Source of the DNA: Gammaproteobacteria bacterium
Lineage (GTDB): Bacteria > Pseudomonadota > Gammaproteobacteria > Steroidobacterales > Steroidobacteraceae
Assembly: GCA_027315105.1 (NCBI GenBank)
Contig: DAHUYP010000024.1
Coordinates: 2,125-66,124, forward strand
Reading direction: 5' to 3'
DNA: 64,000 bases
Within the stretch, counting starts at the first letter, position 1. Each line of letters opens with the position of its first letter. Below are positions 1-64,000 of this stretch, in pieces. The translations under genes were made by a program, and so were the position numbers. A model generated the notes under the pieces. The model was not told the origin of the DNA. It searched no databases and was given only the letters and a program-made list of their open reading frames with translations.

Positions 1-677
<677 letters not shown>

Positions 678-713
678 TTAGAATTCGATCAGACCTATGA
701 AGCAGATGCATAA

Positions 714-1631
714 ATGAAGCGGGAGCACCTGGCTGACCTTGCGGCGTTCGCGACGGTGGCGAGGGAGCGCAGCTTCACGAAGGCCGCTGGACAGCTCGGG
801 ATGACCCAGTCGTCGTTGAGCCACGCGATCCGGCGTCTGGAAGGCAGGCTAGGCCTGCGGCTTCTGAGCCGGACCACACGCAGTGTAGCCCCGACCGAGG
901 CGGGCGAGCGCCTGCTACGAACCCTGCGCCCGGCATTTGAGGGGATCGACGCCGAGCTCGAGGCGCTGACCTCCCTCCGGGAGCGACCCGCCGGCACCAT
1001 CCGGATTTCCACGGCGGAGCACGCGGCGGAGACCGTGCTGATGCCTGCGTTGCAGCGCTTCCTGCTTGCCTATCCGGATGTTCAGGTCGAGGTCACGCTC
1101 GACCACGGGCTGACCGACATTGTGGCCGGACAATTTGATGCCGGCATCCGCCTGGGCGAGCAGGTTGCCAAGGACATGATCGCGGTGCGCGTCGGACCGG
1201 ACATCCGCATGGCTGTCGTGGCCACTCCGGGCTATTTCGACGGCAAGCGAATCCCCAAGACGCCACAGGACTTGCAGGGGCACAACTGCATCAATCTGAG
1301 ATTGCCGACCCGCGGGGGCATCTACCCTTGGGAATTCGAGAAGGGTTCGCGCGAAATCAATGTCCATGTCGAAGGACAGCTCGTGTTCAACACCTTGTGG
1401 ATGCGTTTGCGGGCGGTGAGGGCGGGGCTCGGGATTGCATTCGTCTCCGAGGACACGGTGCAGTCGGACCTGGCCGCCGGCCGGCTGGTGCGTGTGCTCG
1501 CGGATTGGTGTGCGCCGTTTCCCGGCTATCACCTTTACTACCCGAGTCGACGCCACCCGACGCCCGCGTTCTCGCTGTTGCTGGACGCGCTGCGATACCG
1601 TGAACCGGAGCGCCGCAGCCACAGGGCCTGA
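714..1631 (+). CDS. LysR-family transcriptional regulator
   Basis: N-terminal wHTH FTKAAGQLGMTQSSLSHAIRRLEGRLGLRLLSRTTRSVAPTEAGERLL and a LysR-size (305 aa) substrate-binding body. Divergent from the AKR gene, the classic LysR/target layout. ATG at 714. Confidence 0.9.
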   Translation: MKREHLADLAAFATVARERSFTKAAGQLGMTQSSLSHAIRRLEGRLGLRLLSRTTRSVAPTEAGERLLRTLRPAFEGIDAELEALTSLRERPAGTIRISTAEHAAETVLMPALQRFLLAYPDVQVEVTLDHGLTDIVAGQFDAGIRLGEQVAKDMIAVRVGPDIRMAVVATPGYFDGKRIPKTPQDLQGHNCINLRLPTRGGIYPWEFEKGSREINVHVEGQLVFNTLWMRLRAVRAGLGIAFVSEDTVQSDLAAGRLVRVLADWCAPFPGYHLYYPSRRHPTPAFSLLLDALRYREPERRSHRA

Positions 1632-1795
1632 GCGTACAGATTGCGCCGGGTGTCAGTTAACTCACCACCCACAGTGGCTGAAATGTAGCCAGGATTTGGC
1701 CATGCCGCGGCCGATGATGGACCGAGGGCAGCGCGGAGCGATTGCGCGCTTGAGCTACCCATGCGGCTCTCCGGTGAACGCGCCGCGCAAGACGA

Positions 1796-3337
1796 TCAGA
1801 AGGTGACGCGAGCACCGATCGTCGGAGCAAGGTTGCTGTCGTAGTAATAGGGGACGCCGGGGCCGTGAGGAATGGCGATGGCCAGACCACCGCCGACGTC
1901 GGAATACGCAACTCCGGCATAAACGTCAAAACGCTTTGTGAAGTGATGATCCGCATAGAGCGACACCTCGTTGAGAGTGCCTGCGCAGGCGGCGACGACA
2001 CCGGCGGCGCCCCCGCAGCTCCCTGGCACGCGAAAATCGTTCTGCAGCTGTTGGTACCAGGACAAGGTGATTTCGGTCTTGCTGTCGAGAGCGTATTTCA
2101 CGCCGGTCCACCAGATCTGCGCGATCTTTGGAGAATCAAGATTGTTGTCTTCGACGCCGCTCATGATATAGCCGCCCTGATCCGAGGCGCCGACGCCCAA
2201 TGGGTTCGACGGGTTCGTGTACCGGATGTGTTCGTAGCCGCCAAAGAACTTGAATTGGTCCAACGTATACCGGGCAGCGACCATAAGGGCGGAGTTGTCG
2301 GTCACAATGCCATATACGGTATTGGTCGTTCCGACCAGATTGGCTCCGGTGATGGGAATTGTATTGACGCTGTTGAGGGCCGACTGATACGGCTGCGTCG
2401 GACTCGTTGGCCCCAGCAAGGGGTTGAGCACGCTGATGGCCTGGTTGTAATGCTGGTAGACGATATCGACGGAGAGATTGCCGTCTTCTCCTCCGAGGTC
2501 GAAGCCATAAGCGGAGTTGTGCGGATCTTCCGGCGCACAGGTGGCGGCGGTCCAGGTTGAGGATGCGGCGTAGCAGCCGCCCGAACCGTCGGCGAATTTG
2601 TACATCGCGCCGAAATGGACCGGGCCATAAGCGACCCGATACTTTATGGCGTCGTCCCAACGGCTGTCCTCGGTGTCGCCGCCGCCGGCCATCGTGCCGT
2701 TATACCCGATATATGAGAAGGCATAGGCGCCGCCGGCCGGATCGTAAAGCAGCATTGCGTCCGTACCGAGAGAGCGTTGACGACCCAAGGTCAGCGTGCC
2801 GAAATACGTGGACGATATGCCGCCGTAGAATTCGTCATTGAACGGTTGACCCGCGCGCGCGCCGTCGATGACTGCCGAATAGCTGCCCCTCGGAAGGCCG
2901 TTGTTGGCGATGTCCGTGGCTGACGCGTTGGCGAGCTGGCCGGACTGCGGATTGATGCCGGTCGAAGCGTTGAACACAGCGAACCAATCCTGCAGAAACT
3001 CTCCTTTGCCTCTGATGCCCAGACCCGTCTGGGAGAGGTTGTTCGGCTCGATCAGAAAGCGCGATTGATTGCCGTTCCGGTTGACCAGCGATTCACCTTC
3101 ATAGTTGTAGGGGCTCTGTGGTGAACCGTGACTGACCCAGCCCACGCCGACGTCATAAGCGCCGTATAGGGTGATGCCGTGCCAGGTCAGCGTGCAATCG
3201 GTGGTGGCAAACTCGTGGACGCTCTCGCACGGCTCGGCGGCGGCCGGAGGCTGTGGAACATTTTGAGCGCGCGCCGTCTGACTCAAGACGATAGTTGCAG
3301 CAAGCGCCGCAAGGGCGCCCCACGAGACAGACCGCAT
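1796..3337 (-). CDS. outer-membrane porin (large beta-barrel)
   Basis: Signal peptide MRSVSWGALAALAATIVLSQTARA. Gly/Tyr/Asn/Asp-rich alternating beta-strand pattern. C-terminal ...IGARVTF aromatic terminus. Start moved from track start 3424 to internal ATG 3337, preceded by GAGGAAAG. Confidence 0.75.
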   Translation of the reverse strand: MRSVSWGALAALAATIVLSQTARAQNVPQPPAAAEPCESVHEFATTDCTLTWHGITLYGAYDVGVGWVSHGSPQSPYNYEGESLVNRNGNQSRFLIEPNNLSQTGLGIRGKGEFLQDWFAVFNASTGINPQSGQLANASATDIANNGLPRGSYSAVIDGARAGQPFNDEFYGGISSTYFGTLTLGRQRSLGTDAMLLYDPAGGAYAFSYIGYNGTMAGGGDTEDSRWDDAIKYRVAYGPVHFGAMYKFADGSGGCYAASSTWTAATCAPEDPHNSAYGFDLGGEDGNLSVDIVYQHYNQAISVLNPLLGPTSPTQPYQSALNSVNTIPITGANLVGTTNTVYGIVTDNSALMVAARYTLDQFKFFGGYEHIRYTNPSNPLGVGASDQGGYIMSGVEDNNLDSPKIAQIWWTGVKYALDSKTEITLSWYQQLQNDFRVPGSCGGAAGVVAACAGTLNEVSLYADHHFTKRFDVYAGVAYSDVGGGLAIAIPHGPGVPYYYDSNLAPTIGARVTF

Positions 3338-3465
3338 TGTGCTTTCCTCGGAAGGTCGTAACGAAATATTCGGAATCAATCTGAGGACTGCGATGGGTCG
3401 GGTGACGCTTCCGGCAAATTCCACGCGCCCGCCTTCTCGATCGCGCTATATACCAAACTATATAA

Positions 3466-3744
3466 CGCGGTGGCAGGTGCTTCAAGCCGGATGACGATGG
3501 TTTCCTCAAATGGACCACATCCGCCCAGGAGCAGATGCGGCTCGGACTAGGTGTAGCCGGTGAGTGCGAGCCCCTGATCAAGCCCGATGTCTTCGAGCGC
3601 GAAGGCCCTGTGCCGAACGTCGGCTACACCTGCGGAGCGATGCGGCACAACGACCAGATCATCCTGCCCTATGCGGTCGCCGACACCGCTTCCAGATTGG
3701 CGACGATCAAGGTCGCCGCATCGATGGCTGTCATGCAGGGCTGA
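3466..3744 (+). pseudogene. C-terminal stub of a GH130-type (former DUF377) glycosidase/phosphorylase
   Basis: Frame is open from 3466 (first ATG 3535) to the stop at 3744. ..EPLIKPDVFEREGPVPNVGYTCGAMRHNDQIILPYAVADTASRLATIKV resembles by eye the conserved last strands of GH130 enzymes (E..G.vpNVvF.cG...l.iYYG.aDt..lA). Only about 70-90 codons exist and there is no N-terminal remainder upstream. Confidence 0.45.
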
Positions 3745-3843
3745 CAATCGTGTTTCGTCCCGCATGGGGGCGATGTGGGCGGGGAACGGGACGCGCCGGC
3801 CCGGGGGGACTGCGGCGCGACGGCGGGCGTCCGCCACCCGCCC

Positions 3844-4713
3844 TCAGGTGCCGGCGTAACCCGGAACGGCGAAGTGCGCGGTGGGCATGCCGCGCGCCGC
3901 GGCCGCGAACGCATCGGTGATGATCCGGTGCGCGGCGCCCCAGCGATGCTGCGAGTCCAGCAGCACCAGCCAGACGCGATGGCCCGATTGCTCGGCCACG
4001 GCGATCAGGCAGCGCCCGGCGTGCGCGGTGTAGCCGGTCTTGAGGCCGACCACCCCTTCCAGATGTCCGAGCAGCTGATTGGTGTTCCGGAACGCCAGCT
4101 GCCGGCCCGAGCTGGTGCCGAGCGTCGCCCGCTCCTGCGCGACGACGTCCGCAATGCGCGGGTCGGCGTGGGCCGCCCGCGCGAGCCGCAGCAGGTCCGT
4201 GACGGTGGAATACTGGCCGTCGGCGTCGAAGCCGCAGGGGTGCACGAAATGGGAGTCGTGCATGCCGAGCTGCTCGGCACGCTCGTTCATGCGCGCGGCG
4301 AACTCCTGGAGCGAGCCGGCGGCGTTCTCGACCAGCGCCAGGCAGGCGTCGTTGGCCGAGTGCATCAGCATCGCCGCCAGCGCGTCGTCCGCCCGCACGA
4401 GCTCGCCGGTGCGCAGTCCGACTCGCGGCCGGGTCGCGTGCGCGGCATCGTGGCGCACCCACAGCAGCGCATCGGGCTGCCAATCCGAATCCAGCAGCAC
4501 CAGGGCGGTCAGCAGCTTGGTGAGGGAGGCTGGTGCCCGGTGCACGTCCAGGTTGCGGCCCCAGAGCAGCTCGCCGTCGACCACGGCGGCATAGGCGGCC
4601 GCGGCCCGGGGGTACGGATCATGGCTGTAGGCGCGCGGGGTGGCCTGCGCGGTGCCGACAACGGCGATCAGGAGCGCGATCGCCAGACCGCGCAGCAGTT
4701 TGTTCGGGTTCAT
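3844..4713 (-). CDS. D-alanyl-D-alanine carboxypeptidase (peptidase S11, low-MW PBP)
   Basis: Signal peptide MNPNKLLRGLAIALLIAVVGTAQA. SxxK in PASLTKLL, SxN in MHSANDA, KTG in GLKTGYT. Start moved to ATG 4713. Confidence 0.85.
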   Translation of the reverse strand: MNPNKLLRGLAIALLIAVVGTAQATPRAYSHDPYPRAAAAYAAVVDGELLWGRNLDVHRAPASLTKLLTALVLLDSDWQPDALLWVRHDAAHATRPRVGLRTGELVRADDALAAMLMHSANDACLALVENAAGSLQEFAARMNERAEQLGMHDSHFVHPCGFDADGQYSTVTDLLRLARAAHADPRIADVVAQERATLGTSSGRQLAFRNTNQLLGHLEGVVGLKTGYTAHAGRCLIAVAEQSGHRVWLVLLDSQHRWGAAHRIITDAFAAAARGMPTAHFAVPGYAGT

Positions 4714-4869
4714 CGCTGCTCGAACGCATCCCTCCCGCATACCGTGCGCGCAGTCTAGCCGCACCGGCCCGCCGATCATAGATACTGCATCACATCGAAG
4801 TCGCATCGCATCCAGACTGCATCACATCGGCGGGCCGCCGCGCCGCCGCCAGGCGGGCGCCGGCACGCA

Positions 4870-5334
4870 TCAGTCGCGGGAGCGCAGCAGCGCGGCCGCG
4901 GCATGAATCGCGGCGCGAATCTCGTTGTAGGTGCCGCAGCGGCAGATGTTGCCGGCCAGGGCCTGATCGATGTCGGCGTCGGTGGGCTGCGGGTTGGCCG
5001 CCAGCAGCGCCGCGGCGCTCATGATCTGGCCGGACTGGCAATAGCCGCACTGGGGCACGTCGTGCGCCAGCCAGGCCTGCTGCACCGGATGATCGGAGTT
5101 CGGCGACAGGCCCTCGATGGTCGTGACGCGGCGGCCCGCGACCGCCGATACCGGCAGCACGCAGGAGCGGGTGGCGGTGCCGTCCACGTGCACCGTGCAG
5201 GCCCCGCAGAGTGCCGCGCCGCAGCCATACTTGGTGCCCGTGAGCCCGAGCATATCGCGCAGTACCCACAGCAGGGGCGTGTCGGCCGGGACGTCGATGC
5301 TGCGCAACCGGCCGTTCACGGTCAATTGAATCAT
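4870..5334 (-). CDS. (2Fe-2S)-binding small subunit of a molybdopterin hydroxylase (IorA/CoxS-like)
   Basis: MIQLTVNGR.. with Cys clusters [23 protein letters not shown] and CRCGTY. 154 aa. ATG 5334 preceded by GGGGAG. Confidence 0.85.
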
Positions 5335-5462
5335 CGGGCTCCCCTGGATGCGCGAGGCCGGCGAGGGCGTGCTCGGGCGGCGCGGTGCCTGGATCGCCCG
5401 GTAAGCTACCATGAACCAGGGGGGTGGGATGCCGACCCCGTAGCGACGCGAGCCTGAGGATC

Positions 5463-7238
5463 ATGGCGAACATGCTGTTGACGCTGGCCGAACGGTCCGA
5501 CTTCCGCCGCACCGGTCGCAGCGATGAGGTGGAGGCGCTGTGCGCCGCCTTCGCGGGGCGCTGGAGCGAGGCGGTGCGCTCGATCGAGTTCGGTCGCTCG
5601 GCCGAGGGCCGGCCGCTGCGCGCCTTGATCGTCTCGCGCGCCGCGCCGCTGGCGGCGGCCGAGCTGCGCGCGCGCTCGATCCCGCTGCTGCTGGTCCAGG
5701 CCGGCATTCATCCGGGCGAGAGCGACGGCAAGGATGCGGGTTTCATCGCGCTGCGCGAGCTGCTGGCGGGAGATGCGGCGCCGCAGGTGCTCGAACGCAT
5801 CGCGATCCTGTTCGTTCCGGCCTTCAATGTCGACGGCCACGAGCGCAGCGGGCGCTGGAACCGCCCGAATCAGAACGGGCCCGAGGAGACCGGCTGGCGC
5901 ACCACCGCGCGCAACCTGAATCTCAACCGCGACTACACCAAGGCCGACTCGTGCGAGATGCAGGCGCTGCTCGGGCTCGTCAACGAGTGGGATCCGCTCA
6001 TCTGCGCCGATCTGCACGTGACCGACGGGGCGGACTTCCAGCCCGACGTCTCGATCCAGGTCGAGCCGATCAACCAGGGCGACGCGCAGCTGCGCCCGAG
6101 CGCGCTGCGGCTGCGCGACCAACTGATCGCCCGGCTCGCCGCGCAGGGCTCGCTGCCGCTGCCGTTCTATCCGGATCTGGTCCGCACCGACGATCCGGCC
6201 TCGGGCTTCGTGCTCACGGTGTATTCGCCGCGCTTCTCTATCGGCTACTTCGCGCAGCGCAACCGCTTCACGGTCCTGGTCGAGACCCATTCCTGGAAGG
6301 ACTACGCGACGCGCGTGCGCATCACGCGCAATACGCTGGTCGGCCTGTCGGAGCTCACGGCCGAGCATGGTGCGCAGTGGCTGCGCGAGGCGCGCGCCGC
6401 GGATCGCGCCGCCACGGGACTCGCGGGCGAGCGGATGGTGCTCGATTACCGGTCCGCCTGGCGCGAGCCCGGTACGGGCGATCGTGCCGAGCCCGCCGGC
6501 GGCGCGGGCGCGGCACGCACGATCGACTTTCCGGGCTATGCCTACACGCGCCGGCCGTCCGCCATCTCCGGCGCCCTGGTCACGGTCTACGACCCGAGCA
6601 GGCCGCAGATCTGGCGCGTTCCCTACCGCGATCGCGTCGAGCCGTCGTTGAGCGTGCAGGCGCCGCGGGCCGGGTACATCGTTCCGAGCGCCTACGCACA
6701 GGAGGTGGCGGCCAAGCTCGCGCTGCACGGGCTCGCCTGCGCGCGCCTGCAGCCGCGGGCGGGCGATCTGGCGGTCGACGCCTTTCGCGCCTCGCGGGTG
6801 CAGTTCGGCGCCGCGCCGTTCGAGGGCCGCCTGCGCGCGGCGATCGACGGACAGTGGCGCGCGGAGCGGCACGCACTGGCCGCGGGCGCCGTGTTCGTGC
6901 CGATGCAGCAGGCCAACGCGCGCCTGCTGGTGGCGCTGCTCGAGCCGCAGGCGCCTGATTCGCTGGCGGCCTGGGGATTCTTCAATGCCTGCTTCGAGCA
7001 GAAGGAGCAGCTCGAGCCGTACGTGGCCGAGCAGATCGCGCTGGCCATGCTCGATGCGGACGCCGGCCTGCGGCAGGAGTTCGCTCGCCAGCTCGGGCAG
7101 GACAGTGCGTTTGCAGCGGATCCCGGCGCCCGCCTGGAATTCTTCCTGCGCCGCCACGGCTCCTGGGACGCGCGCTACGGGCTCTATCCCATCTTCCGTG
7201 TCGACGTTGCGCCCGAGCTCGCCGCCCCGGGAGGCTGA
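5463..7238 (+). CDS. M14-family zinc carboxypeptidase
   Basis: GIHPGESDGKDAG (HxxE zinc ligands), NLNRDYTKAD, CADLHVTDGADFQ. ATG 5463 with GAGGA upstream. Confidence 0.8.
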   Translation: MANMLLTLAERSDFRRTGRSDEVEALCAAFAGRWSEAVRSIEFGRSAEGRPLRALIVSRAAPLAAAELRARSIPLLLVQAGIHPGESDGKDAGFIALRELLAGDAAPQVLERIAILFVPAFNVDGHERSGRWNRPNQNGPEETGWRTTARNLNLNRDYTKADSCEMQALLGLVNEWDPLICADLHVTDGADFQPDVSIQVEPINQGDAQLRPSALRLRDQLIARLAAQGSLPLPFYPDLVRTDDPASGFVLTVYSPRFSIGYFAQRNRFTVLVETHSWKDYATRVRITRNTLVGLSELTAEHGAQWLREARAADRAATGLAGERMVLDYRSAWREPGTGDRAEPAGGAGAARTIDFPGYAYTRRPSAISGALVTVYDPSRPQIWRVPYRDRVEPSLSVQAPRAGYIVPSAYAQEVAAKLALHGLACARLQPRAGDLAVDAFRASRVQFGAAPFEGRLRAAIDGQWRAERHALAAGAVFVPMQQANARLLVALLEPQAPDSLAAWGFFNACFEQKEQLEPYVAEQIALAMLDADAGLRQEFARQLGQDSAFAADPGARLEFFLRRHGSWDARYGLYPIFRVDVAPELAAPGG

Positions 7239-7274
7239 CGATCCATGCGGCGGCGGCGCGATCGCGTCACGGCA

Positions 7275-7796
7275 TCAGCGCCTCGGCCACATGCGCTCGA
7301 GCACGCCGTCATGGCGCATGAAGCGGTGCCAGAGCGCCGCCAGCGCGTGCAGGCCGGCCAGCGCGAACAGGGCATAGGCCAGATAGCCGTGCAGGTCCTC
7401 GGTCGGATGAAACACGGCGCGGTTGGAGCGCACCCCGAAGTCCACCCGGAACAGCCCGAAGTCGAATGCGCGGGCGTGCCAGACGAAGGTGACGATGCCG
7501 AGCATCGGGATGACGAACATCAGTGCGTAGAGCAGCAGGTGCACGGGAGCGGACAGGCGGCGCGAGACTTCGCCGACCTGCGGCGGCAGGGGCGGCGGCG
7601 CATGGCGCCTGCGCCAGGCAATGCGTACGATGACCAGGAGCCAGACGAGCAGGCCGATCAGGGCGTGGACATTGATCCAGAAGGCCTGGGTGCGCTTCGG
7701 CCACGAGTCGTGCAGCAGCCCCAGCACACCCACCGCAACGATCAGCACCACCATGCTCCAGTGCAACGCGATGGCCCCCGATCCGTAGCGCTGCAT
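7275..7796 (-). CDS. cytochrome b561 family protein (CybB-like)
   Basis: Four TM helices with the conserved histidines (AIALHWSM, NVHALIGLL, PVHLLLYAL, LHALAALWH). Start at internal ATG 7796. Confidence 0.8.
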   Translation of the reverse strand: MQRYGSGAIALHWSMVVLIVAVGVLGLLHDSWPKRTQAFWINVHALIGLLVWLLVIVRIAWRRRHAPPPLPPQVGEVSRRLSAPVHLLLYALMFVIPMLGIVTFVWHARAFDFGLFRVDFGVRSNRAVFHPTEDLHGYLAYALFALAGLHALAALWHRFMRHDGVLERMWPRR

Positions 7797-7974
7797 GCCG
7801 GGCACCTCCCGGCCCGGCCGCGCCGAGCTAGCGTCCATCGGTGGCTGCCGGAGCGTGACTCGCGGCGCAGGCGGCAGGGCAACGCATGGTCATTCCTCAT
7901 CCATAGGTGAGCTCATCCAGGACTGGCCGGCCGCGCTGCGGCGCGCGGCACGACAGCCGGCAACGCGGCCGGCG

Positions 7975-8352
7975 CTATTCGCTCTGCGCGAGTTTGCGCT
8001 CCATGAGTTCGAGCCGGTTGCCGAACGGATCGGCGACGAAGACCCGATCGTAGCCCTCGAGCGCTGCATCGGCGTGCACCTCGATGCCCTGCCGCCGGCA
8101 GCGATCGACGATCTGCGCAAGACCGGTCACGAGCAGACCGGGATGCGCCCTGGTCGCGGCGTGGAACGCCGCATCGACGCCGAGGTGGATCTTGACACGA
8201 TCGCTCTCGAACCAGCAGCCGCCGCGCCCGGCCAGCGCCGGCGGCTTGGGCGTCTCGGGCAGCCCGAGCGCGTCGCGGTAGAACGAGCGGGCGCGCTCCT
8301 CCCCGCCGGCCGGCATCGCGAGCTGTACATGGTCGATTCCAATGATCGGCAT
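7975..8352 (-). CDS. VOC/glyoxalase-family protein
   Basis: MPIIGIDHVQLAMP..EERARSFYRDALGL..VADPFGNRLEL, 125 aa. The 263-aa track ORF is an artificial N-terminal extension. Confidence 0.8.
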   Translation of the reverse strand: MPIIGIDHVQLAMPAGGEERARSFYRDALGLPETPKPPALAGRGGCWFESDRVKIHLGVDAAFHAATRAHPGLLVTGLAQIVDRCRRQGIEVHADAALEGYDRVFVADPFGNRLELMERKLAQSE

Positions 8353-8470
8353 CGGCGCGTCTCCCTGCCGCCGGCAACGTGCAGGCGCAAAATACCACCG
8401 GCACCGGCGAGTGCAAATGGCGCGGCGCAGCCCGCCGCAAAGGCCCGCGCGGGCCCGGCGGCCCGGGCCA

Positions 8471-8962
8471 TCATGAGGGCTTCTGGTCGGGCTGCCCGGT
8501 GCGGTGGAAGCGCCGGCGCTCGTTCCACTGATGGCGGGCGTGCAGCCGCTCGGACTGATCCACGGCTTCCGGCGGCAATTGCTGCAGCGTCCGCAGCGCC
8601 GCGGCGTGGGCCATGACCACCGCAGGGTCCGATTGCATGAGGGAGCGGTAATGGCCGAGAAACTCCTGTTCCACGGGCGCGGCACTGCCGGTGAGCAACT
8701 CCCGCGCATGCGCGCCGATTGCCGCGGCCTCGCTGGCCGGCAGATCGCTCGCATAGGCGAGCGCATGATCGATGTCGGCGATCAGCCGGTACAGCGGCTG
8801 CAGCCACGCCCACTCCGCATCATGTGTGATCTGGCGCAGACGCTCCAACGGCGGGGCCGGCGGCGCGAAGTGGCTTTCCGCCTCCAGCACGGCGGCCAGC
8901 ACGGCCTGCAGGGCGGCGCTGGTCTCGCGCAGGCTGCGCAGCCAGGGATGATCCGACGACAT
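8471..8962 (-). CDS. hypothetical protein (helical, acidic, 163 aa)
   Basis: ATG 8962 preceded by GGGAGG with about 7 nt spacing. High GC3 and no family recognised. The 544-aa track ORF fuses it out of context with desaturase antisense sequence. Confidence 0.55.
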   Translation of the reverse strand: MSSDHPWLRSLRETSAALQAVLAAVLEAESHFAPPAPPLERLRQITHDAEWAWLQPLYRLIADIDHALAYASDLPASEAAAIGAHARELLTGSAAPVEQEFLGHYRSLMQSDPAVVMAHAAALRTLQQLPPEAVDQSERLHARHQWNERRRFHRTGQPDQKPS

Positions 8963-9081
8963 CTCGAGCCTCCCGGTCGCGAAACGGTCCATGGCGGATC
9001 TTACCGTGCTGCCCCGCAGGCGGCACTCGGGTCTACCGGCGGCGGCCGTGCGAAGCCGCCGAGGTAACCGCTCGCGCAGGT

Positions 9082-10254
9082 CTACGAATCGGAACTCCCG
9101 CCACCAGTCGTCGGAACATACCTTCCTTCCAGGACCTGCTGCCGGTACTCGGCCACCGAAATGATCCGCTGCGCGCGCGCGTCCCAGAGAATGTGCTTCA
9201 AGGCGCCGTGCACCTGCGACAGTTTCACGCGGGTGACGTCCGGAAAGAGATGCTGGGATTCCCTGTGACACGCTGCCAGGCAATAGTTGGGAATCCTGGC
9301 GGATAGATGGTGGATGTGATGATAGCCGATGTTGGCGGTAAACCAGTTCAGCCAGCGCGGCAGGATCAGAAAGCTCGTTCCTTTGATCGCGCCGGCCGTG
9401 TGGTCCCAGCGTTGGCTGTCGCTCGCATAGGAGTGCTCGAAATTGTGCTGCACGGTGAACAGGATGATGCCGGCGCCACCGGCAATCGACAGGCTGATCA
9501 AATAGATCGAAAAGAACAGCGCCGTGCCGAGCGCCCAGCTCATCAAGATCCAGGCGCCGAGCAGCACGACATTGTTCCAGAACATATGCCAGTGCTCCTT
9601 GGGCGATTTCCAAAGTCGCGTCTCGAAACTGGCAGCATGCTCGCGCAACGACACGCGTGGCTGCGCCCATTTTCTTGCGGCCATATGGATCACGAGGCCG
9701 AGACTGCCCTTCATCCAGGTGAAGCGCGGGTTGAAAATCAAATATATGAAGCCGGCGATCGGTGCGCCGATGATGCTGCACTTGTGCCTGTACATGCGCC
9801 GTTGCGCGCCGGTCATCGCCGCATACTCGTCCACCGACAGGGTGCCATAGGGCCCGCGGTATCTTTCCCAGTTGCCGTTGTGGGAATGGTGGTAATCGTG
9901 ATGCTTCGACCAGACGTACTGCGGCATGCCCGAGAGGACGCCCAGCAGAAAGCCGATCGCGCGATTGAGCCGCCGGTCGCGAAACAGGCAGCGATGGCCG
10001 CAATCGTGCATCAGCGCAAAGACGCGCAGCAGGAACAGGCTGAGCAGCAGAATTGGAGCCGCGGTGAGCCAGCGAGAAGCGCCGGCACACAGGACGGCGA
10101 CCCACCAGAGGAGCGCCAACGGCACCAGCGTCGTCAGCGTTTGCGTCAATCCCTTAACATCATCCGGCTTGGTGTGCGGACCAATGATGGCCCGGCTTTG
10201 CTGCTTGATACGTTCGATCGACGATACGATATGGCACCGCGCGGCTGCAGACAT
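9082..10254 (-). CDS. membrane fatty-acid desaturase
   Basis: Three histidine boxes (HDCGH, HHDYHHSH, HHIHHL) and hydrophobic TM segments. 390 aa. Confidence 0.85.
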   Translation of the reverse strand: MSAAARCHIVSSIERIKQQSRAIIGPHTKPDDVKGLTQTLTTLVPLALLWWVAVLCAGASRWLTAAPILLLSLFLLRVFALMHDCGHRCLFRDRRLNRAIGFLLGVLSGMPQYVWSKHHDYHHSHNGNWERYRGPYGTLSVDEYAAMTGAQRRMYRHKCSIIGAPIAGFIYLIFNPRFTWMKGSLGLVIHMAARKWAQPRVSLREHAASFETRLWKSPKEHWHMFWNNVVLLGAWILMSWALGTALFFSIYLISLSIAGGAGIILFTVQHNFEHSYASDSQRWDHTAGAIKGTSFLILPRWLNWFTANIGYHHIHHLSARIPNYCLAACHRESQHLFPDVTRVKLSQVHGALKHILWDARAQRIISVAEYRQQVLEGRYVPTTGGGSSDS

Positions 10255-10591
10255 GGATGTGATGGGGACGCCGGCTGCAGTCTAGCAGAGGGACATTTCG
10301 CCGTGGTGCCCGATGGTCGAGCGATGAATCGTGCGTCGGTGCGGCCGGGCATACGGCCAGGCTGCTGGTCGGGCCGGGAGGCGCCACCGATGTCCGTGCG
10401 CAATGCCGCCATGGGTGCACGGGGTTGCCGCCCCGGTGCCGGCGCGCCGGCGCCATTGGGCCGCGGCGGCGGGTGCGGCGCTCGAGCCGGCCGGTAGCGC
10501 GCGTGCCCGGCGGACGGCGCCGCCGCCGTGCTTCCAGGCCGTCCTGCTATGCTTATGCCTGTCGGCCCCGGATCCGGGCGGGAGGATAACC

Positions 10592-11410
10592 GTGTCCACC
10601 ATCCACTCGAAGGCGAAAGTCACGCTGAATTCGCTCGCGGCGCTCAAGACCAGGGGCGAGCGCTTCGCCTGCGTCACGGCCTATGACGCGACCTTCGCGG
10701 AAATCGCGAGCAGCGCCGGCATCGAGGTGCTGCTGGTGGGCGACAGCCTCGGCATGGTGATCCAGGGCCACGACTCGACCCTGCCCGTGACCATGCAGGA
10801 CATCCTCTATCATCTCGAGGCCGTGAAACGCGGCAATACCGGCTCGCTCATCATGGGCGACATGCCGTTCATGAGCTATTACTCCGAGGGCCTGACGCTC
10901 GACAATGCGGCGCAGCTGATGCGCGCCGGGGCGCACATCGTCAAGCTCGAGGGCGGACGCTGGATCGCCGAGTCCACGCGCCTGCTGGTGGAACGGGGCA
11001 TTCCGGTGTGCGCGCACATGGGGCTGACCCCGCAATCGGTCAATCGCTTCGGCGGATTCCGCGTGCAGGGCCGGGACCCGGAGCAGGCGCAGACCATTCT
11101 CGATGAGGCCGTGTTCCTCGAGCAGGCGGGCGCCAGCCTGCTGCTGCTCGAGGCGATCCCGCAGCAGCTCGCCGAGCGCATCACGCAGCGCCTGCGCATT
11201 CCGGTGATCGGCATCGGCGCGGGCAAGCACGTCGACGGGCAGATCATGGTGATGCACGATCTGCTGGGCATCACGCCGCCCGACATCAAGGTGCCCAAGT
11301 TCGTGAAGAATTTCCTGGCGGAGAGCCACGGTGGAATCCGCGGCGCCTTCGAGGCCTTTGCGCGCGCGGTCAAGGACGGCTCGTTCCCGGGACCGGAACA
11401 CAGCTATTAG
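10592..11410 (+). CDS. panB: 3-methyl-2-oxobutanoate hydroxymethyltransferase
   Basis: KVTLNSLAALKTRGERFACVTAYDATFAEI..LLVGDSLGMVIQGHDSTLPVT..GDMPFMSY is canonical PanB. GTG 10592 is in frame with the track ORF and preceded by GGGAGGA. Upstream track residues are Arg/Ala junk. Confidence 0.9.
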   Translation: MSTIHSKAKVTLNSLAALKTRGERFACVTAYDATFAEIASSAGIEVLLVGDSLGMVIQGHDSTLPVTMQDILYHLEAVKRGNTGSLIMGDMPFMSYYSEGLTLDNAAQLMRAGAHIVKLEGGRWIAESTRLLVERGIPVCAHMGLTPQSVNRFGGFRVQGRDPEQAQTILDEAVFLEQAGASLLLLEAIPQQLAERITQRLRIPVIGIGAGKHVDGQIMVMHDLLGITPPDIKVPKFVKNFLAESHGGIRGAFEAFARAVKDGSFPGPEHSY

Positions 11411-11416
11411 GGCCCG

Positions 11417-11887
11417 ATGAAGCGGATTTCCTCACGCGCGACGTTCTTCTACAAGCGCATCTTCCCGCTGCTCTGGCTCGGCATGCTGGCCTCGTTCGCG
11501 AGCGTCGCGCTGTGGGGGAGCGGGCGAGGCCATGCAGGGAGCATGCTGGTACTGGCGCCGCTCGCGCTGATGACGCTGGTCGGCTTCACGCTGTTCCGCT
11601 ACCTCATCTTCGACCTGGCCGACGAGGTGTGGGACGACGGCGAGTCGCTGATCGTCAGGAACGGCGGCGTCGAGCAGCGCGTCATGCTCGGCAACATCAT
11701 CAACGTCGGCTTCACGGTGCTGACCAACCCGCCGCGCGTGACGTTGACGCTGCGGCAGCCCGGAGCGCTGGGCCGGGAGATCACCTTCAGTCCGCAACGC
11801 CGATTTCCGGGCTTCAGACGCAGCCCGATCATTGACGAGCTCATCGAGCGCGTGGATCGCGCGCGGCGGGACGGCCGATCGGGGTGA
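11417..11887 (+). CDS. hypothetical membrane protein (2 TM + soluble C-terminal domain)
   Basis: MKRISSRATFFYKRIFPLLWLGMLASFASVALWG.. and a second TM LVLAPLALMTLVGFTLF. Lies 6 nt after the panB stop. No family recognised. Confidence 0.6.
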   Translation: MKRISSRATFFYKRIFPLLWLGMLASFASVALWGSGRGHAGSMLVLAPLALMTLVGFTLFRYLIFDLADEVWDDGESLIVRNGGVEQRVMLGNIINVGFTVLTNPPRVTLTLRQPGALGREITFSPQRRFPGFRRSPIIDELIERVDRARRDGRSG

Positions 11888-11978
11888 GCCGACATATCAC
11901 GTTGACCGCAGCCCGGCCGAACGCCATTCGAGTGCTGCGGGACCTGATGCCTGATGGAACGATGAGGAGCCCGGCAAC

Positions 11979-12794
11979 ATGCTCGTTCGAGTCGACGACG
12001 TCTCCGCTCCGGGCGACCGGCTGACGATCGCAGCCATTGCGATCACCGCCTACCTGTGCTCGGGGGCGATGCACGAAGCGGCCGGGCACGGCCTGGCCGC
12101 GATCCTGGTGGGGCTGCACCCGACGCGCGTGTCCACGGTCGATCTGGAGGTCAGCTTCTTCCAGGTGCCGCCGTGGAAGGTGCGTCTCGTCGCCGCGGCG
12201 GGTTGTGGGGCCAATCTGGTGCTGGCGGGACTCGCCATGCTCGCGGGCTCATGGGCCGCCGGACGCTCGGCCGCCACGCGCTATTTCTTCTGGCTGCTGG
12301 CGACCATCAACATCCTGATCCCCGGGGGTTATCTGATGGTCATGACCTTCGCCGGAATCGGCGACTGGGGCGATTTCGTTGGCGGCCTCGATCAACCGCT
12401 GATCTGGAAGACCGGCCTGACGCTGCTCGGAGTCGGAATCTCGCTCTACGGCCTGCGATGGGGGGTAAGGCATCTGGAACCATTCCTCGGCGGGCCGCGC
12501 AGCAGACGGCGTGCATGGAGCCTCACGCTCATTCCGTATCTGGCCGGATCGGTGACCGACACGCTGGCGGGCGTGCTCAATCCCACCAGCCCGTGGCTGA
12601 TCCTGATCTCCGCCGCGGCCGCAAGCTTCGGCGGCACCAGCTGGCTGCTCTGGATCGGCGGCCTGGCGGCGCGCCGCCAGCTGCCGTTGCCGGCGCCGCA
12701 GAATCTGCTGGTGCGGGACAATCGCTGGCTCGCGGCCGGAGCCATCAGCATCGTCATCTTCTTTTTCGTGCTCGGGCCCGGGGTGCCGCGGTGA
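11979..12794 (+). CDS. hypothetical polytopic membrane protein
   Basis: GAGGAG 9 nt before ATG 11979. About 7 hydrophobic segments. A first-helix HEAAGH motif (HExxxH, not canonical HExxH). Confidence 0.6.
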   Translation: MLVRVDDVSAPGDRLTIAAIAITAYLCSGAMHEAAGHGLAAILVGLHPTRVSTVDLEVSFFQVPPWKVRLVAAAGCGANLVLAGLAMLAGSWAAGRSAATRYFFWLLATINILIPGGYLMVMTFAGIGDWGDFVGGLDQPLIWKTGLTLLGVGISLYGLRWGVRHLEPFLGGPRSRRRAWSLTLIPYLAGSVTDTLAGVLNPTSPWLILISAAAASFGGTSWLLWIGGLAARRQLPLPAPQNLLVRDNRWLAAGAISIVIFFFVLGPGVPR

Positions 12795-13001
12795 GTGCAG
12801 CCGATGCCGCCAGAGCCGCGGCCACCACTCTTCGAGCACTCAAGACGAACAACGTGAAGGCACTTGCGCGCCCGCAGCATTGCCTGGTGATCCAGGCGCT
12901 TCGCTGCTGAACGTGCCGTGGTAATGTCGCGCCAAACGGGGCATTCACGGTACCAGGCGCCGGAGCGGATGCATCATCCATGGATTGATATGTGAGGGCG
13001 G

Positions 13002-13409
13002 ATGTCACCACGACGTGCGAGGAGATCACGCGCGATGAATTGCGGCCAATGGCCGCCCAACTTGCCGACTTTGCGCGAGCAGCAGGAACCGGTGCAGCGT
13101 CATGCCCGGGCCCGCTTCATTGCCATGATGGACCTGGACAACTACGGCGGGGAGGAATTCCTGCTTTGCATTCCTTACATCGAAGAAACACCCGGCGCTG
13201 ACCGGCTCAAGAGCCTTTGCGAGGGCCTCGCCGAATTGGACATTGATGTCGGTGGCAAGCAACCGATTCACATTTCCGCATCCTTTGGCGTGGCGCCGCT
13301 CGATCCGAACGTCCCGGTTGAAGCCTGGATTGACCGCGCCGACAAGGCATCGAATTCGGCGAAATCGCCGGGACGGAATTGCGTGCGCGTATGGGATCGA
13401 GCGATGTAA
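13002..13409 (+). pseudogene. collapsed GGDEF-domain remnant
   Basis: ..FIAMMDLDN joined directly to YGGEEFLLCIP.., then ISASFGVA..WIDRADKASNSAKSPGRNCV. The roughly 35-45 residues normally lying between the DxD and GG(D/E)EF elements are missing, and there is no sensor domain. Confidence 0.5.
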
Positions 13410-13574
13410 GGACGAGTGGGCGTTCAACATGGGCACGGCAGGTCAAAGTACACCACTCGTGGCCGGGCCAAGATTCCCCACCGATGCGTCGGGATGCGGC
13501 ATGATGCCGCGGCGGCGGCGCCTCGATGCGCAGCCGGTGCAGGATATCGAACATGGCCGCTTTGCTCCTTCGTG

Positions 13575-14234
13575 TCAGGTCGCCCGCGCCAGCGCGACGA
13601 CGCGCTCCCAGCTCGTCACCTGCATGCTCGGCCGCCCGTTCATGCGCTCGAGCCAGCCGACGAGATTGGCGCGCTCCTGCGTCAACGGCGTCCATTCCGG
13701 CGTCTGTGCGAGGAAGTCCATCTGTGCAGCCACCATCAGGTCGGCAAGACTCGCAGCGATACCTGTGAGATAGGGCTGCGCGCCGAGAAGACGCGACAGC
13801 TCGGCGAAGACCCGATGTGCCCTGGGCATCGCGGCGGCAATGGCCGCTTCGTCCGGTGCCAGCCCGAGCAGGCGCGGGCCGACGAGGCGATGGAAGCCGA
13901 TCACGCTGTTGACGCCCTGGTACAGATACCAGTCGCAGATACCCATGATCTGATCCATGCGCGCGGCCTGGCGCGGATCGGACGGCGTCAGCGGCGGGGC
14001 CGGCAGGATGCGCTCGAGATGACGCAGGATGGCCTGAGTCTCGTAGAGCACGAAATCGCCGTGCTCGAACGTCGGGACGCGGCCGAACGCATTGAGGCTG
14101 CGATAGGGCTCCTCATGCCGCGCCTGCGGATTGACGGCGCGGAAACGATAGGGCGCGCTCTTCTCGGCCAGCGTGGCGAGCACCGCGCGGCCGAAGGGAC
14201 TCCCCGGAATGCTGTGGACGACGAAATCGGACAT
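13575..14234 (-). CDS. glutathione S-transferase
   Basis: MSDFVVHSIPGSPFGRAVLATLAEK..FGRVPTFEHGDFVLYETQAILRHLE (thioredoxin-like GST N-domain) followed by a helical C-domain. Confidence 0.85.
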   Translation of the reverse strand: MSDFVVHSIPGSPFGRAVLATLAEKSAPYRFRAVNPQARHEEPYRSLNAFGRVPTFEHGDFVLYETQAILRHLERILPAPPLTPSDPRQAARMDQIMGICDWYLYQGVNSVIGFHRLVGPRLLGLAPDEAAIAAAMPRAHRVFAELSRLLGAQPYLTGIAASLADLMVAAQMDFLAQTPEWTPLTQERANLVGWLERMNGRPSMQVTSWERVVALARAT

Positions 14235-14246
14235 CGCGTGATCTCC

Positions 14247-14702
14247 TCAGGTGCCGGTGAAATCGGCGAAGTTGCGCAGTCGGGTGGGCCAGCCGCCGTT
14301 GAGCTTCTGCACGTGGCCGGCGGCGTCCGCGCCGAAGCGTTCCAGATCGCGATGGACCAGGGTCACCCTGGTGCCACCGGCGGCAAGCGGGGCGAAGTTG
14401 ATCTCGACTTCGGTGAGAAGACCGGGATCGAAACCCCATTTGCAGTCGATCTGCCAGCCGAGCAACACGCGGCCAGGCGGCTCCCAGGCGAGCACCTTGC
14501 CCCATTGCGTCTCCTTGCCGTCCTCGTCGCGCTCGAACCAGCGCCCGCCCGGCTGCGGCTCGATGATGATGGCCGCATGCGGCTTGCCGCCGATGGTGCC
14601 GCCCTGCGGCCACCAGCGCGACATCTGCATCGTGAACAGTTCGAATGCGCGCGCCGGCGCCGCCTTGACTTCCACGCTGTGCACGATCGGGGCGATGCTC
14701 AT
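14247..14702 (-). CDS. SRPBCC/AHSA1-family protein
   Basis: VHSVEVKAAPARAFELFT..WWP..IIEPQPGGRWFERDEDGKETQWGKVLAWEPPGRVLL. Typically partnered with ArsR. Confidence 0.85.
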   Translation of the reverse strand: MSIAPIVHSVEVKAAPARAFELFTMQMSRWWPQGGTIGGKPHAAIIIEPQPGGRWFERDEDGKETQWGKVLAWEPPGRVLLGWQIDCKWGFDPGLLTEVEINFAPLAAGGTRVTLVHRDLERFGADAAGHVQKLNGGWPTRLRNFADFTGT

Positions 14703-15037
14703 CTTGAGTCCTCCTCCTCATCATGATGATCGTCGGCGAACTCCCGAAAGCCATCGAGTGCCGAGCGCCAATGCCGGTCCAGCCATGCGCGCATGGCGCC
14801 AATGCCGCGCGGATCGAGCCTATAGATGTGCCGGGTGCCACTCGCGGTCTCGCGCACGAGTCCCGCCGCCTTGAGCACACGCAGATGCTGCGACACTGCG
14901 GGACGGCTCACCGGCAAGCCGCGGGCAATCTCGCCCACCGCGGCAGGCGAGGCAGCCAGGCGCTCGAAGATCGCGCGCCGCGTGGGGTCGCCCAGGGCGG
15001 CAAGGCTCTTCGACGCCGAACTCTTATGGTAAGTCAT
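14699..15037 (-). CDS. ArsR/SmtB-family transcriptional regulator
   Basis: LAALGDPTRRAIFERLAASPAAVGEIARGLPVSRPAVSQHLRVLKAAGLV. Its stop overlaps the SRPBCC start by 4 nt. Confidence 0.9.
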   Translation of the reverse strand: MTYHKSSASKSLAALGDPTRRAIFERLAASPAAVGEIARGLPVSRPAVSQHLRVLKAAGLVRETASGTRHIYRLDPRGIGAMRAWLDRHWRSALDGFREFADDHHDEEEDSR

Positions 15038-15105
15038 GGCTAACGGTAAGCATACGCTATCTGAATGTCAACGGCTTCGCCGCAGGGACCGCGACCCTCC
15101 GAATC

Positions 15106-15861
15106 TCAGGGCCACGGCTGTGCCGATATCAGCCGCGCCGCCTCCTCGACGCATGGACCCAGCTCGATGACGGATCGCGCGGCGAGGTCGCGGCGGGAGA
15201 AGATCGTGATCTGCCGCATCAGGTCGGCGGCCCGCGGGCATGCCAGGCGAATCACATCCATTGCGGATGCGCCCGCTGACCCGGGCGGCAGGTTCTCCGC
15301 CAGTGGGTCGAGGTTGCCGGTGATAGCCAGCAGTATGTTGTTGGAGTCGTGCGCAATACCGCTAGCAATGCTACCCAGAGCCCGCATCTTCTGCGACTGC
15401 CGCGGCTCCTCCTGAAGAGTCAACCGTTCCTGCTCGGCCGCCACCTTGTGGCTCAGGTCGGTGAATGTCGCAAGCACGCACTGTTCACCGAGTATTGTCA
15501 GGACATTGACTGTCATCAAGACGGGCACGTTGCCGCCGCACCGACGTCGAGGCTCGAGCTCCATTCCTTTGGCTATGTCGCCCCGCTCGATGAGCGCCAG
15601 GATCTGTTTGCGCGCGTCCGGTATCGGGTAGAAGGCGAGCTCGCCGACCGCTTTCCCGACGACGTCTTGCCGGCGCAGACCGAAAAGTGTCTGGAAGGAG
15701 GCATTGACATCGAGAATGATGTCGTCCGAGAGGCGGCGGATTGCCATGCCGATCGAGCTGCCGTGAAAAACAGTGGCAAATAGCTGTCTGCTTTCGTTGA
15801 GTGCTTCCAGTTGAGCTTTCAGCTCCTGGTTCAGTGTCCCGATCCTGGCGTGCGCGCGCTT
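15106..15861 (-). pseudogene. sensor histidine kinase remnant (coiled coil + PAS + HisKA only)
   Basis: Frame is open from 15861, directly after an in-frame TGA: ..GTLNQELKAQLEALNESRQLFATVFHGSSIGMAIRRL.., a PAS core, then the H-box GSIASGIAHDSNNILLAITGNL. Stops at 15106 with no HATPase_c boxes. The N-terminus is cut at the ISL3 remnant. Confidence 0.6.
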
Positions 15862-15864
15862 TCA

Positions 15865-16198
15865 ATCAGTGACGTCGATGCCGGGCGAGAGCCGTAGGTC
15901 ATGCGCCGATGACTTCGATCTTGGAGTTGATGGCCTCGATGAGGTTGGTGCCGAGGGGGTATCGGCAGCGCGCCAGGATCCTCAGCAGGTATGGGCGTAG
16001 CGCCCGGGCGGAGCGCTTGAGCGGTTCGATGCCGCGTCGCAGCGCCTTGCGGTACCAGCTGCTCCAGGGCTTGGCGGCCCGCTCCGGCTGGCGCTGTGCC
16101 CATACATCCTTCAGAGCGTCTCGCGGCACGTAGACAACGAACAGGCTGTGATTGGCGCTCGGCAGTTCGCCGAGTTCGACAGTCGTCTCCTGGATTGA
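15865..16198 (-). mobile_element. ISL3-family transposase 3' remnant (frameshifted)
   Basis: ..ALKDVWAQRQPERAAKPWSSWYRKALRRGIEPLKRSARALRPYLLRILARCRYPLGTNLIEAINSKIEVIGA resembles by eye the C-terminal region of ISL3 transposases (..GplEGiNnkIKvikR). The following RRMTYG (cf. RRAYGFR) is in another frame. No N-terminal two thirds and no IRs identified. Confidence 0.6.
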
Positions 16199-16235
16199 GG
16201 AGACGCGGTTCTTCAGCAGCGGCCAGCGGGCACCC

Positions 16236-16445
16236 CTTGACGTTCAAAACGTCACGCAGTCCCTCTCCATGGACGATGCCCGAGAGCGGATCGAAGCTTG
16301 GCGGATCGTTTACAATGCGCATCGAGCCCCCCCGCTCACTCGGTCATCTGACACCGAGCGAGTTTGCACGGAAACGTCATGGAAAAAGGACGTCAGAAGC
16401 AGCGAGTCTCTAGCACCGAACCGTCCCTCAATTGGGGCAGTGTCA
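16236..16445 (+). mobile_element. IS3-family transposase (OrfB) 3' remnant (frameshifted)
   Basis: LDVQNVTQSLSMDDARERIEAWRIVYNAHR, then in another frame PPRSLGHLTPSEFARK, matches the IS3 OrfB tail (..sl.dAr..ieaWr.dYN..RPHssLg.ltPaEFa). Stop at 16411-16413. A ..TGTCA at 16441-16445 could be the element terminus. Confidence 0.55.
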
Positions 16446-16466
16446 CTATTTCATAGGAGCGGTGTT

Positions 16467-17144
16467 GTGTGGAAGCGGCGCGGCCGGGGCAGAAAATCTG
16501 AAAGCATGTGGCGTTCAAGAGAAATTCCATACCTGCTAACTATTCTCATGGCAGTGGTAGCTTGGAGCGTCCAGCGGATAGTAGATCGTGCTACCGCGCT
16601 GCCACTGGTTTCATATGAGATCAAATCAAATATCGAGGGTATCCCCGCGCAAGCTCTTGTGGTTCCATCCTGTGTCGAGGGCGCCAAGACAACGGCTGTA
16701 CGAGTATGGCTAGTGCGGTTTCACAACCTCAGCGGAACAGCCTTTTTGAACACCGACTTTATCTTCCAGGCGCTGGGCCCAAATCCTCACATTCTGGCGG
16801 TGAGATGGACCGACATCCCCCCCGCCGATGCGGGCGGCGTACCTAATAATCGGTGCTCGCCCCCAGGGGCGGAAAGTGAGTCTCTGCACCTTCAAGAGTT
16901 TCAGCCGGACTGGTCCGGGATAGCTCGAGTGTGGGCCTTTAATGCGACCGCTATTACCGTGATGCATCATTTCTCGGACTTGGCCGCAGGCTCTGCGCAT
17001 CCCGCCATGCGCCTTATGGAATCTGGGTTGACGACAGCGATTGTGGAACACGAATTCGGTCTCTATGCTTGTTTGGCAGTAGCGGCAATTCTAATGATTG
17101 TTCTGTTCTTGTGGCTCGTGCCCAAGTCAAAAGGCGATGAGTAG
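16467..17144 (+). CDS. hypothetical bitopic/hairpin membrane protein (islet ORF-A)
   Basis: GTG 16467 with AGGAG 7 nt upstream (alternative ATG 16506). Basic N-tail, TM IPYLLTILMAVVAWSV, about 150-aa beta-rich middle, TM LYACLAVAAILMIVLFLWLV, KSKGDE tail. A 225-codon ORF in about 43% GC DNA is unlikely by chance. Confidence 0.55.
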   Translation: MWKRRGRGRKSESMWRSREIPYLLTILMAVVAWSVQRIVDRATALPLVSYEIKSNIEGIPAQALVVPSCVEGAKTTAVRVWLVRFHNLSGTAFLNTDFIFQALGPNPHILAVRWTDIPPADAGGVPNNRCSPPGAESESLHLQEFQPDWSGIARVWAFNATAITVMHHFSDLAAGSAHPAMRLMESGLTTAIVEHEFGLYACLAVAAILMIVLFLWLVPKSKGDE

Positions 17145-18009
17145 ATTTTCGAATCCAAGCAGAATTGTCGTCGCATTGTTAGTGGCGGCGAAAGTGAACG
17201 CGGGTTCGCTCATCAAGGTCATCGATAAAGATCAAGATGCTCCGGTGCAAAGTCGCATAGAGATCAATGCTCGAAACATGGGCTCAACTCAACCAGACGG
17301 CATCTTGAAACTACGCGTACCGTGTAAGGCCAGTGATTTGGTGGCAGCGATCCCGTTATCAGCCGACTACGTAAAGGGGGCCGCCTACTGCAATTCGCAA
17401 GGTGACCAAACCCAAGTAACAGTCTATCGCCGCAGCGTGCTCGTAGTTCTCGAGGCGCAGTTTCAGCATGCTAAACACGTGTCCGACCTGAGCGCAGAAA
17501 GTATATTGGCCAGGGAGATTTCAGGGCGCTACAAAGGCATAGACTCCAGCCAAGTTAGGAAGTACGAATCTGAGGCGGCTGCCGCAGAGGTGGCAATATC
17601 ACGGTTGCCTAAGAGCGCAGTGACGAAGATAGAATTCGGCTATCTCAGGGATTCTAAGAATTGGACTTATTTCGAAGACAATATCAACGAAGATCGCACT
17701 TGGGTACTCAACGGCAGAGTTGCAGTTGACTGGCACCCGGAAACGGGGCTACAAGCCAAGGAAGTAGCCAGCGGACAAGTCGTCTGGGAAGTGCCAACAA
17801 GCTCGGAAGTTGTATCGCGGCCACTCCGGTATCGAATTGGGAATAAAACCTATCTGTCGGTGGAAGGATCCGGATCCCCTAAGAAGGAGGTGCTAGAGTT
17901 AAGCGACAACTTCGAAGCCATAGGGACCGCGCCGATGGCACAGAACCCCGAGAACCAAAATAAGCAAGAAGGCGGCACGGTCTACACTTTCCCGTTGCGA
18001 TCTCCCTGA
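17137..18009 (+). CDS. hypothetical secreted protein (islet ORF-B)
   Basis: ATG 17137 overlaps the ORF-A stop (ATGAGTAG). Signal peptide MSRFSNPSRIVVALLVAAKVNA-GS. The N-terminal segment VIDKDQDAPVQSRIEIN..DGILKLRVPC resembles a CarboxypepD_reg-like beta sandwich. The rest is unassigned. Confidence 0.6.
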   Translation: MSRFSNPSRIVVALLVAAKVNAGSLIKVIDKDQDAPVQSRIEINARNMGSTQPDGILKLRVPCKASDLVAAIPLSADYVKGAAYCNSQGDQTQVTVYRRSVLVVLEAQFQHAKHVSDLSAESILAREISGRYKGIDSSQVRKYESEAAAAEVAISRLPKSAVTKIEFGYLRDSKNWTYFEDNINEDRTWVLNGRVAVDWHPETGLQAKEVASGQVVWEVPTSSEVVSRPLRYRIGNKTYLSVEGSGSPKKEVLELSDNFEAIGTAPMAQNPENQNKQEGGTVYTFPLRSP

Positions 18010-18133
18010 AGGGTAGCGTTTCCGCTGGTCAACAACTTTAGCCGCGCTCGAAAGATTGCTCAGCCTCTGACGAACCTTCGGACACGCTCAATATGTTGTT
18101 CGGCACCGTTCTGCAGACTTCGCAGATGTAAAT

Positions 18134-18210
18134 TGGCGCGCCCGGAGAGATTCGAACTCCCGACCCCCTGGTTCGTAGCCAGGTACTCTATCCAACTGAG
18201 CTACGGGCGC
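18134..18210 (-). tRNA. tRNA-Arg (anticodon ACG)
   Basis: The reverse complement GCGCCCGTAGCTCAGTTGGATAGAGTACCTGGCTACGAACCAGGGGGTCGGGAGTTCGAATCTCTCCGGGCGCGCCA folds as a cloverleaf. It has a 7-bp acceptor stem GCGCCCG/CGGGCGC, anticodon stem CCTGG/CCAGG, loop CTACGAA, T-loop TTCGAAT and an encoded CCA. Confidence 0.95.
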
Positions 18211-18415
18211 GCTGTCTTGGCTGCTGCGAGGCGGCGGCTTCAGGCCGGCGCGGCTGCGGTTGCAAAGAGCCGCGCATTCTAAGGTCGGACGGCGGATCCG
18301 TCCAGACGCGGCAGCGGCATGAGCGGGGCCGCCCGAGGCGGCGCGGATTCGCGTGGAATCAAGATCTTGGGCCCGCGCCGGTGGTCTGCGGCGCGCGCCG
18401 ATCAGGGTACGCCTA

Positions 18416-19105
18416 TTAAAAGGAGTAGCCGGCCGCGACCACCAGGGCCTGCGGGCCGAAGCTGATGTGGGTGGTGCGGATGACGCCGTCGGTGTTGGCG
18501 GTCAGGCGGCTGTCGACCCGCGTGACCGAGTACGAGGCCATCACGCTCCAGTTGTGCGGCAGCTTGTAGGTCATGCCGGCTGTGGCGGCGGGACCCCAGG
18601 ATGCGGGCAACGAGATCTGGGTCGGGCCGCCGCTGGCGGCATTGCCGGCCGGGGTCGAGGCGCGATCGAAGAAGTAGGTGTAGTTGAGGCCGACGCCGAC
18701 GTAGGGCCGCCACGGACTGCTGTCGTCGAGGAACACGTATTCCACCAGCGCCGTCGGTGCGAACCAGCGCGCGGTCGAGACCTCCTGGCCGTTGTAGGGC
18801 ACGGAGCCGAGCGTCGCCGGGCCCCTGCCGTAGGTCTTGGTCAGCGGCGGGATGCCGAACGCGAGCTCGGCCGTGAAGTGCGTCGACAGCCGCCGCAGGT
18901 AGGCGAAGTAGGGCGTCTGCACGTCCTTCACGTCCACATTGACTCCGGGCGGCACATACGGCCCGGAGAGATCGTCGGCGGAGGCGTGGTAGAAGACGAA
19001 ATACTCCCCGACCCTCACCGTGTTGTTCGGGATGTCGTCGGCCCGGCAGAGTGCCGCGCCGAGCAGCAGCATGACCGGCAGCGCGCGAAGAGCGGATTTC
19101 GTCAT
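18416..19105 (-). CDS. OmpW-family outer-membrane beta-barrel protein
   Basis: Signal peptide MTKSALRALPVMLLLGAALCRA. Size 229 aa, alternating beta pattern, and C-terminal ..VVAAGYSF. Confidence 0.8.
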   Translation of the reverse strand: MTKSALRALPVMLLLGAALCRADDIPNNTVRVGEYFVFYHASADDLSGPYVPPGVNVDVKDVQTPYFAYLRRLSTHFTAELAFGIPPLTKTYGRGPATLGSVPYNGQEVSTARWFAPTALVEYVFLDDSSPWRPYVGVGLNYTYFFDRASTPAGNAASGGPTQISLPASWGPAATAGMTYKLPHNWSVMASYSVTRVDSRLTANTDGVIRTTHISFGPQALVVAAGYSF

Positions 19106-19131
19106 GGCCGATTCCTTATCGAATTGGCTGA

Positions 19132-20724
19132 TCAGAAGTGGCTGAAGAAGCTACGCACGGCGAGTGCGCAGAACGGCGCCACCGATGAGTGATAGCTCTC
19201 GATCACCTGCAGCTGCGCCGCGGCCGCCGTCAGCCCGCCGCCGGCCGCGGTCTGGTAATAGGCCATCTGCGCGGCCTCGGAGGCCTGGAACGCGCCCTGG
19301 ATGGCGGCGAACGAGCCGGATGGGCCGCCGGATGGATCCACGTCCAGCACCGTGAGCAGCCCCGCCGGCAGAGCGCCCCAGAATGCCGCCATGGTCAGGG
19401 TGTTCACGCTGAAGAACACGGTCGGGTCGTTCTCGCCGCCGCACAGCAGCGTCGGTGCGGTGGGTGCCCAGCTGCCGTTGCGCAGGTCGTTCAGGTAGAG
19501 CGCCTTGCGCAGCGGATAGCTCGGCACGGCCGACGCCAGCGTCACCGTGCCGGTGGCGGTGCCGTCCGGATCGCCCGCGGCATCGAGCGCGTAGGCGACC
19601 CGCATGGTGTCGTTCAACAGGTAGGAGGAACCGAAGCCGGCGTCGAAAATGGGCGTGAGCGGATTGTTCGGGTTGCTCGGCACGGCCAGCTGCGCCGTCA
19701 ACTGCGTCGACAGCGCCGTGTTGTTGGGGATAGTGACCACGGGCGTGGTGCTGTCGAACAGCGCGCTCTGCGGCAGCAGACCCTGCTGGAACAGGCTCGC
19801 GAGTGGCGTCGTGCTCGGCAGCACGGTGGCGATGCCGCTCGCATAGGTCGTGGAGTACAGATCCGTGGTCGCGGTGTAGATGTTGCCGTAGGCGTGCTGG
19901 TAGCTGGTCGTGATCAGCGGCACGAACACGGTCGAGCCGATGTTGACGTTGCCGAACACGATGGCGTCGCCGAAGGCCTCCATCGCATACGGTCCCGACA
20001 TCGGTCCCGCCGCGGTCACCGTCGCGCCGGCCGCCTCGAGCGCGCGCTGGGTCGCCATCGCGACGTGTCCGCCCTCCGAATAGCCGGTGACGAACAGCGC
20101 GCCGCTGTCGGTGGTCGAGCGGCCGAAGGTATTCGGCAGCGCGGTGCGCGCCGCGGCCAGCGCGTCGATCATCTCGCCCGATTGCTGCACGGCATCCAGG
20201 AACGGGTGGTAGCCGAGCGTGGAGATGTCGTAGCCGGCATAGTTCGGCGCCACGACGATGTAGCCCTGCGCCGCGAACATGGCGGCGATCAGCGCGCCCT
20301 CGGTGTTGTTCGGGTTGGTGATGTCGGCGATGTTGGCCGCCTTGTCGGTCTGCGTGCCGTGCGCATACAGCAGCATCGGCCGCGGGCCGGAGCAGGTCGG
20401 CGCGGCGCCGGTGGGCACCATGAGCGCACCCGAGGACTCGGTGCTCTCGCCGGCCGCGCCGACGGTCCAGAACTCGATGTAGTAGAAATCGACCCCGCAG
20501 ACCGGCGCGCCGGTCAGCTGCAGCAGCTGCGCGCCCGAGGTGCTGGCCCCGAGCTGCGCGCCGAAGCTCGCCGCGTCCAGGGAGGCGATCCGAAACGGCG
20601 TCGCGATCGCGAGCGTGCCGTGCGCGGTCGACGCCGAGGGCGCTGACGTGGTGCTGTTGGAGCCGCAGGCGGCGAGCAGCGCAGCGGCCAGGGCCGCGCC
20701 TAAATGGCCGCGAAGTCTGTGCAT
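19132..20724 (-). CDS. lipoprotein alpha/beta hydrolase (secretory lipase/esterase-like)
   Basis: Lipobox ALLAAC-GS. Nucleophile elbow GYSEGGH. ATG 20724 preceded by GGGGAGAG. Confidence 0.75.
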   Translation of the reverse strand: MHRLRGHLGAALAAALLAACGSNSTTSAPSASTAHGTLAIATPFRIASLDAASFGAQLGASTSGAQLLQLTGAPVCGVDFYYIEFWTVGAAGESTESSGALMVPTGAAPTCSGPRPMLLYAHGTQTDKAANIADITNPNNTEGALIAAMFAAQGYIVVAPNYAGYDISTLGYHPFLDAVQQSGEMIDALAAARTALPNTFGRSTTDSGALFVTGYSEGGHVAMATQRALEAAGATVTAAGPMSGPYAMEAFGDAIVFGNVNIGSTVFVPLITTSYQHAYGNIYTATTDLYSTTYASGIATVLPSTTPLASLFQQGLLPQSALFDSTTPVVTIPNNTALSTQLTAQLAVPSNPNNPLTPIFDAGFGSSYLLNDTMRVAYALDAAGDPDGTATGTVTLASAVPSYPLRKALYLNDLRNGSWAPTAPTLLCGGENDPTVFFSVNTLTMAAFWGALPAGLLTVLDVDPSGGPSGSFAAIQGAFQASEAAQMAYYQTAAGGGLTAAAAQLQVIESYHSSVAPFCALAVRSFFSHF

Positions 20725-21007
20725 GCCTCTCTCCCCCGCCTTAGGCTTATTCATTAGCGGACCCCCCCACGCGCCGGATCCTTGGATTTTTCTGCGGCGG
20801 GCGCCCGGCCGCTTGGGCGAGGATTGTACGCTCCTTCCCGGACGGAAAACATCTGCTGCGCCGCGGCCGCTGCGTCGGGCCGCAGCTGCGCCCCTTATGT
20901 CGGATCATCGATCGATGCACCCGCGCTGGTCCCATCGGTATCTTTCCCTATAGGCGCGCGGGCGGCAAAGATCGAGCATCGGCGACGTTCCAGGCTGGAG
21001 ACCGGCC

Positions 21008-21352
21008 GTGGTGAGCGATGAGGTGCTCAATCGACTACTGCAGCGCCGCGAGCAGCTGCGTGCGCGCATGCAGCGCGTCCGCGCCGACCAGCGGCGCGAG
21101 GCCGAGCCGTTGAGCGCCGACTTCGAAGAGCAGGCCACGCAGCGCGAAGGCGACGAGGTGCTCGATCGCGTGGGGCTGTCGGCGCAGCAGGAGATGCAGC
21201 AGATCGATGCTGCGCTGCTGCGGCTGCGCGCCGGCTCCTATGGCACCTGCGAACGTTGCGGTCAGGCCATCGAGCCTGCACGGCTGCAGATCGTGCCGCA
21301 AGCGGTGCGCTGCAGCCGCTGCAGTGCCGAGCAGAGCACGACGCGCGCCTGA
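21008..21352 (+). CDS. DksA/TraR-family C4 zinc-finger protein
   Basis: Coiled-coil N-terminus and CERCGQAIEPARLQIVPQAVRCSRC (CxxC-N17-CxxC). GTG start. Confidence 0.8.
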   Translation: MVSDEVLNRLLQRREQLRARMQRVRADQRREAEPLSADFEEQATQREGDEVLDRVGLSAQQEMQQIDAALLRLRAGSYGTCERCGQAIEPARLQIVPQAVRCSRCSAEQSTTRA

Positions 21353-21451
21353 GGCCGGATAGCCCGCGCTCGGTGCCGCCGGGACCTCGAGCGCGCGCTG
21401 CGCTATTCTGGCGGCCGGCGGCTCCAGGGCATCGGTCACGCAGCGGTAGCT

Positions 21452-22405
21452 ATGAAATACAAAGACTATTACGCGAGCCTCGGGCTTGCGCGTGGCGCGA
21501 GCGACGGGGATATCAAGCAGGCCTATCGGCGGCTGGCACGCAAGTACCACCCGGACGTGTCGAAAGAGCCCGACGCCGAGGAGCGGTTCAAGGAGATCGC
21601 CGAGGCCTATCAGACGCTCAAGGATCCGGACAAGCGCGCCGCCTACGATCAGCTCGGCACGCATGCGTCAGGACAGGAGTTCGAGCCGCCGCCGAGCTGG
21701 CAGCATCAGTGGCAGGGCGCCGACGCGGATACCTTCTCGGCCGAAGGACTGGATCTGTCGGACCTGTTCGCGCATCTGCACGCCGCGCGCGGGCACGGCG
21801 GTGCCGCGCGGCCGATGCCCGGACAGGACTTCGAGGTCGCGGTGCCGATCACGATCGAGGAGGCGTATGCAGGCACCGAGATCGATCTGGATCTGAATAT
21901 GCCCGAGTACGATGAGCGCGGCCGGCTGCGCCGCGTGCCGCACGCCTTCAAGGCGAGAATCCCCAAAGGCGCCACCGACGGACAGCGGCTGCGGCTGCCC
22001 GGCAAGGGCGGCAAGGGCAGGAACGGCGGGCGCAACGGTGATCTCTACCTCAACATCAGCCTGCGGCCGCATCCGGTCTATCGCGCCGTCGGGCACCATC
22101 TGTACATGGACCTGCCGCTCGCGGCGTGGGAAGCGGTGCTCGGCACCAGCGTCGAAGTGGCCACCCCGGGCGGCGCGGTGCGCCTCAAGGTGCCCGCCGG
22201 CAGCCACGGCGGCCAGCAGCTGCGCCTGCCGCGGCGCGGCCTGCCGACCCCGAAGGGCGGCAGCGGCGACCTGTACGCGGTGCTGCAGATCGCGGTGCCC
22301 AGTGTCGTGAGCGAGCAGGAGCGCGCGCTTTACCGGCAGCTGGCGGAGATCTCGGCCTTCGATCCGCGCGCGCAGGTCACCAGGGAGCCCAGTCATGCGG
22401 GTTGA
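21452..22405 (+). CDS. cbpA: curved-DNA-binding DnaJ-class co-chaperone
   Basis: J-domain [55 protein letters not shown], no Zn-finger region, DnaJ C-terminal domains. 317 aa. Confidence 0.9.
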
Positions 22406-22715
22406 ACTGACGGAGATGCTCTGGCTCGAAGAGCATGAACTGTCGTCGTCCGAGTTGGCCGCGATTTCCGGGCTTACCCCCGAGCTGCTCGAAGAGCTCG
22501 TCAGCAGCGGTGCCGTGTCGCCGATCGATCCGTCGGTGCCCGAGCCGCGCTTCGGTGCCGCGGCGCTGCGAACGGCGCTCACCGCGCGCCGCCTGTGTAC
22601 CGATTTCGAGCTCGACACGCCGGCCCTGCTGCTCGCCCTCGGATTGCTCGATCGCATCGATGCGCTCGAAGCGCGGCTGCGGCTGCTGCGCGCGAAGCTC
22701 CCCGGCCTGCGCTAG
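22395..22715 (+). CDS. cbpM: chaperone-modulatory protein CbpM (MerR-like)
   Basis: 106 aa. Overlaps the cbpA stop by 11 nt. The pairing with cbpA is conserved. GGAG before ATG 22395. Confidence 0.8.
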
Positions 22716-23001
22716 CGCGGCCGCTGGCGCCCGTAAGTGGCTGGTATCGTTCGCGCATCCGGCGCAGTCCCGGGTTCGCCGCATTGAACTGTTGCCTGCC
22801 GGGATTGTCTGTGGATAGCGACCATGCCCAGCTGGCGTGGCGCGCGAGCATCCGGGAGCATTTCAGGGCCGACGTCGGTTTCCCGATCCTCGAGCACGTC
22901 GAGCGCTACTATTACACCCGGCCCGCGAGCGGCTCTGCGTCGCCGGGCCGGGCCATGGATTGAGATTCGAGGGCGCATCGGCGCCAGGGCGGGATGTCAT
23001 C

Positions 23002-23565
23002 ATGTCGAACTCCCATGCAGGTCCGGGCCGCCGCGTGCTCGATCGCCGCGGATTTCTCAAGCGGCTGGGTGCCTGCGGCGCGGCGTCGATCGTGGCGGCG
23101 CCCGTGCTGGCGCGCGCTGCCGAGCGCCGCGTGGTGAGCTTCGTTCACACGCATACCGGCGAGACGCTCAGCGCGGCGTATTTCGACCACGGCTGCTACC
23201 AGGCCGGGTGCATGGCCGAGGTCGATCGACTGCTGCGCGATTTTCGGACCGGCGACGTGCATCCGATCGACCCGTCGCTGCTCGACATCCTGTTCGAGCT
23301 GCAGCGCGGTGCCGGCCGCGACGGGGCGTTCGAGGTGATCTCCGGCTACCGCTCGCCGCGCACCAACGCCATGCTGCGCAGCCGCTCGGAGGGCGTCGCG
23401 CAGCACAGCATGCACATGGAAGGCCGCGCGATCGACGTGCGCCTGCCGGGCGTCGCCAGCCGCAAGCTCGGCGAGATTGCGCGCTCCCTGAGCCGCGGCG
23501 GCGTGGGCGTGTATCCGGCTTCCGATTTCGTGCACGTGGATACCGGCCGCGTGCGTTTCTGGTAG
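23002..23565 (+). CDS. DUF882 / peptidase M15A protein (YcbK/MepK-like)
   Basis: Tat signal DRRGFLKRLGACGAASIVAAPVLARA. SGYRSPRTNAML..HSMHMEGRAIDV..DFVHVD metal-ligand pattern. Confidence 0.85.
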   Translation: MSNSHAGPGRRVLDRRGFLKRLGACGAASIVAAPVLARAAERRVVSFVHTHTGETLSAAYFDHGCYQAGCMAEVDRLLRDFRTGDVHPIDPSLLDILFELQRGAGRDGAFEVISGYRSPRTNAMLRSRSEGVAQHSMHMEGRAIDVRLPGVASRKLGEIARSLSRGGVGVYPASDFVHVDTGRVRFW

Positions 23566-23593
23566 AGCGCCGCGCTTCCAGCGGACCGGGTCT

Positions 23594-25288
23594 TCAGCCG
23601 CCGGCGGGCAGCGGCGGCAATCCGAGCAGCGATTCGAGCTGCCGGTCGTAGCCGTAGATGTCGTCGAAGAAATGCACCGCGCCGTCCTCGGTCGCGACCG
23701 CGGTGCCATAGACGATGAGCACGTGCACCGGCACGGCCAGCGGCACGTGCAGCGTGGCGTCGCCGTTCATGGCGGCGATGATCCTGGACGCGGTCCAGTC
23801 CCCCGCGTTGCCGGCGAGCACCTGCTCGGCCAGTGCCACCGGATCGCTGACCCGGATGCAGCCATGGCTGAACGTGCGCCGGGGCTGGTCGAACAGCCGC
23901 GTCGCGGGCGTCGAGTGCAGATAGACGTCGTACGGGTTGGGCAGCACGAATTTGATCAGCCCGAGCGCGTTTTCTGGACCGGGTCGCTGGCGCAGCCGCA
24001 ATTGGCCCGCCGCCAGGGCTTCGATGCTCTCGGCGCTCAGGGGCACCACGGCGGCCTGATCACTCGCGCCGCGCACGATCTCCATGTCCTGCGAGCGCAG
24101 ATAGTCGGGATTGCGCTGCAGCAGCGGCAGGATCTCGCGCGTCAGGATGCTGCGCGGAACGTCCCAATAGGGCCGGAACACGACGTATCGCATATCGGCG
24201 GTGAACACCGGCGTGCGCGTGTGCGGGTACTGCCGGCCGACGATCACGTTCATGCGCAGCATCGAGGATTCATGGTCCTGCGTCGATGTGAGCGCGAACA
24301 GCCGGAACTGCGGGATGTTGACGATGATGCTCGGGGCGCGCAGCGGCGGCAGCCACCGCCAGCGCTCGAGCGTGAGCTCGATCTGCCGTACGCGCTGCGC
24401 CAGCGGCGTGGTGAGCGCCGCGTAGGTGGCGCGCCCGAGCACGCCGTCCACCCGCAGGCCGTAGAGCGATTGCAGGCACGTCAGGGCCTCGACCACCGGC
24501 GCGTCCAGGACCTGCGGATCGGCCGGGGCTGCGATGCCGGCGCTCTCCGGCGGTGCACATCCGAGCGCCGCCAGCAGCGGGCGCAGCTGCGCTGCGCCCG
24601 CATAGCGTTCGCCTGCGGCCAGCCGGGCGTGCGGCAGCGGCGGCAAGCGGCTCAAGGCGGGTTGGCGCGCGAGCTCGCGAAAGCGCGGCAGCGCCTGCTC
24701 GAGCAGCCGGTAATGGATGAACTGCGGCTCGAGCCGCTCGAGCACCGTGCGGGTATCCGGCTCGGTTGCCAGCTGCTGCAGCTGCGCGAGCGCATCGAAG
24801 CGGCCCGTGTGGGGCGGCAGCTCGAAATGCGCGGTGCGCGGATCGATGCGGCCGTCGTGCAGATCGGCGATGAACGCCAAGGCGCTCGCGGACAGCCGCC
24901 GGTCGAAATCCGCCCAGGCGACCGGCGCCGCCGGGCTCTGCCGCAACGTGCGCAGCTGCAGCGCGAGCTCGTCGGGCGCATAGTCCCGCGGCTGCAATCC
25001 CTCGTCGGCGGCCGCCTGCAGCGCGCCGATCACCGCCGATGCCTCGGCGCTCGCTGCACCGCCATCGCTCCAGAGCAGCGTGTAGTCGCGGTGCGCGTAG
25101 AACGCCTCCAGCAGTGCCCGTTGCGCGGCCAGGCCGCGCCGCAGAACCGCCGGCGGCGCTTCGGCGGCCGGCAAGCGCATCAATGCCGCGCGCAGCGCAC
25201 CGGCGCCCGCCGCATCCAGGGACACGGGCGCGCGCGCGCCGGCAGCGGCCAGCGATGACAGCAGCGCGCACGCGATCCAACGCTTCAT
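23594..25288 (-). CDS. murein L,D-transpeptidase (YcbB/LdtD-like)
   Basis: Signal peptide. YkuD catalytic motif LHSTPATRLFDQPRRTFSHGCIRV. 564 aa, as for YcbB-type enzymes. Confidence 0.85.
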   Translation of the reverse strand: MKRWIACALLSSLAAAGARAPVSLDAAGAGALRAALMRLPAAEAPPAVLRRGLAAQRALLEAFYAHRDYTLLWSDGGAASAEASAVIGALQAAADEGLQPRDYAPDELALQLRTLRQSPAAPVAWADFDRRLSASALAFIADLHDGRIDPRTAHFELPPHTGRFDALAQLQQLATEPDTRTVLERLEPQFIHYRLLEQALPRFRELARQPALSRLPPLPHARLAAGERYAGAAQLRPLLAALGCAPPESAGIAAPADPQVLDAPVVEALTCLQSLYGLRVDGVLGRATYAALTTPLAQRVRQIELTLERWRWLPPLRAPSIIVNIPQFRLFALTSTQDHESSMLRMNVIVGRQYPHTRTPVFTADMRYVVFRPYWDVPRSILTREILPLLQRNPDYLRSQDMEIVRGASDQAAVVPLSAESIEALAAGQLRLRQRPGPENALGLIKFVLPNPYDVYLHSTPATRLFDQPRRTFSHGCIRVSDPVALAEQVLAGNAGDWTASRIIAAMNGDATLHVPLAVPVHVLIVYGTAVATEDGAVHFFDDIYGYDRQLESLLGLPPLPAGG

Positions 25289-25502
25289 CGCGGCAGGTTA
25301 CGGGGCACCGGCACGCGCTTCATCCGCATTAGCCGCATCCGAACAACTGCGTATACACGCCGCCGTGCGCCCTTGCTACAAGACCCCATGGGTATTGGCC
25401 CGAAGGTGCTGGTGCAGATCGAGCCGGCGGCGCACGGCCATCCGGCGCTCGCCGCCGCGCCGTCGGGCGGCGCCGAAGCCGGCATCGAACAGGAGACACG
25501 CC

Positions 25503-25853
25503 ATGGACATGGCCAGTGAGCAGACCGGCTTCAGAGGCTTGCTGGCGCAGTTGCGCCAAGCCACCGCGCAGCTGGCAGATGCCGCGGTGGATACGCTGCA
25601 GCAGCGAATCGAGTTGCTGGTGCGGGCCTACCGCGCGGAATTGCAGCGTGCGATCACGCTATCGACGCTGGCGCAGGGCGTGATGCTGTTCGTCTGGACG
25701 GCGGCGGTGTTCGCCGCGGCAGCGGTGCTGATGGCGTTCTGGGACCGGCATCGGGTCGCTGCGGCGTGGTGGACGGCGGGCGGGTTTCTCGCAACGGCGG
25801 CGCTCGGGGCGACGCTGCTCCTGCGCCTGCGCAATCCCTCGCCGAGGCGCTGA
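25503..25853 (+). CDS. Holin-X / YqjE-like small membrane protein
   Basis: AGGAG before ATG 25503. Amphipathic N-helix then two TM segments (LAQGVMLFVWTAAVFAAAAVLMAF, WWTAGGFLATAALGATLLL). Confidence 0.6.
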   Translation: MDMASEQTGFRGLLAQLRQATAQLADAAVDTLQQRIELLVRAYRAELQRAITLSTLAQGVMLFVWTAAVFAAAAVLMAFWDRHRVAAAWWTAGGFLATAALGATLLLRLRNPSPRR

Positions 25854-25859
25854 GCTCGC

Positions 25860-25879
25860 GAGCGCGTGGTCACGCGCTC
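25860..25879. terminator. GC hairpin between convergent genes (candidate terminator)
   Basis: GAGCGCG-TGGTCA-CGCGCTC, a perfect 7-bp stem, lying 7 nt after the stop at 25853 and 13 nt before the stop at 25892. No clear U-tract. Confidence 0.3.
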
Positions 25880-25891
25880 AGTGGCCGATCA

Positions 25892-26185
25892 TCAATTGCC
25901 GGACGCAGTGACCCCCATGGTCAGGATGATGTCGATCTCCGACTCGGCGGACAACCAGTCCTCCACCTCATGGCCGGGTGCAAAGCCGCGCAGCTCGGCG
26001 CGATAGTAGGCCGCCTCGGCGATCAAGCGGCGGCGACGCTGCGGATCGAGCAGCGCAGTGACGGTGTCGCCGGCTGGGGCTCGAGGCTTGTTCGTCCGCG
26101 GCTTCTTCTGGGTCGCCCGACGGCTGCCGCGCGCAGTGGGCGTGGTGTCTGCAGGCATGGGGACAGCTCTCTTCAAGGTCGCCAT
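25892..26185 (-). CDS. DUF2934-domain protein
   Basis: C-terminal core RRRLIAEAAYYRAELRGFAPGHEVEDWLSAESEID. Basic disordered N-terminus. An alternative start lies at 26158. Confidence 0.7.
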   Translation of the reverse strand: MATLKRAVPMPADTTPTARGSRRATQKKPRTNKPRAPAGDTVTALLDPQRRRRLIAEAAYYRAELRGFAPGHEVEDWLSAESEIDIILTMGVTASGN

Positions 26186-26258
26186 TCGACCGGCCTCGAT
26201 CTTCGCTCCGTTCGACCTGGAAACACAACCCGGTGTGCGGCCGCCGGGCGCAGCGCGG

Positions 26259-26873
26259 CTACTGCGACGGCTCGAGGTGCACGATCATGCGCACCAGGTG
26301 CGCGAGCGATGAGGCGCCCATCTTCTCCATGACGCGCGCGCGATGAATCTCCACCGTGCGCTGGCTGATCCCGAGGTCGGCGGCCATGAGCTTGTTGGGC
26401 TTGCCGTCGGCGACCAGCGCCAGCACCTCGCGCTCGCGCGAGGTCAGCTGCTGGAAGCGGCCGCGAATCAACTGCCCGTCCTGCAGCTGCTCGCGGTTCT
26501 GCCAGTCCTTGCGCAGCGCGTCCTGAATGCGATCGATGAGATCCTGATCCCGAAACGGCTTCTGCAGGAAGTCGAAGGCGCCGTGCTGCATCGCTTCGAC
26601 CGCCATCGGCACGTCGCCGTGGCCGGACATGAAGATCACCGGGATCACGGCGCCGCGGCGGTTGAGTTCCTGCTGCAGCTCCAGGCCGCTCATGCTCGGC
26701 ATGCGCACGTCCAGCACCAGGCAGCCCGGCTGGGCCGGATCGTAACCGCGCAGGAACTCATCGGCGCTCGCCATGGACACGACCTGCAGTCCGGCGGACT
26801 TCAGCAGCAGCCGCAACGACAGGCGCACTGCCTCGTCGTCGTCGATCACGAAGACCACCGCCGATGTATCCAT
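26259..26873 (-). CDS. FixJ/NarL-family response regulator (orphan copy)
   Basis: REC domain VFVIDDDEAVRLSL..GCLVLDVRMPSMSG..KPF and LuxR HTH LTSREREVLALVADGKPNKLMAADLGISQRTVEIHRARVMEKM. About 140 of 200 positions are identical to the FixJ at 53228..53857 by hand alignment. Confidence 0.9.
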   Translation of the reverse strand: MDTSAVVFVIDDDEAVRLSLRLLLKSAGLQVVSMASADEFLRGYDPAQPGCLVLDVRMPSMSGLELQQELNRRGAVIPVIFMSGHGDVPMAVEAMQHGAFDFLQKPFRDQDLIDRIQDALRKDWQNREQLQDGQLIRGRFQQLTSREREVLALVADGKPNKLMAADLGISQRTVEIHRARVMEKMGASSLAHLVRMIVHLEPSQ

Positions 26874-26976
26874 GATGCGCCGGGATGCTATGGGATCGAG
26901 CCGCCTGGCGCCCTACGTATCTTCCGCACATCGGCTGGCGCGCGGCGCGGCCGCGGCGGCGCAACGCCGGCAGAAC

Positions 26977-27249
26977 TCAGTCGGCCGCCGGCTGCACACC
27001 GATGGTCAGGGCCGTGTCCACCTCGCTCTCGGCTGCGAGCCAATCGTCGAGCTCATAACCGGGGGCGAAGCCGCGCTGCTTGGCGCGATAATAGGCGGTC
27101 TCGGCGATCATGTTGCGACGAACGTCCGGGCTCACGAGCGAGCTGATCGGGCGCGCGTGGCCCTGCGGGTGCGCGCCGGCGTGCGCCGCGCGGCCGGCGT
27201 GTTCGCCGTGGGGTTCGGTCGCGATCGAGCTCGAGGCAGTGACGTTCAC
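26977..27249 (-). CDS. DUF2934-domain protein (second copy)
   Basis: Core RRNMIAETAYYRAKQRGFAPGYELDDWLAAESEVD. The track start 27285 is a TTG overlapping the USP stop. GTG 27249, with AGGAG 6 nt upstream, looks better. Confidence 0.65.
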   Translation of the reverse strand: MNVTASSSIATEPHGEHAGRAAHAGAHPQGHARPISSLVSPDVRRNMIAETAYYRAKQRGFAPGYELDDWLAAESEVDTALTIGVQPAAD

Positions 27250-27281
27250 GGCTGTCTCCTGGTTGCATCCGGACCGCGGCT

Positions 27282-28277
27282 TCAAGGCATCATCGGCATC
27301 GCCGGAACCAGCCGTGCGCCGGTCGGGGTCCGTGCGACGTGCACCTTGAAGCGCGGCGGCTTGACGATCAGCAGATCGCTCGACAGCCGATCGAGCAGGC
27401 TCTCGGCCGTGTTGCCGATGAAGACCCGGCTCAGCCCGGAACGCGATACCGCGCCCATGACCACGATGTCGCTGCGTACGCTGCGGGCGACCTCCTCGAT
27501 CGCATCGACCGGCGGCAGACTCACGAGGTGGCGGCGCGTGCGAGCGATCTTGCTGCCGTCGAGCACGCGCTCGAAGCGCGCGCGCGCCGCCGCGGCGGTC
27601 CTGGCATTGATGCTGGCGGCGGTCTCGGCATCGAGCGCATCGTTGATGCCGCGGCCGCTCGGCACCGGCACGTAGGCGTGCACGGCATGCAGGCGGCCGC
27701 CAAGCGCCTCGGCCACGATGCCGCTCACCTGCAGAATCTCGCCATCGAGCCTGGCCGGCTTCTCCAGGCTGTGCGCCGGATCGATGGCCGCGAGCATCAC
27801 CGGGTGATCATAGACCCCCGATTTCTTGACCAGCAGCACCGGCACCGGGCTCAGGCGCAGCAGTTCCCAATCGTTCAGATGCAGCAGCGAGGGGGCGATA
27901 TGCCGGCCCGCGTGCCGTTCGGCAACGATGAGGTCGGCCTTGGCGACGCTGGCGCGGCGCACGATGGCCTCGTAGGCCGGCGTGTCCCACTCGACCGCGA
28001 CGCTGATCTGCAGGCGGCGTTGCCGGCCGCGGCCCTCGAGCCGCCCGGCGAGCGCCTGCAGGCGCCTGAGCGCCTGATCCTGCAGCACCTTCTGGGTGTC
28101 CTTGAAGCTGCGATCGCTGTAGATGTAGGTCTCGGCGTAGATCGGCGCCGTCAGCGCATGAAACAGCTCCAGGCGCGCTCCGAGCGCGCGCGCGAGCTGC
28201 GCACCCTTGTGGACCGCTGGTGTGGTGCGGGCGGCCGGGTCCTTCACGGCCACGAGAATCCGACGAATCGAGCGCAT
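27282..28277 (-). CDS. tandem universal stress protein (UspE-like)
   Basis: Two USP domains (RRILVAVKDP..., PVLLVKK...; VMLAAIDP.., DIVVMGAVSRSGL..IGNTAE..DLLIVKP). Confidence 0.85.
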   Translation of the reverse strand: MRSIRRILVAVKDPAARTTPAVHKGAQLARALGARLELFHALTAPIYAETYIYSDRSFKDTQKVLQDQALRRLQALAGRLEGRGRQRRLQISVAVEWDTPAYEAIVRRASVAKADLIVAERHAGRHIAPSLLHLNDWELLRLSPVPVLLVKKSGVYDHPVMLAAIDPAHSLEKPARLDGEILQVSGIVAEALGGRLHAVHAYVPVPSGRGINDALDAETAASINARTAAAARARFERVLDGSKIARTRRHLVSLPPVDAIEEVARSVRSDIVVMGAVSRSGLSRVFIGNTAESLLDRLSSDLLIVKPPRFKVHVARTPTGARLVPAMPMMP

Positions 28278-28408
28278 GGGCTGTTTCCCCCAAATATCCG
28301 GCAGACGACCTGAGCTGCGTCAATCGTGCACCGCAACCGAGTGTGTTGCGATTCGTAGCTGCCACGATGGCGTTGCCATGAATACCTATATGCCGGCGGG
28401 CCCGGGTC

Positions 28409-29884
28409 TCAACCGTGCTGCCGGTTCCACCAGCCCCCGCCCAGAGCGACGTACAACGCCACCGTGTCCTGGTAGCGTGCCGCCAGCGCCTGCAGCTCGT
28501 TGATCTTCGCCTGATGATACTGGGCATCGGCATTGAGCACGTCGAGATAGGCTGCGACGCCCGCGGCGTAGTTGGCCTGCACCAGGCGCAATGCCTGCCC
28601 GGCTGCCGCGAGCGCCGCGTCCTGTGCCTGGAGCGTCGCGGCATCGTGATCGAGCGCCTGCAGCGTATCGGCCACCTGGCCGAATGCGCTCAGCACCGTC
28701 TGCCGATACAGCGCCGCGGCCTGCCGGTAATTGTCGGTCGCCGCCTTGCGCCGGAACCACAGGGTGCCGCCCTGGAACAGCGGCGCGGTGGCGTCGGCGC
28801 CGAGACTCCAGGTGCGTCCGCCGGCTGCAAACAGGTTGCCGGGGGTCAGACCGTTGGCGCCGTAATTGCCGCTCAGGCTGACGCTCGGCAGCAGCGCTGC
28901 GGTCGCCACGCCGATGTTGGCGCTGGCCGCATGTGCCGTGGCCTCGGCGATCAGGATGTCGGGGCGCTGGCGCACGAGCTCCGACGGCAGACTGACCGGC
29001 AGATCGGGCGGCAGCGTCAGCTCCGCGAGGCTGATCGGCGGTGCCTGCCATTGCGCCGGCGTGTATCCGGCGAGCGTCGCCAGCAGATCGTCGCTCTGCG
29101 CCAGCTTCTGCTCGAGTTGCGGCATGGCGGCCTGGTAGGAGGCGAGCTGGCTCTGCAGGCTCAGCACGTTCGAGTAGGGCACCGTGCCGGCCTGCGCCTG
29201 GACCGCGGCGAGCCTGACCTGCTCGCCCTGCAGCTCGATGAGCTGCTGCGTGGCATCGATCTGCTCGCGGTAGGCGGCCCTCGCAATCACGGTGTTGACG
29301 ATGTTGGATGCCAGCGTGAGATAGGTCGCCTGCTCGCTGGCGCGCTGCAGCTCGACCTGCGCGCCCAGCGCCTCGATCAGGCGCCGCTGGCCGCCGAACA
29401 GGTCGAGCGCGTAGTTGACGCTCGCGGAGAGCGTGAAGAGGTTGAAGATGCTCGACGGGAAGCTCTGGCCGAACTCGAGGGCCGAGAAGCGCTGGCGGCG
29501 GGCCGCGGCGTCGCCCTCGAGCTGCGGATAGAAGATGCCGTAGCCGCTGCGCAGGCTGTCCTGGCTCTGGCGCAGACTCGCCTGGGCCGCCTCGAGGCCG
29601 GGGTTGCGCGCCAGCGCCTCGGTGACCAGCGCATCGAGCCTGGCGCAATTGAACAAGTGCCACCAATCGGGCGCCGTCGGGGCTCCCGGCGTGAAGCGCT
29701 GCGCGGTGCCGTGCGCGGACGCGGTCTGCGCGGCATCCCCACCGTAAGCATAGTGCGCCGTCGGCGGCGCGCTCGGGCGCACGTAGTCCGGACCGGCGGC
29801 GCAGCCGCCCAACGCGGCGGACAATGCCGCGAGCGCGACCTGCCGCAGGCGCCGGTGGTGACCGGCGCTACTGTTCGCCGACAT
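28409..29884 (-). CDS. efflux outer-membrane factor lipoprotein (NodT family)
   Basis: Lipobox ALGGC-AAGPDY. Two repeats of the OEP/TolC-like helical pattern. 491 aa. Confidence 0.85.
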   Translation of the reverse strand: MSANSSAGHHRRLRQVALAALSAALGGCAAGPDYVRPSAPPTAHYAYGGDAAQTASAHGTAQRFTPGAPTAPDWWHLFNCARLDALVTEALARNPGLEAAQASLRQSQDSLRSGYGIFYPQLEGDAAARRQRFSALEFGQSFPSSIFNLFTLSASVNYALDLFGGQRRLIEALGAQVELQRASEQATYLTLASNIVNTVIARAAYREQIDATQQLIELQGEQVRLAAVQAQAGTVPYSNVLSLQSQLASYQAAMPQLEQKLAQSDDLLATLAGYTPAQWQAPPISLAELTLPPDLPVSLPSELVRQRPDILIAEATAHAASANIGVATAALLPSVSLSGNYGANGLTPGNLFAAGGRTWSLGADATAPLFQGGTLWFRRKAATDNYRQAAALYRQTVLSAFGQVADTLQALDHDAATLQAQDAALAAAGQALRLVQANYAAGVAAYLDVLNADAQYHQAKINELQALAARYQDTVALYVALGGGWWNRQHG

Positions 29885-30953
29885 AGACGTCGACCAGCTG
29901 GCCGGGGTAGAGATTGAGGCCGCTGGAGTTCTCGAAGCGGAAGATCACCGGCAGTACGCGCACGTCGACGCGTTCCTGGCGCTCATCCGACAACTCGATC
30001 TTCGGTGTCACGTACGGCTGGATGCGCGCAAAGGTCAGCGGCACGTGCGTATCGGTGCCGCGGATGAACATCTCGGCCTTGATTCGCCCGGTGTCGGGCA
30101 GACGGTGGATCAGGATTTCGTCGATGTACGCGCGCACCGCCAGATGGCTCTGCGATGTCGCCATGACGATGAGGGGGTCGTAGCCCTGGGTATAGGAATC
30201 GTAAGCCCCCTGCGGCGAGACGTAGCTGCCGACGCCGGTCTGCACCGCGAGCACCACGCCGTCGGCCGGAGCGCGGATCGTATATTTTGCCAGCAGCGCC
30301 GCCGATGCCGCGTAGGCCTTCGACAGCGCGGTGTACTGCCGCTGCTGGTTCTGGATATCGTAGACCCACGCCCCCGCCCGGGTCAGCTCGTATTGCCGCT
30401 GCACGACCTCGAGGTTGGTGGCCGCGACCTTCTCGGCGTTCCTGGCATTGTCCAGTGCATCCAGGCTGACCGATCTGGGCTCCAGGTCATAGGAGCGCTG
30501 CTGCTTGGTCAGGGCGTCGGCCGCGTTCTTGAGGGTCGCCTGCGCGTTCTGCACCTGCGCGAGCGCGACCGCGAGCGTCTCGGGGCGCGGCTGGGCCTTG
30601 AGCTCCTCGAACATTGCCCGGGCCGCGTCGGCCTGCGAGCGCTGCTGCCCGGCGATCGCGCGCTGCACCGAGTCGTCGATCGTCAGCAGCGGCTCACCGC
30701 GCCGTACCTTCCGGCCCTCGCCGGCCATGACCTGCGTGATCGGCCCGGTGACCTCCGGGTAGATGTTGATATTCTCGCCCTGCGGCTGATCGCTCTCGAT
30801 CAGCCCTTCGCAGTAGATGCCGTTCGCATAGGGATTGGCCGCCGGGTTGAACAGCGGCGGCTGCGGCTTGGGCTGCCGCGCAAAGATGTAGGCGCTGACG
30901 AGCGCCAGCACCAGCCCGGCCCCGGATACGAAGAACAGGATCCTATTGCGCAT
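29868..30953 (-). CDS. HlyD/DevB-type periplasmic adaptor
   Basis: N-terminal TM, lipoyl-like hairpin VTGPITQVMAGEGRKVRRGEPLLTIDD, coiled coil and beta-barrel domain. Overlaps both neighbours. Confidence 0.85.
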   Translation of the reverse strand: MRNRILFFVSGAGLVLALVSAYIFARQPKPQPPLFNPAANPYANGIYCEGLIESDQPQGENINIYPEVTGPITQVMAGEGRKVRRGEPLLTIDDSVQRAIAGQQRSQADAARAMFEELKAQPRPETLAVALAQVQNAQATLKNAADALTKQQRSYDLEPRSVSLDALDNARNAEKVAATNLEVVQRQYELTRAGAWVYDIQNQQRQYTALSKAYAASAALLAKYTIRAPADGVVLAVQTGVGSYVSPQGAYDSYTQGYDPLIVMATSQSHLAVRAYIDEILIHRLPDTGRIKAEMFIRGTDTHVPLTFARIQPYVTPKIELSDERQERVDVRVLPVIFRFENSSGLNLYPGQLVDVYVGEQ

Positions 30954-31647
30954 CCAGCTCTCCGCGGTCGAATCCCGTCAGCCGCCCGTCCTCCATCTTC
31001 ATGATGCGGTCGGCGAATTCGTAGATGCGGCTGTCGTGCGTGACGATGATGATGCAGCGCTGCTCGGACAGGATGTGCTCGCGCACGAACTGCACGATGT
31101 TGCGTCCCGTATCCCCATCGAGCGACGCCGTCGGCTCGTCGAGGATCAATACGTCGGGCCGGCCGACGATCGCGCGCGCGATCGCGACGCGCTGCTGCTC
31201 GCCGCCGCTGAGCTTCACCGGCGGCAGGTCCGCCCGGCCCTTCAGGCCTACGATCTCCAGGTCATGCGCAGCCTCGGTGAGCGCCTGGTCCCAGGGGCGT
31301 TGCTGCAGGATCAGCGGAATCGCGACGTTCTCGGCGGTCGTCAGGCGCGGGAACAGGTGGTAGTCCTGGAACACGAAGCCGATCTTGTGCAGCCGGAACT
31401 GCGCCAGCCGGTCGTCGGAGATGCTCCAGATATCGGTATCCTCGACCCTGACGCTGCCGCTGTTGGGCCTGAGGATGCCGGAGATCATGCTCAGCATCGT
31501 GGTCTTGCCGCTGCCGGAGGGACCCACGACGTAGAGCATCTCGCCGAATCTGGCCTCGAAGCTCAGATCCTTGACGGCGTGGGTCCTGGCTTCGCCCTCG
31601 CCGAACCACTTGTTGAGGCCCGCGGCCGAAATGGCGGTGCTGGACAT
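30943..31647 (-). CDS. ABC transporter ATP-binding protein (MacB/DevA type)
   Basis: Walker A GPSGSGKTT, signature LSGGEQQRVAIARA, Walker B ILDEPT. Start at internal ATG 31647. Confidence 0.9.
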   Translation of the reverse strand: MSSTAISAAGLNKWFGEGEARTHAVKDLSFEARFGEMLYVVGPSGSGKTTMLSMISGILRPNSGSVRVEDTDIWSISDDRLAQFRLHKIGFVFQDYHLFPRLTTAENVAIPLILQQRPWDQALTEAAHDLEIVGLKGRADLPPVKLSGGEQQRVAIARAIVGRPDVLILDEPTASLDGDTGRNIVQFVREHILSEQRCIIIVTHDSRIYEFADRIMKMEDGRLTGFDRGELDAQ

Positions 31648-31649
31648 CG

Positions 31650-32801
31650 CTAGCCTCGGAAGATGTCGAATGGCTCGATCGTCAGCACCTTGCGCACGCC
31701 GAAGTAGCTCGAGATCGAGGCGATGACGACCACCATGATGAAAGCCAGGCCGAGATTCGTGTAGGTGACCATGGCCGCGTAGTCGGGCAGGTACAGCCGC
31801 GCCAGCCAGATGACCAGCGAGCACAGGCCGACGCCGAGGCCGTAGCCGGTGAGCGAGACGAACGTCGCCTGGAACAGGATCATCGACACCAGCTCGCTGC
31901 CCTTGGCTCCGATCGCCTTGAGCGCGCCGAACTTCTCGATGTTCTCGAGAATGAACGTATAGAACGTCTGCCCGGATATCGACAGGCCGATGATGAAGCT
32001 GATGAGCGTCATGATCAGCATGTTGGTGCCGATGCCGGTCTGGTACTTGTAGAAGGCCGAGATCTTGCGGATGAACTCGTCCTTCGTCAGTGCGAGGTAC
32101 CCCGCGGCCGCAACCTGCCGCTTGATGGCCGCCACGTCGGCGGGCTTCTTCGGCTCGACCAGCACGTACGAGATCGTGAAGCGCGAATTGGGTATGTACT
32201 GCATCGCGCGGTAATAGGTGGTGTAGAGCGTCGGCACGCCGAACAGGCCGCTCGAGATCACGCGCGCGGTGCCGACGATGACGCCGCGATGGTCATTGAG
32301 CTCGAACTGCGCCCCGATGTTCGCGCCCTTGAGCTTGTAGAACTCCGAGTCGTCGACGGCGATGAAGGCGTTCTCGGCGAAGATGTTCTCGATGTGGCCG
32401 GAGATCAGCTGCGGCCGGCCGAACAGGCTGCTGTCGTCCAGCCCGATGACATTCGCCGCCTGATACGTGCCGTCGTGCAGCTTCAGCAGCGCGGCGCCGG
32501 AATACAGCGGCACGGCATACTTGACGCCCGGGATGCTGCGCACTTCGTCGAGCACGTAGTCGGGCACCGGGATGGTGTTGGCGACCGTCTGCACGGACGG
32601 GTCCATGACCCAGATCGAGGCGCCGATGTTGATCACCGTGGCCGACGCGCGGCTCAGGATGCCGGCGAACAACGACGTCATCTCGATCATCAGGAACACG
32701 GCGAAGGTGATGCCGACCAGCAGCGCGGCGAACTTGGTCCGGTCGTTGACCAGGAGCTTGAAGGCGATCCGGTAGATTCCGGGCATTTGCAGCTGTCGCA
32801 T
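31650..32801 (-). CDS. ABC transporter permease (FtsX/DevC type)
   Basis: N-terminal TM, large periplasmic loop and a C-terminal 3-TM FtsX-like bundle. Its stop lies 3 nt before the ATPase start. Confidence 0.85.
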   Translation of the reverse strand: MRQLQMPGIYRIAFKLLVNDRTKFAALLVGITFAVFLMIEMTSLFAGILSRASATVINIGASIWVMDPSVQTVANTIPVPDYVLDEVRSIPGVKYAVPLYSGAALLKLHDGTYQAANVIGLDDSSLFGRPQLISGHIENIFAENAFIAVDDSEFYKLKGANIGAQFELNDHRGVIVGTARVISSGLFGVPTLYTTYYRAMQYIPNSRFTISYVLVEPKKPADVAAIKRQVAAAGYLALTKDEFIRKISAFYKYQTGIGTNMLIMTLISFIIGLSISGQTFYTFILENIEKFGALKAIGAKGSELVSMILFQATFVSLTGYGLGVGLCSLVIWLARLYLPDYAAMVTYTNLGLAFIMVVVIASISSYFGVRKVLTIEPFDIFRG

Positions 32802-33041
32802 GGTGGTGGGTCCAGGATGCCGGCGGGCGGTGCGCCTGGCCGCGCGCGAACGCCGCGTGCAGCCCCGCGGACCGATGCGTCCGCACGCCGGCATCGTCGC
32901 ACCGGCGCGCCCGCCGGCGCCATACGAACAAACGCGTAACGCGCGGCGATGAATGCGCGGCCGCCGGCACGCGCGCGCGCTGCCGGCGCAGCGTCATCGC
33001 GGGCGCATGCCGCAACGCGGGCGGCCGCCGCGAAAAGCCGC

Positions 33042-33080
33042 GGCGGGAGGCCAGGGCGGGAGGCTCGGGCGGGAGGCTAG
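33042..33080. repeat. 13-bp tandem repeat x3 (GGCGGGAGGCyrG)
   Basis: GGCGGGAGGCCAG / GGCGGGAGGCTCG / GGCGGGAGGCTAG at 33042-54, 33055-67 and 33068-80. The third unit contains the stop codon (complement of 33077-79) of the host-attachment gene. Confidence 0.8.
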
Positions 33081-33550
33081 GGCGAGCGCGCCGAAGAGGC
33101 CGCGGACAGGTGTGCGGCGAGCCCGCTCGGCGGCTCGTGAACCAGATCCTTGTGAACCTCATCGACCACGAGGGTGCGCAGCGCCGGGGACAGGACCTCG
33201 CGCAGCAGGCCGAGGAAGCGCGGTCCGGCCACCAGGATCAGCTGCTGCACGGCGCCGTCCTGATGGGCCTGCTCGAGCTGCGCGGCGATCTGCCGTGCAA
33301 ACAGCAGTGCCTCGTGCTCGCGCGGGCTGCGCTCGCCGCCGGCGCCGTGGTGCGCCGTGGCGCCGCGCCGCCCGTGGTCGGCAGCCGCATGGTTGGAGAA
33401 GTGGCCGGGCCGGTCGGAGCTGAAGTCGCGGTCGTGCAAGTGCGCCTTCGGGTCGGTCAGCCGCTGCACGAACGTGAGCGGGTGACCGGCGCGCTCGGTG
33501 TCGTAGAAGCAGGCCTCGCTCTGATCGGCCACCACAATTCGAATCGTCAT
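33077..33550 (-). CDS. host-attachment family protein (aeRF1-like fold proposed)
   Basis: MTIRIVVADQSEACFYD..LTDPKAHLHDRDFSSDRPGH..EALLFARQIAAQLEQA..QLILVAGPRFLGLLRE..VHKDL matches my recollection of the Host_attach family. GGGAGA before ATG 33550. Confidence 0.7.
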   Translation of the reverse strand: MTIRIVVADQSEACFYDTERAGHPLTFVQRLTDPKAHLHDRDFSSDRPGHFSNHAAADHGRRGATAHHGAGGERSPREHEALLFARQIAAQLEQAHQDGAVQQLILVAGPRFLGLLREVLSPALRTLVVDEVHKDLVHEPPSGLAAHLSAASSARSP

Positions 33551-33602
33551 GCTCGATCTCCCTCGCAGTGTGTGCGGATCGCCGCCGGGCGCATGGTCGG
33601 CG

Positions 33603-34043
33603 TCAGGCGCGCGCGCTCGCCGACTGCTGCGCGACGATGGCCGCGAGCGCATTGAGGTCCCTGGCGATCTGGCGCAGCAGATCGTCGGTCGATATCACTC
33701 CCACGAGCCGGCCGTTGGCGGCGATGACCGGGGCGCGCCGGACGCGGCCGGCGCGCAGCCGCCGCAACGCTTCGGCGATGTCGTCGCGCTCGTTCACCAC
33801 CAGCGGATCGCGTGTCATCGTGTCGGCGGCATTGAGCTGCGAGAAGTCGGCCACGTGCGACAGCTGAGCGCGCACCAGGTCGCGGTCCGTGAGGATCCCC
33901 ACGACCACCGGCTCATCGGCCGGTGACTGTGTGACGATCACGGCGCCGCAGCGGCGCTCGTACATGAGGCGGGCGACTTCCGACAGCGGCGCATCGACGG
34001 CGACGCTGACGATCTGGCGGCTGCAGACGCTTCCCACATCCAT
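33603..34043 (-). CDS. CBS-pair domain protein
   Basis: Two CBS motifs (GAVIVT..VVGILTDRDLV ; RRAPVIAANGRLVGVISTDDLL). 146 aa. Confidence 0.85.
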   Translation of the reverse strand: MDVGSVCSRQIVSVAVDAPLSEVARLMYERRCGAVIVTQSPADEPVVVGILTDRDLVRAQLSHVADFSQLNAADTMTRDPLVVNERDDIAEALRRLRAGRVRRAPVIAANGRLVGVISTDDLLRQIARDLNALAAIVAQQSASARA

Positions 34044-34058
34044 GGTCCGGTCCTCGTG

Positions 34059-34113
34059 ACGATGACGGCAGTCTGCGTACGATGATGCCGCATGGCAATG
34101 CGTAGCAATGCGG
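34059..34113. repeat. nested direct/inverted repeats in the divergent CBS-CBS intergenic region
   Basis: ACGATGA at 34059-65 and 34079-85 (20-bp phasing). GCAATGCG at 34095-102 and 34105-112 (10-bp phasing). CCGCAT (34088-93) / ATGCGG (34108-13) form an inverted pair. Confidence 0.6.
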
Positions 34114-34180
34114 ATGCCGCGGCCGGCTCCGGCGTCGTAGGCTTGGCGGGTGTCGGGCAGTTGCAGGACCAGGAGGTCGC

Positions 34181-34624
34181 ATGACGGTCGGTGAGATCTG
34201 CAGCCGCGAAGTCTATCTGGCGAAGCCCGAGCAGGCGCTCGTCGAGGCAGCGCGCGAGATGCAGCATCGGCACATCGGTGCGCTCGTGGTCGTGGGTTCG
34301 GCCGCCGCGCCGCTGCGGCCGATCGGCATGCTCACCGATCGCGACATCGTCTGCGGACAGGTGTCGCGCAAGGCGGACCTGCACTGCCTGACGGTTGCCG
34401 ACGTCATGTCGGGGTTTCCGCTGACGCTGCCGGAAGACGGTGGCCTGAGCGAGGCGATTGCCGCCCTGCAGGTACGCGGGGTGCGCCGGGCGCCGGTGGT
34501 CAGCGCGGCGGGCGATCTGGTCGGCATCGTGACGCTCGATGATCTGATGCCGGCCGTCGCCGCCGAGCTCAATGCGCTCGCCAACCTGATGGCGGCGCAG
34601 GCTTCGGTCGAGACCCAGCACTGA
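34181..34624 (+). CDS. CBS-pair domain protein (paralogue)
   Basis: AGGAGG before ATG 34181. GALVVV..PIGMLTDRDIV ; RRAPVVSAAGDLVGIVTLDDLM. Same architecture and C-terminal ..LNALA.. helix as the divergent neighbour. Confidence 0.85.
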   Translation: MTVGEICSREVYLAKPEQALVEAAREMQHRHIGALVVVGSAAAPLRPIGMLTDRDIVCGQVSRKADLHCLTVADVMSGFPLTLPEDGGLSEAIAALQVRGVRRAPVVSAAGDLVGIVTLDDLMPAVAAELNALANLMAAQASVETQH

Positions 34625-34904
34625 TGCTGCGCCACGGACGGCGATGGCCAGGCGCGCGCCCCGGCGGCGCGGCGCGTGCGGCCGGTCCGGGGTCTGCTTC
34701 CATTGCAGGAGGATCGATGACGCACTTGCTGAAGAGAAGGCCGCAACTGGTCTGTGCGGATCAGGCGCCGGCGGCTTGGGTGCGTGCCGTGGCCGCGGTG
34801 CTGAAGTCGCGGCTGCTGCCGGCGTGCGCGCCGGCATGGCGGCCCGCACACGTGGCGGCCGCGAGGCCCCGGGGCAGCGGACGCGGCTGCTGAGGGCAAG
34901 ACCG

Positions 34905-36671
34905 ATGGCTGCGGAATCGGCCGTGGCGGCACGAGGCGCCACGCGCCCGGCGGCGCTGCCCAATGAGGCGGTGGCGGCGGCGTTCGACGAAATGGCCGAC
35001 CTGCTGGCGATCAGCGGCGAGAACCGCTTTCGCATCGGCGCCTACCGGCGCGCGGCCCGGATCGTGCGTACGTTGCCGCGTGCGTTGTCGGAATTCGCGG
35101 GCATCGAGGAGCTCGATCAGATCCCGGGCATCGGGCCGGACCTGGCGGCCAAGATCCAGGAGTTGCTGCGCACCCGAACGCTGCGATCGCTGCAGCAGCT
35201 GCGAACGAAGGTGCCGGCGGGGCTGCGTGCGCTGCTGGGGCTGCCCGGGCTGGGCCCGATTCGCGTGCGCGCGCTGCACAGTGCGCTGGGCATCAAGGGC
35301 ATGGATGACCTGCGGCGCGCACTGGCGGCGGATCGATTGCAGCGGCTGCGGGGCTTCGGACCGGTGCTGCAGCAGCGCCTGGAGCAGGCCCTGAGTGCCG
35401 CCGCCGCCCCGCAGCGCTGGCTCTGGTCGGTCGCCGCGCAATACGCCGAGCCGCTGCGCGACTACCTGCGGTCCCTGCCGCGCGTGACGCAGGTCGAGAT
35501 CGCCGGCAGCTACCGCCGCGGGCGCGACACGGTGGGTGATCTGGACCTGGTGGTATGCGCGCGCGGCCCGCTCGACCTGGCGAGCGCGCTGCGCGGCTAC
35601 GCCGAGGTGCGCGATCTGTCGGCCGCCGGGCCTACGCGCTGCAGCGCGGTGCTTGCCAACGGCATGCAGGTCGATGTGCGCGTGGTTGCGCCCGACAGCG
35701 CCGGTGCCGCCCTCTACTATTTCACGGGCAGCCGCGAGCACGGCGTGCGCATGCGGCAGCGGGCGCAGGCACGCGGACTGAAGCTCAATGAGTACGGGCT
35801 GTTTCGCGGGCGCAGGCGCATCGCCGGAGCGAGCGAGCAGCAGATCCTGACGGCGCTGGGATTGCCCTGGATTGCGCCCGAGCTGCGCGAGGACCGCGGC
35901 GAGATCGATGCGGCGCAGCGCGGCGAACTGCCGCAGTTGATCGAGCTTCGGGATCTGCAGGGCGATCTGCATGCCCATACCAGCGCCAGTGACGGGCGCG
36001 AGCCGATGCCGAAGATGGTGGCGGCGGCTCGGGCGCAGAAGCTGCGCTTCATGGCCATCACCGATCATTCGCGTCACCTGGGGGTGGTGCACGGCCTGGA
36101 TGCCGGGCGCCTGGCCCGGCAGATCGACGAGATCGATGCATTGAACGAGACGCTCGAGGACTTCGCGGTTCTCAAGGGCGCGGAGGTCGATATTCTGCCC
36201 GATGGCCGTCTGGCGCTGCCCGACTCGATCCTGCGGCGGCTCGACGTCGTGGTGGCGGCGATCCACAGCCACTTCGACCTGCCGCAGGCGCAGCAGACCA
36301 GCAGGATATTGCGGGCACTGGAGCGCCCGTGCGTTTCGATCCTGGCTCATCCGACCGGGCGCCTGCTCGGGGAGCGCGCGCCCTATGCGGTCAGTTTCGA
36401 GCGCATCCTCGCCGCGGCGCGCGCCCGTCCCTGCTTCCTGGAACTGAACTCGCAGCCGGCGCGCCTGGATATGGACGATGTCCTCTGCCAGGCCGCGCAC
36501 GCGCACGGAGTGCTGGTCAGCGTGGCCAGCGATGCGCATTCCGGCGCCGAGCTGGCGGATCTGGCGGGCGGCATCCGCCAGGCGCGCCGCGGCTGGCTGT
36601 GTGCGAAGGACGTGCTCAATGCGCGGCCGCTGCGCGAGGTCAAGGCGCTGCTCGCGACCACGCGCCTCTGA
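34905..36671 (+). CDS. polX: family X DNA polymerase with PHP domain
   Basis: HhH IPGIGPDLAAKIQELL, nucleotidyltransferase GSYRRGRDTVGDLDLVV, PHP motifs GDLHAHTSASDG, ITDHS, AAIHSH, LAHPTGR, SDAHS. Start at ATG 34905 (588 aa). Confidence 0.85.
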   Translation: MAAESAVAARGATRPAALPNEAVAAAFDEMADLLAISGENRFRIGAYRRAARIVRTLPRALSEFAGIEELDQIPGIGPDLAAKIQELLRTRTLRSLQQLRTKVPAGLRALLGLPGLGPIRVRALHSALGIKGMDDLRRALAADRLQRLRGFGPVLQQRLEQALSAAAAPQRWLWSVAAQYAEPLRDYLRSLPRVTQVEIAGSYRRGRDTVGDLDLVVCARGPLDLASALRGYAEVRDLSAAGPTRCSAVLANGMQVDVRVVAPDSAGAALYYFTGSREHGVRMRQRAQARGLKLNEYGLFRGRRRIAGASEQQILTALGLPWIAPELREDRGEIDAAQRGELPQLIELRDLQGDLHAHTSASDGREPMPKMVAAARAQKLRFMAITDHSRHLGVVHGLDAGRLARQIDEIDALNETLEDFAVLKGAEVDILPDGRLALPDSILRRLDVVVAAIHSHFDLPQAQQTSRILRALERPCVSILAHPTGRLLGERAPYAVSFERILAAARARPCFLELNSQPARLDMDDVLCQAAHAHGVLVSVASDAHSGAELADLAGGIRQARRGWLCAKDVLNARPLREVKALLATTRL

Positions 36672-36803
36672 GCGCCACGCCCGGCCGTGCAGGGGCCGGG
36701 CCGACATCGGGCCCGGCGGATGCGAGCTAGGGGTTTTCCGGCGTTGCGCCCACGGCCGACCCGTTGTCCGATAGCGCAACGCCCATTCGCACGGAGCGCC
36801 GCG

Positions 36804-37013
36804 ATGCCTTGGACGACGCAGAGATATCCGCCGGCCATGCAGCACCTGCCCGACGCGGTGCGCGAAAAGGCGATCGAAATCGCGAACGCGTTGCTGGCAG
36901 AGGGCCATGACGAAGGCCGCGCGATCCGCATCGGGATCGCACAGGCCAGGCGCTGGGCGCGGCGGCATTGGGGAGCGCCCGGTTCCGCGGCTGCGCGGCA
37001 GGCGCACCGGTGA
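36804..37013 (+). CDS. ChaB-like small protein
   Basis: MPWTTQRYPPAMQHLPDAVREKAIEIANALLAEGHDEGRAIRIGIAQARRWA. GGAG 7 nt before ATG 36804. The family call is tentative. Confidence 0.5.
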   Translation: MPWTTQRYPPAMQHLPDAVREKAIEIANALLAEGHDEGRAIRIGIAQARRWARRHWGAPGSAAARQAHR

Positions 37014-37468
37014 GCGCGCGGCACGACCGCCGGCGCCGCGCGCGCGCTGCCGCGACCGCATTCGCGCTGCTGCTGCTGCCGGGGCTGCTGCCAGCGATGC
37101 ACGCGGACGCGGAGGATCTCTCGGGCTACAGCGGCGCCGGGCTGTATCAACGATTCTGCGCCAGTTGCCACGGCCTGCGGGGCCTGGGCGACGGGCCGGT
37201 CGCCGGCTCGCTGAATGTCATGGTGCCGGACCTCACGCGCATTGCGGCGCGCCACGGCGGCACGTTTCCGGCCGACCAGGTCCGGCGCATCATCGACGGC
37301 CGCACGGTACAGCCGCCCCATGGATCGCGCGACATGCCGGTCTGGGGCTACGAGTTCGGGGTGGCGGAAGCGGGCGACGCGGTTGCCGGCACGGGACCCG
37401 CGCCGGTGCCGGCGGCAGAACTGGTCGGGCGCCTGCTGGACTACGTACGCTCGATGCAGCGTAAATAG
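37010..37468 (+). CDS. c-type cytochrome (class I, monoheme)
   Basis: Signal-like RRRRARAAATAFALLLLPGLLPAMHA. Heme motif CASCH. Distal Met candidate in SRDMPVWG. GTG 37010 overlaps the ChaB-like stop (GTGA). Confidence 0.75.
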   Translation: MSARHDRRRRARAAATAFALLLLPGLLPAMHADAEDLSGYSGAGLYQRFCASCHGLRGLGDGPVAGSLNVMVPDLTRIAARHGGTFPADQVRRIIDGRTVQPPHGSRDMPVWGYEFGVAEAGDAVAGTGPAPVPAAELVGRLLDYVRSMQRK

Positions 37469-37470
37469 CG

Positions 37471-37494
37471 CGCGCCGCGCGTGCCCGCGGCGCG
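37471..37494. terminator. 9-bp GC hairpin between convergent cytochrome c and PilZ genes
   Basis: CGCGCCGCG-CGTGCC-CGCGGCGCG (37471-79 / 37486-94). Only a weak T-rich flank (TATTT) on the minus-strand side. Confidence 0.35.
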
Positions 37495-37498
37495 GTCC

Positions 37499-37852
37499 TC
37501 AGCGCGGCGCCAGCGCCGCCGCACTGCGGCTTGCGGTTTCGCGCGCCGGAAACGCCGCCGGCACCGGCGGCGCTACGGGCTGCGCCAGCAGCAGCGCGCT
37601 GATCATCCCGGGCGCGAGATCGCACCATTCCACGCCGATGCCGTCCGGCGCAATGCGCACGACGAACGCGGGCACCGTCTGCCCGTCGATCAGAATATCG
37701 ATGCGCGCCATGAACGGTTGCGCGGCGCTGGTGCGGATGAATGCGCCGCTGACGCTGGCGTTGGCAATCTGACCGGCGAACGCCTGTGCGGCCGCGGTGC
37801 GCAGCGCCACTGGGATCTCGATGCCCGTGCGCTCGCCCCATCGATGTTCCAT
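37499..37852 (-). CDS. stand-alone PilZ-domain protein
   Basis: Both c-di-GMP binding motifs are present: RWGER (RxxxR) and NASVSG (D/NxSxxG). GGAGAG before ATG 37852. 117 aa. Confidence 0.75.
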   Translation of the reverse strand: MEHRWGERTGIEIPVALRTAAAQAFAGQIANASVSGAFIRTSAAQPFMARIDILIDGQTVPAFVVRIAPDGIGVEWCDLAPGMISALLLAQPVAPPVPAAFPARETASRSAAALAPR

Positions 37853-37985
37853 GACCGGACTCTCCGCCGCGTGCGACGACCTGCGCATGCTTGCACGGCG
37901 CCGTCGCACGAGACATACCCAATAGTCGCTATCGAGCGTCAGTCGATGCCCCACAACAGCTGCGTGCGGCATCGGCATCGATCCG

Positions 37986-38807
37986 CTAGGCGCCGGGTGT
38001 TGCACTCCGGTGGCCTGCGACATCACGCCGCCATGGGTGCGCGGGCAGCGGCGAGGCGGGTGGGGCGATGTTGAGGCCGCGGCCGCGCCAATCCCACTGG
38101 TAGCCGCCCCACAGCGGCGGCACGACGTGCATGCCGTCGCCGAAGCCGACCAGCCCGCCGTGGAAATTGGTGTCAGGCGGGAAGCCGAAGAAGTACGGCG
38201 GAAACGCGGCCATGGCCCACGGTCCGTAGACCACCGCCGGGTCGTAGTGCGGCACGTAGACGATGGCCGGATTCGCCGGCTCGATGGTGATGTCATGGCC
38301 GTCGTCGGAGACGCTCTGTTGCGGCGTCGAGCTCAACGCGCCGGCGGCCACGGCGCGCCGGCGCAGGCGCTGCACGCAGTCCATGACATCCGCCTGCTGC
38401 ACCAGGAACGCATGGCCGATCCGCTCGGTCCACGGCAGATTGCGGCTCATCTGGCGCAGCACCGGCGGGAACGGCAGCAGCGATTTCACGCTCGGATCCC
38501 AGCTCTGCTGCTGCATCGCCGCGTACAGCCGATCGCCATCGAGCGCCGCGTTCGCCGGATCGTCGAGCCAGTGGGCCGCGGCGGCCAGCTGGCGCGGATG
38601 AGTGGCGGCCGCGAGCAGCTGCGCCAGCAGCGGATCGGGGTAGAGCGCGATGACTGCAGTGAGCTGATCGAGCTTCGGGGCGCTCAGCGGCGCCACCGGG
38701 GCCGCGGCCGCAGTCGGGGCCGCGGCCGGCGCATCGGTCGCGCCCGAGGCGCACGCCGCCAATGCTGCGACCCACGCCAGGGTCCAATCAATCAGGCGCC
38801 GTCTCAT
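37986..38807 (-). CDS. DUF3300-domain lipoprotein
   Basis: Lipobox ALAAC-AS. LDQLTAVIALYPDPLLAQLLAAATHPRQL..SWDPSVKSLLPFPPVL..WTERIGHAFL is typical of DUF3300. Confidence 0.75.
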   Translation of the reverse strand: MRRRLIDWTLAWVAALAACASGATDAPAAAPTAAAAPVAPLSAPKLDQLTAVIALYPDPLLAQLLAAATHPRQLAAAAHWLDDPANAALDGDRLYAAMQQQSWDPSVKSLLPFPPVLRQMSRNLPWTERIGHAFLVQQADVMDCVQRLRRRAVAAGALSSTPQQSVSDDGHDITIEPANPAIVYVPHYDPAVVYGPWAMAAFPPYFFGFPPDTNFHGGLVGFGDGMHVVPPLWGGYQWDWRGRGLNIAPPASPLPAHPWRRDVAGHRSATPGA

Positions 38808-38948
38808 CGATCGTTCGTCCTGCGGTGCCCACGCTGCAGCCACGCTCTCAGATTCCGGCCCGGAAGCGAATACGAGCAATTGCCTACCTCGGCGCCGGGC
38901 GGTGCCGCAGCGGAGCCAGCGCCGGCGCTCGGCGCGCCGGCGTGGCCT

Positions 38949-39719
38949 CTAGCGAACCAGATGCGGGTAGGTGCGCGCAGCGATCGCCAGCAGCGCCAGG
39001 AAGACCAGCGACAGCACGCCGCAGTCCCAGCCGATGCCATAGACGCTCTGGCCGCCCTGGATCATGAGGCCGCGCAGCGCATCGACGAAATAGGTCAGCG
39101 GGTTGAAGGTCGCGATCGATCGCAGCCAGGCGGGCATCAGCTGCAGCGGGTAGATGGCGTTGCTGGCGAAGAACAGGGGCATCGTCAGGACCTGACCGAC
39201 ACCCATGAAGCGCTCGCGCGTCTTGACGATGCAGGCGATGATGAGCGAAAACGTCGCGAACACCGCGGCGCCGAGGGTCACGACCAGGACCATGGCGGCC
39301 ATGGCCGCGGGCTCGAACCGGATTGGCACGCGCAGCGCCACCGCGATCACGTAGATGACGGCGGCCTGCACCAGACCGCGGAAATCCGCCGACAGGGCCT
39401 TGCCGACGATCAGCGAGCTGCGGCTCGCCGGGCTGACCAGCAGCTTGTGCACGATGCCCAGATCGCGTTCCCAGATGACCGCGATGCCGTAGAAGATCGC
39501 GCTGAACAGCACGCTCTGCGCCAGGATCCCGGGGGTCATGAACGCCAGGTAGCCGACCTTCCCGGTGTCGATGCCGCGCGCATGGCTGAGCACCTGGCCG
39601 AACACCACCAGCCAGAGTATCGGCTGGATCGCGCGTGAAACCAGCTCCGTCGGGTCGCGCACCAGCTTACGCAACTCCACGTCCGCGATCGCCAGGCACT
39701 CGCGCCAGAACTGCAGCAT
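38949..39719 (-). CDS. ABC-2 type exporter permease
   Basis: Six TM segments and an ABC-2 signature region. 256 aa. Confidence 0.85.
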   Translation of the reverse strand: MLQFWRECLAIADVELRKLVRDPTELVSRAIQPILWLVVFGQVLSHARGIDTGKVGYLAFMTPGILAQSVLFSAIFYGIAVIWERDLGIVHKLLVSPASRSSLIVGKALSADFRGLVQAAVIYVIAVALRVPIRFEPAAMAAMVLVVTLGAAVFATFSLIIACIVKTRERFMGVGQVLTMPLFFASNAIYPLQLMPAWLRSIATFNPLTYFVDALRGLMIQGGQSVYGIGWDCGVLSLVFLALLAIAARTYPHLVR

Positions 39720-39728
39720 CGCGGCACG

Positions 39729-40562
39729 CTACCCGAGCCGCCGCGCCACGCGCCGCGTATCGGCGGTGTCGCGCCAGCGGCCGCTGTCGCTGGCCGAGCT
39801 GAAATGCGCGAATACCTCATCCATGGTCGCCTGCGGCGAGACCACGGACTTCAGCGCCTGCGGGCGGCCGCGCGCCGCGATCCGGCCCGCATGCAGGATC
39901 GCGATGTCACCGCACAGATGCTCGGCCTCCTCCATGTCGTGAGTGGTGAGCAGGATGGTCATGCCGTAGTCGCGGTTCAGGTGCGCCAGCCGCTCCCACA
40001 CCGTGTGCCGCGCCAGCGGATCCAGACCGATCGTCGGCTCGTCCAGGAACAGCACCTTCGGCCGATGCAGCATCGCCTGCGCCAGCTCGAGGCGGCGGAT
40101 CATGCCGCCGGAGTAGGTCTTGACCAGGCGGCGGGCGGCCTGCTCGAGGCCCATGAACTGCAACGCGTCGGCGATGCGCGCGGCCTGTTCGGCGTGCGCC
40201 ACGGCGTACAGGCGCGCCGACAGCAGCAGGTTCTCGTAGCCGGTCAGCGCGCCGTCGGCCGACAGCAGTTGCGGTACGTAGCCGATGCGCCGCCGCACCG
40301 CCGCGCTGGCGAGCCGGATGTCGAATCCGGCCACACGCGCCGTGCCGGCGCTGGCGGGCAACAGCGTGGTCAGTATCTTGATGGTCGTGCTCTTGCCGGC
40401 GCCGTTGGCGCCGAGCAGGCCGAAGATCTCCCCGTATGCAACGTCGCAATCGATGTGATCCACGGCGAGCAGGTCGCCGAAGCTGCGCGTCAAGCCCGTG
40501 ATCGCGATGGCAGCTTCGGCGGTGGCGGCAGCGGCAGCGGCAGCGGGCTCGGATTGTGACAT
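39729..40562 (-). CDS. ABC transporter ATP-binding protein (ABC-2/DrrA type)
   Basis: Walker A GANGAGKST, signature YSGGMIRRLELAQA, Walker B LFLDEPT. Start at ATG 40562. Confidence 0.9.
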   Translation of the reverse strand: MSQSEPAAAAAAATAEAAIAITGLTRSFGDLLAVDHIDCDVAYGEIFGLLGANGAGKSTTIKILTTLLPASAGTARVAGFDIRLASAAVRRRIGYVPQLLSADGALTGYENLLLSARLYAVAHAEQAARIADALQFMGLEQAARRLVKTYSGGMIRRLELAQAMLHRPKVLFLDEPTIGLDPLARHTVWERLAHLNRDYGMTILLTTHDMEEAEHLCGDIAILHAGRIAARGRPQALKSVVSPQATMDEVFAHFSSASDSGRWRDTADTRRVARRLG

Positions 40563-40618
40563 GTGAACGGCGTGCTCCGTGACCGGCGGTGGGCCGTGCG
40601 CCATATCGCCGCGGCGGC

Positions 40619-42235
40619 TCAGACTTCCGCCGGCGATACCGGCTCCTTCTTCGGCTCCGGGATCTCGGTCATGGTAGCCTCGGTGAGCAGCAGGACGCCC
40701 GCGACCGACACGGCGTTCTCCAATGCGACCCGGATCACCTTGGTCGGATCGACGATGCCGGCCTCGAACAGATCCACGTATTGCTTGCGTGCGGCGTCGA
40801 AGCCGACGTTGCCGGCAGACTCGAGCATCCTGCTGACCACCACGCCCGCGTCGACCGCCGAGTTCTCGGCAATCTGGCGCGTCGGGACCTCGAGCGCGCG
40901 GCGCAGGATCTGCACACCGGTGCGCTCGTCGCCGTCGCATTGCTTCTCCAGGCGCTCGACGGCGGCGATGGTCTTGAGCAGCGCCAGGCCGCCGCCGGCG
41001 ACGATGCCCTCCGCCACGGCTGCCTTGGTCGCGCTGATGGCGTCGTCGAGCGCCTCCTTCCTGGTCTTCATCTCCGCCTCGGCGGGCGCGCCGACGCGGA
41101 TCACGGCGACGCCGCCGGAGAGCTTGCCGAGGCGCTCCTGCAGCTTCTCCCGATCGTAGTCGCTGCCGGCCTTGTCGATCTCGCGGCGGATCTGGCCGAT
41201 GCGCGCCTCGATGGCGCTGCGCTCGCCCAGGCCGCCGACGATGGTCGTGGTATCGCTGTCCACCACCACGCGCTTGGCGCGCCCGAGCTGCTCGAGCCGC
41301 ACGCTCTCGAGCTTCACGCCCAATTCCTCCGAGATCATCTCGCCGCCGGTCAGCACCGCGATGTCCTGCAGCATCGCCTTGCGCCGATCGCCGAATCCCG
41401 GCGCCTTGACCGCAACGCTCTTGAGGATGCCGCGCACCTGGTTGACGATCAGGGTGGCCAGCGCCTCGCTCTCGACGTCGTCGGCGATCAGCAGTATCGG
41501 GCGGCCGCTCTTGGCGGCCTGCTCCAGCAGCGGTATCAGGTCCTTGAGGATGTTGATCTTGCGATCCGTCAGCAGCACGTACGGATCCTCGAGCACGGCC
41601 TCCATCTTCTGCGGGTCGGTGATGAAGTAGGGCGACAGGTAACCGCGATCGAATTGCAGGCCCTCCACCACCTCCAGCACGGTCTCGGTGGTCTTGGATT
41701 CCTCGACCGTGATCACCCCCTCGCCGCCGACCTTGTCCATCGCCTGCGCGACCAGCTCGCCGATGCCGGGGTCGTTGTGGGCGGCGATGGTCGCGACCTG
41801 CGCCTTCTCGTTGCGGGTCTTCACCGGGCGCGACATCGCCTTGAGCTCATCGATCACCACCTTGAGCGCGCGGTCCAGCCCGCGCTTGAGGTCGATGGCG
41901 CTGGCACCGGCGGTCACGTTGCGGATGCCGTCGGCATAGATGGCGTGCGCCAGTATGGTCGCAGTGCTGGTGCCGTCGCCGACCACATCGCCGGTCTTCT
42001 CGGCCGCCTGACGCAGCATCTGCGCGCCGAGATCCTCGGCCGGATCCGCAAGGCTGATCTCCTTGGCGATGGTGACGCCGTCATTGCAGACGATCGGCGC
42101 CCCCCATTGCCTCTGGATGAGTACCGACTTCGACTTGGGACCGAGCGTGATCCGCACCGCGTCCGCCAGCTGGGTGGCGCCGCGCAGGATCTTCTCGCGC
42201 GCAGCCGAGCGGAAGGTCATCGCTTTGTGGGCCAC
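40619..42235 (-). CDS. groL: GroEL-family chaperonin paralogue (no adjacent GroES)
   Basis: ..[48 protein letters not shown].. throughout. GTG 42235 with GGAGGA 7 nt upstream aligns MAHKAMTF with the canonical MAAKDVKF. The C-terminus ..[14 protein letters not shown] lacks the GGM tail. Confidence 0.9.
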
Positions 42236-42260
42236 CGGGCGATCCTCCGCCGGCCGCTCG

Positions 42261-42914
42261 CTACGGTCGCACGGTCAGCTTGTCGATCACCTGCGATACG
42301 CCGGGAGCCTGCCAGGCGGCGATCTCGGCCTGCTGGCGCTCCTGCCAGGAATGCACCTCGCCCTCGAGCGTGACGGTGCCGTCAGCCGTCTGGACGCTGA
42401 TCTTCTTCGCATCGAGCTGCGCCCGGCGGCGGAATGCATCCTCGATCTTCGCCTGCACGTCGGTCGCCGCCGGCTGGCAGCGGATCGTGATGTTGTTGGT
42501 GATGCCCTTGAGCCCGCGCAGGCTGCCCAGCGCGGTCTCGGCGGCGTTCTTCTGAAACCACATCTCCGCCTGGCCCGAGAGCGTGACCCAGCCGTCGCGC
42601 ACCACCAGCCTGATCTGCGCGGCCGGCACCGAGACGTTGGTCTTCAGCGCCTCCAGGGCCGCCTCGCCGATCTCGGCATCGCTGAGCTTGTTGTCCAACG
42701 GCAGCTCGACCACGATGTCGTTGGCCACCGCCTGCACGCCGGCGACCGACTGTGCGGCCTGCTCGGCGGCCCGGCGCTCGGCGAACGAGCTCACGTGGCC
42801 GCTCAGGGCGACGACGCCGTTCTTGACCGCGACGCCGATCTGCCGCGAATCGAAGCGCGGGTCCCAGTCGAGCTCGGCTTCCACATCGTGCCGGAGCTGC
42901 ATGTCGTTGCTCAT
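42261..42914 (-). CDS. BON-domain protein (three BON repeats, OsmY-like, no signal peptide seen)
   Basis: [70 protein letters not shown] before ATG 42914. Confidence 0.85.
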
Positions 42915-43092
42915 CGTTGCGATCTCCTGCTGGCGCCGCCGGCCAACCCGCCTGCGGTCTGCGCCACTTTTAAGACCTGGAGCGACGCGGGGGAATACGC
43001 GGAAGCCGAAATGCCATGCGCGCTTGCGCGGATGGTCAGCGCTGCGCTCGCCGGCTAGCCTGCTGCAGATAGGCGGATCGAAGAGGTGGGCC

Positions 43093-45549
<2,457 letters not shown>

Positions 45550-45570
45550 GGCGGCGCGGCGCGCGCGGCG

Positions 45571-47229
45571 TCAGTCGCCGGTCAGCGGCGCGGCGCCGGC
45601 CACGAGCAGCCGCCGCCGCAGGCTGCGGATGCCGGCGGCCACGGCCGCGGGCGAGCCGGTATCGATCTCCACCGTGCGCGCGCGCTCGAGCTCGCCGAGC
45701 GGCTCGAGGGCATCGAGCTGGCTCTGCAGCACGGCCGCCGTGGCCTCGGACGGATCGTCGGCGCGCTGCGCGCGCAGCGCGAGCCGGCGCTCGAGCGTCG
45801 CACGCGCCGCGTGGCAGGAGACGATGAAGCACGCGCAATGCCGGCCGCGCGCCAGCGCCTCGAATTGCTGCCGCCGCGCGCGCTGCAGGAAAGTGGCGTC
45901 GATGATGGCGTGCTGACCGCCCTGCAGCGCGCTGGCGGCGCAGTCGAGCAGCCGCGCGTAGGTGCGCTGCGTGGTCGCGGCGTCGTACGCGCCCTCGCCG
46001 ACGCGCGGCTCGGGCGCCCGCGGCGCTGCGGCGGGCTGCAGCCGCCGGCGCTCGAGGTCCGAGCGCACGCGTATCGCCGGCAGCGCCGCTATCAGCTGCT
46101 CGCTCAGCCAGGATTTCCCCGAGGCCGAGACGCCGTGCATCAGGATCAGCGCCGGCCGCCGGCGGACGCTGAGCCGCACCGCAGTCTGCAGGCGCGCCAG
46201 CAGATGCGAATGCAGCTCCTGCGCCATCGCCGGCGGTGCGGGCGGGATGCCCAGGGCATCGACTTTGGCGCGCACCAGGGCGCGGTACACGCTATAGAGC
46301 GAGAGCAGGCGCAGACCCTCATAGTCGCCGCCTTCCTCGAGATAGGCGCTCAGGAAGCCATGGGCGAGATCGTCGGCGCCGCGCGAGCGCAAGTCCATGT
46401 AGAGGAACGCGACGTCACTGATCACGTCGATCCAGCGCAGGCGCGGCTCGAACTCGATGCAGTCGAAGGGCTGCCATTGCCCGTGCCAGCGCACGATGTT
46501 GCCGCTGTGCAGGTCGCCATGGCATTCGCGCACCCGTCCCGAGCGGCGCCGCTGCTCGAGCAACGGCTGCAGTTGCTGCAGGGCGCCCTGCAGCCACGCC
46601 GCCAGCGCCGCCAGGCGGCGCAGGTCCTCGGCCTCACCGAGGCAGCGGCGCACGGGCGCAAAGTTCTCCTGCAGCTGCGAGCGGATCAGATCCGGACTGC
46701 CCAGGGTCGGATCCGTGTCGGCGGCGGACGGGGCGCTGCGGTGCAGCCCGGCGAGGCGGCGGCCGAAGTCGGCCAGTTCGGCCACGCCGACCCGCCCCTG
46801 CGCCAGCTGGCTGGCCAGTTCGCTGTCGGGGTCGAACTGGCGCATGCGCACGGCGAATTCGACCGGCGCGCCCGGTGCCCCGAAGCGCAGTTGCCCGTGC
46901 TCGCGGGCGATCGGCACGACGTCGAGATAGATCTCCGGCGCGAATCGCCGGTTCAACCGCAGCTCCTCGTCGCACAGGAAGCGACGGCGCTCGAGGGTCG
47001 AGGCATCGAGAAAGTCGTAGCGCACCGATTTCTTGATCTTGTAGGCGTACAGACCGGTCAGCAGTACCCACGAGATCGGCGTCTCGCGCAGGCGAAGCTG
47101 CGAGATCGGGTGGGGAAAGGCCGACGGGTCGAGCAGCGCCGAGATGTCCAGCTCGTCGGCCGCCGGGCCGGCTGCGGATCCGCGGCCATCGTTCGGCGGC
47201 GCTTGACCGGTGTTCGGCGGTGCCTGCAT
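45571..47229 (-). CDS. bifunctional phosphotransferase-fold kinase / P-loop ATPase protein
   Basis: APH/choline-kinase-like catalytic loop ECHGDLHSGNIV..IDVISDVAF, then C-terminal P-loop MHGVSASGKSW. Confidence 0.8.
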   Translation of the reverse strand: MQAPPNTGQAPPNDGRGSAAGPAADELDISALLDPSAFPHPISQLRLRETPISWVLLTGLYAYKIKKSVRYDFLDASTLERRRFLCDEELRLNRRFAPEIYLDVVPIAREHGQLRFGAPGAPVEFAVRMRQFDPDSELASQLAQGRVGVAELADFGRRLAGLHRSAPSAADTDPTLGSPDLIRSQLQENFAPVRRCLGEAEDLRRLAALAAWLQGALQQLQPLLEQRRRSGRVRECHGDLHSGNIVRWHGQWQPFDCIEFEPRLRWIDVISDVAFLYMDLRSRGADDLAHGFLSAYLEEGGDYEGLRLLSLYSVYRALVRAKVDALGIPPAPPAMAQELHSHLLARLQTAVRLSVRRRPALILMHGVSASGKSWLSEQLIAALPAIRVRSDLERRRLQPAAAPRAPEPRVGEGAYDAATTQRTYARLLDCAASALQGGQHAIIDATFLQRARRQQFEALARGRHCACFIVSCHAARATLERRLALRAQRADDPSEATAAVLQSQLDALEPLGELERARTVEIDTGSPAAVAAGIRSLRRRLLVAGAAPLTGD

Positions 47230-47314
47230 GGTGTGGATGGTAGTGACTGGCCCGGTCACGGACGAGTGCTTGGCCGCGCGCCGGCCATCCGCAGCCACCC
47301 GGGGCCAGCGTCTC

Positions 47315-47328
47315 ATGGCCGCGGCCAT
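47315..47328. repeat. perfect 14-bp palindrome in a divergent intergenic region
   Basis: ATGGCCGCGGCCAT. A second palindrome, GCGCCA-A-TGGCGC at 47384-47396, lies 19 nt before the MBL start. Confidence 0.7.
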
Positions 47329-47414
47329 ACCGGCATACGAAGGAACCCGTATGGCGCCCGGGTGCGTGCGGCAGGCATGGTGAGCGCCAATGGCGCGCAC
47401 CGCACGTGCGCTCG

Positions 47415-48812
47415 ATGACGGGGTTGAGCGTGAAACTGACCTTTCTCGGCGCCGCCGGTACGGTAACCGGCTCGAAATACCTGCTCGAGACCGGCGGGCA
47501 CCGGCTGCTGCTGGACTGCGGGCTGTTCCAGGGATTGAAGCGCCTGCGCGAGCGCAACTGGCAGCCGCTGGCGTTCGATGCCCGCGGCATCGATGCCGTC
47601 GTGCTCACCCATGCGCACATCGATCATTCGGGCTTCCTGCCGGTGGTGGTGCGCGCGGGCTTCAGCGGCCCGGTGTATTGCAGCGCAGCGACCGTGCCGC
47701 TGTTGCGCCTCATGCTGCTCGACAGCGCGCACTTGCAGGAGGAGGCCGCCGAGTTCGCCAATCGGCACCGTTTCTCGAAGCACTCGCCCGCGTTGCCGCT
47801 CTACACGCGCGCCGACGCCGAAGCCGCGTTGCGCCTGCTGCAGCCTCTGGAATGGGCACGAGCCCGTGCCGTGCTGCCCGGTGTCACGGCCAGCCTGTCG
47901 CCGGCCGGTCATCTGCTGGGGGCGGCCTCGGTGCTGGTGCAGACCGCGGCCGGCCGGATACTGTTCTCGGGCGACCTCGGCCGGCCCGACGATCTGCTGA
48001 TGCCCGCGCCGGCGGCCGCGCCCGAGGCCGATTGGATCGTGATCGAGTCGACCTACGGCGACCGCCGGCATCCTCACACCGATCCGTATGCCGAGCTCGC
48101 CGCGGTGATCGATCGCACCGTGCGTCGCGGCGGGGTGGTGGTGATTCCGTCGTTCGCCGTGGGCCGCGCGCAGACGCTGCTGCACCTGATCGGCGGGCTC
48201 AAGGCGCGCGCGGCCATCGCCGACGTGCCGGTCTACCTCAACAGCCCCATGGCGAGCGAGGCGAGCGTGCTCTACCAGCGGTTCCCGCGCGAGCATCGGC
48301 TGTCCGCCGAGCAATGCCGCGACCTGAGCCGCGCGGCGCATTTCGTATCCAGCATCGAGGAATCCAAGCAGCTCAACCTGCGGCGCGAGCCGATGATCAT
48401 CATCAGCGCCAGCGGCATGGCGACCGGCGGCCGGGTGCTGCATCACCTGCAGGCGTTTGCGCCGGACGAGCGCAATACCATCATCTTCACCGGCTTCCAG
48501 GCCGCGGGCACGCGCGGTGCGTCGATGGTCGCCGGCGCCGAGACGGTGAAGCTGCACGGCGAGTGGGTGCCGGTGCGCGCCGAGGTGGTGCAGCTGCACA
48601 ATCTCTCGAGCCACGCGGATCGCGACCAGTTGCTGGCGTGGATCAAGAGCGCGCCGCGTGCGCCGGAGCGCGTGTTCGTGACCCACGGCGAGCCGCCCGC
48701 CGCCGAGGCCCTGCGTGCCGAGATCCGGCGCGCGTACTGCCCGAACGTGACGGTGCCCGAATACGGTGAAACGCAGGAGCGCGCGAGCCCGGCCGCGGCG
48801 CGGCTGCCATGA
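47415..48812 (+). CDS. MBL-fold beta-CASP RNA-metabolising hydrolase
   Basis: LTFLGAAGTVTGS.., HxHxDH motif THAHIDHSG, beta-CASP region, C-terminal ..LSSHADRDQLL..VTHGEP. Confidence 0.85.
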   Translation: MTGLSVKLTFLGAAGTVTGSKYLLETGGHRLLLDCGLFQGLKRLRERNWQPLAFDARGIDAVVLTHAHIDHSGFLPVVVRAGFSGPVYCSAATVPLLRLMLLDSAHLQEEAAEFANRHRFSKHSPALPLYTRADAEAALRLLQPLEWARARAVLPGVTASLSPAGHLLGAASVLVQTAAGRILFSGDLGRPDDLLMPAPAAAPEADWIVIESTYGDRRHPHTDPYAELAAVIDRTVRRGGVVVIPSFAVGRAQTLLHLIGGLKARAAIADVPVYLNSPMASEASVLYQRFPREHRLSAEQCRDLSRAAHFVSSIEESKQLNLRREPMIIISASGMATGGRVLHHLQAFAPDERNTIIFTGFQAAGTRGASMVAGAETVKLHGEWVPVRAEVVQLHNLSSHADRDQLLAWIKSAPRAPERVFVTHGEPPAAEALRAEIRRAYCPNVTVPEYGETQERASPAAARLP

Positions 48813-48934
48813 GCGCGGCGCCGCCGGCCCCAGGCGCGCGCCGCGGGGTTGAAAAGCAGCCCGCCGGCCACGACTGTACGTGGAAGCGGGTACGCGGGGC
48901 CGGAAGGTAGCGCACCCATGCGGAGGCGAGCCCG

Positions 48935-49341
48935 ATGAGCGCGGAAAGCAGTGGAATATGGATGTGGTCGCGCGCCTGCCAGATGCTGGACGAGGCGGAG
49001 CGGCGGCATCGGCGGCTGTTCGAGCTGCTCACGGTGCCGAGACGCCAGCCGGTCTGGGAACCGCCGGCCGACGTATTCGTGCTGCAGCACGGTCTGCACA
49101 TCGTGGTCGCGATGCCCGGGGTGCGCCCCGAGAACACGGTGGTGGAACTGTCTTCCGGCGGCCTCTCGATACGCGCCCAGAGCACGCTGCCGATCGCGAT
49201 CCGCAGCGCCCGCATCATGCGCCTGGAGATTCCCTACGGCCGCATCGAGCGGCGCATCGACCTGCCGCCGGGGCGCTACGAGTTGCTCGGTTACGAATTC
49301 ACCGACGGCTGCCTGCACGTGCGCCTGAGCGGGGAGTGGTC

Positions 49342-49345
<4 letters not shown>
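48935..49345 (+). CDS. Hsp20/alpha-crystallin family small heat-shock protein
   Basis: GGAGG before ATG 48935. Alpha-crystallin core WEPPADVFVLQHGLHIVVAMPGV..VVEL..L.I.A..RLEIPYGRIERRIDLP. Confidence 0.8.
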
Positions 49346-51722
<2,377 letters not shown>

Positions 51723-51726
<4 letters not shown>

Positions 51727-52706
51727 GAATAGGCCATCGTCGACACGAAGTAGACGCCGCGGCGCGAGCGCGGGACGCGCGCTACGAAGTGCTCCGGCTT
51801 GACGACCAGCAGGTCGCAGCGCAGCTCGTCGAGCAGTTGTTGCGCCGAATTGCCGATGAAGAGGCGCTTGAGGCCGCGGCGTGACACCGCCCCCATGACG
51901 ACGATCGCGGCTCGCAGCTCGCGCGCGGTGCGGGTGATGGCGAGCACCGGATGCGCCTCGATCAGGTGGCGCCGGGCCGCCGGGATCGGGGAGTGGCGCA
52001 ACTCGCGGTCCAGTGCGGCGCGCGCGCTGGCGCGCGCCTGCGCTTCGATGATCTGGCTCACGCGTCCTGCCGACAGGTCGGTGCCCACGGGTGCGAGCGG
52101 CTTCGGCAGATAGGCGTGCACCACGTGCGGCGCGCTGCGCAGGGCGCCGCCGAGCGCGATCGCCTGCCGCAGGATGCTGGCGTCCAGCCCGCTCGGCTTG
52201 GAGTAACGATGCAGCGGATCGATCGCCGCCAGGATCCTGGGCCGGCGGTAGGGCCGGCTCGATTTGACCAGCAGCACGGGGATCGGGCTGTCGCGCAGCA
52301 GGCTCCAGTCGGTATAGCCCAGCAGCCCAGGGAAGCGATGGCGCGCGCGGCACGGCGTGACGATCAGGTCGGCGCCGGCGCGCGCGGCGCGCCGGATGAT
52401 CGATTCGTGCGCCGGGTAATCCCACTCGGCCGACGTGTGCGCCCTCAGCCCGGCGGCGCGCAGCGGCGCCGCGAGCCGCTCCAGGCCGAGCAACGCCGTG
52501 CGCCGCCCCTCGCGCATGAGCGAATTCAGGCCGGCGCGCATGTCGATCACGTCGATGAATACCGGATTCGAGATGTCGTGAAACAGCTCCAGCTCGGCGC
52601 CGCAGGCGCGCGCCAGCTGGGCCGCCTTGGCCAGCGAGGGCACGGTGCGCGCGCGCGGGTTCTTGATCGCGACCAGGATCTTGCGAAAGCTACGGACTGG
52701 GCGCAT
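51723..52706 (-). CDS. tandem universal stress protein (UspE-like, second copy)
   Basis: FRKILVAIKNP.., PVLLVKSS.., ILAAIDP.., AIVVMGAVSRRGLKRLFIGNSAQ..DLLVVKP. Paralogue of 27282..28277. Confidence 0.85.
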
Positions 52707-52736
52707 GCACCAATCTCCTCCAGGCCGGCCGCCGCG

Positions 52737-53189
52737 CTAGCCGGCGCCGCCGGCGCCGCCCAGCAGCGACACCAGGTGCTCCACCGCGAGGCGATAGCCG
52801 TCGGTGCCAAGACCGGTGATCAGCCCGGTGGCGGCGGCGGCCAGGATCGACTTGCTGCGCCATGCCTCGCGCCGGTAGAGGTTGCTGATGTGCACTTCGA
52901 CGATCGGGCATTGGCACATCCTCATGGCGTCGAGCACGGCGACGCCGTGGTAGCAGAACGCCGCCGGGTTGATGACGATACCGGCGGCGTCGCGGGCCTG
53001 CTGCAGCCAGGCGACCATCTCGTGCTCGGCGTTGGTCTGCCGCGCCACCAGCTCGATGCGGTGCCGGTCGGTGACCGCGCGGCACTGCGCCTCGACGTCC
53101 GCGAGCGTCTGCCGCCCGTAGAGCTCGGGTTCGCGCTGCCCCAGCAGATTCAGATTGGGGCCGTTGAGCAGGTAGATGCGGGTGGTCAT
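52737..53189 (-). CDS. aroQ: type II 3-dehydroquinate dehydratase family protein (divergent)
   Basis: IYLLNGPNLNLLGQREPELYG..VINPAAF..IVEVHISN. The segments canonical as THTS and HAREEFR.HS read CYHG and YRREAWRSKS. GAGGGA before ATG 53189. Confidence 0.75.
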   Translation of the reverse strand: MTTRIYLLNGPNLNLLGQREPELYGRQTLADVEAQCRAVTDRHRIELVARQTNAEHEMVAWLQQARDAAGIVINPAAFCYHGVAVLDAMRMCQCPIVEVHISNLYRREAWRSKSILAAAATGLITGLGTDGYRLAVEHLVSLLGGAGGAG

Positions 53190-53227
53190 TCATCCCTCGG
53201 GCATTGGGGCGCGACGGCGCGCGGCCG

Positions 53228-53857
53228 TCACGGCGCGGCCTGGCGCAGCGGCTGCGCGTTCAGCACCATGCGCACCAGCTGTGCGAGCGAATGGGCTTCC
53301 ATCTTCTCCATCACGCGGGCGCGGTGGATCTCGACCGTGCGCTGGCTGACGCCGAGGTCGGCGGCGATGACCTTGTTGGGCTTGCCGGCGCACATCAGAT
53401 CGAGCACCTCGCGCTCGCGCGGCGTCAGCGACTCCAGGCGCGTGCGAATGAGGCCGGTCTGCTTGAGCTGCACCCGATTGACCGCATCGCGCTCGAGCGC
53501 GCGCTGCACGCGGTCGATGAGGTCCTGATCGCGAAACGGCTTCTGCAGGAAATCGAAGGCGCCGTGCTGCATGGCCTCGACCGCCATCGGAATGTCGCCG
53601 TGGCCGGTGATGAAGACCACCGGAATGGTCGCACCGCGCAGATTGAGCTGTTCCTGCAGCTCCAGGCCGCTCATGCCGGGCATGCGGATGTCGAGCACCA
53701 GGCAGCCGGGCTGGCGCGCGTCGTAGGTGGGCAGGAATTCCTGTGCCGAGGGGCAGGCCTGGACCGGCAACCCGACCGACTTGAGCAGCAGCCGCAGCGA
53801 ATTGCGCACGGCGTCGTCGTCATCGATCACGAATACGGTGGCTGCAGGTTCCTTCAT
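53228..53857 (-). CDS. fixJ: FixJ-type response regulator
   Basis: REC + LuxR HTH (LTPREREVLDLMCAGKPNKVIAADLGVSQRTVEIHRARVMEKM). Starts 4 nt after the fixL stop. Confidence 0.9.
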   Translation of the reverse strand: MKEPAATVFVIDDDDAVRNSLRLLLKSVGLPVQACPSAQEFLPTYDARQPGCLVLDIRMPGMSGLELQEQLNLRGATIPVVFITGHGDIPMAVEAMQHGAFDFLQKPFRDQDLIDRVQRALERDAVNRVQLKQTGLIRTRLESLTPREREVLDLMCAGKPNKVIAADLGVSQRTVEIHRARVMEKMEAHSLAQLVRMVLNAQPLRQAAP

Positions 53858-53861
53858 TCTG

Positions 53862-55364
53862 CTATCCCTGTTCTGCCGGCAGCATCAGGGTGAAAGTGGC
53901 GCCGCGCGGCCTGTTCGGTTGATAGTCCAGTCTCCCCTGGTGAGCTTCCACAATCGTGCGGCTGATCGCAAGTCCCAGCCCGGTGCCGTTGCTCTTGGTG
54001 GTCGCAAACGGCATGAACAGGCGTGGCAGCAGCTGGTCGGGAACGCCCGGGCCGGTGTCGGCGACCGTGACCAGGATGTCGCCCACGGGATTGCGTTCGG
54101 TGCGGATCACGATTTCGCGCTGCCCGGCCGGCGTGGCGTCGAGCGCGTCGATCGCATTGCGCAGCAGGTTCAGCAGCACCTGCTGGATCTGGATGCGATC
54201 GACGCTCACCCGCGGCAGCTGCACGCCGAGCTCGGAGACGATCCGCACGTCGCTCGCGCGGGCGTCGGCGCGCGACAGCGGACCGAGCTCTTCCACGACC
54301 TCGTTGATGTGGGCGAGCTCGCGGTGGGTCTCGCGGTTGCGCACCAGATTGCGCAGGCGGCGAATGATCTCCCCGGCGCGCAGGGCCTGCGCGGAGATCT
54401 GCTGCAGCGCGTCGGTGACGTCGGCCAGCTCGGGCGTCGGCGCCGCCAGCAGTCGGGCGGCCGCCTGAGCATAGTTGGCGATCGCCGCCAGCGGTTGATT
54501 GAGCTCGTGCGAGATGCCGCTCGCCATCTCGCCCATCGTAGCCAGGCGCGACACGTGCATCATGCGCTCGCGCGCCTCGCGCGCGTCGGTCTCGGCGTGC
54601 CGGCTGTCGGTGACGTCGTCGCCCGAGCACAGGATGCCGGTCGCGACGCCCAGGGCATCCTCGAGCACCACGCAGCGCCAGGCGATGAGCCGCCGTTCGC
54701 CGCTGCGGGTGATGACGGCATACTCGCTGTGGTGCGGCCGGCGCGGCGCGACCTCCACCAGCGCGTCGAATTCGACGACGGCTCTGGTACGCTGCCCTTC
54801 GGGCACCACGGTCTGGAACCAGTCCACGCCGAGCAGCGCGCTCTCCTCGAAGCCCAGGACCTCGCAGCCCTTGCGGTTGACGAGCGTGACGCGGTGATTC
54901 AGGTCGAGGGCGACCAGGATGGTCTGCGCCGCTTCCAGGTACCGATTGGCGCGATCGCGTTCGCGCTGTATCGCGCCCATGGCCTGCTGGCGCAGCGTGG
55001 CGTCGTGCACGAAGCCGACGAAGCGCGGCGGATCGGAGCCGGCGATGCGGCCGACCGACAGGAAGGCCGGAAACACGCTGCCGTCCTTGCGCCGCGCCTG
55101 CACTTCGCGGCCGATGCCGATAACGTGCGCCACCCCGGTGCGCAGGTAGCGCTCCATGTAGGCTTCGTGCTGCTCGCGATCGCGCTCCGTCATCAGGATG
55201 TTGACGTTGCGATTCAGGCTCTCCTTGGCGGTGTAGCCGAACAGGCGCTCCGCCGAGTGGTTGAACAGCTGGATCGCGCCGCGGTGGTCGATGATGATGA
55301 TGGCGTCGGCGGCCGCATCGAGCAGCGCCTGCAGCTCCAGCGACGGTGCGCCCGGAGCGTTCAT
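53862..55364 (-). CDS. fixL: oxygen-sensor histidine kinase FixL-like (heme-PAS + PAS + HisKA + HATPase)
   Basis: NVNILMTERDREQHEAYMERYLRTGVAHVIGIGREVQARRKDGSVFPAFLSVG resembles by eye my recollection of the heme-binding PAS of Bradyrhizobium FixL, including the proximal His position. H-box ISHELNQPLAAI. N/G boxes QVLLNLLRNAIDA, DTGPGV, TTKSNGTGLGL. ATG 55364. Confidence 0.85.
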   Translation of the reverse strand: MNAPGAPSLELQALLDAAADAIIIIDHRGAIQLFNHSAERLFGYTAKESLNRNVNILMTERDREQHEAYMERYLRTGVAHVIGIGREVQARRKDGSVFPAFLSVGRIAGSDPPRFVGFVHDATLRQQAMGAIQRERDRANRYLEAAQTILVALDLNHRVTLVNRKGCEVLGFEESALLGVDWFQTVVPEGQRTRAVVEFDALVEVAPRRPHHSEYAVITRSGERRLIAWRCVVLEDALGVATGILCSGDDVTDSRHAETDAREARERMMHVSRLATMGEMASGISHELNQPLAAIANYAQAAARLLAAPTPELADVTDALQQISAQALRAGEIIRRLRNLVRNRETHRELAHINEVVEELGPLSRADARASDVRIVSELGVQLPRVSVDRIQIQQVLLNLLRNAIDALDATPAGQREIVIRTERNPVGDILVTVADTGPGVPDQLLPRLFMPFATTKSNGTGLGLAISRTIVEAHQGRLDYQPNRPRGATFTLMLPAEQG

Positions 55365-55476
55365 CCCGGGGGGCAGGCGGCCGGCCGCCAGCGGGCCCAA
55401 CGGCCCTGGCCCGCAGGCAAGGGGGACAAGCTTGGATGATCCACGGCGCCTCGATCCACCAGTCGGACGAATTCTT

Positions 55477-55498
55477 GCGCCATGATAAAGCATGGCGC
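55477..55498. repeat. perfect 8-bp inverted repeat, about 115-135 nt upstream of the fixL start
   Basis: GCGCCATG-ATAAAG-CATGGCGC (55477-84 / 55491-98), with an AT-rich spacer in otherwise GC-rich DNA. Could be an operator, or a hairpin terminating the upstream operon. Confidence 0.6.
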
Positions 55499-55641
55499 CG
55501 CGGTGCAGCGCCGGCAATGCGCCGGCGGCGCCGCACTGGCGGTTGCTGCCGGCGTCAGTCGATGGCTGCCGCGAACCGGGCGGGGAGACGGCGCCCTTCG
55601 GGCCGCGAGCCTGCCGGCCGGGGAGGCCGGCCCGGCGAGCC

Positions 55642-55980
55642 TCAGCTCGGCGCGCCCGGGACGTCGCTCGCGCCGACCAGCGGCCGGGGCACGCCGCCCG
55701 CCGCCCGCTGCTGTTGCTCCGCGCGCACTTGCGCGATGCTCAGACCGGTGTTGGCGGCGATCACCGCCAACAGGCGGTGCTGCGCGTCGCGGGGCAATTC
55801 GATCGCATGCAACTGCTCCCAGATGCGAATGCGGGCCTCGGCGGAGTTGAGCGGAGAGGCCTGCTCGGTCAGCGCGTGCCGGCGACGCTCGGCCGCTTCG
55901 GCCTGCTGTCGGGCCAGACGCTCGCGAAAGTCCGCGGTCGGCTCGCCGGCCAACGGCAATTCGCTGCGCCAGGAATTCAT
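55642..55980 (-). CDS. hypothetical protein (112 aa)
   Basis: ATG 55980 overlaps the upstream stop (ATGA). Very high GC3. MNSWRSELPLAGEPTADFRERLARQQAEAAERRRH... is helical. No family recognised. Confidence 0.6.
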   Translation of the reverse strand: MNSWRSELPLAGEPTADFRERLARQQAEAAERRRHALTEQASPLNSAEARIRIWEQLHAIELPRDAQHRLLAVIAANTGLSIAQVRAEQQQRAAGGVPRPLVGASDVPGAPS

Positions 55981-56402
55981 GGCGAGCCCGTCGCGACGAT
56001 GCGGAAACTCAGCTCGATGGGGCAACCCGCGCCGCTGGCGCGATCGCGCGCCCGCGTACCGACGCACTGCAGCTTGGCGCTGAGCGTTCGGCTGCCGCGG
56101 CCGGTGGTGGTGGCGGCGATCTGGGCGACGCTGCCGGTCAGATCGAATTCGCCGTCGCAGTCGGCGCATGGACAGCGAAACCGAAAGAACGCCTGCGCGG
56201 CGGGATAGAACGCGTGCGCCTGCGAGGACGGCGAGACTTCCTTGGGCGCGGCGCCGGTGCAATCGGAGAACGACAGCTCGATGTTGAGCTGCGTGAGCTG
56301 CGGAAAGGCGCTGCGCAACGGCGGCGAGCGATCGCGATCGTATTGCCGCCGGTAGCGGCGCTGCTCATCGAGCGAGGCGTTCTTGCGTACTGCTATCTTC
56401 AT
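55977..56402 (-). CDS. hypothetical Cys-containing protein (141 aa)
   Basis: High GC3 throughout. RFRCPCADCDGEFDL plus distal CVG and GC suggest a metal-binding knuckle. No SD seen before ATG 56402. Confidence 0.6.
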   Translation of the reverse strand: MKIAVRKNASLDEQRRYRRQYDRDRSPPLRSAFPQLTQLNIELSFSDCTGAAPKEVSPSSQAHAFYPAAQAFFRFRCPCADCDGEFDLTGSVAQIAATTTGRGSRTLSAKLQCVGTRARDRASGAGCPIELSFRIVATGSP

Positions 56403-56420
56403 GGACTGGTCATGCCGTGA

Positions 56421-56594
56421 TCAGGGTTTGGACTCGGCCGTCTGCTCCTGCGGCGCGGTCGCCGGCCAGCTCTCGCCCTGGTTGGCGCTCGGGGTCGCGT
56501 CGCGCTGCGTGCGGCGCGCGATCTTCTCGGCGTGGCGCGTCTTGCGCACGAGTTCCTTTTGCTTCTTCTGGTGACGATAATTCGGCTTGGCCAA
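56421..56594 (-). CDS. small Lys/Arg-rich protein (57 aa, TTG start)
   Basis: GGGAGA, then 5 nt, then TTG 56594. (M)AKPNYRHQKKQKELVRKTRHAEKIARRTQRD.. resembles small basic AKPNY..K.Q.EL.KK proteins I recall from many proteobacteria. Confidence 0.45.
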   Translation of the reverse strand: MAKPNYRHQKKQKELVRKTRHAEKIARRTQRDATPSANQGESWPATAPQEQTAESKP

Positions 56595-56779
56595 GTCCGT
56601 CTCCCGCCGGCGTGTTGAGGTGCTCCCGCGCAAGTTGCGGTCGGGAGGAAGCTGCAGCACGGTCTGGCTGCTAACGATAATCAGGCGATTACCCTACCAC
56701 ATCCGGGTCCGCCGCGTTCGGCTTTGTGGCCACGCCGGCGCAGCCGGCGGCTCGCCGCGGTAGCCCCGGCGTCACGGCC

Positions 56780-58693
56780 TCACGGCCGCTGGCCGAGCGC
56801 CTCGAGCTCGGCCCAGCGCGCGTAGCCGGCTTCCAGCTCGTTGCCGATGTCGGCCAGGCGTTGCAGCCGCTCCTGCAGCGCATCCGGCGCGCCTCGATAC
56901 AGGGCGGGATCCGATAGCTCGGTCTCGATGCGGGCTTTCTGCGCCTCGAGGTCCTGCAACCGCTCCGGCAGCGCCGCCAGTTCGCGCTGGTCCTTGTGCG
57001 ACAGCCGGCGCGGGGACGCGGCGGCGGCGGAGCGCGCACGCGGCGCGGGCGGCGGCGGTGCATCCGGCGCCGCGCGGCGGTGCTGCTCGCGCTGCTCGCT
57101 CTGCTGGCGGTAGCGGGCCCAGTCGGAGTAGCCACCGACGAAATCACGCACCACGCCGCCGGGTTCGAACACCAGCAGGCTGGTCACCACGTGATCGAGA
57201 AAGGCGCGATCGTGGCTGACCAGCAGCAGGGTGCCGGGAAATTCAGCGACGAACTCCTCCAGCAGTTCCAGGGTGTCGATGTCCAGGTCGTTGGTCGGCT
57301 CATCCATGACCAGCACGTTGGCCGGCCGCGCGAACAGCCGCGCCAGCAGCAGCCGATTGCGCTCGCCGCCCGACAACGCCCGCACCGGCGTGTGCAGCTG
57401 CTCCGGCCGGAACAGGAACTCACGCAGATAGCCCGAGACGTGGCGGCTTTGACCGTTGACGGTCACCTGGTCATTGCGGCCGCTGACGTTCTGCATCACG
57501 GACTGATCGAGCTCGAGCTGCGCGCGCTCCTGATCGTAGTAGGCGATCTCGAGCCGGCCGCCGATGACCGCGCGGCCGCTGCTGGGCGCGACCTGGCCCA
57601 GCAGCGCCTTGATGAGCGTGCTCTTGCCGGCGCCGTTGGGTCCGACCAGGCCGATGCGATCGCCGCGCATGATGCGGGCCGAGAAATCCCGGATGATGGT
57701 GCGGCCGTCGAACTGCACCCCGAGGCGGTCGGCTTCGAAGACCAGCGCTGCCGATTCGTCGGCCGCGCGCTGCTCGAGCTCGATCCGGCCGCTGCGCTCG
57801 CGGCGCGCGCGGCGCTCGGCGCGCAGCGCCTGCAGCGCGCGCACGCGGCCTTCGTTGCGGGTGCGGCGCGCCTCCACGCCCCTGCGGATCCAGGCCTCCT
57901 CCTGCGCGAGCTTCTTGTCGAACAGCGCCTGTTGCTGGGCCTCGACTTCGAGCTGCCGTGCCTTGGCGCGGGCGTAGCTGTCGTAGTCACCGGCGCTCGC
58001 GCTGAGCCGTCCGCGGTCCAATTCGAGCATGCGGCTCGCCAGCCGGTTGATGAACGCGCGGTCATGGCTCACGAACAGCAGGGCACCGGCGAATTCCAGC
58101 AGGAATTGCTCGAGCCACTCGATGGCGTCGATATCCAGATGATTGGTCGGCTCGTCGAGCAGCAGGATGTCGGGCTCCGAGACCAGCGCCCTGGCGAGCA
58201 GCGCCCGGCGCCGCCAGCCGCCGGACAGCTGCTCGAATCGAGCCCGCGGTTCGAGCCGCAATCGCGACAGCGCCGTGGCCACGCGCCGCTCGAGCTGCCA
58301 GCCGTCGCCGGCGTCGAGCTCGCGGTGCAGCTCGTCGAGCCGCCGGCGCTGCGCCGGGCCATGCTCGCCGAGCGCGGCCAGCAGCTGGTATTCGGCCACC
58401 GCCCGGCCCTGCGCCGGCAATCCGCCGGCGACGATCTGCTCGACGGACTCGCCGTCGAGCGCGGCGATGTCCTGCGCCAGGTGCGCCACGCGCGCGCCCG
58501 GCCGCAGCCACAGCGTGCCGCCATCCGGCTCGATCTCGCCGCGGATCAGGCGCAGCAGCGAGGATTTGCCTTCGCCGTTGCGCCCGACCAGGCACACGCG
58601 TTCGCCCTGGTCGAGCTGCATGGACACCTGATCGAGCAGCGGCCGCGAGCCGAATGCCAACGAAACCCTATCCAGACGCAATAGCAACAGCAC
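56780..58693 (-). CDS. uup: ABC-F family ATPase (Uup-like)
   Basis: Two ABC modules (GRNGEGKSS / GPNGAGKST; LSGGWRRR / LSGGERNR), an inter-domain linker and a C-terminal coiled coil. The start is uncertain. GTG 58693 gives MLLLLRLDRVSLAFG. Confidence 0.85.
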   Translation of the reverse strand: MLLLLRLDRVSLAFGSRPLLDQVSMQLDQGERVCLVGRNGEGKSSLLRLIRGEIEPDGGTLWLRPGARVAHLAQDIAALDGESVEQIVAGGLPAQGRAVAEYQLLAALGEHGPAQRRRLDELHRELDAGDGWQLERRVATALSRLRLEPRARFEQLSGGWRRRALLARALVSEPDILLLDEPTNHLDIDAIEWLEQFLLEFAGALLFVSHDRAFINRLASRMLELDRGRLSASAGDYDSYARAKARQLEVEAQQQALFDKKLAQEEAWIRRGVEARRTRNEGRVRALQALRAERRARRERSGRIELEQRAADESAALVFEADRLGVQFDGRTIIRDFSARIMRGDRIGLVGPNGAGKSTLIKALLGQVAPSSGRAVIGGRLEIAYYDQERAQLELDQSVMQNVSGRNDQVTVNGQSRHVSGYLREFLFRPEQLHTPVRALSGGERNRLLLARLFARPANVLVMDEPTNDLDIDTLELLEEFVAEFPGTLLLVSHDRAFLDHVVTSLLVFEPGGVVRDFVGGYSDWARYRQQSEQREQHRRAAPDAPPPPAPRARSAAAASPRRLSHKDQRELAALPERLQDLEAQKARIETELSDPALYRGAPDALQERLQRLADIGNELEAGYARWAELEALGQRP

Positions 58694-58797
58694 ACCCGCA
58701 ACAAGAGATGACGGCAGGCCCGCGGTCGCGAGCCGAGGCATTGTACCGGCGGCGGCGGCCGTGCGCCGCGCAGCGGCCGCGGCCCGAGCCGCGCGCA

Positions 58798-58890
58798 CTC
58801 CGAGGCGCGCTCCGAGGCGCTATGATCGCCGCCGTCGCCAACGGCGCACGACGGCGCACGACGGCGCGTATCGGCGGGCATCGGCAGGGA
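58798..58890. repeat. cluster of short tandem repeats in the uup / MFS divergent intergenic region
   Basis: CTCCGAGGCGCG/CTCCGAGGCGCT (58798-58821). ACGGCGCACG x2 + ACGGCGCGTA (58841-58870). TCGGCGGGCA/TCGGCAGGGA (58871-58890). Confidence 0.8.
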
Positions 58891-58907
58891 GCAGCGGGGG
58901 AGGCAGC

Positions 58908-60125
58908 ATGTCGAATGGGCAATGGAGCCCGGTACAGCGCGCGGTCGTGGTCGCGAGCTTTCTCGGATGGATGCTCGACGCGTTCGATTTCTTTCTCGTG
59001 GTGTTCGTGCTCAAGCGCATCGCGGGCGAATTCGGCAGCGACGTCAGGAGCGTGACCTGGGCGATCACGCTGACGCTGGCGATGCGGCCGGTGGGCGCGT
59101 TCGTGTTCGGACGCATTGCCGATCGCTTCGGGCGCCGTCCGGCCCTGATGGGCAGCGTGCTGCTGTATTCAGGCATGGAACTGGGATCGGCGTTCGCGCC
59201 GTCGCTGCAGGTGTTCATCGCGCTGCGCGCGCTGTACGGCATCGCCATGGGCGGCGAATGGGGCGTGGGCGCCTCGCTCGCGTTCGAGAGCGTGCCGATC
59301 AGGGCGCGCGGGCTGGTGTCCGGCATCCTGCAGACCGGTTATCCGTGCGGCTACCTGCTGGCGGCGATCGTGTTCGGGCTGCTGTTCGAACGCATCGGCT
59401 GGCGCGGCATGTTCATGCTGGGCGCGGCGCCCGCGCTGCTGGTGCTGTACATCCGCAAGCAGGTGCCGGAATCGCCATCCTGGGCCGCCAGCCGCGCCGA
59501 TCGGGGCAGGCGCAGCCTGCGTGCCGCGCTGAGCGGTCATTGGCCGCTCGCGCTGTACGCCATCCTGCTGATGACGTGCTTCAATTTCTTCAGCCACGGC
59601 ACGCAGGACCTGTATCCGACGCTGCTCGGCTCGCAGCGCGGCTTCGCCAGCGGCACCATCTCCAGGATCGCGATCGTCTACAACGTCGGGGCGATCTGCG
59701 GCGGACTACTGTTCGGCACGCTGTCGAGCCGCATCGGCCGGCGCCGCGCGATCGCGCTGGCCGCAGGGCTGTCGCTGCTGGTGCTGCCGTTCTGGGCCTA
59801 TGCCGCGACTCCCGTGGCCCTGGCACTGGCCGCGTTCGCGATGCAATTCATGGTGCAGGGCGCGTGGGGCGTGGTGCCGGTGCATCTCAACGAGCTGTCG
59901 CCCGAGGGCATCAGGGCGACCTTCCCCGGCGTGGTCTACCAGCTCGGCAATCTGCTGGCCTCGTACAACGCCACGCTGCAGGCGAGCATTGCGGTGGCTC
60001 ACGGCAGTGCCGCGCATCCGGACTACGCATTCGCGGCGGCCCTGGTGTGCGGCATCGTGGCGGTGGTGCTGGCGCTGCTGGCGCTGTTCGGGCCCGAACG
60101 GCGCAATGTGCGCTTTGCAGCATGA
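58908..60125 (+). CDS. MFS transporter
   Basis: GGGGGAGG before ATG 58908. 12 TM pattern and motif [12 protein letters not shown]. Confidence 0.85.
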
Positions 60126-60351
60126 TCGGGTAGACTATCGCCCCGGAGTTTGTCGAATGCGCGGTTCGGTCCGCGCGCCGAGGTTCTTCAGCGTCCTTGC
60201 AAGGCCATCACGGCCGTTCCTCAGGACCCTATCGCCCCTCCTGCAAGCCCATCGCCGTCCGCGCCAGAAGGCCGGACCGATCCAATCCATTGTCGACGCG
60301 CCATACCGATTGGCTGCCCGAAGGGCGGCGAGGCCGTTGCGGAGTATCGAT

Positions 60352-61458
60352 TTGTTCAAGGAATTCTCATTGTGTGAACCGCTGCTGCGGGCGGTCGAGG
60401 AACTCGGCTATACCCAGCCGACGCCGATCCAGGCGCGCGCCATTCCGGTGGTGCTCGAAGGCCGCGACCTGTTGGCCGCGGCGCAGACCGGGACCGGCAA
60501 GACCGCGGCCTTCGCATTGCCGCTGCTCGAGCGGCTGCAGGCCAAGGGCGCGCGCCAGCGCAGCCCGCGGGCTCTGATCCTGGTGCCGACGCGCGAGCTG
60601 GCGGCGCAGGTCAGCGAATCCTGCCGCGCCCTGGCGCGGTACCTGCCGCTGCGCGGCGCGCTGATCTTCGGCGGCGTGAGCGCGAACCCGCAGCTGCAGG
60701 CACTGTCGGCCGGCGTCGATCTGGTGATCGCGACACCCGGGCGACTGCTCGATCACCTGCAGTCGCGGGCGATCGACCTGTCGCAGATCGAACTGCTGGT
60801 GCTCGATGAAGCCGACCGCATGCTCGACATGGGTTTCATCCGCGCCATTCGCCGCATCCTCGCGGCGCTGCCGAAGCAGCGGCAGAGCCTGCTGTTCTCC
60901 GCGACCTTCTCGGAGGAGATCCGCAGCCTCGCCAACGGCATATTGCGCGATCCGGTGACGATCGAAGTCGCGCCGCGCAACGCGCCCCCGGAGCTGGTCG
61001 ACCATCGCGTCTACCACGTCGAAGCCGGCGGCAAGCACTCGCTGCTCTCGAGCCTGCTGGTCGATGGCGACGTGCGGCAATGCCTGGTGTTCACGCGCAC
61101 CAAGCATGGCGCCAATCGCCTGGCCGAGCGCCTGCAGCGCGACGGCCTCGCCTGCGCCGCGATCCACGGCAACAAGTCGCAGGCCGCACGCACGCGCGCG
61201 CTCGACGACTTCAAGCAGGGCCGCATCCGGGTGCTCGTGGCCACCGATATCGCGGCGCGCGGGCTCGACATCAGCGAGCTGCCGCAGGTGGTGAATTTCG
61301 AGCTGCCGCACGTGCCGGAGGATTACGTGCACCGCATCGGCCGTACCGGTCGGGCCGGCGCCAGCGGCGAAGCGATCTCGCTGGTGAGCCGCGAGGAGCG
61401 CGATCGGCTGCGTGCCATCGAACGGCTGCTCGGGCGCACGATCGCAGTCGCGGCCTGA
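60352..61458 (+). CDS. rhlE: DEAD-box ATP-dependent RNA helicase (RhlE-like, short form)
   Basis: Q-motif [40 protein letters not shown]. There is no in-frame ATG. TTG 60352 with GGAG 7 nt upstream gives [12 protein letters not shown]. Only 368 aa, with no basic C-tail. Confidence 0.85.
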
Positions 61459-61815
61459 GCCGGAAGCGCGGCGCGGCGCGGCGCAGCGCAGCGATCGGTG
61501 CGCCGCGGCATCGGCGACTGCCCGGCCGAAGCGCTGGTGCGGCGCAATCGCCGTCGAGCCTGCGCCGCCGCTCCACAGCGGTGCGAGCGGCCCCGCCGAT
61601 GCACCAGCACGATGGCGCCACGCGGCGCAGTACGGCAGGACGTTGCGCCGTATCGAGCCGCTGCGCCGGGTGAAAAAAAGATTTGCGTCGACGCGCCCGG
61701 ATCAGTGATATTCGCCGTCGAGACGGATCTCATTCGCATACAGGGAGGCGCCCGGCGCCGCGTGCGCACCGGCAGTGGTCCGCTGGCGGACAGCCGGAGT
61801 CAGGGCACGGCAGTG

Positions 61816-62538
61816 ATGCTCAGCAGTTTGCCCAAAAACCCGCGACAATTGGTTGACGCCGGCGTCAGCGCCGAGCGCCTGATGGCCTTTTCGGAGCAGC
61901 GCGTGGCGCTCGCGGCGAACAGCGGCTCCGCGCGCGAGGCTCAAATCGCGAGCCGCCTGCTCGACGACGTCGGGCTTTATCGGCGCTGGGAGCAATTTCA
62001 CGGTCAGCTCATGCACGGCGTGGCCGACGCGCGGCGGCCGTCGGCCAAGGTCGTAGAGCTGCGGCGCGCCGCGTTCTCGACCCTGCACCGCAAAGCGCCG
62101 TTCGAATACCTGCGCGAGCGGCACGTCACCGGCGGTGCCCGCCAGCGTCTCATGGAGGCGCTGTTCGGCGTGCACGACTACGCGCACTGCCTGGTGCGCG
62201 AGCATCAGGCATACCTGAGCTGCTCGGCGAGCCTGATGTGCGCGGATTCGCTGTGCGGCGAGATGCTGGGCGACGCGCCGTTCAGCGCGGCGCTGGCGCA
62301 CTACCACAGTGCCTACAGCGAGTACTTCCGCGCCTACGGCGACTCGCTGCTGGCGGAGCGCATGAGCGAGGAGGTGCCGGTGAAATCGCTGCTGCCCTAT
62401 CTGCGCTACCAGCTCAAGACCATTCGCGAGCACATGCTGTCGGGCGCGCCGCGGAACAGCGATTTCACCGCGCTGCAGGCGCTGTACGAGGCCACCGGCG
62501 AAACGCAGCGCCTGCGGGCCCTGCGCCACAGACCTTGA
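61816..62538 (+). CDS. hypothetical protein (240 aa, helical, 6 Cys)
   Basis: High GC3 from 61816 onward. Upstream in-frame sequence is AT-richer and Arg-junk. No family recognised. Confidence 0.6.
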   Translation: MLSSLPKNPRQLVDAGVSAERLMAFSEQRVALAANSGSAREAQIASRLLDDVGLYRRWEQFHGQLMHGVADARRPSAKVVELRRAAFSTLHRKAPFEYLRERHVTGGARQRLMEALFGVHDYAHCLVREHQAYLSCSASLMCADSLCGEMLGDAPFSAALAHYHSAYSEYFRAYGDSLLAERMSEEVPVKSLLPYLRYQLKTIREHMLSGAPRNSDFTALQALYEATGETQRLRALRHRP

Positions 62539-64000
62539 GCGCACGCGAGCCGGGACGGCGCCCGGTCACGCGGCGCGCGCTGTTGCGCTCGCTCGGTGCG
62601 GCCGCGTTCGCGAGCGCCGCCGCGCCGCCGCCCGGCGCGGACACCGACGCCGACGCCGAATTCGAGCGCGGCTTCGGCGATGAGTTTCTCGATCAATACT
62701 GGCAGCGCAATACCGCTGCCGCGATCGCGGCCGGTTACTACCGTGTGGCCGGGCGCCTGACGATTCCGGACGCTCGCTACCGGCGCGCGTATCGGCAATT
62801 CCTGGATCGCGCGCTGGCGCGGCTGCAGGGCCTGGCGCCCGAGCGGCTCGGCGAGCGGCAGCGCACCGACCGGGCCGTACTCGACGGGCAGCTGCGCTAT
62901 GAACGCTGGGCGCTCGCGAGCGCACGTGAGTGGCAGTGGAATCCCGCCCAGTACAACGTCGCCGGACCGTTTGCGCTGATCTTCAGCACCGACTATGCGC
63001 CGCTCGAGCAGCGGCTGCGCAGCGCGCTCTCGAGGCTGCGCGACGTGCCGGCCTACTACGCCGCCGCACGGCAGGCGATCGAGCGGCCGACGCTCGAGCA
63101 CACCAGGCTCGCCATCGAGCAGAACCAGGGCGCGCTCGAGGTATTCGGCACCGAGCTGGAGCGGCGGCTGGAGCAAGCCACGCTTGCCGACGATGAGCGA
63201 GCGCTGTTCGCGCAGCGGCTGGCGGCGGCACGCGGCGCGATCGCCGATCACATCCGCTGGCTGCAGGACCTCGAAGCGCGTCTGGCCGCGGGCGGCGCAC
63301 GCTCCTTCCGCCTCGGCCAGACGCTGTACCGGCAGAAATTCCTGCTCATGAATCAATCCGGCGAGGATGCCGAGAGCCTGTACCGCCGCGCGGTGCGCGA
63401 GCAGCAGCGGGTGCTCGAGCACATGACGCAGCTGGCCGATCGGCTGTGGGACCGATACTTTCCGGGAGCGCAGCGGCCTGCGGACCGCTTCGACCGGATC
63501 GGCCGCATGATCAGCAGGCTGTCGGACAGCCACGTCGCCGCGCCGGACTATCTGCCGAGCATCGAGCGGCTGATCCCGCAGCTCGCGCAATGGGTCGGCG
63601 AGCGGCGCCTGATCGACATCGACCTGAGCAAACCGCTGCAGGTGCGGGCCACGCCGGCGTACGAGCGCGGCGTGGCGATCGCCGGCATCGAGGCCCCGGG
63701 ACCGTATGATCCCGGGGCCCGAACCTATTTCAACGTCGATCCGATCGAGCAGCTGCCGGCCGCGCAGGCCGAGAGCTTGCTGCGCGAATACAACGACTGG
63801 ATGCTGCCGGTGTTCATCATCCACGAGGCAATACCGGGGCACTACGTGCAGCTCATGTACGCCAACCGCTCGCCGAGCCGCATCAAGAGCATCTTCGGCA
63901 ACGGCGCCATGATCGAGGGCTGGGCGGTGTACAGCGAGCGCATGATGCTCGAGGCGGGCTACGGCGGGCAGGCGCCGGAGCTGTGGCTGATCTACTGGAA
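62535..64000 (+). CDS. DUF885-family (metallopeptidase-like) protein with Tat signal, partial (continues right of window)
   Basis: Not in the track because there is no stop before the edge. TTG 62535 overlaps the upstream stop (TTGA). ..TRRALLRSLGAAAFASAAA.. is a twin-arginine signal. ..FIIHEAIPGHYVQLMYAN..IEGWAVYSERMM is the DUF885 HExxPGH core. Confidence 0.8.
   Translation, partial: MSAREPGRRPVTRRALLRSLGAAAFASAAAPPPGADTDADAEFERGFGDEFLDQYWQRNTAAAIAAGYYRVAGRLTIPDARYRRAYRQFLDRALARLQGLAPERLGERQRTDRAVLDGQLRYERWALASAREWQWNPAQYNVAGPFALIFSTDYAPLEQRLRSALSRLRDVPAYYAAARQAIERPTLEHTRLAIEQNQGALEVFGTELERRLEQATLADDERALFAQRLAAARGAIADHIRWLQDLEARLAAGGARSFRLGQTLYRQKFLLMNQSGEDAESLYRRAVREQQRVLEHMTQLADRLWDRYFPGAQRPADRFDRIGRMISRLSDSHVAAPDYLPSIERLIPQLAQWVGERRLIDIDLSKPLQVRATPAYERGVAIAGIEAPGPYDPGARTYFNVDPIEQLPAAQAESLLREYNDWMLPVFIIHEAIPGHYVQLMYANRSPSRIKSIFGNGAMIEGWAVYSERMMLEAGYGGQAPELWLIYW

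Follow-up and report, generated by a model that had tools for sequence, protein, structure and literature searches.

A low-GC islet at a tRNA-Arg(ACG) gene most likely holds the relic of a rare two-gene quinoprotein cassette

The active site of PQQ methanol dehydrogenases lies in an eight-bladed beta-propeller of about 530-600 residues and comprises a vicinal Cys-Cys disulfide, a catalytic Asp and metal ligands. The XoxF/MxaF-type enzymes (TIGR03075, PF01011; 7o6z, 4mae, 6dam) are periplasmic and made with a signal peptide, and both features recur in ORF-B, the larger of two genes in a low-GC islet at 16454-18133 of the window, by which we mean the whole 64,000-nt stretch of DNA analyzed here. 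Transthyretin-like/CarboxypepD_reg domains share with ORF-B an extracytoplasmic location. Kiwa and other two-gene membrane-associated defence systems resemble the gene pair, ORF-A and ORF-B, in having adjacent same-strand genes and one membrane protein. Finally, the islet resembles tRNA-linked genomic islands in its atypical composition, its position at a tRNA 3′ end and its IS debris, and two related genomes have an integrase at this tRNA.

The GC content of the islet is 53.2%, against 68.3% across the window, and is the global minimum among all 1680-nt windows of this sequence (median 0.692, 5th percentile 0.609). GC3 of ORF-A and ORF-B is 0.57-0.58, compared with 0.87-0.92 for the flanking host genes, and their CAI-like index is 0.27-0.28. 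The islet DNA is foreign and horizontally acquired, as a previous sequence-only reading had held; the atypical composition, together with an integrase after the same tRNA in two related genomes (below), bears this out. The GC counts given at that time for four 60-nt lines (26, 26, 22 and 43 of 60) were exact on recount. The low-GC lines quoted were the lowest ones, the whole islet being milder.

The coordinates also place the islet, as described earlier, between an IS3 remnant that ends at about 16453 and a tRNA gene whose 3′ end is at 18134. On its left side we found a 76-aa fragment of an ISL3-family transposase (15899-16129, minus strand; PF01610 DDE_Tnp_ISL3, E = 1.1e-9, profile positions 153-223 of 240), called likewise on an identical Logan contig, followed by the C-terminal remnant of an IS3-family transposase with one frameshift (16152-16453, plus strand; weak rve_3 match, E = 0.006). 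With its frameshift repaired, the latter peptide is similar to transposases annotated as IS3-family in 251 plasmid records (best E = 2e-8), and the right end of the IS, judged from sequence, probably falls at ...TTCA (16450-16453). A truncated PAS/HisKA fragment is also present in the surroundings. ORF-A starts only 14 nt past the IS end. On the right side, the ORF-B stop at 18009 and the tRNA 3′ end at 18134 are separated by a low-GC spacer (18010-18133, GC 0.516) of 124 nt, in keeping with the previous estimate of about 125 nt; it yielded neither an Rfam match nor a terminator-like site. Similarly, a promoter and terminator scan of the islet returned no usable site, and no meaningful direct or inverted repeats bound it.

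The tRNA-Arg(ACG) gene (18134-18210, minus strand; ARAGORN; Rfam RF00005, 65.6 bits) points its 3′ end toward the islet. Comparison of this locus in related genomes, which the sequence-only reading had recommended, revealed the same order of an OmpW-family gene and tRNA-Arg(ACG) in L003 and L005, two Steroidobacteraceae MAGs, with a tyrosine integrase directly after the tRNA in each. A tyrosine integrase at the same tRNA-Arg in two related genomes identifies the site as an integration hotspot, and the OmpW-linked tRNA-Arg(ACG) is now recorded as an integration site in Steroidobacteraceae-like genomes. In the window itself, no integrase gene lies between 15.1 and 18.1 kb, and the tRNA 3′ end occurs just once in the 64 kb, even with up to 3 mismatches allowed.

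ORF-A (16467-17144, plus strand, 225 aa) has a GTG start with AGGAG 8 nt upstream (16455-16459) and an alternative ATG at 16506. ORF-B (17137-18009, plus strand, 290 aa) overlaps its 3′ end by ATGAGTAG at 17137-17144, confirming the proposed translational coupling of the two same-strand genes. Codon and periodicity analysis, named beforehand as a way in which the frames might be exposed as non-coding, pointed to coding DNA: each ORF is the sole open frame among six over its own span, with 6-16 stops in the remaining frames, GC1 exceeds GC2 in both, which is the pattern of genes, and both have homologues. Neither ORF contains a frameshift or internal stop, and all family-invariant residues are retained. 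Intact ORFs with invariant residues are, against a relic, also the look of a working gene pair.

ORF-A was characterized by ORF scan, Shine-Dalgarno site, hydropathy and comparison with its homologues in L038, L039 and L040 (31-45% identity). Its hydropathy profile shows a short basic N-terminal tail, TM1 at about residues 20-42 (nt 16524-16592), TM2 at about residues 196-218 (nt 17052-17120) and an 8-aa tail, in agreement with the two TM helices around a segment of about 150 aa described previously, and the TM pattern recurs in all homologues. The domain of about 150 aa between the helices (nt 16593-17051), which we read as periplasmic, carries a Cys pair, C69/C130, conserved in four homologues. 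We propose that ORF-A resides in the inner membrane, anchored by one helix at either end, and that its periplasmic domain is disulfide-bonded. Searches of NCBIfam and Pfam gave no match, and the protein is not a known mxa/xox/ped accessory protein. A single-sequence structure model (pLDDT 44) was confident at the two TM helices only and, being uninformative, was not used for fold search. A match of the family profile to 4gnx_B among PDB sequences (E = 0.013) was marginal and treated as chance.

ORF-B begins with a signal peptide (residues 1-22, nt 17137-17202), recognized by its hydrophobic N-terminus and an AXA-like site, with a putative cleavage site at ...AAKVNA|GS. The signal peptide had been noted before, and hydropathy finds a signal-peptide-like N-terminus in all homologues. 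The N-terminal module (residues 21-155, nt 17197-17601) was delineated by AlphaFold2, Foldseek and homologues, and is homologous to P0003 (E = 1.1e-18), P0005 and P0008. AlphaFold2 models it as a 7-stranded transthyretin/CarboxypepD_reg-like beta-sandwich followed by three helices (pLDDT 77-95 over residues 21-155; 85-95 in the sandwich portion), and C63 and C85 are invariant among the homologues. The best Foldseek match was the transthyretin-like domain of carboxypeptidase D (1qmu, E = 2e-3; 5aq0, TMt 0.69). Both model and search thus agree with the carboxypeptidase-regulatory-like sandwich and helices anticipated by the sequence-only reading. The only Pfam match to the sandwich was Fn3_arc, sub-threshold at E = 0.014, and Foldseek against BFVD returned generic sandwich matches, all at E > 4e-3. 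The transthyretin-like fold of ORF-B is generic and carries no functional implication.

The C-terminal tail of ORF-B (residues 205-287, nt 17749-17997) is homologous to the C-terminal ends of XoxF/MxaF-type PQQ methanol/ethanol dehydrogenases, matching their last ~85 residues, that is, the last propeller blade and the C-terminal tail. All PDB matches of the tail (8 of 8) were PQQ dehydrogenases aligned at their C-terminal ends, among them 7o6z_A (residues 533-618 of 620, E = 1.5e-6). The tail is also 31% identical to P0006 across 88 aa; the pairwise E-value is 6e-13, and that in a search of 1.84 billion proteins is 4e-4. TIGR03075 aligned to ORF-B at positions 475-525 of 530 only, with scores of 14.3-16.4 bits where the cut-off is 480, and PF01011 was not detected by profile search. 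The only Cys residues of ORF-B, C63 and C85, are both in the N-terminal sandwich and are not adjacent. The canonical mature XoxF N-terminus (..NW..PG....RYSPL.QIN..NV..) was not detectable in the window ORF-B. The tail, modelled at pLDDT < 35, represents part of a single propeller blade and probably does not fold by itself. This PQQ-dehydrogenase origin had been missed by the earlier description of a beta-rich C-terminal domain and low-complexity tail.

Between the two homologous parts lies a linker (residues 156-204, nt 17602-17748; pLDDT < 35) without a detectable homologue, which would hold the presumed deletion junction. Phmmer homology to P0003 ends at residue 148, and BLASTP of the linker against the XoxF N-terminus and the L038 junction region found no similarity. 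A 5′ deletion boundary at W189, which a MAFFT column had aligned with the XoxF NW motif, was rejected: BLASTP finds no similarity there, and the boundary is therefore bracketed to residues ~150-205. The 5′ side of the proposed deletion is not visible, as residues 156-204 match nothing, and this counts against the deletion model.

The A-B pair, coupled likewise, was found in three further metagenomic locus types, L038, L039 and L040. In every locus type with readable context (4 of 4, the window included), the A homologue is directly upstream of the B homologue, with overlapping or closely spaced junctions. Identities to the window are 45, 35 and 31% for A and 38, 29 and 26% for B in L038, L039 and L040, respectively, so that both genes rank the relatives alike. 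The pair is also carried by two Logan contigs, but these match the window at 100% identity and add no independent evidence. The co-occurrence of the two genes, suggested earlier as a test, thus held throughout, and the view of the islet as a conserved two-gene unit outside all family libraries searched was upheld: Pfam, NCBIfam, PHROGs and PADLOC gave no significant match for either ORF. Weak matches to DUF3975, Fn3_arc and DUF1439 stayed below threshold and were discarded. K-mer-seeded searches of 5.8 billion proteins, with single ORFs or a concatenated A+B profile, returned the window's own proteins only. The pair is an undescribed family, rare but real, and with four locus types among billions of proteins the cassette is very rare indeed.

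The closest relative of the window, L038, shows what the N-module can be attached to. Here, it continues directly into the N-terminal part of a XoxF propeller; the XoxF homology starts in the P0003 frame and resumes past a 10-nt tandem duplication as one collinear match (7o6z residues 33-107, E = 1.4e-19; TIGR03075 positions 10-81, E = 1.3e-14; PF01011 positions 1-56). This long form is known from one 1143-nt contig, Ga0643808_0557081 of JGI metagenome 3300078367, which carries a frameshift and covers no more than the first 80 aa of the propeller. L039B still has a recognizable XoxF N-terminal motif (57% identity over 30 aa). Otherwise, L039 and L040 represent short, propeller-less forms (27-50% identity), one of them unchanged in at least 5 samples, and their B proteins share a C-terminal domain of their own (E = 2e-7) with a conserved Cys pair. 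A possible origin of this domain as a diverged XoxF blade was dismissed; P0006 is not similar to it (E = 3.1), nor is the window tail to any notable degree (E = 0.21).

Because the L038 N-module runs straight into the XoxF propeller N-terminus, the window ORF-B is best regarded as a quinoprotein dehydrogenase extended at its N-terminus, from which ~470 aa of propeller would have been lost by deletion. The sequence-only view that the pair fits no known system is not supported: the ORF-B tail is a homologue of XoxF/MxaF-type enzymes, and its N-module is fused to such an enzyme in L038. We propose that a mobile-element fragment with the rare two-gene periplasmic cassette arrived at the tRNA-Arg(ACG) integration site. 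In an intact cassette, ORF-A and the ORF-B N-module, the sole parts common to every locus, may bind each other in the periplasm. The C-terminal part, which varies between loci and is a quinoprotein dehydrogenase in the long form, would thereby be anchored as cargo on the outer side of the inner membrane. The dehydrogenase of the window copy would have been gutted, with its last ~85 residues kept in frame behind the N-module and ~470 residues gone, including every PQQ-, metal- and substrate-binding element. The window ORF-B cannot act as a dehydrogenase or oxidize alcohols. With the whole catalytic propeller apparently lost, the cassette is probably decaying, and the pair is most likely to be a relic of recent date rather than a new defence system. 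Overall, we assign a probability of roughly 55% to the reading of the islet as a recently acquired, already truncated mobile-element fragment carrying a gutted quinoprotein cassette. What had been put forward as the best candidate for an undescribed system looks like a deletion derivative amid gene debris rather than an intact system.

We consider it possible, if rather unlikely, that the window pair is a working, dehydrogenase-independent envelope module like the short forms of L039 and L040, in which ORF-A and the N-module form a complex and the XoxF tail is an exapted appendage. The short forms are conserved without a propeller, so the cassette can evidently work without the dehydrogenase, and the window copy might too; they have been kept in two lineages and several samples, with their own C-terminal domain. 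The window architecture, by contrast, is unique, no other protein among 1.84 billion representatives matching ORF-B end to end, and its tail is a poorly modelled single-blade fragment. Translational coupling, a good Shine-Dalgarno site, conserved residues and intact ORFs would suit a working module, but the composition is unameliorated, so that intact ORFs can simply mean a young insertion, and the pair sits amid IS and gene debris with no promoter-like site. A broader proposal, which we put forward tentatively, is that ORF-A and the ORF-B N-module constitute an undescribed periplasmic docking pair for interchangeable cargo, either a XoxF-type lanthanide/PQQ alcohol dehydrogenase or small disulfide-bonded domains, with the window copy as a functional short variant. 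The XoxF-type quinoprotein dehydrogenase of the cassette is enlarged by an additional domain at its N-terminus, and a dedicated membrane protein with two TM helices always precedes it. Our literature search found no relevant report of an N-terminally extended or membrane-tethered XoxF; if the proposal is true, a XoxF anchored to the membrane would represent a novel organization of periplasmic methanol/alcohol oxidation in soil bacteria, and such tethering would be relevant to the way in which uncultured soil bacteria connect periplasmic alcohol oxidation to their respiratory chain.

The first suggestion, that the pair is island cargo with an undescribed role in anti-phage defence, exclusion or surface modification, we now regard as very improbable. 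Both proteins are envelope-facing and the site is a tRNA integration hotspot, yet effector-type domains are absent and ORF-A exposes hardly any residues to the cytoplasm, which leaves no evident path for signalling into it. None of 8 proteins of the A and B families has a match in PADLOC-DB 2.0, which includes Kiwa: ORF-A and ORF-B gave none at E ≤ 1 and six further members none at E ≤ 0.01, in line with the original statement that the pair does not fit Kiwa. No relatives were found in viral contigs, phage genomes or plasmids at DNA or protein level, and in the closest relative the fusion partner is a metabolic quinoprotein dehydrogenase. Scoring of the neighbourhoods, another earlier suggestion, gave a divided answer across just three other locus types: a bona fide Pycsar system (PycC, E = 4e-101; PycTIR, E = 2e-26) is found 1.5 kb from the L039 pair and is the sole support for a defence role, whereas the best-sampled locus, the L040 type, is set among catabolic genes (TetR, MFS, oxidoreductase and aldehyde dehydrogenase), and the L038 contig is too short to show neighbours. 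Finally, although 1 of 500 mononucleotide shuffles of the islet produced a stop-free stretch of 302 codons, the reading of the ORFs as chance open frames in non-coding foreign DNA has a negligible probability and is already refuted by homologues with conserved residues, Cys pairs and gene order, as it is opposed by the confidently predicted fold, the GC1>GC2 pattern, the five stop-rich alternative frames and a 95th percentile of 172 codons in the shuffles against 225 and 303 observed. For the window, a false lead is removed: the supposed undescribed system is a foreign-DNA stump whose larger gene is best seen as a propeller-deleted dehydrogenase.

Compared with tRNA-linked genomic islands, the window has no integrase and no direct repeat of the tRNA 3′ end, and the cargo is just 1.7 kb; the islet is a stump rather than a genomic island. 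Compared with Kiwa, ORF-A has two TM helices and not four, and ORF-B is secreted and not cytosolic. The sandwich of ORF-B (residues 25-98) superimposes on transthyretin-like/CarboxypepD_reg domains (1qmu, 5aq0, B. fragilis 3e8v) with Foldseek probability 1.0, TMt 0.60-0.69 and an rmsd of 3-4 Å over ~80 residues, but with Foldseek E-values of just 2e-3 to 4e-2 and no match to PF13620 or a related Pfam family. Compared with XoxF/MxaF-type enzymes, the window ORF-B lacks the propeller and any PQQ, metal or substrate site, and carries a ~135-aa sandwich-plus-helices N-module that has no counterpart among the PDB matches or in a limited literature search. It is paired with a two-TM membrane protein outside the known mxa/xox/ped accessory set, and its tail shares with these enzymes the ...GGT(L/V)YTF end.

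The low-GC islet between the IS3 remnant and the tRNA-Arg(ACG) gene (window 16454-18133) has a GC content of 53.2%, versus 68.3% for the 64-kb window, and is the GC minimum among all 1680-nt windows (median 0.692). The features that the sequence-only reading had listed here (GC drop, tRNA, two ORFs and their overlap) were all present on recheck, and its four 60-nt line counts (26, 26, 22 and 43 G+C) were exact, these being the extreme lines. ORF-A (225 aa, plus strand) runs from a GTG at 16467 to 17144, with an ATG at 16506 as the other possible start and a Shine-Dalgarno AGGAG at 16455-16459; ORF-B (290 aa, plus strand) runs from an ATG at 17137 to 18009 and shares the expected overlap, ATGAGTAG, with ORF-A. 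Judging by the homologues and the AGGAG site, ORF-A probably starts at 16467 or 16506. Its frame is also open upstream into the IS3 remnant (16152-17144), and P0002, the public call of 291 aa, begins at an ATG within the transposase fragment, an annotation artefact.

Both ORFs are coding, as evidenced by frames, codon pattern, shuffles and homologues. Each is the sole open frame of six across its own span, and the stop-free stretches of 225 and 303 codons compare with 172 for the 95th percentile of the longest stretches in islet shuffles. The codon and periodicity analysis proposed earlier as a test gave gene-like GC1>GC2 in both ORFs, with GC3 values of 0.57-0.58 versus 0.87-0.92 in neighbouring host genes. 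Within ORF-B, GC3 is 0.56 in the N-module (the N-terminal sandwich and three helices) and 0.60 in the tail; the two parts share a foreign composition and are therefore both donor-derived, and this unameliorated composition indicates that the DNA arrived recently.

Neither protein had a significant match in Pfam, NCBIfam, PHROGs or PADLOC, and among 5.8 billion proteins a k-mer-seeded search returned the window's own products alone. With ORF-B as query, a full HMMER scan across 1.84 billion representatives recovered three proteins related to its N-terminal half: P0003 (E 1.1e-18), P0005 and P0008, from the metagenomic locus types L038, L039 and L040, respectively. On the co-occurrence check, an ORF-A homologue lies directly 5′ of each on its contig: in L038 a partial A is followed by a 15-nt gap with GGAGG and then P0003, and overlaps of 17 nt join A to P0005 in L039 and to the full form of P0008 (282 aa) in the L040 type. 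Seven contigs, from at least five samples, carry the L040-type locus without change. The order of relatedness (L038, then L039, then L040) is the same for both genes, indicating that A and B are inherited as a unit; no relatives of the pair were found in the viral contigs, phage genomes or plasmids searched. ORF-A and ORF-B are thus near-orphans, yet a conserved pair. On every L040-type contig a 60-aa Cys-rich ORF overlaps the ORF-A homologue at its upstream side (L042:198-380; also L041, L043 and L044); in the window the IS3 end takes its place, and no such ORF is present.

ORF-A and all its homologues begin with a short basic tail and one TM helix, continue with a stretch of about 150 residues that includes a conserved Cys pair, and end in a second TM helix at the extreme C-terminus; the bulk of the protein is therefore periplasmic, with essentially no cytoplasmic domain. 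A single-sequence AlphaFold model was confident for the two helices only. ORF-B has a signal-peptide-like N-terminus, and its model, built from a four-sequence alignment, places residues 21-155 at pLDDT 77-95 as a sandwich of seven strands (25-98), in which C63 and C85 are invariant, with three helices after it (99-155), while residues 158-290 were modelled at pLDDT <35. Foldseek groups the sandwich with the carboxypeptidase D transthyretin-like domain and related structures (1qmu, 5aq0, 3e8v; TMt 0.60-0.69), in line with the earlier guess of a carboxypeptidase-regulatory-like sandwich; this generic fold says little about function. All four locus types have ORF-A and the N-module in common and differ in the C-terminal cargo. 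From the periplasmic location of both conserved parts, the conserved Cys pair in each and the translational coupling of the genes, we infer that the two would form a 1:1 complex in the periplasm; there ORF-A would anchor the N-module, and hence its cargo, at the outer face of the inner membrane.

The cargo of the window copy was traced through its tail. The last 102 residues of ORF-B matched eight chains among PDB sequences, all eight being PQQ-dependent methanol, ethanol or glucose dehydrogenases and all matched at their C-terminal ends; the best match covers residues 533-618 of 620 in 7o6z_A (E 1.5e-6), a XoxF/MxaF-type enzyme with which ORF-B shares a GGT(L/V)YTF ending. The family profile TIGR03075 is matched at positions 475-525 of 530. 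P0006, a PQQ dehydrogenase C-terminal fragment (PF01011) from the HMMER scan that its source labels glucose dehydrogenase, has 31% identity to ORF-B residues 205-287 (pairwise E 6e-13). Judged from these alignments, the ORF-B tail is the C-terminal end of a PQQ dehydrogenase. Window ORF-B itself cannot be a dehydrogenase: TIGR03075 gives it 14-16 bits where the cut-off is 480, and it lacks the region of all cofactor and catalytic elements.

In L038, the start of mature XoxF (DEVTDRSDDPNLWAAPGG) already lies within the P0003 reading frame, and XoxF-like sequence runs on to the contig end after a frame-shifting duplication. The repaired peptide aligns in one block to 7o6z residues 33-107 (E 1.4e-19), TIGR03075 10-81 (E 1.3e-14) and PF01011 1-56; L038 therefore has a XoxF-type quinoprotein dehydrogenase extended at its N-terminus by the sandwich-plus-helices module. 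The duplication (10 nt in tandem, CGCCGGGCGG twice, L038:938-957) lies between the N-module and the propeller and explains why P0003 stands in the database as a 226-aa "hypothetical protein"; it could be a real frameshift, making the gene a pseudogene, or an assembly error. The L039 homologue of ORF-B retains the XoxF N-terminal motif (NDPNQWGAPAGELNLNRYSSLKEINTNNV), with 57% identity to the L038 piece, followed by an unrelated domain, about 85 aa long, which is also present in the L040 homologue (E 2e-7).

To the left of the islet lie an ISL3 transposase fragment on the minus strand (PF01610) and, on the plus strand, the frameshifted C-terminal remnant of an IS3-family transposase (weak rve_3 match; the repaired peptide matches annotated IS3 transposases, E 2e-8), whose end, read from the sequence at about 16453, is 14 nt upstream of the ORF-A start. 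A 213-aa PAS/HisKA fragment (15106-15747, minus strand; PAS and the start of HisKA) lacks both ends, namely the N-terminal part and the ATPase domain, and looks like a histidine-kinase pseudogene severed by IS insertions. Neither a sigma-70-like promoter nor a terminator was found in a scan of 16200-18300.

To the right, the tRNA-Arg(ACG) gene (18134-18210, minus strand, 3′ end towards the islet; ARAGORN and Rfam) is followed by an OmpW-family gene and an alpha/beta-hydrolase gene. The best OmpW matches (70% identity) are in Steroidobacteraceae MAGs, indicating a Steroidobacteraceae-like gammaproteobacterial host, and two of these, L003 and L005, keep the same OmpW-tRNA-Arg(ACG) order. Comparison of this locus revealed a sequence 3′ of the tRNA that is common to both MAGs and absent from the window; on its opposite strand it encodes a tyrosine recombinase C-terminus (HDLKHTFG and LLGHKSGRITTHYS), placing an integrase directly after the tRNA (L003:8232-8597, L005:6914-7143) and marking the tRNA as an integration hotspot in this group. 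Both contigs stop within 230-400 nt of the tRNA; integration and assembly breaks both seem to recur at this site in the group. The window holds neither an integrase nor a repeat of the tRNA 3′ end, and the islet is the remaining stump of an inserted element. Contigs from two Logan SRA assemblies (SRR10333326 and SRR13766252), 100% identical to the window and probably from the same organism, both end inside the tRNA-Arg gene (18159-18160), a break that suggests more than one copy of the tRNA sequence in the genome. Further along, a YkuD-type L,D-transpeptidase (23594-25288, minus strand; 564 aa, Scaffold and PG_binding_1 domains) belongs to the ordinary envelope genes of the host and has no relation to the islet.

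The simplest history would start from an ancestor with ORF-A and a second protein made of signal peptide, N-module and XoxF-like propeller. The L039/L040 lineage would have replaced the propeller long ago and kept the short form since, and the window lineage would separately have lost about 470 propeller residues in frame, leaving the last blade and tail with the original stop codon still in use. The window ORF-B architecture is unique among the 1.84 billion representative proteins, which fits a one-off deletion. Residues 156-204 had no match and the XoxF N-terminal motif is undetectable in the window; the junction is only bracketed to residues ~150-205, its 5′ edge not being visible. We favour a young relic (probability roughly 0.55): the pair lies in debris and lacks a promoter-like site, its propeller fragment is an orphan, and its architecture is unique. 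Less likely, and tentatively, the window copy may be a short form that has stayed functional, since neither ORF is disrupted and forms lacking the propeller are demonstrably maintained at other loci. The integrity of the ORFs does not separate these readings, as the still unameliorated composition shows that the DNA arrived recently.

That the pair is a defence system, one of the roles suggested in the sequence-only reading, is very improbable, since PADLOC returned no match in eight family members, the L040-type locus sits among catabolic-type neighbours (TetR, MFS, oxidoreductase, aldehyde dehydrogenase and hydrolase genes) and the closest relative, in L038, is a fusion to a metabolic enzyme, the sole supporting fact being a genuine Pycsar 1.5 kb upstream of the pair in L039 (PycC E 4e-101, PycTIR E 2e-26). 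This Pycsar (L039:10-947, a soil metagenome contig) looks complete, with the PycTIR effector C-terminus followed by the PycC cyclase; an unannotated 237-aa membrane protein lies on the other strand between it and the A-B pair. A family combining a two-TM protein with an N-terminally extended XoxF-type quinoprotein, or short derivatives of it, had no description in the libraries searched or in a limited literature search. The copy of this family in the window is probably a degraded acquisition.
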